UHGV virus genome: UHGV-0297988
Source of the DNA: a virus
Length of the DNA stretch: 15,254 nt
Reading direction: 5' to 3' (one strand)
In this document: one piece after another, positions 1 through 15,254 of the stretch
Position numbering within the stretch: the stretch's first letter is position 1
How the letters are laid out: each line of letters opens with the position of its first letter
Program-made: the position numbers and the translations under genes
Notes under the pieces: generated by a model
What the model saw: only the letters and a program-made list of their open reading frames with translations
The model's database searches: none
Told to the model about the DNA's origin: nothing

Positions 1-242
1 ATATCGAATGTGATTACAATCGGTGGCGGCGGCACAGTTGGTGTGGCGGCCTCAGTCCGGAACAATTTGAAAACCAGAACCTCGCTTAGGCCTGTGTCCA
101 TATTACGTGGGTAGGATCAGAACTCCTTCTGCGCGAGTGTGCGGGAATAATCAAAAACGATGCACACCGGGGTTACCGGGTACACATATTTCATCATGCC
201 AGCGAGTCCGGTTCTGGCACGGAAGAAACCGGACGTTATGAT

Positions 243-668
243 TTAGTGCGGAAATATTTGTGTAGTGTTCTGAATGTTCTCAGTAAAGAGTAATGAATTA
301 TCAAAGGTATAGTAATACCTTTTGTTTTCGTGGATATTTGTAATCCATCTGAAAACCCCTGCTGTAGCAAGATTTTTCCTGTATTCGTAAAATGATAACT
401 CTCCTGATTTGAATCCTTTTAATGTGGCTTCTATAAGGCATTTATTTTTTGAAAATCTTACATTTACAACCTTACCCTGTCCTTTTATTAAAACCGTATT
501 ATCGTTTTCAAGAACAAGATGAATATTCTCTGTGGCTAAATAGTAAATGTAATGTGAGACATTGTGACGTTTTAGTTCAGAATAAAACCAGTGATAGTTT
601 AAATTATTTCGCACTTTATCGAATATTTGTTTAAAAATGGCAACCTGAGCCATTGTAGTACCTTCCAT
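243..668 (-). CDS. Hypothetical 141-aa protein in a low-GC moron-like segment; possibly DUF1398/YbcV-like (tentative)
   Basis: Intact 141-codon ORF on the minus strand; region is visibly AT-rich compared with the flanking phage genes. Family assignment is from memory of similar prophage proteins near cos and is not verified. Start codon not confirmed; the overlapping + strand ORF 449..634 is treated as spurious. Confidence 0.55.
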
Positions 669-710
669 GTGATATGAAGGTACCTAGTCTGCACGATTAT
701 CTAAATTGCT

Positions 711-944
711 TCAATCTGGTCTGACCTGCTTTCTGAGCAATTCAGTAATGTCATTCTTTTCTTTGTTTGCTTCAGGCGAAACTCTTTTTTCTGAGCACAG
801 TCTTCGGCGGCAGGCTTCAATGACCCAGGCTGAGAAATTCCCGGACCCTTTTTGATCAAGAGCGATGTTAATTTGTTCAATCATTTGGTTAGGAAAGCGG
901 ATGTTGCGGGTTGTTGTTCTGCGGGTTCTGTTCTTCGTTGACAT
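711..944 (-). CDS. Small basic protein, YlcI/DUF3950-like, possibly ribbon-helix-helix DNA-binding
   Basis: 77-aa ORF about 200 bp from cosN on the opposite strand. Basic N-terminus (MSTKNRTRRTTTRN) followed by a strand-helix-helix-like pattern (IRFPNQMIEQINIALDQKG...FSAWVIEACRRRL). Lambda and DLP12-type prophages carry a near-identical small gene at this position (recalled, not aligned). Confidence 0.6.
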   Translation of the reverse strand: MSTKNRTRRTTTRNIRFPNQMIEQINIALDQKGSGNFSAWVIEACRRRLCSEKRVSPEANKEKNDITELLRKQVRPD

Positions 945-1113
945 GAGGTTGTCCCGTATTCAGTGTCGCTGATTTGTATTGTCTGAAGTTGTTTTTACGT
1001 TAAGTTGATGCAGATCAATTAATATGATACCTGCGTCATAATTGATTATTTGACGTGGTTTGATGGCGTAGATGCACGTTGTGACATGCAGATGATAATT
1101 ATTATCATTTTGC

Positions 1114-1120
1114 GGGTCCT
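1114..1120 (+). promoter_or_regulatory. Candidate cosQ (packaging termination element), GGGTCCT
   Basis: Heptamer GGGTCCT about 24-30 bp upstream of the cohesive-end sequence, where lambda cosQ lies. Exact cosQ boundaries are recalled from memory and uncertain. Confidence 0.4.
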
Positions 1121-1137
1121 TTCCGGCGATCCGACAG

Positions 1138-1161
1138 GTTACGGGGCGGCGACCTCGCGGG
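1138..1161 (+). other. cosN terminase nicking site; 12-nt cohesive end GGGCGGCGACCT at 1144-1155
   Basis: Exact match to the lambda cohesive end GGGCGGCGACCT at 1144-1155, flanked by lambda-like sequence (CAGGTTACG upstream, CGCGGGTTTTCGCTATTTATGAAAATTTTCCGG downstream). Confidence 0.9.
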
Positions 1162-1195
1162 TTTTCGCTATTTATGAAAATTTTCCGGTTTAAGG

Positions 1196-1213
1196 CGTTT
1201 CCGTTCTTCTTCG
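1196..1213 (+). promoter_or_regulatory. cosB R3, terminase small subunit (gpNu1) binding element
   Basis: CGTTTCCGTTCTTCTTCG resembles the R1 repeat CGTTTCCTTTCT and lies between cosN and the Nu1 start, as in lambda cosB. Confidence 0.6.
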
Positions 1214-1252
1214 TCGTAACTTGATGTTTTTATTTAAAACACCCTCTGAAAA
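1214..1252 (+). promoter_or_regulatory. cosB I1 region, likely IHF-bent AT-rich spacer
   Basis: AT-rich stretch (TAACTTGATGTTTTTATTTAAAACA) between R3 and R2, matching the position of the lambda IHF site I1. I could not match the IHF consensus cleanly. Confidence 0.4.
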
Positions 1253-1267
1253 GAAAGGAAACGACAG
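1253..1267 (-). promoter_or_regulatory. cosB R2, gpNu1 binding element (inverted relative to R1)
   Basis: GAAAGGAAACGACAG is the exact reverse complement of the R1 element at 1293-1307. Confidence 0.65.
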
Positions 1268-1292
1268 GTGCTGAAAACGGGCTTTTTGGCCT

Positions 1293-1307
1293 CTGTCGTT
1301 TCCTTTC
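1293..1307 (+). promoter_or_regulatory. cosB R1, gpNu1 binding element
   Basis: CTGTCGTTTCCTTTC, about 26 bp upstream of the Nu1 start codon; forms a perfect 15-bp inverted repeat with R2. Confidence 0.65.
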
Positions 1308-1332
1308 TCTGTTTTTGTCCGTGGAATGAACA

Positions 1333-1852
1333 ATGGAAGTCAACAAAAAGCAGCTGGCTGACATTTTCGGCGCGAGTATCCGTACCATTCAGAACTGGCA
1401 GGAGCAGGGAATGCCCGTTCTGCGGGGTGGTGGCAAGGGTAATGAGGTGCTTTATGACTCTGCCGCCGCCATAAAATGGTATGCCGAAAGGGATGCTGAA
1501 ATTGAGAACGAAAAGCTGCGCCGGGAAGTTGAAGAACTGCGGCAGGCCAGCGAGACAGATCTCCAGCCAGGGACTATTGAGTACGAACGCCATCGACTTA
1601 CGCGTGCGCAGGCCGACGCACAGGAGCTGAAAAATGCCAGAGACTCAGCTGAAGTGGTGGAAACCGCATTCTGTACTTTCGTGCTGTCGCGGATCGCAGG
1701 TGAAATTGCCAGTATTCTCGACGGGATCCCCCTGTCGGTGCAGCGGCGTTTTCCGGAACTGGAAAACCGACATGTTGATTTCCTGAAACGGGATATCATC
1801 AAAGCCATGAACAAAGCAGCCGCGCTGGATGAACTGATACCGGGGTTGCTGA

Positions 1853-1878
<26 letters not shown>
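1333..1878 (+). CDS. nu1: Terminase small subunit gpNu1
   Basis: 181-aa ORF MEVNKKQLADIFGASIRTIQNWQEQGMPVLRGGGKGNEV... recognised as lambda Nu1 with an N-terminal helix-turn-helix; first gene downstream of cosB. Confidence 0.96.
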
Positions 1879-5559
<3,681 letters not shown>

Positions 5560-5579
<20 letters not shown>

Positions 5580-6891
5580 TCTCCCGCATATTGCCAGTAT
5601 GGCCTTTAATGAGCCGCTGATGCTTGAACCCGCCTATGCGCGGGTTTTCTTTTGTGCGCTTGCAGGCCAGCTTGGGATCAGCCGCCTGACGGATGCGGTG
5701 TCCGGTGACAGCCTGACTGCCCAGGAGACACTCGCGACGCTGGCGTTATCCGGTGATGATGACGGACCACGACAGGCCCGCAGTTATCAGGTCATGAACG
5801 GCATCGCCGTGCTGTCGGTTTCCGGCACGCTGGTCAGCCGGACGCGGGCGCTGCAGCCGTACTCGGGGATGACCGGTTACAACGGCATTATCGCCCGTCT
5901 GCAACAGGCTGCCAGCGACCCGATGGTGGACGGCATTCTGCTCGATATGGACACGCCAGGCGGAATGGTGGCGGGGGCATTTGACTGCGCTGACATCATC
6001 GCCCGTGTGCGTGACATAAAACCGGTATGGGCGCTGGCCAACGACATGAACTGCAGTGCAGGTCAGCTGCTTGCCAGTGCCGCCTCCCGGCGTCTGGTCA
6101 CGCAGACCGCCCGGACAGGCTCCATCGGCGTCATGATGGCTCACAGTAATTACGGTGCTGCCCTGGAGAAACAGGGCGTGGAAATCACGCTGATTTACAG
6201 CGGCAGCCATAAGGTGGATGGCAATCCTTACAGCCATCTTCCGGATGACGTCCGGGAGACACTGCAGTCCCGGATGGACGCAACCCGCCAGATGTTTGCG
6301 CAGAAGGTGTCGGCATATACCGGCCTGTCTGTGCAGGCTGTGCTGGATACCGAGGCTGCAGTGTACAGCGGTCAGGAGGCCATTGATGCCGGACTGGCTG
6401 ATGAACTTGTTAACAGCACCGATGCGATCACCGTCATGCGTGATGCACTGGATGCACATAAATCCCGTCTCTCAGGAGGGCGAATGACCAAAGAGACTCA
6501 ATCAACAACTGTTTCAGCCACTGCTTCGCAGGCTGACGTTACTGAGGTGGTGCCAGCGACGGAGGGCGAAAACGCCAGTGCGGCGCAGCCGGACGTGAAC
6601 GCGCAGATCACTGCAGCGGTTGCGGCAGAAAACAGCCGCATTATGGGGATCCTCAACTGTGAGGAGGCTCACGGACGCGAAGAACAGGCGCGCGTTCTGG
6701 CAGAAACCCCCGGTATGACCGTGGAAACGGCCCGCCGCATTCTGGCCGCAGCACCACAGAGTGCACAGGCGCGCAGTGACACTGCGCTGGATCGTCTGAT
6801 GCAGGGTGCACCGGCACCGCTGGCTGCAGGTAACCTGGCATCTGATACCAATAAAGAATTACTTAATACACCTGAAGCTTTACCGGTATAA
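5560..6891 (+). CDS. C: Head maturation protease / scaffold fusion gpC (S49-type serine protease)
   Basis: Frame continuous with the track ORF 5446..6891; lambda-like start is GTG at 5560 (then TAELRNLPHIASMAFNEPLML), preceded by AGGAGGAG at 5548-5555 and overlapping the B stop by 20 nt as in lambda. 443 aa here versus 439 in lambda as recalled. Confidence 0.9.
6274..6891 (+). CDS. nu3: Scaffolding protein gpNu3, in-frame internal initiation within C
   Basis: Internal ATG at 6274 (MDATRQMFAQ...), 714 nt into the C frame, the same offset as Nu3 within C in lambda (recalled). Shares frame and stop codon with C. Confidence 0.7.
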   Translation: MDATRQMFAQKVSAYTGLSVQAVLDTEAAVYSGQEAIDAGLADELVNSTDAITVMRDALDAHKSRLSGGRMTKETQSTTVSATASQADVTEVVPATEGENASAAQPDVNAQITAAVAAENSRIMGILNCEEAHGREEQARVLAETPGMTVETARRILAAAPQSAQARSDTALDRLMQGAPAPLAAGNLASDTNKELLNTPEALPV

Positions 6892-6900
6892 GAGGCAGTT

Positions 6901-7233
6901 ATGGCGACAAAAGAAGAGTTTAACCATTACCAGCCGCTGGGTAACAGTGATCCGGCTCATACAGCAATTGCGCCTGGCGGATTGAGTGCGAAAACGCCTG
7001 CAATGACCCCACTGATGCTGGATGGCACTACCCGTAAGCTGGTTGTGTGGGATGGCACCACCGACGGTGCAGCCGTTGGCATTCTGGCGGTTGCTGCTGA
7101 CCAGACCAGCACCACACTGACGTTCTACAAGTCCGGCTCGTTCCGTTATGAGGATGTGCTCTGGCCGGAGGCTGCCAGCGACGAGACGAAAAAACGGACC
7201 GCGTTTGCCGGAACGGCAATCAGCATCGTTTAA
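6901..7233 (+). CDS. D: Head decoration protein gpD
   Basis: 110-aa ORF with C-terminal ...[57 protein letters not shown] matching lambda gpD; the N-terminal approximately 45 residues differ in several positions from my recollection of lambda. Confidence 0.94.
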
Positions 7234-7250
7234 TCTTCCCCTTCATCAAC

Positions 7251-7276
7251 AAAGGCCGCCTGTGCGGCTTTTTTTA
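7251..7276 (+). terminator. Terminator-like hairpin between D and E: GC stem, CTGT loop, T7 run
   Basis: AAAGGCCGC-CTGT-GCGGCTTT followed by TTTTTTT (7269-7275); the GCCGC/GCGGC core stem can extend by A-U/G-U pairs. Lies 18 nt after the D stop and 13 nt before the E start. Confidence 0.45.
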
Positions 7277-7288
7277 TGGAAATAATTT

Positions 7289-8314
7289 ATGTCTGTATAT
7301 ACAACTGCAGAATTACTGGCATCGACCCAGCATCACTTTAAGTTCGATCCGCTGTTTCTGCGCCTGTTTTTCCGTGAAACCTATCCTTTCACCACGGAAA
7401 AAGTCTATCTCTCACAAATTCCGGGACTGGTAAACATGGCGCTGTACGTTTCGCCGATTGTTTCCGGTGAGGTTATCCGATCCCGTGGCGGCTCCACCTC
7501 TGAATTTACGCCGGGTTATGTCAAGCCGAAGCATGAGGTGAATCCGCAGATGACCCTGCGTCGCCTGCCGGATGAAGATCCGCAGAACCTGGCTGACCCG
7601 GCTTACCGTCGTCGCCGTATTATTCGGCAGAATATGCTGGATGAAAATCTGGCGATTGCCCAGGTCGAAGAGATGCAGGCAGTTTCTGCCGTGCTTAAGG
7701 GCAAATATACCATGACCGGTGAAGCCTTCGATCCGGTTGAGGTGGATATGGGCCGCAGTGAGGCGAATAACATCACGCAGTCCGGCGGCACGGAGTGGAG
7801 CAAGCGTGACAAGTCCACGTATGACCCGACCGACGATATCGAAGCCTACGCGCTGAACGCCAGCGGTGTGGTGAATATCATCGTGTTTGATCCGAAAGGC
7901 TGGGCGCTGTTCCGTTCCTTCAAAGCCGTCAAGGAGAAGCTGGATACCCGTCGCGGCTCTCATTCCGAGCTGGAGACAGCGGTAAAAGACCTGGGCAAAG
8001 CGGTGTCCTATAAGGGAATGTATGGCGATGTGGCCATCGTCGTGTATTCCGGACAGTACGTGGAAAACGGCGTCAAAAAGAACTTCCTGCCGGACAACAC
8101 GATGGTGCTGGGGAACACTCAGGCTCGCGGTCTGCGCACCTATGGCTGCATTCAGGATGCGGACGCACAGCGCGAAGGCATTAACGCCTCTGCCCGTTAC
8201 CCGAAAAACTGGGTGACTACCGGCGATCCGGCGCGTGAGTTCACCATGATTCAGTCAGCACCGCTGATGCTGCTGGCTGATCCTGATGAGTTCGTGTCCG
8301 TTCAACTGGCGTAA
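7289..8314 (+). CDS. E: Major capsid protein gpE
   Basis: 341-aa ORF MSVYTTAELLASTQHHFKFDPLFLRLFFRETYPF...; same length as lambda gpE and recognisable sequence. Confidence 0.96.
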   Translation: MSVYTTAELLASTQHHFKFDPLFLRLFFRETYPFTTEKVYLSQIPGLVNMALYVSPIVSGEVIRSRGGSTSEFTPGYVKPKHEVNPQMTLRRLPDEDPQNLADPAYRRRRIIRQNMLDENLAIAQVEEMQAVSAVLKGKYTMTGEAFDPVEVDMGRSEANNITQSGGTEWSKRDKSTYDPTDDIEAYALNASGVVNIIVFDPKGWALFRSFKAVKEKLDTRRGSHSELETAVKDLGKAVSYKGMYGDVAIVVYSGQYVENGVKKNFLPDNTMVLGNTQARGLRTYGCIQDADAQREGINASARYPKNWVTTGDPAREFTMIQSAPLMLLADPDEFVSVQLA

Positions 8315-8316
8315 TC

Positions 8317-8343
8317 ATGGCCCTTCGGGGCCATTTTCTCTCT
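8317..8343 (+). terminator. Terminator-like hairpin between E and FI: 7-bp stem, UUCG tetraloop, U-rich tail
   Basis: ATGGCCC-TTCG-GGGCCAT (8317-8334) is a perfect 7-bp stem closing a C(UUCG)G tetraloop, followed by TTTCTCTCT (8335-8343). Starts 3 nt after the E stop. Confidence 0.45.
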
Positions 8344-8355
8344 GTGGAGGAGTTC

Positions 8356-8742
8356 ATGACGAAAGATGAACTGATTGCCCGTCTTCAGGAGCTGGGTGAG
8401 CAACTGAACCGCGATGTCAGTTTGACGGGAACGAAAGAAGAACTGGCGCTCCGTGTGGCAGAGCTGGAAGAGGAGCTTGATGACACTGCCGATCAGGATA
8501 CCCCTCTCAGTCCGGAAAATGCGCTGACCGGACATGAAAATGAGGTGGTATCAGCGCAGCCGGATACCGTGACTGATACGGCTGCTCTGGTCACGGTTGT
8601 GGCACTGGTGACGCTGCATACCGATGCACTTCACGCCACGCGGGATAAACCTGTGGCATTTGTGCTGCCGGGAACGGCGTTCCGTGTCTCTGCCGGTGTG
8701 GCAGCTGAAATGACAGAGCGCGGCCTGGCCAGAATGCAATAA
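8356..8742 (+). CDS. FI: DNA-packaging accessory protein gpFI
   Basis: Lambda-like start MTKDELIARL... at ATG 8356 with GGAGG at 8346-8350; the 41-nt gap after E matches lambda. The track ORF extends upstream to 8317, but that ATG sits inside the hairpin and lacks an RBS. Confidence 0.85.
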   Translation: MTKDELIARLQELGEQLNRDVSLTGTKEELALRVAELEEELDDTADQDTPLSPENALTGHENEVVSAQPDTVTDTAALVTVVALVTLHTDALHATRDKPVAFVLPGTAFRVSAGVAAEMTERGLARMQ

Positions 8743-8753
8743 CGGGAGGCGCT

Positions 8754-9107
8754 GTGGCTGATTTCGATAACCTGTTCGATGCTGCCATTGCCCGCGCCGA
8801 TGAAACGATACGCGGGTACATGGGAACGTCAGCCACCATGACATCCGGTGAGCAGTCCGGCACAGTAATACGTGGTGTTTTTGATGACCCTGAAAATATC
8901 AGCTATGCCGGACAGGGCGTGCGCGTTGAAGGCTCCAGCCCGTCCCTGTTTGTCCGGACTGATGATGTGCGGCAACTGCGGCGTGGAGACACGCTGACCA
9001 TCGGTGAGGAAAACTTCTGGATAGACCGGGTTTCGCCGGATGATGGTGGAAGCTGTCATCTCTGGCTCAACCGTGGGCAACCACCCGCTGTTAACCGGCG
9101 ACGATAA
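8754..9107 (+). CDS. FII: Head completion (head-tail connector) protein gpFII
   Basis: 117-aa ORF MADFDNLFDAAIARADETIRGYMGTSAT...; lambda gpFII length and sequence. Confidence 0.93.
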   Translation: MADFDNLFDAAIARADETIRGYMGTSATMTSGEQSGTVIRGVFDDPENISYAGQGVRVEGSSPSLFVRTDDVRQLRRGDTLTIGEENFWIDRVSPDDGGSCHLWLNRGQPPAVNRRR

Positions 9108-9122
9108 ACGCAGGGTGAAATT

Positions 9123-9698
9123 ATGGCGATAAAAGGGCTTGATCAGGCGATTGATAATCTGAGCCGGGTTCGTAAAAACGCCATTCCGGCGGCTTCAGCA
9201 ATGACGATTAACCGCGTGGCCACAACGGCGATTAATCAGTCTTCGTCACAGGTTGCCCGGGAAACCAGGGTGAGACGGAAACTGGTAAAGGAACGGTCCA
9301 GACTGAAACGGGCGACGGTCAGAAATCCGAATGCCAGAATTATCGTTAACCGCGGTGATCTCCCTGTGATTAAGCTGGGAATCAGAATGCTGGGACGTCG
9401 TCCGAACAGCATACTCAAAGCCGGTCAGCATCGTTATCAGCGGGCATTTATCCAGCGATTAAATAATGGGCGCTGGCATGTTATGCAACGTCTTCCCCAG
9501 GCCAGATATGAGGAGGGCAATGACGACAAGGGAAGGAAAAAGCGTAATCGCCTTCCCATTCAGGTGGTGAAAATCCCGATGGCGGCCCCACTGAAACAGG
9601 CATTTGATGAGAATGTTGACCGTATCCGGCGTGAACGCCTGCCTAAAGAACTGGCATACGCGCTGAAACAACAACTGAGGATTGCAATAAAACGATGA
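9123..9698 (+). CDS. Z: Tail completion protein gpZ
   Basis: 191-aa ORF MAIKGLDQAIDNLSRVRKNAIPAAS...; position and sequence fit lambda gpZ (192 aa). Confidence 0.92.
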   Translation: MAIKGLDQAIDNLSRVRKNAIPAASAMTINRVATTAINQSSSQVARETRVRRKLVKERSRLKRATVRNPNARIIVNRGDLPVIKLGIRMLGRRPNSILKAGQHRYQRAFIQRLNNGRWHVMQRLPQARYEEGNDDKGRKKRNRLPIQVVKIPMAAPLKQAFDENVDRIRRERLPKELAYALKQQLRIAIKR

Positions 9699-10090
9699 AA
9701 CACACTGACATTCGTGCCGCAGTGCTGGATGCACTCGAGCAGCATGAACACGGGGCGACGCTGTTTGATGGTCGCCCCGTTGTTTTTGACGAAGAGGATT
9801 TTCCTGCGATCGCGGTTTATCTGACGGATGCAGAGTATACCGGTGAAGAGCTGGATGCAGATACCTGGCGGGCCACGCTGCATATTGAGGTGTTTTTACC
9901 GGCACAGGTACCGGATTCAGAGCTTGATCAGTGGATGGAAAGCCGGATTTACCCGGCGATGACTGCGATCCCGTCACTGGCAGGACTGATTACCACGATG
10001 GTTACGCAGGGCTATGAGTATCGTCGTGATGACGATATGGCGTTATGGAGTTCTGCAGATCTGACTTATTCCATTACATACGAGATGTGA
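9695..10090 (+). CDS. U: Tail tube terminator protein gpU
   Basis: 131-aa [46 protein letters not shown]...; ATGA overlap with the Z stop; lambda gpU length. Confidence 0.94.
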
Positions 10091-10097
10091 GGACGAT

Positions 10098-10838
10098 ATG
10101 GCAACACCAAATCCTCTTGAGCCGGTAAAAGGTGCCGGTACCACTCTGTGGGTTTACAACGGCAAGGGTGATGCTTATGCAAACCCGTTGTCAGACGATG
10201 ACTGGCAGCGACTGGCTAAGGTGAAGGATCTGACGCCGGGCGAGATGACGGCAGAATCCTACGATGATAACTACCTGGATGATGAAGACGCGGACTGGAC
10301 CGCGACCGGTCAGGGGCAGAAATCTGCAGGTGATACCAGTTTTACGCTGGCCTGGAAACCGGGAGAGGAAGGCCAGAAAGGGCTTATAGGCTGGTTTGAA
10401 AGCGGCGATGTCCGGGCCTATAAAATCCGTTTTCCGAATGGCACGGTGGATGTGTTTCGTGGCTGGGTCAGCAGTATCGGTAAAGCGGTGACGGCGAAGG
10501 AAGTGATCACCCGCACGGTGAAGGTCACCAATGTGGGACGCCCGTCGATGGCAGAAGATCGCAGCACGGTAACAGCGGCCACCGGCATGACGGTAACGCC
10601 AGCCAGTGCTTCCGTAGTGAAAGGGCAGAGCACCACGCTGACCGTGGCATTCCAGCCGGAAGGCGCAACCGACAAGAGCTTCCGTGCGGTGTCAGCGGAT
10701 AAAACAAAAGCCACCGTGTCGGTCAGTGGTATGACCATCACCGTGAACGGCGTTGCTGCAGGCAAGGTCAACATTCCGGTTGTATCCGGTAATGGTGAGT
10801 TTGCTGCGGTTGCAGAAATCACCGTCACCGCCAGTTAA
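10098..10838 (+). CDS. V: Major tail tube protein gpV with C-terminal Ig-like (Big_2-type) domain
   Basis: 246-aa [40 protein letters not shown]...; the C-terminal approximately 90 residues ([60 protein letters not shown]...) have the alternating hydrophobic/Thr/Ser/Val pattern of an Ig-like domain, as known for lambda gpV. Confidence 0.95.
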
Positions 10839-10853
10839 TCCGGAGAATCAGCG

Positions 10854-11276
10854 ATGTTCCTGAAAACAGAATCATTTGAACATAACGGCGTGACCGTCAC
10901 GCTTTCTGAACTGTCAGCCCTGCAGCGTATTGAGCATCTTGCCTGGTTGAAAGAGCAGGAAAAAAAGGCTGAATCCAGCGGCAACCAGCAGGTGTCTGTA
11001 GAGGATCTTATCAGAGGCGGGGCGTTTCTGGTGGCGATGTCTCTGTGGCATAACCATCCGCAGAAGACAAAGCTGCCGTCCATGAATGAAGCCATTACGC
11101 AGATTGAGCAGGAAGTGCTTACCACCTGGCCCACGGAGGCAATTGCTCAGGCTGAAAACGTGGTGTACCGGCTGTCCGGAATGTCTGAGTTTGTGGTGAA
11201 TAATTCCCCTGAACAGGCAGATGACGCCGGGCCTGCAGAGCCTGTTTCTGCGGGAAAGTGTTCGACGGTGAGCTGA
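10854..11276 (+). CDS. G: Tail assembly chaperone gpG
   Basis: 140-aa ORF MFLKTESFEHNGVTVTLSELSALQRIEHLAWLKEQEKK...; lambda gpG length and sequence; the slippery heptamer lies 6 codons before its stop. Confidence 0.94.
   Translation: MFLKTESFEHNGVTVTLSELSALQRIEHLAWLKEQEKKAESSGNQQVSVEDLIRGGAFLVAMSLWHNHPQKTKLPSMNEAITQIEQEVLTTWPTEAIAQAENVVYRLSGMSEFVVNNSPEQADDAGPAEPVSAGKCSTVS
11252..11258 (+). promoter_or_regulatory. Programmed -1 ribosomal frameshift slippery heptamer G GGA AAG
   Basis: GGGAAAG at 11252-11258 sits in the G frame as G|GGA|AAG (codons at 11253 and 11256). A -1 slip puts the next codon at 11258 (GTG), which continues into the 144-codon T frame ending 11692. Same heptamer and geometry as the lambda G-T frameshift. 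Confidence 0.9.
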
Positions 11277-11692
11277 GTTTTGCCCTGAAACTGGCGCGTG
11301 AGATGGGGCGACCCGACTGGCGCGCCATGCTTGCCGGGATGTCATCCACGGAGTATGCCGACTGGCACCGCTTTTACAGTACCCATTATTTTCATGATGT
11401 TCTGCTGGATATGCACTTTTCCGGGCTGACGTACACCGTGCTCAGCCTGTTTTTCAGCGATCCGGATATGCATCCGCTGGATTTCAGTCTGCTTAACCGG
11501 CGCGAGGCTGACGAAGAGCCTGAAGATGATGTGCTGATGCAGAAAGCAGCAGGGCTTGCCGGAGGCGTTCGTTTTGGCCCGGACGGGAATGAAGTTATCC
11601 CCGCTTCCCCGTATGTGGCGGACATGACGGAGGATGACGTAATGCTGATGACAGTATCAGAAGGGATTGCAGGAGGAGTCCGGTATGGCTGA
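11258..11692 (+). CDS. T: Tail assembly protein T frame; expressed as gpG-T fusion by -1 frameshift (join 10854..11257 with 11258..11692)
   Basis: -1 frame ORF overlapping the last 19 nt of G, translating FDGELSFALKLAREMGRPDWRAMLAGMSSTEYADWHRFY...; no independent RBS, consistent with frameshift-only expression as in lambda. Confidence 0.9.
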   Translation: MFDGELSFALKLAREMGRPDWRAMLAGMSSTEYADWHRFYSTHYFHDVLLDMHFSGLTYTVLSLFFSDPDMHPLDFSLLNRREADEEPEDDVLMQKAAGLAGGVRFGPDGNEVIPASPYVADMTEDDVMLMTVSEGIAGGVRYG

Positions 11693-14243
11693 ACCGGTAG
11701 GCGATCTGGTCGTTGATTTAAGTCTGGATGCGGCCAGATTTGACGAGCAGATGGCCAGAGTCAGGCGTCATTTTTTCGGTACGGAAAGTGATGCGAAAAA
11801 AACAGCGGCAGTCGTTGAACAGTCGCTGAGCCGACAGGCGCTGGCTGCACAGAAAGCGGGGATTTCCGTCGGGCAGTATAAAGCCGCCATGCGTATGCTG
11901 CCTGCACAGTTCACCGACGTGGCCACGCAGCTTGCAGGCGGGCAAAGCCCGTGGCTGATCCTGCTGCAACAGGGTGGTCAGGTTAAGGACTCCTTCGGCG
12001 GGATGATCCCCATGTTCAGGGGGCTTGCCGGTGCGATCACCATGCCGATGGTCGGGGCCACCTCGCTGGCGGTGGCGACCGGTGCGCTGGCGTATGCCTG
12101 GTATCAGGGGGACTCAACCCTGTCCGATTTCAACAAAACGCTGGTCCTTTCCGGCAATCAGGCGGGACTGACGGCAGATCGTATTCTGGCCCTGTCCAGA
12201 GCCGGGCAGGCGGCAGGGCTGACGTTTAACCAGACCAGCGAGTCACTGACGGCGCTGGTGAATGCAGGTGTGCGTGGTGGTGAGCAGTTTGAGGCGATCA
12301 GCCAGAGTGTGGCGCGTTTCTCCTCTGCATCCGGCGTGGAGGTGGACAAGGTCGCTGAAGCCTTCGGGAAGCTGACCACAGACCCGACGTCGGGACTGAC
12401 AGCGATGGCACGTCAGTTCCATAACGTGACGGCGGAGCAGATTGCGTATGTTGCTCAGTTGCAGCGTTCCGGAGATGAAGCCGGGGCATTGCAGGCGGCG
12501 AACGAGGCCGCAACGAAAGGGTTTGATGACCAGACCCGACGCCTGAAAGAGAACATGGGCACGCTGGAAACCTGGGCAGACAGGACAGCACGGGCATTCA
12601 AATCCATGTGGGATGCGGTGCTGGATATTGGTCGTCCTGATACCGCTCAGGAGATGCTGATTAAGGCAGAGGCTGCGTTTAAGAAAGCAGACGACATCTG
12701 GAATCTGCGCAAGGATGATTATTTTGTTAACGATGAAGCGCGGGCGCGTTACTGGGATGATCGTGAAAAGGCCCGTCTTGCGCTTGAAGCCGCCCGAAAG
12801 AAGGCTGAGCAGCAGACTCAACAGGACAAAAATGCGCAGCAGCAGAGCGATACCGAAGCGTCACAGCTGAAATATACCGAAGAGGCGCAGAAGGCTTACG
12901 AACGGCTGCAGACGCCGCTGGAGAAATATACCGCCCGTCAGGAAGAACTGAACAAGGCACTGAAAGACGGGAAAATCCTGCAGGCGGATTACAACACGCT
13001 GATGGCGGCGGCGAAAAAGGATTATGAAGCGACGCTGAAAAAGCCGAAACAGTCCGGCGTGAAGGTGTCTGCGGGCGATCGTCAGGAAGACAGTGCTCAT
13101 GCTGCCCTGCTGACGCTTCAGGCTGAACTCCGGACGCTGGAGAAGCATGCCGGAGCAAATGAGAAAATTAGCCAGCAGCGCCGGGATTTGTGGAAGGCGG
13201 AGAGTCAGTTCGCGGTACTGGAGGAGGCGGCGCTACGTCGCCAGCTGTCTGCACAGGAGAAATCCCTGCTGGCGCATAAAGATGAGACGCTGGAGTACAA
13301 ACGCCAGCTGGCTGCACTTGGCGACAAGGTTACGTATCAGGAGCGCCTGAGCGCGCTGGCGCAGCAGGCGGATAAATTCGCACAGCAGCAACGGGCAAAA
13401 CGGGCCGCCATTGATGCGAAAAGCCGGGGGCTGACTGACCGGCAGGCAGAACGGGAAGCCACGGAACAGCGCCTGAAGGAACAGTATGGCGATAATCCGC
13501 TGGCGCTGAATAACGTCATGTCAGAGCAGAAAAAGACCTGGGCGGCTGAAGACCAGCTTCGCGGGAGCTGGATGGCAGGCCTGAAGTCCGGCTGGAGTGA
13601 GTGGGAAGAGAGCGCCACGGACAGTATGTCGCAGGTAAAAAGTGCAGCCACGCAGACCTTTGATGGTATTGCACAGAATATGGCAGCGATGCTGACCGGC
13701 AGTGAGCAGAACTGGCGCAGCTTCACCCGTTCCGTGCTGTCCATGATGACAGAAATTCTGCTTAAGCAGGCAATGGTGGGGATTGTCGGGAGTATCGGCA
13801 GCGCCATTGGCGGGGCTGTTGGTGGCGGCGCATCCGCGTCAGGCGGTACAGCCATTCAGGCCGCTGCGGCGAAATTCCATTTTGCAACCGGAGGATTCAC
13901 AGGAACCGGCGGCAAATATGAGCCAGCGGGGATTGTTCATCGTGGTGAATTTGTCTTCACGAAGGAGGCAACCAGCCGGATTGGTGTCGGCAACCTGTAC
14001 CGCCTGATGCGGGGCTATGCGGAAGGTGGTTATGTGGGCGGTGCCGGAAGTCCGGCGCAGATGCGGCGGGCTGAAGGCATTAATTTTAATCAGAACAATC
14101 ACGTGGTGATTCAGAACGACGGTACGAATGGTCTGCCAGGTCCACAGATGATGAAGGCAGTGTATGACATGGCCCGCAAGGGTGCCCGTGATGAAATTCA
14201 GGCACAGATGCGCGATGGTGGTCTGTTCTCCGGAGGTGGATGA
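11685..14243 (+). CDS. H: Tail tape measure protein gpH
   Basis: 852-aa ORF from ATG 11685 (MAEPVGDLVVDLSLDAARFDEQMARVRRHF...) with AGGAGGA at 11671-11677; overlaps the T stop by 8 nt as in lambda. Long Ala/Gln/Lys/Glu-rich helical middle and a Gly-rich hydrophobic segment near the C-terminus. The track ORF begins at an upstream TTG (11667) that I reject. Confidence 0.95.
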   Translation: MAEPVGDLVVDLSLDAARFDEQMARVRRHFFGTESDAKKTAAVVEQSLSRQALAAQKAGISVGQYKAAMRMLPAQFTDVATQLAGGQSPWLILLQQGGQVKDSFGGMIPMFRGLAGAITMPMVGATSLAVATGALAYAWYQGDSTLSDFNKTLVLSGNQAGLTADRILALSRAGQAAGLTFNQTSESLTALVNAGVRGGEQFEAISQSVARFSSASGVEVDKVAEAFGKLTTDPTSGLTAMARQFHNVTAEQIAYVAQLQRSGDEAGALQAANEAATKGFDDQTRRLKENMGTLETWADRTARAFKSMWDAVLDIGRPDTAQEMLIKAEAAFKKADDIWNLRKDDYFVNDEARARYWDDREKARLALEAARKKAEQQTQQDKNAQQQSDTEASQLKYTEEAQKAYERLQTPLEKYTARQEELNKALKDGKILQADYNTLMAAAKKDYEATLKKPKQSGVKVSAGDRQEDSAHAALLTLQAELRTLEKHAGANEKISQQRRDLWKAESQFAVLEEAALRRQLSAQEKSLLAHKDETLEYKRQLAALGDKVTYQERLSALAQQADKFAQQQRAKRAAIDAKSRGLTDRQAEREATEQRLKEQYGDNPLALNNVMSEQKKTWAAEDQLRGSWMAGLKSGWSEWEESATDSMSQVKSAATQTFDGIAQNMAAMLTGSEQNWRSFTRSVLSMMTEILLKQAMVGIVGSIGSAIGGAVGGGASASGGTAIQAAAAKFHFATGGFTGTGGKYEPAGIVHRGEFVFTKEATSRIGVGNLYRLMRGYAEGGYVGGAGSPAQMRRAEGINFNQNNHVVIQNDGTNGLPGPQMMKAVYDMARKGARDEIQAQMRDGGLFSGGG

Positions 14244-14572
14244 TGAAGACCTTCCGCTGGAAAGTGAAACCCGGTATGGATGTGGTTTCGGCCCCTTCCG
14301 TCAGGAAAGTGCGCTTTGGTGATGGCTATTCCCAGCGAGCGCCTGCCGGGCTGAACGCTGACCTGAAAACGTACAGCGTGACGCTGTCTGTCTCCCGTGA
14401 GGAGGCCACGGCGCTGGAGTCGTTTCTGGCTGAGCACGGGGGCTGGAAAGCCTTTCTGTGGACGCCGCCTTATGAGTGGTGGCAGATAAAGGTGACCTGC
14501 GCAAAATGGTCGTCGCGGGTCAGTATGCTGCGTGTTGAGTTCAGCGCAGAGTTTGAACAGGTGGTGAACTGA
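14243..14572 (+). CDS. M: Tail tip assembly protein gpM
   Basis: 109-aa product MKTFRWKVKPGMDVVSAPSVRKVRFGDGYSQRAPAGLNA... from ATG 14243, matching lambda gpM length. The alternative ATG at 14240 (MMKTF...) is only 3 nt from the GGAGG at 14232-14236. Confidence 0.9.
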   Translation: MKTFRWKVKPGMDVVSAPSVRKVRFGDGYSQRAPAGLNADLKTYSVTLSVSREEATALESFLAEHGGWKAFLWTPPYEWWQIKVTCAKWSSRVSMLRVEFSAEFEQVVN

Positions 14573-15254
14573 TGCAGGATATCCGGCAGGAAACATTGAA
14601 TGAATGCACCCGTGCGGAGCAGTCGGCCAGCGTGGTGCTCTGGGAAATTGACCTGACAGAGGTCGGTGGAGAATGTTATTTTTTCTGTAATGAGCAGAAC
14701 GAAAAAGGTGAGCCGGTCACCTGGCAGGGGCGACAGTATCAGCCGTATCCCATTCAGGGGAGTGGTTTTGAACTGAATGGCAAAGGCACCAGTACGCGCC
14801 CCACACTGACGGTTTCTAACCTGTACGGTATGGTCACCGGGATGGCGGAAGATCTGCAGAGTCTGGTCGGTGGAACGGTGGTCCGGCGTAAGGTTTACGC
14901 CCGTTTTCTGGATGCGGTGAACTTCGTCAACGGAAACAGTGGCGCCGATCCGGAGCAGGAGGTGATCAGCCGCTGGCGCATTGAGCAGTGCAGCGAACTG
15001 AGCGCGGTGAGTGCCTCTTTTGTACTGTCCACGCCGACGGAAACGGACGGTGCTGTTTTTCCGGGACGTATCATGCTGTCCAACACCTGCACCTGGACCT
15101 ATCGCGGTGACGAGTGCGGTTATAGCGGTCCGGCTGTCGCGGATGAATATGACCAGCCAACGTCCGATATCACGAAGGATAAATGCAGCAAATGCCTGAG
15201 CGGTTGTAAGTTCCGCAATAACGTCGGCAACTTTGGCGGCTTCCTTTCCATTAA
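14572..15254 (+). CDS. L: Tail tip protein gpL, 3'-truncated by the window edge (about 16 nt missing)
   Basis: ATG at 14572 overlaps the M stop by 1 nt (TGATG); translation MQDIRQETLNECTRAEQSASVVLWEIDLTEVGGE... is open to the end of the window and includes the Cys cluster CTWTYRGDECGYSG...CSKCLSGC. Absent from the ORF track because it has no stop codon in the window. Confidence 0.93.
   Translation, partial: MQDIRQETLNECTRAEQSASVVLWEIDLTEVGGECYFFCNEQNEKGEPVTWQGRQYQPYPIQGSGFELNGKGTSTRPTLTVSNLYGMVTGMAEDLQSLVGGTVVRRKVYARFLDAVNFVNGNSGADPEQEVISRWRIEQCSELSAVSASFVLSTPTETDGAVFPGRIMLSNTCTWTYRGDECGYSGPAVADEYDQPTSDITKDKCSKCLSGCKFRNNVGNFGGFLSI

What the first reader, a model, noticed from the sequence alone, without database searches (positions are those of the whole stretch)
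243..944. Low-GC, antisense two-gene cassette immediately upstream of cos (moron-like)
Two same-strand genes are oriented opposite to the late operon: a 77-aa basic, possibly ribbon-helix-helix-like protein (711-944), then 42 bp later a 141-aa protein (243-668) in visibly AT-rich DNA. Being antisense to late transcription and of different base composition is the usual signature of lysogen-expressed morons such as bor. A small DNA-binding protein followed by a larger partner also superficially resembles autoregulated two-gene modules (toxin-antitoxin-like or defence-like), but that is speculation. This is the only part of the window that does not look like core virion machinery.
Basis: partly seen in the sequence, partly recalled or inferred. 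Interest (0 to 1): 0.55.

Follow-up and report, generated by a model that had tools for sequence, protein, structure and literature searches.

The report
Known lambdoid accessory genes beside cos
The two backward-facing genes next to the phage's DNA-packaging site are real but already catalogued, widespread, uncharacterised prophage genes (the YbcV/YdfO and YlcI/YnfO families) that travel independently of each other, so they are an ordinary accessory insert and not a toxin-antitoxin or defence pair.

Summary
Both minus-strand ORFs exist. The 141-aa ORF is AT-rich (GC 0.315 against 0.563 in the late genes, z = -8.8). cosN lies 199 bp to the right of the 77-aa ORF's start.

The larger protein is a full-length DUF1398 member, 79% identical to E. 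coli YdfO (PDB 2HH8). Its likely start is Met6 at position 653, giving 136 aa. The smaller protein is a DUF3950 / YlcI-YnfO protein with an Arc/Mnt-like ribbon-helix-helix pattern.

The same block matches DNA in 5,323 of 5,426 complete E. coli genomes (ybcV-ylcI in DLP12, ydfO-ynfO in Qin) and in lambda itself.

Both genes are under purifying selection, but they are not an obligate pair:
- Divergent chromosomal DUF1398 genes never have the RHH gene nearby.
- 155 phage records carry the RHH gene and only 43 carry DUF1398.
- Lambda separates the two genes with a ~570-bp insert.

Published knock-down, deletion and overexpression data show neither essentiality nor obvious toxicity.

Best reading: a leftward, moron-type accessory unit made of two independently mobile genes. 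One is a small DNA-binding regulator. The other is a soluble protein of unknown activity. "Moron-like" is partly supported; the toxin-antitoxin or defence reading is not. Novelty and interest are low.

The parts
152..197 (-). Terminator-like element at the 3' end of the leftward unit: a G+C-rich hairpin (GUGUACCCGG-UAACC-CCGGUGUGC) followed by CAUCGUUUUUGAU.
   Evidence: RNA fold of window 150-250 (-). The whole 101-nt fold is only modestly better than shuffles (z = -1.85). The consensus scan did not call it, so the assignment is inferred. The block is alignable with lambda.
243..653 (-). DUF1398 gene (YbcV/YdfO family), 136 aa from the ATG at 653. The longest ORF extends to 668 (141 aa). Soluble basic protein of unknown activity.
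   Evidence: Pfam PF07166 E 3.3e-43, model 1-119/119. 79% identical to PDB 2HH8 YdfO, E 1.4e-69. 100% identical to proteins of phages Kati, Chlobot, PhiR49_1 and ev099. dN/dS 0.18-0.35. SD GGAAGG lies before the ATG at 653 only; pI 9.4; no hydrophobic segment (max KD19 0.39). GC 0.315.
714..727 (.). Palindrome ATCTGGTCTGACCT (core GGTCnGACC), 61-74 bp upstream of the DUF1398 start. It overlaps the last codons of the small gene and marks the mosaic junction with lambda. It corresponds to the PdhR-box-like site reported at ybcV and ynfO/ydfO in K-12.
   Evidence: Single occurrence in the window, expected 0.06. Homology with lambda breaks immediately after it. A gSELEX PdhR peak sits at the same sequence in DLP12 and Qin, and ybcV mRNA is 10-fold lower in a pdhR mutant (PMC7660256). 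Its role in this phage is inferred.
711..944 (-). DUF3950 / YlcI-YnfO gene, 77 aa. It has a conserved basic N-terminal arm plus a probable ribbon-helix-helix core (codons 1-50, window 795-944), followed by a variable C-terminal tail (711-794).
   Evidence: Pfam PF13132 E 5.8e-21. NCBIfam NF041551 35.7 bits against a cut-off of 30. The alignment shows residues 1-50 conserved and the tails unrelated. AF2 predicts helices 19-32 and 34-53, preceded by the NIRFP segment. hhalign against Arc aligns NIRFP with NLRWP, E 0.02. 15 of 19 relatives hit the PHROG HicB-like family and 6 of 19 hit the Arc-like repressor family, all weakly. dN/dS 0.04-0.10. pI 10.6, with 6 K/R and no D/E in the first 20 residues.
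945..1143 (-). Non-coding interval between the small gene's start and cosN. It is the presumed site of the leftward promoter. It contains an 8-bp inverted repeat, ATCAATTA (1014-1021) / TAATTGAT (1039-1046), flanking a TATCAT hexamer on the minus strand; this is a candidate operator only.
   Evidence: Inverted repeat I7. Sequence read on the minus strand. The interval is nearly identical to lambda. The scan found no consensus sigma-70 promoter on the minus strand. This upstream DNA is not conserved in Stx-phage copies of the gene. Promoter and operator are inferred, not shown.

Best explanation
This is the cos-proximal accessory region common to lambda-like prophages. It is a leftward transcription unit, antisense to the late operon, made of two genes that are each conserved but move independently.

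The 77-aa YlcI/YnfO-type protein is most likely an Arc/Mnt-style ribbon-helix-helix DNA-binding protein. Its basic N-terminal arm and beta-strand would contact DNA as a dimer. It probably regulates its own leftward promoter, which would lie between cos and its start codon.

The DUF1398 protein (YbcV/YdfO type, 136 aa) is a soluble, basic alpha/beta protein of unknown biochemical activity. It is carried as horizontally acquired AT-rich DNA and has its own upstream control element, the GGTCnGACC palindrome reported as a PdhR site in K-12. The unit appears to end at a hairpin-U5 terminator near 152-197.

The unit is dispensable for lytic growth and for the host. It is expected to be expressed, if at all, from the resident prophage under particular host conditions. 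That makes it a moron-type accessory gene set, not a coupled toxin-antitoxin or defence module.

Shown: gene identity, purifying selection, the compositional anomaly, independent distribution of the two genes, and the mosaic junctions.

Inferred: DNA binding and autoregulation by the small protein, the promoter positions, H-NS silencing and PdhR control in this phage, and expression in the lysogen.
For: - Family membership and a solved homologue.
- GC 0.315 against 0.563, z = -8.8.
- Purifying selection on both genes.
- The block matches DNA in 5,323 of 5,426 complete E. coli genomes, with a median of 4 places per genome. The query also spans cos and the start of Nu1, so this figure overstates the cassette's own spread. 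The pair itself is found in lambda, DLP12 and Qin-type prophages.
- The cargo between Rz and this block varies: bor, KilA-N, Rha, GIY-YIG/T5orf172, IS3. That is typical of a moron hot spot.
- Mosaic junctions lie at the palindrome and after codon ~50 of the small gene.
- A terminator-like hairpin with a U-tract lies downstream.
- RHH-type secondary structure and an Arc-register motif.
- Literature: lambdap78 (DUF1398) is non-essential by CRISPRi (PMC10695390). ybcV::kan is viable (PMC3945230). ybcV overexpression is tolerated (PMC2853380). ybcV and ydfO mRNAs are detectable in K-12 cryptic prophages and respond to conditions: PdhR-dependent (PMC7660256) and induced 12- to 117-fold by an ionic liquid (PMC4077768).
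Against: - No consensus sigma-70 promoter was found on the minus strand.
- No strand-specific expression data exist for this phage or for lambda lysogens. The classical lysogen-expressed lambda genes listed in the literature are cI, rexAB, lom and bor only (PMC7067206).
- The RHH assignment rests on sub-threshold similarities. Foldseek found nothing significant, and a PDB profile search found nothing.
- No operator shared between lambda-type and Stx-type copies was found.
- The biochemical function of DUF1398 is unknown. The AF2 model was poor (pLDDT 50) and the fold search was uninformative.
- The small gene's constant position next to packaging genes hints at a role that the plain moron picture does not explain.
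Confidence: 0.55

Rival explanations
1. The small RHH protein is the functionally important, position-locked element. On this view it is a regulator tied to the lysis/packaging junction, acting for example on late read-through transcription into the head genes, on cos-proximal promoters, or on packaging. DUF1398 would be a passenger moron inserted downstream of it.
For: - The RHH gene sits antisense and directly upstream of the packaging genes in lambda-type phages (Nu1-A). It holds the same position in Stx phages that have an unrelated HNH-TerS-TerL module and no DUF1398.
- It is in 155 phage records against 43 for DUF1398, and at 9,861 places in 4,184 E. coli genomes.
- Purifying selection on its core is very strong, dN/dS 0.04-0.10 at dS ~0.8-1.6.
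- It is also listed in capsid-forming PICIs of Enterobacter (PMC13612085).
Against: - Upstream DNA is unrelated between the two phage types and no shared operator was found.
- No motif is shared with the promoters of neighbouring KilA-N or Rha genes.
- As far as I know, lambda cos function has been defined without any requirement for this ORF. This rests on established knowledge and was not tested here.
- The conserved position could simply reflect recombination hot spots near cos (PMC3945230).
Confidence: 0.2
2. The two genes form an autoregulated toxin-antitoxin-like or anti-phage defence module, with the RHH protein as antitoxin or regulator and DUF1398 as toxin or effector.
For: - Gene order is a small DNA-binding protein followed by a larger protein on the same strand, 42-57 bp apart.
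- There is a weak PHROG hit to HicB-like antitoxins.
- The location is a prophage accessory hot spot.
- 79 of 80 near-identical viral contigs keep the pair.
Against: - The pairing is lineage-specific. All divergent DUF1398 genes (ycgX type; Citrobacter, Klebsiella, Kluyvera, Raoultella, Salmonella) lack the RHH gene, and their neighbours differ.
- Most RHH copies lack DUF1398.
- Lambda and DLP12 separate the pair by ~570 bp carrying an opposite-strand gene.
- There is no PADLOC match and no toxin-family match.
- ASKA overexpression of ybcV is viable (PMC2853380).
- E. coli K-12, the standard phage-sensitive host, carries three DUF1398 genes (ybcV, ydfO, ycgX; PMC3509220).
Confidence: 0.05
3. 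DUF1398 is a virion or envelope component, as the database names 'head protein' (PHROG 413, RefSeq phage records) and 'putative envelope protein' suggest.
For: The PHROG 413 label and the annotations on lambda, HK629, HK630, DE3 and Kati records.
Against: - It is encoded antisense to the late operon.
- It is non-essential for plaque formation by CRISPRi (PMC10695390).
- A paralogue, ycgX, lies outside prophages in most E. coli, and members occur as chromosomal singletons in other Enterobacteriaceae.
- It has no signal peptide or hydrophobic segment.
- The homologue's structure was solved in solution by NMR (2HH8).
Confidence: 0.02
4. The ORFs are decaying or hitch-hiking DNA, retained only because they lie next to cos.
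For: The 5' half of the small gene and the DNA up to cos are nearly identical between this window and lambda, as expected for recent recombination near cos (PMC3945230).
Against: Both ORFs are intact in thousands of copies. They show dN/dS well below 1, including between copies whose flanks are unrelated.
Confidence: 0.03

Closest known systems
E. coli K-12 ydfO-ynfO (Qin prophage) and ybcV-ylcI (DLP12 prophage); lambda lambdap78 plus the unnamed 64-aa YlcI-like ORF
   Same: They belong to the same two families, lie on the same strand relative to the late genes, and hold the same position between the lysis genes and cos-Nu1. The Qin-type arrangement, with adjacent genes and a 77-aa RHH protein, matches the window. 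The DUF1398 protein is 75-88% identical and the RHH core is more than 94% identical.
   Different: Lambda and DLP12 carry a ~570-bp insert between the two genes. It encodes lambdap79/ybcW on the other strand and gives the RHH protein a different C-terminal tail. In this window an IS3 sits 123 bp beyond the DUF1398 stop codon, where lambda has bor.
Lambda bor and lom (classical morons)
   Same: Bor in particular is also antisense to the late operon, in the same Rz-to-cos interval. Both bor and lom are dispensable for lytic growth.
   Different: Bor and lom are outer-membrane proteins shown to be expressed in lysogens (PMC7067206). The proteins here are cytoplasmic, and their expression in lysogens has not been demonstrated.
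P22 Arc and Mnt (ribbon-helix-helix repressors of the immI region)
   Same: They are small basic proteins with an N-x-R-[FWM]-P strand motif followed by two helices. They are encoded within the late region of a lambdoid phage, and Mnt is antisense to late transcription and expressed in the lysogen (established knowledge). hhalign puts the window protein in the same register as Arc.
   Different: The similarity is sub-threshold (E 0.02; Mnt 0.24). No divergent antirepressor operon lies next to the gene here. No operator is shared with neighbouring KilA-N or Rha genes. Dimerisation and DNA binding are untested.
Type II toxin-antitoxin modules with RHH antitoxins (for example RelBE, CcdAB and ParDE, and HicAB systems whose HicB carries an RHH domain)
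   Same: The order of a small RHH-like gene followed by a larger gene on the same strand, inside a mobile element.
   Different: The partners are not conserved together, the ORFs are not coupled, there is no toxin-family similarity, and the downstream protein is tolerated on overexpression.

Membership tests
Pfam DUF1398 (PF07166) / YdfO-like | Profile score above the gathering cut-off over the whole domain | tested here: met
   147 bits against a cut-off of 22; model positions 1-119 of 119. All 16 diverse relatives also match.
Pfam DUF1398 (PF07166) / YdfO-like | Clear homology to the solved family member YdfO (PDB 2HH8) | tested here: met
   phmmer E 1.4e-69, residues 1-140 aligned.
DUF3950 (PF13132) / NCBIfam YlcI_YnfO_N (NF041551) | Profile scores above the curated cut-offs | tested here: met
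   74.5 bits against 25; 35.7 bits against 30.
Ribbon-helix-helix (Arc/MetJ) superfamily | Strand-helix-helix topology with a short turn (G-x-S/T/N) before helix B | tested here: inconclusive
   AF2 monomer: helices 19-32 and 34-53 with G33-S34 between them, pLDDT 82-84 in this part. The NIRFP segment before helix A is modelled as coil, as expected for a strand that forms only in the dimer.
Ribbon-helix-helix (Arc/MetJ) superfamily | Significant sequence or structure similarity to known RHH proteins | tested here: inconclusive
   hhalign against Arc E 0.02 and against Mnt E 0.24, both in the expected register. PHROG HicB-like E 0.005 in 15 of 19 members; Arc-like repressor E >= 0.08 in 6 of 19. 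Foldseek against PDB found nothing with E < 8. The PDB profile search had no hits.
Ribbon-helix-helix (Arc/MetJ) superfamily | Homodimer that binds repeated DNA sites | not testable with these tools
   No multimer prediction or binding assay is available. A candidate inverted repeat at 1014-1046 is only a lead.
Type II toxin-antitoxin / two-gene defence module | The two genes co-occur across the families' range | tested here: not met
   No RHH gene lies within +/-4 kb of any divergent DUF1398 gene. RHH is in 155 phage records and DUF1398 in 43. Stx phages carry the RHH gene alone.
Type II toxin-antitoxin / two-gene defence module | Tightly coupled ORFs in one operon | tested here: not met
   The gap is 42-57 bp here. 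It is about 660 bp, with an opposite-strand gene in it, in lambda and DLP12.
Type II toxin-antitoxin / two-gene defence module | Similarity to known toxin, antitoxin or defence protein models | tested here: not met
   PADLOC gave only a chance-level Csx23 hit (E 0.025) for DUF1398 and nothing for the RHH protein. The HEPN_AbiA_CTD hit (E 0.014, below cut-off) appears in 1 of 16 relatives.
Type II toxin-antitoxin / two-gene defence module | The downstream protein is toxic unless neutralised | not testable with these tools
   Literature only: the ASKA ybcV clone is viable with a glycogen phenotype (PMC2853380). The Keio ybcV deletion is viable (PMC3945230).
Moron (independent accessory transcription unit in a prophage) | Base composition differs from the flanking phage genes | tested here: met
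   GC 0.315 against 0.563, z = -8.8; GC3 0.30 against 0.57-0.61.
Moron (independent accessory transcription unit in a prophage) | Present or absent between otherwise related phages, at a module boundary | tested here: met
   DUF1398 is absent from Stx phages that keep the RHH gene. The cargo between Rz and cos varies.
Moron (independent accessory transcription unit in a prophage) | Own promoter and terminator | tested here: inconclusive
   A terminator-like hairpin with U5 lies at 152-197. No consensus minus-strand promoter was found. Only weak candidates were read by eye.
Moron (independent accessory transcription unit in a prophage) | Expressed from the repressed prophage | not testable with these tools
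   ybcV and ydfO mRNAs were measured in K-12 cryptic prophages (PMC7660256, PMC4077768). The assays were not shown to be strand-specific.
Phage head protein (PHROG 413 label) | Encoded within, and co-oriented with, the morphogenesis operon, and restricted to phages | tested here: not met
   It is antisense to the late genes. Chromosomal non-prophage paralogues are widespread. It is non-essential by CRISPRi (PMC10695390).

The most novel reading that the evidence does not exclude
The YlcI/YnfO-type RHH protein may be a dedicated regulator of the lysis-to-packaging junction. It is kept antisense and directly upstream of the terminase genes in phages with unrelated packaging modules (lambda Nu1-A and HNH-TerS-TerL), and is also reported in capsid-forming PICIs. 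Its core is under very strong purifying selection while its flanks are swapped. It could control antisense transcription against the late operon, or influence packaging-gene expression in the prophage state. That function has not been described for lambda, despite decades of study of this region.
Probability: 0.12. Interest if true: 0.5.

Novelty: already known. Interest (0 to 1): 0.2.

Why it matters
The practical value is mainly in cleaning up annotation. These are among the most common uncharacterised prophage genes in E. coli, and lambda itself carries them.

- They should not be read as a toxin-antitoxin or defence pair.
- The labels "head protein" and "putative envelope protein" on DUF1398 are unsupported.

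The one open point with some biological interest is why a strongly conserved Arc-like protein sits backwards in front of the packaging genes of unrelated lambdoid phages. A start-codon mutant and strand-specific transcriptomics in lambda would settle that cheaply.

Tried and rejected
1. Structure route for DUF1398. The AF2 model built from a shallow alignment was poor (pLDDT 50; TM 0.42 to 2HH8). Foldseek against the PDB returned only 2HH8 and noise. I drew no functional inference from it.

2. Structure and profile route for the RHH protein. Foldseek found nothing significant, and the PDB profile search found nothing. Only sub-threshold Arc and HicB-like signals remain.

3. Shared operator. 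No k-mer beyond chance expectation is shared between the surroundings of lambda-type and Stx-type RHH genes. None is shared between RHH-upstream DNA and the upstream regions of neighbouring KilA-N or Rha genes. I dropped the idea of an Arc/Mnt-like immI circuit controlling an adjacent antirepressor.

4. The HEPN_AbiA_CTD hit (E 0.014) is found in 1 of 16 relatives only, so I treated it as chance.

5. The hairpin around the DUF1398 start (658-683) is not conserved in lambda. I dropped it as a regulatory element.

6. Rfam found only sub-threshold miRNA-family matches, on the cosB inverted repeat.

7. The literature claim that YdfO overexpression protects against oxidative stress (PMC4077768) traces to YfdO of prophage CPS-53 in the cited paper (PMC3105296). 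I discarded it.

8. The >1000-fold rise of ybcV with T4 MotB in BL21(DE3) comes together with lambda S and R. It may be late read-through on the other strand (PMC7827196). I did not use it as evidence for leftward expression.

9. The first genome scan, using a 16-sequence alignment, failed for lack of a conserved stretch. I repeated it with 6 sequences.
Full report
**What is there**

The window is the left part of a lambda-like late region. Nu1 (1333-1878; Pfam Phage_Nu1, E 5.5e-101), terminase A (1853-3778) and the head and tail genes all run on the + strand. The linear lambda record J02459 aligns up to window position 1143, and GGGCGGCGACCT begins at 1144, so cosN lies at 1143/1144.

The compositional claim holds. 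GC is 0.315 for 243-668, against 0.563 +/- 0.028 in same-size windows of the late region (z = -8.8). It is 0.444 for 711-944 (z = -3.4).

**Identity**

The larger protein matches Pfam DUF1398 over the whole model (E 3.3e-43). It is 79% identical to E. coli YdfO, whose NMR structure is PDB 2HH8. The smaller protein matches DUF3950 (E 5.8e-21) and NCBIfam YlcI_YnfO_N above cut-off.

The proteins are 99-100% identical to database entries, including those of phages Kati, Chlobot, PhiR49_1 and ev099.

The DNA block 120-1340 matches in 5,323 of 5,426 complete E. coli genomes, with a median of four places per genome. Because this query also spans cos and the start of Nu1, the figure overstates the spread of the cassette itself. 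The block corresponds to ybcV-ylcI in DLP12, ydfO-ynfO in Qin, and lambdap78 plus an unnamed 64-aa ORF in lambda.

The probable start of the larger gene is the ATG at 653 (136 aa). It has a GGAAGG Shine-Dalgarno while the ATG at 668 has none. Gene callers use 136 aa, and lambda lacks the upstream ATG.

**Are they real genes?**

Yes. Nei-Gojobori dN/dS is 0.18-0.35 for DUF1398 between the window, lambda/DLP12 and Qin-type copies. It is 0.04-0.10 for the first 50 codons of the small gene between lambda-type and Stx-phage copies, at dS 0.8-1.6.

In the small gene, homology between those phage types starts at the ATG and fades after about codon 50. The upstream DNA is unrelated and the C-terminal tails differ.

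**Is it a two-gene module?**

The evidence says no.

- A scan of one genome per GTDB species found DUF1398 essentially only in Enterobacteriaceae. Every copy at 70% identity or more whose contig reached far enough upstream had the YlcI-type gene upstream, apart from one (L033). None of the 30-odd divergent copies had one within +/-4 kb. These include the ycgX type and members in Citrobacter, Klebsiella, Kluyvera, Raoultella, Pseudocitrobacter and Salmonella diarizonae. Their neighbours are unrelated: yeeE/yeeD-like, bluR, csp-like and others.
- The converse also holds. tblastn finds the small gene in 155 phage records and DUF1398 in 43.
- In Stx phages (Pankowvirus WGPS8, JLK-2012) the small gene sits alone. 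It is antisense and 42 bp from the start of an HNH-TerS-TerL packaging module unrelated to Nu1-A.
- In complete E. coli genomes the RHH core occurs at 9,861 places in 4,184 genomes. Full-length phage-type DUF1398 occurs in 3,011 genomes. Nearly every other genome has only a partial match, and the sampled ones are all to chromosomal ycgX.
- Lambda and DLP12 split the pair with a ~570-bp insert encoding lambdap79/ybcW on the other strand. The junction falls exactly after the palindrome TCAATCTGGTCTGACCT.
- PADLOC has no meaningful hit.
- Published data point the same way. lambdap78 is non-essential by CRISPRi (PMC10695390). ybcV::kan is viable (PMC3945230). The ASKA ybcV clone is viable with a glycogen phenotype (PMC2853380).

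Near-identical viral contigs do keep the pair (79 of 80). That only reflects their close relatedness.

**What the small protein looks like**

It is very basic: pI 10.6, with six K/R and no acidic residue in the first 20 positions. AF2 gives helices 19-32 and 34-53, separated by G33-S34 and preceded by NIRFP, with pLDDT 82-84 in the core. This is the strand-helix-helix layout of Arc/MetJ proteins.

hhalign against P22 Arc aligns NIRFP with NLRWP (E 0.02; Mnt E 0.24). Of 19 relatives, 15 hit a HicB-like PHROG and 6 hit the "Arc-like repressor" PHROG, all weakly. Foldseek and a PDB profile search gave nothing significant.

I therefore treat the RHH assignment as likely but unproven.

**Regulatory anatomy (inferred)**

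- On the minus strand, a G+C-rich hairpin followed by CAUCGUUUUUGAU lies at about 152-197, 46-91 nt past the DUF1398 stop codon.
- The palindrome at 714-727 is unique in the window, with 0.06 expected by chance. It is conserved with lambda up to the mosaic junction. It is the sequence reported as a PdhR gSELEX site at ybcV and ynfO/ydfO, where ybcV mRNA fell 10-fold in a pdhR mutant (PMC7660256).
- Upstream of the small gene, an 8-bp inverted repeat (1014-1021 / 1039-1046) flanks a TATCAT hexamer.
- The consensus scan finds no minus-strand promoter.
- The AT-rich DUF1398 DNA is the kind H-NS silences. The absence of transposon insertions in ydfO in a TraDIS study, despite its being non-essential in Keio (PMC5821084), would fit protein occlusion. 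That paper does not mention H-NS.

**Context**

The Rz-to-cos interval is a variable cargo site. It holds bor in lambda and DLP12, KilA-N in PhiR49_1 and Stx phages, Rha in strain SCU-105, and a GIY-YIG/T5orf172 nuclease in others.

In this window the right end of an IS3 occupies 1-119, and homology to related phages starts at 120. A contig with exactly this arrangement (L160) shows IS3, a T5orf172 gene, a second IS, and then the lysis genes.

**Verdict**

"Moron-like" is partly supported: composition, orientation, mosaicism, dispensability and a terminator-like end all fit, but the promoter and lysogen expression are not shown. The toxin-antitoxin or defence idea is not supported.

The genes are already known and annotated as uncharacterised families, so novelty and interest are low.

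One thing remains mildly interesting. The small Arc-like gene is conserved much more strongly than DUF1398 is. It also keeps its backward position directly in front of the packaging genes in phages with unrelated terminases.

Noticed in passing
window 1-119: The right end of an IS3 element: the transposase C-terminus, its stop codon, and a terminal inverted repeat ending ...GGTAGGATCA. It is inserted 123 bp beyond the DUF1398 stop codon. Homology to related phages (Kati, PhiR49_1, lambda) begins at position 120. Contig L160 has the same arrangement and shows a T5orf172/GIY-YIG gene and a second IS between this IS3 and the lysis genes.
   Followed up: partly
loci L012-L048; also many 3.5-kb ENA contigs: 'Genomes' of unrelated taxa (Kitasatospora, Flavobacterium, Pedobacter, Cohnella, Brevibacillus, Arcanobacterium 'plasmid' and others) carry lambda's DUF1398-RHH region on contigs of ~3.5 kb or at the ends of ~48.5-kb contigs. 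This looks like contamination by lambda control DNA. From my own knowledge, the 3.5-kb size fits the nanopore control strand taken from lambda's right end. It inflates the apparent taxonomic range of both families.
   Followed up: partly
window 243-668; PHROG 413; RefSeq phage records such as NC_001416, NC_019711 and NC_049953: DUF1398 is labelled 'head protein' (PHROG 413, propagated to RefSeq and pharokka-style annotations) or 'putative envelope protein'. The gene is antisense to the late operon, soluble, non-essential, and has chromosomal paralogues. Both names appear to be annotation artefacts.
   Followed up: yes
L002 3317-3523 (lambda) and L158 3197-3403 (DLP12 ybcW); absent from the window between 668 and 795: Lambda's lambdap79 (ybcW in DLP12) lies in the ~570-bp insert that this window lacks. 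A 2026 preprint reports it as the trigger of the Vulcan NADase defence. Escape phages lose it by recombination with Qin, which yields the arrangement seen in this window (bioRxiv 10.64898/2026.09.04.749371). A phage with this window's arrangement would lack that trigger.
   Followed up: partly
window 1196-1308: Repeats CGTTTCCGTTCT (1196-1207), AAGAAAGGAAACG (1251-1263, inverted) and CGTTTCCTTTCT (1297-1308), plus a 26-nt inverted repeat (1252-1277 / 1283-1308), lie between cosN and Nu1. From established knowledge of lambda, these are the cosB R3, R2 and R1 Nu1-binding sites. The only Rfam matches in the region (sub-threshold miRNA families) fall on this hairpin and are spurious.
   Followed up: no
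literature: PMC4077768 against PMC3105296: The statement that YdfO overexpression increases oxidative-stress resistance cites a paper that in fact reports YfdK, YfdO and YfdS of prophage CPS-53. It is a gene-name mix-up (ydfO versus yfdO).
   Followed up: yes
L154 2594-3228 and L155 2429-3201 (Stx phages): In Stx phages the YlcI-type gene starts 42 bp from the start codon of a divergently oriented HNH endonuclease gene that heads the HNH-TerS-TerL module. Any promoter for the small gene would therefore have to overlap the HNH coding region. Downstream neighbours are KilA-N or TonB-like genes on the late strand.
   Followed up: partly

Follow-up and report, generated by a model that had tools for sequence, protein, structure and literature searches.

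The question raised by this locus is why a hairpin with the shape of a rho-independent terminator should lie between two head genes of a late operon, and what it does there. Transcription of lambdoid late operons begins at pR', and Q renders the polymerase resistant to terminators. According to the phage L (P22-like) paper, terminators inside these operons are common, 'their roles are not known', and they could serve for partial termination or for halting polymerases that lack antitermination. An earlier note pointed to such a hairpin in the virus genome UHGV-0297988, between the genes for decoration protein D and capsid protein E, and offered three roles for it: a partial terminator, an mRNA-stabilising 3' structure after processing, or a translational spacer tuning the D to E ratio. 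We examined these possibilities in the whole stretch of 15,254 nucleotides in which the hairpin was seen (hereafter the window).

The ORF list and Pfam matches identified the window as a lambda-type head and tail gene block with every gene on the + strand (Table 1). The order Nu1, A, portal, S49 protease/scaffold, D, E, FI and tail tube bears out the placement of the hairpin inside a late operon, the late promoter itself being outside the window. Window D is 89-92% identical in amino acids to lambda D-type proteins, and over the D-E region identity reaches 99.8% with Escherichia phage Perceval and PhiR47_2 and about 88% with lambda. Perceval, the closest sequenced relative, encodes a Q antiterminator ahead of the genes for lysis and the head; its left flank before cos differs from that of the window. 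The cos site falls inside the window (Perceval coordinate 1 corresponds to about window 1144, and ev099 has its right end at 1147), and because the window crosses cos, its source is a prophage or a circular form. Ahead of cos (within window 1-1300) the matches are to Kati, PhiR49_1 and ev099, which are other phages than those matched by the head genes, so the genome is mosaic.

Table 1. Genes and RNA elements of the window (positions count from its first letter)
Feature	Position	Strand	Basis or remark
Nu1	1333-1878	+	ORF list, Pfam
Terminase A	1853-3778	+	ORF list, Pfam
W	between A and portal B in gene order	+	ORF list, Pfam
Portal B	3978-5579	+	ORF list, Pfam
C, S49 protease/scaffold	about 5560-6891	+	ORF list, Pfam
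Third hairpin, CCCGCCTATGCGCGGG + TTTTCTTT	stem 5629-5644, with tail to 5652; element 5626-5655	+	scans, fold
D, head decoration protein (stop TAA 7231-7233)	6901-7233	+	ORF list; Pfam HDPD 7e-21
AAA tract, can pair with the first U residues to give the 9-pair stem	7251-7253	+	folds; variable or broken in some homologs (pair columns 8-10)
5' stem arm GGCCGC (GCCGC 7255-7259)	7254-7259	+	inner 5 pairs nearly invariant, 20 homologs
Tetraloop CTGT	7260-7263	+	hypervariable in relatives (alignment)
3' stem arm GCGGC	7264-7268	+	invariant columns G20-C24 in homolog alignment
T7 run (U-tract)	7269-7275	+	sequence; T27-T31 invariant in 20 homologs
E ribosome-binding region, GGA(AA) 7278-7282 and ATG 7289-7291	7278-7291	+	begins 3 nt past the T-run
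E, major capsid protein (ATG 7289-7291)	7289-8314	+	ORF list; Pfam Phage_cap_E 7.5e-70
Hairpin after E, ATGGCCC-TTCG-GGGCCAT = ATGGCCCTTCGGGGCCAT, then TTTCTCTCTG	hairpin 8317-8334, to 8344	+	scans, fold
FI	ATG 8356	+	own strong SD GGAGGAG
V, tail tube	10098-10838	+	ORF list, Pfam

Reading the sequence reproduced the letters and coordinates of the hairpin exactly (GCCGC, CTGT, GCGGC and T7 at 7251-7276), and its terminator shape, a GC stem followed by U7 in the D-E spacer, is as the earlier note described it. The spacer from the D stop (7233) to the E start (7289) is 55 nt long and reads TCTTCCCCTTCATCAACAAAGGCCGCCTGTGCGGCTTTTTTTATGGAAATAATTT; position 7276, directly after T7, is an A. The stem had been called extendable, and it does extend to 9 pairs (7251-7272) through outer G-U and A-U pairs. 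The folding energy calculation proposed as a check gave -12.3 kcal/mol (z = -2.8) for the resulting 29-nt element with its 9-pair stem and 4-nt loop, -15.2 kcal/mol (z = -3.0) for the whole 55-nt spacer, and -9.3 kcal/mol for the 6-pair core alone (5 G-C pairs and one G-U). The stem begins 17-20 nt past the D stop codon and ends 16-20 nt ahead of the E start. It lies on the sense strand, the same as all head genes, and the size of the ribosome footprint places it clear of a ribosome halted at the D stop and outside translated RNA. The T-run passes straight into an ATG (7276-7278; TTTTTTTATGGAAATAATTTATG) that is out of frame with E and has no Shine-Dalgarno sequence ahead of it. Lambda has ACG at the same position, and N15, an Erwinia prophage and several other relatives have ATG or ATA.

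The D-E hairpin with its T7 run is not a product of chance. A strict scan (at least 5 G-C pairs, a loop of 3-8 nt and, past the last non-T pair, 8 bases of which at least 7 are T) returned two matches in the window, at 5629 and 7255, both on the sense strand. Among 500 dinucleotide shuffles of the window the mean was 0.03 matches with both strands combined, and any match at all occurred in only 2.6% of shuffles. The run at 7269-7275 is moreover the sole T7 run on the + strand of the 15-kb window. A third match, at 8318, passes only a slightly looser cut. At this looser setting the scan gave a single - strand match, at 10729-10711 inside V (CCACTGACCGACACGGTGG then CTTTTGTT), a hairpin antisense to the tail tube gene that may be a chance match. 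A consensus terminator scan reported 7255-7268 on the - strand only and missed the + strand site. Going by its stated criteria, that scan seems to have extended the stem through the A-U pairs and so consumed the T-run, and it may overlook other terminators flanked by an A-tract in the same way.

To see which parts of the element are kept, we aligned the homologous class, 20 distinct sequences from Escherichia to Marinobacterium. Pairing is retained in 95% of cells, with the inner five pairs nearly invariant, and the two pairs at the stem base alternate between A-U, G-U and G-C with 7 double changes; the pair of G7254 itself is G-U, A-U or G-C. The loop has no consensus (CTGC, CAGC, TTAT, CATC, TGCA, AAAA, TCTG, AGAC, ATC, GGAT and GCAA all occur). 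The T-run is invariant and the 5' A-tract is not, which points to selection in the sense direction, that of late transcription. The alignment thus indicates that the hairpin and U-run are selected jointly as one module. The same asymmetry speaks against a symmetric DNA motif as the selected unit. We also rejected a bidirectional terminator as the function under selection, since the hairpin is weaker on the - strand (-9.5 kcal/mol, z = -1.75, tail CTTTGTTG) and the A-tract needed there is unconserved.

The element is already known: it is lambda's own, and three phage records name it as a terminator. Lambda (J02459) has the same 26-nt core, AAAGGCCGCCTGTGCGGCTTTTTTTA, though flanking spacer bases differ; the lambda spacer is likewise 55 nt long and has the same flanking genes. 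Seven spacer bases outside the core distinguish the two, for example ATGGAAATAATTT in the window and ACGGGATTTTTTT in lambda before the E ATG. The lambda reference record J02459 has no feature annotated at the site. In HK629 (JQ182735, 5911-5931), whose spacer is identical to that of lambda over the stretch compared, it is annotated as a 'rho-independent terminator'. The records of N15 (AF064539) and HK225 (JQ086371) mark putative rho-independent terminators on both sides of gene 8 (E), the first of them separating it from gene 7 (D). These two phages resemble the window in position, in the GCCGC/GCGGC stem, in T7 and in the second terminator past the capsid gene, and differ from it in the loop (CTGC), in the outer pair (A-U, where the window has G-U) and in the length of the spacer (67 nt). 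A full-text literature search found no RNA 3'-end, termination or RNA stability measurement for the lambda D-E site.

Conservation was surveyed at two distances. The close set consisted of 80 IMG/VR loci with gpD at 91% identity or more, and all 80 retain the hairpin and a T6-T7 run amid ten different flank variants; because the set contains close relatives only, it yields no covariation. Two of its spacers (L014 and L070) are chimeric, resembling lambda on the left of the hairpin and the window on its right, which indicates crossovers between head-gene variants in or beside the conserved 26-mer. Distant relatives were gathered with tblastn against phage records and with a capsid-protein alignment against GTDB, one genome per species. 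A strong hairpin with a T-run is present in 38 of the 48 distinct D-E junctions; another is weak, four have a hairpin only and five have none. Among the five empty junctions the spacer measures 0-12 nt in three, a stem of the phage 21 type carries a mismatch in another, and the last belongs to a contaminant contig of low coverage in which one stem base is changed. By comparison, coding parts of these loci give a background of 0.25 per kb, or about 0.02 expected per junction.

The D-E slot is filled in these phages and prophages by hairpin sequences of at least seven unrelated kinds. They are the GCCGC/GCGGC type (with GGG..CCC and GGTCGC variants), the CCGCC/GGCGG type, the phage 21 type (CAGGCCACC/GGTGGCCTG), that of Gifsy-1 (GGCCGC-GAA-GCGGCC), that of Trabulsiella guamensis, a Shewanella/Vibrio type overlapping the D stop codon, and that of Vibrio ST2-1pr. 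The T-run is absent from phage 21, its relatives and a Natronospirillum prophage, and Gifsy-1 has only a weak one. As the hairpin outlasts the T-run in several relatives, it is the most persistent part of the element, as expected of a 3' protector.

The GTDB search also returned many short, mostly low-coverage contigs whose capsid protein matches that of the window as closely as lambda's does and which come from assemblies of unrelated organisms (Neobacillus, Kitasatospora, Paenibacillus, Bradyrhizobium, Pseudomonas, Enterococcus, an Akkermansia MAG and others). These suspect contigs (L096-L111, L122, L129, L130, L138, L143-L151, L154-L156, L160-L166 and L170) look like lambda DNA contamination of the assemblies.

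The D-E hairpin has companions. The hairpin after E begins 3 nt past the E stop, ahead of FI, and folds at -12.9 kcal/mol (z = -3.3). It is present in 60 of 65 distinct relatives, and the T-run is strong in 41, weak in 4 and poor or absent in 15. With one hairpin after D and another after E, the capsid gene is bracketed. The ORF caller placed the FI start at 8317, an ATG within the post-E hairpin, which is probably not the real start. The third hairpin lies inside the C coding sequence, about 50 nt past the portal stop at 5579, and encodes part of LEPAYARVFFCAL. It sits in an island of about 40 nt that is nearly identical, synonymous sites included, in lambda, N15, phi80, HK225, phage 21, PhiR12_2 and Gifsy-1, although the C sequence flanking it is strongly diverged in phage 21 and Gifsy-1. 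This pattern suggests constraint at the nucleotide level, and the third hairpin may belong to the same set as the other two. Aeromonas phages have a different hairpin with a T-run directly past the portal stop.

We compared the D-E element with the RNA families to which it might belong. It has the full set of sequence-level features by which an intrinsic terminator is recognised: a GC-rich stem with a short loop, a U-run directly 3' of it, the sense strand, a ribosome-free position, occurrence above chance and a conserved structure. We conclude that, as far as sequence can tell, it is a selected intrinsic terminator module. Rfam had nothing at gathering score anywhere in the window. The Leu_leader model (RF00512) reached 29.8 bits against a gathering score of 50, through its terminator part only and with 54 central model positions replaced by 5 bases; this match is a generic resemblance between terminators. 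Matches to isrK and CRISPR-DR28 were at chance level. An attenuator with an alternative antiterminator fold was rejected: in a fold of 141 nt the hairpin at the D 3' end and the terminator stay independent helices, and inspection of the upstream sequence found no complement of GGCCGC.

Of the three roles first proposed, the translational spacer found no support. D and E are needed about equally, at about 400 copies each, so a step-down between them would have no obvious purpose. The GGA(AA) at 7278-7282 is the putative Shine-Dalgarno sequence of E, and the block ACGGGAAAAATCTATG at the E ribosome-binding region is conserved in relatives. RNAalifold on 19 homologous spacers retained the terminator hairpin alone and gave no conserved helix touching this sequence, so that the consensus fold shows no translational operator masking it and argues against a structural translational spacer. 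An outer helix that masks it appears in single-sequence folds only (UUCAU/AUGGA in the window, CCC/GGG in lambda) and is not conserved.

A related proposal is that U7, lying just ahead of a weak Shine-Dalgarno sequence, works through ribosomal protein S1 as a U-rich enhancer while the hairpin shields the E start from upstream pairing, allowing very high translation of E. U-rich leaders do enhance translation, and the hairpin, T-run and ribosome-binding region are conserved together as a block. Throughout the homologous class a fixed 19-23 nt separate the stem end from the E ATG while the interval between the D stop and the hairpin varies, and the unrelated CCGCC/GGCGG type also stands 20-23 nt from the E start. 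However, 19-20 nt is simply the tightest packing of a T-run and a ribosome-binding site. In other classes the hairpin is 25-50 nt from the E start and the T-run, if there is one, adjoins the hairpin and not the ribosome-binding site. The lack of a conserved helix with the Shine-Dalgarno sequence and the occurrence of a like module after E, where FI already has a strong GGAGGAG of its own, count against the proposal as well. We regard it as improbable for the element as a whole, though the U-run may additionally be a U-rich translation enhancer.

The partial terminator and the mRNA-stabilising 3' structure remain the best fit among the roles of the earlier note, and we tentatively combine them. 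In late RNA, GGCCGC-CUGU-GCGGCU would fold just behind a polymerase sitting on U7. Q-modified polymerase would mostly read through, with some leakiness in lytic growth being probable, so that a minority of polymerases would terminate at D-E. Read-through RNA, once cut downstream, would be trimmed by 3' exonucleases back to the hairpin. Head mRNA ending after D would then accumulate with a protected, and presumably stabilised, 3' end, and the twin hairpin after E would do the same for the E message. Compared with the remainder of the late operon, the messages of the two most abundant head proteins would be raised and stabilised by the pair. The persistence of hairpins where T-runs have decayed speaks for this account, as do the sites themselves, which adjoin the genes of those two proteins, and the precedent of leaky terminators beside capsid genes in phiX174 and T7. 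It is weakened by the third hairpin, which follows the low-copy portal gene, and by the roughly equal demand for D and E, which gives a drop in expression from one to the other no clear logic. V, the abundant tail tube gene, has only a 15-nt spacer after it with no such hairpin, so that placement after abundant genes is not a general rule. Moreover, the terminated fraction may be negligible, as Q-modified polymerase resists terminators, and a pure stabiliser would not need a strictly conserved U-run.

That last point favours a fail-safe insulator, which would stop polymerase without Q modification and keep the capsid gene silent in the lysogen, being merely read through in lytic growth. The polymerases stopped would come from cryptic promoters or from 'moron' genes near cos that are expressed in the lysogen, or would have escaped from tR'. 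We consider such a role nearly as likely as the combined one, and several observations agree with it. The U-run, as the most strictly conserved part of the module, points to selection on termination itself; three sense-strand terminators occur within 3 kb (5629, 7255 and 8318); the closest relative has a Q antiterminator; and the life of these phages is mostly that of a prophage, the D-E junction being present in 3201 of 5426 complete E. coli genomes (about 59%). The phage L paper offers the same idea as one possible role of intra-operon terminators. Against it, the first hairpin comes about 4.3 kb into the head genes and leaves Nu1, A, W and B unprotected, and the hairpin has outlived a decayed T-run in the phage 21 type, Gifsy-1 and others. 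Between cos and E there is no predicted sense-strand promoter-like site except two weak consensus matches near cos, and the total count of such sites is below shuffle expectation. We narrowly prefer partial termination combined with 3' protection.

It is also conceivable, at long odds, that the element has no selected RNA role, the 26-mer being a stretch of homology for recombination of head modules or the leftover terminator of an ancestor without antitermination. The chimeric spacers with crossovers in or beside the hairpin, and a core that is identical between phages with flanks about 88% identical, fit such a view. A recombination linker, however, leaves unexplained why unrelated hairpins and T-runs stand at the same place in distant phages, why the loop is free while the stem is kept with compensatory changes, and why the T-run is conserved and the A-tract is not. 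Equally speculative is the idea that the three hairpins (after B in C, after D and after E) would split the head message into separately stabilised units and that the fragment ending at D-E would be a small RNA bound by Hfq and acting on its own targets. Precedents for such RNAs are lambda PreS, which arises at the internal terminator tL2a, and StxS, which arises at tR'; the D-E element has the terminator hairpin with at least 6 U of an Hfq-binding module. Conservation is lowest in the spacer upstream of the hairpin, the D 3' end is conserved but coding, and no head-gene entry is among the entries listed in the lambda RIL-seq preprint supplements.

Terminators beside capsid genes are found in other phages: TF follows capsid gene F in phiX174, and T-phi lies after gene 10 in T7. 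Together with phiX174 TJ, TG and TH and the terminator at the end of the procapsid module of P22/L, these are, like the D-E element, intrinsic terminators situated in a structural operon beside capsid genes, and they are largely read through. The internal terminators TJ, TF and TG of phiX174 stop only 20-40% of transcription, and weak terminators balance expression in T7 and LUZ7. In phiX174 and T7, which have no Q-type antitermination, read-through results from the weakness of the terminators, whereas at D-E it would be expected from the modified polymerase. Lambda tL2a (PreS/LPR1) and tR' (6S RNA, StxS) share with the D-E element a GC hairpin and poly-U, placed within or at the start of an operon through which N- or Q-modified polymerase reads. 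The measured termination efficiencies are those of phiX174, and the tL2a and tR' RNAs have been seen on northern blots and are Hfq-bound. REP hairpins between malE and malF are intercistronic 3' stabilisers. The D-E element shares the structure of this class: within a polycistronic RNA, a highly expressed upstream cistron has a stable hairpin at its 3' end. REP elements differ in having their own consensus and no U-run.

Our survey indicates that a hairpin and U-run at the D-E junction are maintained by selection, in unrelated sequences, in phages of Escherichia, Kluyvera, Klebsiella, Erwinia, Vibrio, Shewanella and others. The feature is not new, so little changes in the picture of these phages. 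Why antiterminated operons keep strong-looking terminators beside capsid genes is a small but general question, and the D-E site of lambda is a convenient and genetically tractable place at which to approach it.

Follow-up and report, generated by a model that had tools for sequence, protein, structure and literature searches.

A conserved terminator-type hairpin between capsid gene E and FI of a lambda-type phage and its possible role in stabilizing the capsid message

The late genes of phage lambda are expressed from a single long transcript, yet the yields of their protein products differ by orders of magnitude. In a 15,254-nt stretch of viral DNA (UHGV virus genome UHGV-0297988, referred to as the window), the gene for the major capsid protein is followed immediately by a stable RNA hairpin with a U-rich tail (8317-8343), which raises the question of what such an element does in the middle of an operon whose downstream genes have to be transcribed as well. 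The hairpin was characterized by folding, by comparison with shuffled sequences and with homologous loci, and by searches of the literature and of RNA families.

The window represents the left arm of a lambda-type phage and spans its joined cohesive ends. Because the cos sequence GGGCGGCGACCT lies inside it, at 1144-1155, the window extends from the right-end (lysis-side) genes over the joined ends into Nu1, the arrangement found in a prophage, a circle or a concatemer. The head genes include D (6901-7233), E (7289-8314, plus strand), FI (8356-8742, plus strand) and FII (8754-9107), all four confirmed by Pfam. Gene E encodes 341 aa in the list of open reading frames, matches the Pfam family Phage_cap_E with an E-value of 7.5e-70 and is 95-99% identical at the DNA level to lambda-like phages in which it is annotated as major capsid protein E; its stop codon TAA (8312-8314) is followed directly by TC. 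FI, the DNA packaging chaperone, matches Packaging_FI (E = 9e-49), with profile positions 1-131 aligned from residue 2 of the 8356 start, and lambda is annotated at the equivalent ATG. Identity of 95-99% over the E-FI region was likewise found for lambda, 434, HK629, mEp332 and many further Lambdavirus records. The head-tail operon is tightly packed, the only gaps longer than 15 nt being those between D and E (55 nt) and between E and FI (41 nt), and the hairpin takes up most of the latter, between the E stop (8312-8314) and the FI ATG at 8356. The FI product is itself made in large amounts, a point that carries no weight as evidence here.

Beginning 2 nt past the E stop and lying on the strand of the late operon, the hairpin consists of the 5′ arm ATGGCCC (8317-8323), the tetraloop TTCG (8324-8327) and the 3′ arm GGGCCAT (8328-8334), the RNA loop UUCG being closed by a C-G pair (C(UUCG)G, 8323-8328). 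The T/C-rich tract TTTCTCTCT (8335-8343) abuts the stem, and the FI Shine-Dalgarno sequence GGAGGAG follows at 8346-8352, all on the plus strand. The initial annotation had described ATGGCCC-TTCG-GGGCCAT (8317-8334) with a U-rich tail after E as an unusually stable motif, and both the letters and the fold bear this description out. The isolated hairpin has a folding energy of -12.3 kcal/mol (z = -3.3), equalled by 1 of 200 shuffles, and its five G-C core pairs retain a pair probability of about 1.0 in every context tried, from 30 to 300 nt per side. Seven perfect pairs, five of them G-C, and a 4-nt loop fall within the usual dimensions of intrinsic terminator stems (about 5-14 pairs, loop of 3-8 nt), the C(UUCG)G loop belongs to the UNCG tetraloops closed by C-G, and, like intrinsic terminators, the element follows a coding region on the strand that is transcribed. 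A simple consensus terminator scan detects it. The terminator form exists on the sense strand only; the opposite strand is without a T run. The tail TTTCTCTCT holds five T in eight positions but just three to four consecutive U, the U tract being short and broken by C (UUUCUCUCU here; UGUUUCUCU in lambda), and its tail score is -4.17, against -5.62 for the element between D and E.

As a bare hairpin, this structure is within chance expectation. Two perfect hairpins with 7 bp and a 4-nt loop occur in the window, where dinucleotide shuffles give 0.97 ± 1.04, and such a hairpin with at least five G-C pairs is expected 0.39 times and present in 32% of the shuffles. The E-FI hairpin ranks within the top 0.4% of 26-nt local folds in the window, and about 15 hairpins in coding regions are as strong or stronger. 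What goes beyond chance is the placement in one of the two sizeable gaps of the head operon together with conservation, and it is only because of these two properties that a reading as mere chance is rejected.

Conservation was assessed with E homologues gathered from GTDB genomes and IMG/VR, each E stop being located by tblastn, which yielded 316 loci from prophages and phages with 93 distinct E-downstream sequences; relatedness among many of these sequences means that the homologue counts do not stand for independent events. Nearly all of the 93 share one order: 1-24 nt past the stop comes a hairpin rich in GC, then a run rich in T, and finally GGAG with the start codon ATG of an FI homologue; the GGAG-type site keeps the same spacing in nearly all relatives. 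Among the lineages with 37-72% E identity, two Pseudomonas-type loci carry strong hairpins without a U run, and the hairpin is absent at one locus. Among lineages with 84-100% E identity, the GGCCC-loop-GGGCC core is constant while the surrounding spacer is unalignable between clades. When 42 distinct 22-mers from these lineages are aligned, 94.9% of the cells are paired, compared with 30-57% when the partner columns are slid. The five core pairs are invariant across the 42 and hence uninformative on covariation. One outer pair occurs as U-A in 28 sequences, C-G in 6 and U-G in 1 (unpaired in 7); the other as G-U in 12, G-C in 11, A-U in 10 and U-A in 1 (other combinations in 8). Changes on both sides are found in two of the seven pairs (7 cells), a result equalled by 4 of 500 shuffles, and the covariation score of 0.157 is reached by none of the 500 (0.093 ± 0.012). 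Compensatory changes of the kind that mark a conserved structured RNA element are present in this stem. Within the lambda clade (233 loci, 19 variants), one of 14 stem columns is polymorphic versus 14 of 26 other spacer columns (Fisher p = 0.0036); that single change, A to G at the first base, yields a G-U pair, and no stem-breaking variant occurs among the 233 loci.

Beyond these lineages, at 37-72% E identity, unrelated GC stems occupy the same position. Examples include CATGCCCC-TGAAT-GGGGCATG followed by ATTTTT, AGGCTCC-TTCG-GGAGCCT followed by TTTTTT, GAGGCAGGGC-GCAA-GCCCGGCCTC followed by TTTTT, AAAAAGGGGCGC-TGAG-GCGCCCCTTTTT, and, in phage 4A7, GGGGGC-GAAAT-GCCCCC with TTTTTT five bases past the stem. 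This replacement of the stem, in place, by unrelated stems is the strongest single argument for selection. The stem is kept, its outer pairs covary and distant lineages have other stems at the site, and the E-FI hairpin is under selection in many related phages. The tails vary, with a mean of 4.2 T in the 8 nt past the stem (range 1 to 7) and canonical runs in some relatives (8 U in locus L070; 5-6 U in L241, L063, L043 and L239). As for the loop, its claimed unusual stability stands for the UNCG class, which is closed by C-G in 61 of the 93 distinct sequences and occurs on four unrelated stems; the exact UUCG, in contrast, is ruled out as a conserved feature by the varying loops, which also include UGCG, UCCG, UGUC, UGUU, AUUC, UUAG, UGUG and GCA.

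The hairpin has a companion on the other side of E. The stem-loop AAAGGCCGC-CTGT-GCGGCTTTT between D and E runs into seven T (7269-7275; whole element 7251-7275, plus strand) and has the canonical shape of an intrinsic terminator, stronger than the E-FI element. Its sequence is identical in lambda, and a comparison of 84 distinct regions upstream of E, from relatives with E identities as low as 41%, shows a constant stem and T run with a free loop. Since the D-E hairpin is equally conserved, E is bracketed throughout the capsid family, and the earlier remark that two hairpins enclose this gene therefore extends down to 41% E identity. The D-E element precedes the head gene that is expressed most strongly. 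The major tail gene V, also highly expressed, is separated from G by a 15-nt gap (10838-10854) in which the terminator scan finds no hairpin; the bracketing is specific to E and no general mark of abundant late genes. A further terminator-like hairpin on the sense strand, GAACCCGC-CTATGC-GCGGGTTT followed by TCTTTTGT (5626-5647), falls shortly past the end of B and inside the beginning of gene C, whose GTG is at 5560.

Counterparts of the E-FI hairpin have been recorded in well-known phages. The lambda E-FI spacer contains the identical 18-nt hairpin (approximately NC_001416 7163-7180), with the tail TGTTTCTCT instead of TTTCTCTCT. At the same position, GTGGCCC-ATTC-GGGCCAC is found in N15, whose tail is CTTTCT, and GTGGCCC-TGTC-GGGCCAC in phi80/HK225; the UUCG loop is confined to some lineages. 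The GenBank records of N15 and HK225 label the homologous structure as 'putative rho-indep. transcription terminator' and 'rho-independent terminator', respectively, in agreement with the terminator reading suggested initially and with the form detected by the scan; the lambda RefSeq record has no feature at the site, and a full-text literature search found no published measurement on the hairpin and no paper with lambda late-transcript 3′ ends. Like the intrinsic terminators of E. coli and its phages, the element combines a GC-rich 7-bp stem, a stable tetraloop and a U-rich run starting at the stem base, on the sense strand and just past a stop codon; unlike standard examples, it has only a short U run broken by C, and it sits in an operon that needs read-through and is transcribed by an antiterminated polymerase. 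The T7 terminator T-phi, another hairpin element of terminator type directly past the most abundant structural gene, lies downstream of capsid gene 10 and terminates incompletely, with lower read density beyond it (PMC6938266); T-phi differs in acting on T7 RNA polymerase, in its longer stem-loop and in its measured termination, and its sequence is unrelated. Intercistronic 3′ stabilizer stem-loops likewise place a stable hairpin, which should impede 3′ exonucleases, after whichever cistron of the operon is expressed more strongly. These include the REP elements in malE-malF, and REPs are without a U-rich tail. The E-FI hairpin has such a tail and is unrepeated, and membership among REP-type repeated palindromes was discarded, the core motif GGCCCNNNNGGGCC being single-copy in the window even with one mismatch allowed. 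A known Rfam family was likewise ruled out, as there was no match at gathering thresholds and only chance-level matches at E-values up to 5. The E-FI hairpin is not a new kind of element or mechanism. To judge from its sequence, it is an ordinary terminator-type stem-loop, identical to that of lambda and of a kind already known and annotated in close relatives, and most likely it shields or delimits the capsid message.

The upstream ATG at 8317, described initially as an in-frame FI codon buried in the stem, is indeed in frame with FI (open reading frame 8317-8742). As a real FI start it was rejected, being unconserved, without a ribosome site and inside the stem, while the Pfam FI profile begins at 8356; of 81 distinct relatives, 30 have no start codon at the equivalent position or have it in another frame. 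The in-frame ATG is a by-product of the stem. In phi80 (L004, JX871397, position 775), the annotated start of the FI homologue is the GTG of the stem, and in phage 4A7 (L344, NC_049946, position 1669) it lies 3 nt past the E stop; both are probably too early because a start with a ribosome site lies downstream. Annotators are cautioned that an ATG or GTG within the stem is not the FI start.

The most satisfactory account, to which we assign a probability of about 0.55, is that polymerase modified by Q reads through the element and that the hairpin then shields the E message from 3′ exonucleases, while serving as a moderate terminator for unmodified polymerase. Late in lytic growth, Q-modified RNA polymerase would pass the element, so that FI and the tail genes would still be transcribed. 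Q-lambda is reported to build a nozzle onto the channel through which RNA leaves the polymerase, and thereby to keep terminator hairpins from forming (PMC9388147); read-through in lytic growth is therefore to be expected. Once the RNA is clear of the polymerase, the hairpin would form; after an endonucleolytic cut in the U-rich spacer or further downstream, it would stop 3′-to-5′ exonucleases, and RNA containing E would outlast the distal RNA. The D-E hairpin may offer D the same protection and leave a 5′ stem-loop on the E segment, the two hairpins together lending extra stability to the most needed head message. Polymerase lacking the Q modification would meet a terminator of moderate strength. 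We infer this sequence of read-through, processing and stabilization partly from the D-E element: a terminator there precedes the most needed gene, where attenuation would be counter-productive, and a stabilizing role fits both elements, which favours it. In E. coli libraries, terminator hairpins raise the abundance of the upstream transcript about 2.2-fold (PMC11696848). The highly expressed V, with no such hairpin after it, counts against this account.

A natural insertion also bears on the protective role. In phage PhiR70_1 (L343, PV340577.1, 1667-3125), for which the record gives E. coli C as host, an IS4 interrupts the E-FI hairpin, is accompanied by a duplication of 12 bp of the target (GGCCCTTCGGGG) and separates E from FI by about 1.4 kb. 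About three pairs remain beside E, the intact 5-pair core and the T run being retained before FI, and a further hairpin and T run, contributed by the IS4 end, lie some 75 nt beyond the E stop. If PhiR70_1 really grows, an intact hairpin beside E would not be essential for plaque formation, and the insertion would count against the account given above.

Four other explanations were weighed against read-through with protection. A true partial terminator, or attenuator, of late transcription, at which some polymerases would stop past E and thereby lower the transcription of FI and distal genes, is a possible but doubtful reading. It draws on the terminator anatomy found by the scan, on the fast folding favoured by UNCG loops, on T7, where read density drops past T-phi in the same layout (PMC6938266), and above all on the U-rich tail, which is conserved and fully canonical in several relatives, yet would not be needed by a pure exonuclease barrier; this is the main point for an attenuator. 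Weighing the other way are the short and interrupted U tract (UUUCUCUCU; UGUUUCUCU in lambda), the presence of the highly expressed tail gene V downstream, and a stronger D-E terminator ahead of E, a site at which attenuation would do harm; lambda late transcription is, moreover, antiterminated by Q, which is reported to block hairpins in the exit channel (PMC9388147). A role mainly outside lytic growth, in which the element would stop unmodified polymerase that has come into the head genes of a lysogen from spurious or upstream promoters and avert untimely capsid or FI synthesis, seems unlikely: the need for insulation specifically around E is left unexplained, and the scan found no promoter-like site nearby on the plus strand, although the presence of such elements on both flanks of E and the restriction of the terminator form to the sense strand would suit it.

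Control of FI translation would operate either through pairing of the tail, or in N15-type phages of a CUUCC motif close behind the stop, with the FI Shine-Dalgarno sequence, the hairpin acting as a clamp, or through melting of the structure by the ribosome terminating on E, which would couple FI to E. Pairing between 8335-8341 and 8346-8352 is feasible (-4.3 kcal/mol) and attains a probability of as much as 0.86 when more context is included; in many relatives the hairpin is enclosed by a putative outer helix UCC...GGA, and in the window the hairpin, 2 nt past the stop, is within reach of the terminating ribosome. Against this, the stop-to-hairpin distance ranges from 1 to 24 nt among relatives, the helix between tail and Shine-Dalgarno sequence is not retained outside the lambda clade, and the FI site is no more hidden than in composition-matched shuffles, which makes such control very unlikely. 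In a partition-function comparison of 78 distinct sequences with shuffles in which composition, hairpin and site were held fixed, the mean unpaired probability of the FI site was 0.30 for native and 0.22 for shuffled sequences, and natives were lower in only 24 of the 78; for the window alone the values were 0.15 and 0.26 ± 0.16. Sequestration of the FI ribosome site, whether by the CU tail or by CUUCC upstream of the hairpin in N15-type phages, was discarded, since natives are if anything more open than shuffles. The initial annotation suggested that the element could lower FI expression; FI retains its strong GGAGGAG site, and pairing of the Shine-Dalgarno sequence beyond composition and conserved among relatives, as in a translational operator, was not found in this comparison. 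Least credible is the absence of any RNA function, with the hairpin as a chance palindrome or as a feature of the DNA, for example a hot spot for insertion or a linker for recombination where two modules meet. In favour of this, 32% of the shuffled windows contain a hairpin of such quality, the GGCCC/GGGCC core, invariant within spacers that cannot be aligned, could serve as microhomology, and the IS4 of PhiR70_1 is inserted exactly in the hairpin; pair-preserving variation, unrelated replacement stems, enrichment of UNCG loops and the strand-specific T-rich tail nevertheless point to an RNA hairpin under selection.

A more specific form of the protective account may tentatively be proposed, in which the two hairpin-plus-U modules flanking E make up a processing cassette: RNase E would cut the U-rich spacers and free a long-lived E message bearing stem-loops at its 5′ and 3′ ends. 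If so, the high capsid yield would be set by RNA stability besides translation initiation, the E message would far outlast the remainder of the 26-kb late transcript, and the same would apply across the E-type capsid family, down to 41% identity. Two conserved hairpins enclosing the head gene of highest abundance offer a simple, testable RNA-level contribution to the differences in late-protein yield and, for phage engineering, the E-FI hairpin is a small natural part that can be retained or deleted in rebuilding the head operon.

Two minor observations concern the sequences compared. In N15/phi80-type loci (L001, L002, L004 and many IMG/VR loci), the 9-10 nt before the hairpin are strikingly rich in pyrimidines (CTTCCACCT, CTTCCCCCA, TTTCCATTCT) and complementary to the GGAG site of FI, the accessibility comparison lending no support to sequestration. 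Among the GTDB loci, L007-L022, L039-L062 and others derive from assemblies of unrelated organisms, including Kitasatospora, Bradyrhizobium, Paenibacillus, Shewanella and an Akkermansia MAG, with E at 92-100% protein identity to the query; the contigs are short and of low coverage, their tabulated intergenic sequences match the lambda variant, and their most likely source is contamination of the assemblies with lambda control DNA.

What the first reader, a model, noticed from the sequence alone, without database searches (positions are those of the whole stretch)
11240..11270. Programmed -1 frameshift site producing the G-T fusion
The heptamer GGGAAAG is positioned in the G frame as G GGA AAG, 6 codons before the G stop, and the -1 frame stays open for 144 further codons to a stop that overlaps the H start. 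This is the conserved tail assembly chaperone frameshift of long-tailed phages; a small fraction of ribosomes would make G-T. No obvious strong downstream pseudoknot is needed in the lambda case.
Basis: partly seen in the sequence, partly recalled or inferred. Interest (0 to 1): 0.45.

Follow-up and report, generated by a model that had tools for sequence, protein, structure and literature searches.

The report
Lambda-type G-T tail chaperone frameshift site
This is the well-known programmed -1 ribosomal frameshift site of phage lambda's tail assembly chaperone genes G and T, present here in a close lambda relative; it is real and functional-looking but ordinary and already described.

Summary
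GGGAAAG occurs once in the window (11252-11258), in the G frame as G GGA AAG. AAG is followed by five sense codons and the G stop (TGA 11274-11276). The -1 frame runs 144 codons from 11258 to TGA 11690-11692, which overlaps the H start (ATG 11685).

The 839-nt G-T segment matches phage lambda 9711-10549 end to end at 93.5% identity. The sequence from 11235 to 11322 is identical to lambda. G and T meet NCBI's equivalog models for lambda G and lambda T, and they lie between the major tail protein gene V and the tape-measure gene H.

In 263 of 264 related loci, a heptamer ending in A AAG sits exactly five sense codons before the G stop (GGGAAAG, AAAAAAG or GGAAAAG). T has no usable start codon or ribosome-binding site.

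So this is the lambda G/GT programmed -1 frameshift, which published work on lambda puts at about 4% shifting and a G:GT ratio near 30:1. It is already known.

One point remains open. A stable RNA structure is predicted to begin 7 nt downstream of the site. It is well conserved but has little covariation, and it might help set the rate. The evidence for that is inconclusive.

The parts
10098..10838 (+). Gene V, major tail tube protein (upstream neighbour that defines the synteny)
   Evidence: Pfam Phage_TTP_12 at 8e-70 plus Big_2. Collinear with lambda V.
10842..10845 (+). Shine-Dalgarno sequence GGAG of G, 8 nt before the ATG
   Evidence: Read directly from the sequence. Anti-SD duplex energy -6.6 kcal/mol.
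10854..11276 (+). Gene G, tail assembly chaperone; the zero-frame product of 140 aa
   Evidence: ORF and translation. PF06894 at 2e-53. TIGR01674 equivalog at 189.6 bits against a cutoff of 74.45.
11225..11276 (+). Stretch in which both the G frame and the T (-1) frame are open; any shift into T must happen here
   Evidence: The -1 frame is open only from 11225. In PhiR12_1 and E. albertii the equivalent stretch is only 34 nt and starts 9 nt before the heptamer.
11252..11258 (+). Slippery heptamer G GGA AAG, the -1 shift site
   Evidence: Only copy in the window. Phasing confirmed. Identical to the lambda site. 263 of 264 related loci keep an ...A AAG heptamer at this position.
11258..11692 (+). 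T reading frame (-1 relative to G), 144 codons plus stop; translated only as the C-terminal part of the 279-aa GT fusion (10854..11258 joined to 11258..11692)
   Evidence: Translation. PF06223 at 2e-14. TIGR01715 equivalog at 185 bits against a cutoff of 77.35. phrog_32165 is a 290-position profile covering G and T together. No usable SD, and no start codon after the slip site in sister lineages, which read GTC, GCA or GCC.
11266..11336 (+). Predicted downstream RNA structure and candidate frameshift stimulator (function not shown). It has an outer stem 11266-11273/11329-11336, a small hairpin 11276-11292, and a GC-rich hairpin 11293-11326.
   Evidence: MFE -38.3 kcal/mol, z = -3.48, 0 of 200 shuffles as stable. 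Top 0.8% of all 82-nt segments in the window. 91.9% of cells paired in 43 unique relatives, but only one well-supported compensatory pair. Synonymous-site conservation peaks here.
11685..14243 (+). Gene H, tape measure protein; its ATG overlaps the T stop (ATGGCTGA)
   Evidence: Pfam TMP_2 at 2e-70 plus Tape_meas_lam_C. Strong SD AGGAGGAG at -10.3 kcal/mol. Collinear with lambda H.

Best explanation
This is the programmed -1 ribosomal frameshift site of a lambda-like phage's tail assembly chaperone genes.

[quoted passage not shown] Most ribosomes continue, read five more codons and stop at TGA 11274, which yields the 140-aa chaperone G. A small fraction slips back one base, so the tRNAs re-pair with GGG AAA. 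These ribosomes then read GTG TTC GAC... in the T frame up to TGA 11690, which yields the 279-aa fusion GT. In lambda this fraction was measured at about 4%.

In lambda, G and the G part of GT coat the tape measure protein H. The T part recruits the major tail protein V. The roughly 30:1 G:GT ratio fixed by the frameshift is needed for correct tail assembly, and neither protein ends up in the virion.

Shown here: the sequence geometry, orthology to lambda, family membership, conservation of the site across lineages, and the absence of an independent start for T. Taken from published lambda experiments: that the shift occurs, its rate, and the roles of the proteins. Inferred: that the same rate and roles apply to this particular phage.
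For: Geometry.

Orthology: the 839-nt G-T segment is collinear with lambda 9711-10549 at 93.5% identity, and the whole window is about 94% identical to lambda-type phages. The sequence 11235-11322, which includes the heptamer, is identical to lambda.

Families: PF06894 and PF06223, equivalogs TIGR01674 and TIGR01715, and phrog_32165, which spans G and T.

Synteny: V-G-T-H.

Conservation: 263 of 264 loci have a heptamer ending in A AAG exactly five sense codons before the G stop. The counts are GGGAAAG 113, GGAAAAG 81 and AAAAAAG 69. GGGAAAG and AAAAAAG have nearly equal measured slipperiness: 0.277% and 0.291% alone, 3.80% and 4.26% with the IS911 stimulators (PMC4066793 supplement).

T-frame residues E140, L141, F143, L145, L147 and A148-E150 are invariant across lineages, and they lie upstream of the first ATG in the T frame. 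The -1 frame opens only 9 nt before the heptamer in PhiR12_1. Entry into T is therefore confined to the slip site.

No SD precedes GTG 11258 or ATG 11303. The codon after the site is not a start codon in other lineages.

Annotations in the phage 434, phi80 and LLS records join G-T at this position.

Literature: PMC5009743 (30:1 ratio, roles of G and GT), PMC3296357 (GGGAAAG, about 96% zero frame, tRNA-Lys thiolation tunes the rate), PMC7618472, and PMC6924986 (G GGA AAG shifts almost as well as A AAA AAG).
Against: There is no direct evidence of expression for this particular sequence. No proteomics or ribosome profiling is available here.

The heptamer alone is not statistically unusual.

The measured intrinsic slipperiness of GGGAAAG without a stimulator (0.28%) is about 14-fold below the lambda value. 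The heptamer-only account is therefore probably incomplete for the rate, although not for the site.
Confidence: 0.95

Rival explanations
1. The slippery heptamer is not sufficient on its own. The conserved RNA structure that begins 7 nt downstream (11266-11336) acts as a stimulator that raises shifting from the intrinsic level of about 0.3% to the roughly 4% needed. This refines the main explanation and does not replace it.
For: The predicted three-way structure has dG -38.3 kcal/mol and z = -3.48, with a 7-nt spacer. It ranks in the top 0.8% of 82-nt segments in the window, 1.6% after GC correction, and is the most stable segment within G-T. The consensus fold keeps the outer stem and the GC-rich hairpin. 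91.9% of cells are paired across 43 unique relatives, against 24-47% for slid controls, with a G-C to A-U compensatory change at pair 16-84. Synonymous-site identity is 0.77-0.92 for 11250-11320 against 0.57 overall, and this extends about 45 nt past the end of the dual-coding stretch. In comparisons with phi80, p = 0.002-0.03. GGGAAAG alone gives 0.277% but 3.8% with moderate stimulators (PMC4066793 supplement). The phi80-type loci, which have the less slippery G GAA AAG, fold most stably at -41.2 kcal/mol.
Against: Most pairs never vary, so they say nothing either way. The one solid compensatory pair is confined to the phi80 lineage and is probably a single event. The small hairpin is broken in many sequences. 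In the 201-nt context z is only -1.38. The synonymous signal is not significant among the closer lineages (p = 0.1-0.7), and a second peak of similar height occurs at 11366-11390. Sharma et al. examined this gpG cluster and found no significant synonymous-site suppression. Their hairpin was no more stable than the local average, with ddG per nt of 0.020 +/- 0.095 (PMC4066793, Tables S4 and S8). Rfam has no match. The encoded peptide LAREMGRPDWRAMLAGM is invariant, and codon bias or recombination could explain the nucleotide conservation.
Confidence: 0.3
2. T is translated independently, from GTG 11258 or ATG 11303, and the heptamer is coincidental.
For: the ORF listing reports an ORF that starts at GTG 11258. 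Several public records annotate T as a separate gene, some starting from the internal ATG.
Against: Neither candidate start has an SD at a usable distance: -4.3 kcal/mol using the GGGA of the heptamer itself, and -2.3 kcal/mol, against -6.6 for G and -10.3 for H. The codon at 11258 is GTC, GCA or GCC in sister lineages, none of which is a start codon. The T-frame residues between the slip site and the first ATG are invariant across lineages, so they are translated. According to reviews of Levin et al. 1993, T is seen only as part of GT (PMC5009743, PMC3296357).
Confidence: 0.02
3. The fusion arises by RNA polymerase slippage at the A run (transcriptional frameshifting), not by ribosomal slippage.
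For: Some relatives have a run of six A's at the site (AAAAAAG). Transcriptional slippage is known in other systems (PMC5009743).
Against: The window and lambda have only three A's, far below the runs of about 8-9 identical bases that support productive polymerase slippage (established knowledge; discussed in PMC5009743). The rate in lambda responds to tRNA-Lys U34 thiolation, which is a ribosomal effect (PMC3296357). All three heptamer variants keep the A AAG tRNA-Lys slip codon, not the run length.
Confidence: 0.01

Closest known systems
Phage lambda G / GT programmed -1 frameshift (Levin, Hendrix and Casjens 1993; Xu, Hendrix and Duda 2004, 2013, 2014)
   Same: It is the orthologous locus. 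Gene lengths match (G 140 aa, T frame 144 codons, GT 279 aa). The heptamer G GGA AAG sits at the same codon. The sequence 11235-11322 is identical. The T stop overlaps the H start in the same way (ATGGCTGA), and the V-G-T-H order is the same.
   Different: There are 56 nucleotide differences in 839 nt and 25 amino-acid changes in GT. 24 of these are in the G part, concentrated in codons 31-55, and one is in T. There is an extra in-frame A AAA AAG at G codons 36-38 that lambda lacks. The window carries a joined cos site, so it is in prophage or circular form.
G-T sites of Stx-converting and Sakai-type prophages (ECs1801 cluster, A_AAA_AAG_25 of Sharma et al. 2014) and phage ASU11
   Same: Homologous G and T with the same geometry: the slip site lies five sense codons before the G stop, with the same conserved sequence downstream.
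   Different: The heptamer is A AAA AAG instead of G GGA AAG. The G parts are about 50-57% identical.
Phi80 / LLS / mEp043 G-T sites
   Same: Homologous, with the same geometry. The phi80 and LLS records explicitly annotate a slippery sequence and a joined CDS.
   Different: The heptamer is G GAA AAG, where only the A-site codon can re-pair perfectly. It is described as less slippery (PMC6924986). T is shorter at 113 codons.
E. coli dnaX and IS911/IS3 -1 frameshift signals
   Same: All use a -1 slip of tRNA-Lys on ...A AAG heptamers in E. coli. The downstream structure begins 5-8 nt after the site, as is predicted here.
   Different: Those signals have experimentally proven stimulators (an upstream SD-like element and a hairpin or pseudoknot) and shift at 15-50% or more. 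dnaX produces a shorter product. Here the rate is low, no upstream SD is present, and the downstream structure is unproven.

Membership tests
Lambda-type tail assembly chaperone G/GT -1 frameshift (Xu et al. 2004 class) | Two overlapping ORFs located between the major tail protein gene and the tape measure gene | tested here: met
   V is 10098-10838, G is 10854-11276, T is 11258-11692 and H is 11685-14243. Pfam assignments are and the lambda synteny.
Lambda-type tail assembly chaperone G/GT -1 frameshift (Xu et al. 2004 class) | The upstream ORF belongs to the lambda G chaperone family | tested here: met
   PF06894 at 2.1e-53. TIGR01674 equivalog at 189.6 bits, cutoff 74.45.
Lambda-type tail assembly chaperone G/GT -1 frameshift (Xu et al. 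2004 class) | The downstream ORF is in the -1 frame, belongs to the T family, and has no start codon or ribosome-binding site of its own | tested here: met
   PF06223 at 2.2e-14. TIGR01715 at 185 bits, cutoff 77.35. Weak or misplaced SD. Non-start codon after the site in sister lineages.
Lambda-type tail assembly chaperone G/GT -1 frameshift (Xu et al. 2004 class) | A slippery heptamer (X XXY YYZ in the zero frame) lies inside the stretch where both frames are open | tested here: met
   G GGA AAG is at 11252-11258. Both frames are open over 11225-11276.
Lambda-type tail assembly chaperone G/GT -1 frameshift (Xu et al. 2004 class) | The slip site is conserved in position among relatives despite sequence divergence | tested here: met
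   263 of 264 loci, with three heptamer variants, all five sense codons before the G stop.
Lambda-type tail assembly chaperone G/GT -1 frameshift (Xu et al. 2004 class) | The GT fusion is made at a low fixed ratio (about 4%, G:GT near 30:1), both proteins are required for tail assembly, and both are absent from virions | not testable with these tools
   Established for lambda (PMC5009743, PMC3296357). Inferred here from 93.5% identity and an identical site.
Stimulated -1 frameshift signals (slippery site plus cis stimulator, as in dnaX, IS911, IS3) | A stable structure begins 5-9 nt downstream of the heptamer | tested here: met
   The predicted structure starts at 11266, a 7-nt spacer. dG is -38.3 and z is -3.48. 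It ranks in the top 0.8% of segments. In the 201-nt context, however, z is -1.38.
Stimulated -1 frameshift signals (slippery site plus cis stimulator, as in dnaX, IS911, IS3) | The structure is supported by compensatory base changes | tested here: inconclusive
   Three pairs show changes on both sides, but only one is in a well-kept helix and it is confined to one lineage. 258 of 500 shuffles reach the same number of such pairs. The covariation term is -1.18 kcal/mol.
Stimulated -1 frameshift signals (slippery site plus cis stimulator, as in dnaX, IS911, IS3) | Reduced synonymous-site variability beyond the dual-coding stretch | tested here: inconclusive
   The peak is 0.77-0.92 against 0.57 overall. 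It is significant only in comparisons with phi80 (p = 0.015-0.02 beyond the G stop) and not among the closer lineages. Sharma et al. scored this cluster 'N'.
Stimulated -1 frameshift signals (slippery site plus cis stimulator, as in dnaX, IS911, IS3) | An upstream Shine-Dalgarno-like stimulator lies 6-17 nt before the heptamer | tested here: not met
   The 20 nt upstream (CCTGCAGAGCCTGTTTCTGC) contain no GGAG, AGGA or GAGG. The only anti-SD pairing uses the heptamer's own GGGA. Sharma's Table S4 lists SD = N.
Stimulated -1 frameshift signals (slippery site plus cis stimulator, as in dnaX, IS911, IS3) | The frameshift rate depends experimentally on the structure | not testable with these tools
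   This needs reporter assays. The primary lambda papers could not be retrieved.

The most novel reading that the evidence does not exclude
The conserved RNA structure at 11266-11336 would be a genuine frameshift stimulator, so far unrecognised, shared by lambda-, phi80- and Stx-phage-type G-T sites. It would raise the intrinsic slippage of about 0.3% at ...A AAG heptamers to the roughly 4% that sets the G:GT ratio. The textbook 'heptamer-only' lambda site would then be a structured signal after all.
Probability: 0.3. Interest if true: 0.35.

Novelty: already known. Interest (0 to 1): 0.1.

Why it matters
It matters mainly for annotation. The correct gene model here is a joined G-T coding sequence (10854..11258, 11258..11692) alongside G, not a free-standing T gene. 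Many public records, including the lambda RefSeq entry, still list T separately or start it at an internal ATG.

Biologically the site fixes the ratio of two chaperones that build the phage tail to the right length. Homologous G-T regions occur in about two thirds of complete E. coli genomes.

The only open scientific point is whether the conserved downstream structure helps set the rate. Settling that would tidy up a classic system but would not change the understanding of it.

Tried and rejected
- Rfam scan of the whole window found no family at gathering threshold.
- Independent initiation of T was rejected. There is no usable SD, sister lineages have non-start codons at that position, and the T-frame residues upstream of the first ATG are invariant.
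- Transcriptional slippage was rejected. The site has only three A's, and the lambda rate depends on tRNA-Lys modification (PMC3296357).
- I suspected that L237, the one locus without the heptamer, was a natural in-frame G-T fusion. It is not. Its 31-nt deletion leads into the third frame and gives a 207-aa nonsense product.
- The single-protein scan of genome contigs mostly returned near-identical lambda sequences on low-coverage contigs of unrelated bacteria, so it was no use for covariation. The first alignment-based scan of viral contigs was also dominated by close relatives. Diversity came from separate phi80-type and Stx-type queries.
- Attempts to read Levin 1993 and Xu 2004, 2013 and 2014 failed because the papers are not held. 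What those papers say about downstream sequence requirements therefore remains unverified here.
- The pooled pairwise synonymous-site scan looked striking but is inflated by non-independence. The lineage-level Fisher tests reduce it to a modest signal.

Full report
**Observation**

GGGAAAG occurs once in the window, at 11252-11258 on the + strand. Gene G runs 10854-11276 and encodes 140 aa. Its codons put the heptamer in the phase G GGA AAG. AAG (11256-11258) is followed by TGT TCG ACG GTG AGC and then TGA at 11274-11276.

Re-reading G11258 in the -1 frame gives VFDGELSFALKLAREMGRPDW... for 144 codons, up to TGA 11690-11692. This stop sits inside ATGGCTGA, where ATG 11685 starts H. The -1 frame is closed upstream of 11225, so both frames are open only over 11225-11276.

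**Chance**

The heptamer alone means nothing: 2.27 copies are expected per window. The configuration is what counts. The 15 genes of the window contain seven in-frame X_XXY_YYZ heptamers. Six are followed by -1 runs of 1-25 codons. Only this one is followed by 144 codons, and it lies five sense codons from the end of its gene. Only 1.35% of codon positions have a -1 run that long.

**Identity**

The 839-nt G-T segment aligns without gaps to lambda 9711-10549 at 93.5% identity. The whole window is about 94% identical to lambda-type phages. It contains the cos sequence GGGCGGCGACCT at 1144-1155, so it represents a lambda-like prophage or circular form.

Window and lambda differ at 56 positions in G-T. 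30 of these lie in 10914-11034. The stretch 11235-11322, which includes the slip site, is identical. The T part has a single amino-acid change.

Family assignments:
- G matches PF06894 (2e-53) and T matches PF06223 (2e-14).
- The predicted fusion meets the NCBIfam equivalogs TIGR01674 (lambda G) and TIGR01715 (lambda T) with large margins.
- phrog_32165 is a 290-position profile that covers G and T as one protein.
- The neighbours are the major tail protein V and the tape measure protein H.

**Comparative evidence for the site**

I collected 264 related loci from phage records, genomes and viral contigs. In 263 of them a heptamer ending in A AAG lies exactly five sense codons before the G stop. 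The counts are GGGAAAG 113, GGAAAAG 81 and AAAAAAG 69. The exception, L237, has a 31-nt deletion that removes the site and leads into the third frame, so it is a null allele.

The two canonical heptamers have nearly the same measured slipperiness in E. coli. Alone they give 0.277% and 0.291%. With the IS911 stimulators they give 3.80% and 4.26% (PMC4066793 supplement). G GAA AAG is described as less slippery (PMC6924986).

In PhiR12_1 and E. albertii the -1 frame opens only 9 nt before the heptamer. T-frame residues from E140 onward are invariant across lineages. Ribosomes must therefore enter the T frame within a few codons of the heptamer.

**T has no start of its own**

The GTG at 11258 is GTC, GCA or GCC in the other lineages. 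Neither GTG 11258 nor ATG 11303 has a properly spaced Shine-Dalgarno sequence (-4.3 and -2.3 kcal/mol), whereas G (-6.6) and H (-10.3) do.

**Mechanism**

By orthology, this is the lambda G/GT programmed -1 frameshift. The following comes from published work on lambda:
- Shifting occurs at G_GGA_AAG in about 4% of ribosomes.
- The G:GT ratio is near 30:1 and is required for tail assembly.
- G and the G part of GT bind the tape measure protein, and the T part binds the major tail protein.
- Neither protein is in the virion.
- The rate is tuned by 2-thiolation of U34 of tRNA-Lys.

The sources are PMC5009743, PMC3296357 and PMC7618472. That this particular phage shifts at the same rate is inferred, not shown.

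**The one open point: a downstream structure**

The 82 nt after the heptamer fold into a three-way structure that begins 7 nt downstream. Its dG is -38.3 kcal/mol and z is -3.48, and none of 200 shuffles was as stable. It ranks in the top 0.8% of all 82-nt segments in the window and is the most stable within G-T.

In 43 unique relatives, 91.9% of cells stay paired, against 24-47% when the partners are slid. The consensus fold keeps the outer stem and the GC-rich hairpin. Synonymous-site identity among pairs below 80% nucleotide identity is 0.77-0.92 for 11250-11320 against 0.57 overall, and this continues about 45 nt past the G stop. GGGAAAG alone gives only 0.28% in a reporter, about 14-fold below the lambda value, so some help from the sequence context is plausible.

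Against this:
- Most pairs never vary.
- The only solid compensatory change (G-C to A-U at pair 16-84) is confined to the phi80 lineage.
- The count of pairs with a change on both sides is no better than shuffles.
- In the 201-nt context z is -1.38.
- The lineage-level synonymous test is significant only against phi80.
- Sharma et al. had already examined this gpG cluster. They found no significant synonymous suppression, and their hairpin was no more stable than the local average.

I rate this as suggestive and unproven. I could not retrieve Levin 1993 or the Xu papers to see what was measured for downstream deletions.

**Verdict**

The finding is real, correctly described and correctly interpreted. 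It is already known, because it is the type example of its class in a close relative of lambda. Homologous G-T regions are present in 3,691 of 5,426 complete E. coli genomes. Its practical value is for annotation: the correct model is a joined G-T coding sequence. Interest is low.

Noticed in passing
window 10961-10967: There is a second in-frame, highly slippery heptamer, A AAA AAG, inside G at codons 36-38 (EKK). Lambda lacks it and reads GCAGAACAG there. A -1 slip here would terminate after one codon and give a peptide of about 39 aa. The heptamer occurs in 7 of 173 unique GT coding sequences. Its baseline slippage is about 0.29%, so it is probably harmless.
   Followed up: partly
window 10914-11034: 30 of the 56 differences between window and lambda in G-T cluster in G codons 31-55, a variable or mosaic patch. 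The T part is almost unchanged, with 8 nucleotide differences and 1 amino-acid difference.
   Followed up: partly
window 1144-1155: The exact lambda cos sequence GGGCGGCGACCT lies upstream of nu1. The window therefore spans joined cohesive ends (prophage, circular or concatemeric form), not a virion end.
   Followed up: partly
L012-L033 (genome-contig hits): Near-identical lambda G-T sequence appears on contigs of unrelated bacteria, many of them short or at about 1x coverage (Neobacillus, Pseudomonas, Shewanella, Kitasatospora, Legionella, Bradyrhizobium and others). This is almost certainly lambda DNA contamination in public assemblies.
   Followed up: no
L237 1564-1640 (IMGVR_UViG_2869970738_000006): A 31-nt deletion removes the AAAAAAG slip site and the G stop. 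The G frame then runs into the third frame and gives a 207-aa nonsense product, not a G-T fusion. This is a likely defective prophage or an assembly error.
   Followed up: yes
L001, L005, L006, L008, L009 (public phage records): Annotation of this locus is inconsistent. The lambda RefSeq entry lists T as a free-standing CDS. IdasGreatGrand, PhiR12_1, ASU11 and mEp043 start T at an internal ATG, and IdasGreatGrand calls G hypothetical. Among the records examined, only 434, phi80 and LLS join G-T at the slip site.
   Followed up: partly
window 11366-11390: There is a second, smaller peak of synonymous-site conservation (0.78-0.80) within the T core (HRFYSTHYFHD). No explanation was sought.
   Followed up: no
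window 4543-4624, 5842-5923, 12019-12100: These three 82-nt segments, inside genes B, C and H, fold more stably (-42 to -45 kcal/mol) than the segment downstream of the slip site. They were not examined further.
   Followed up: no
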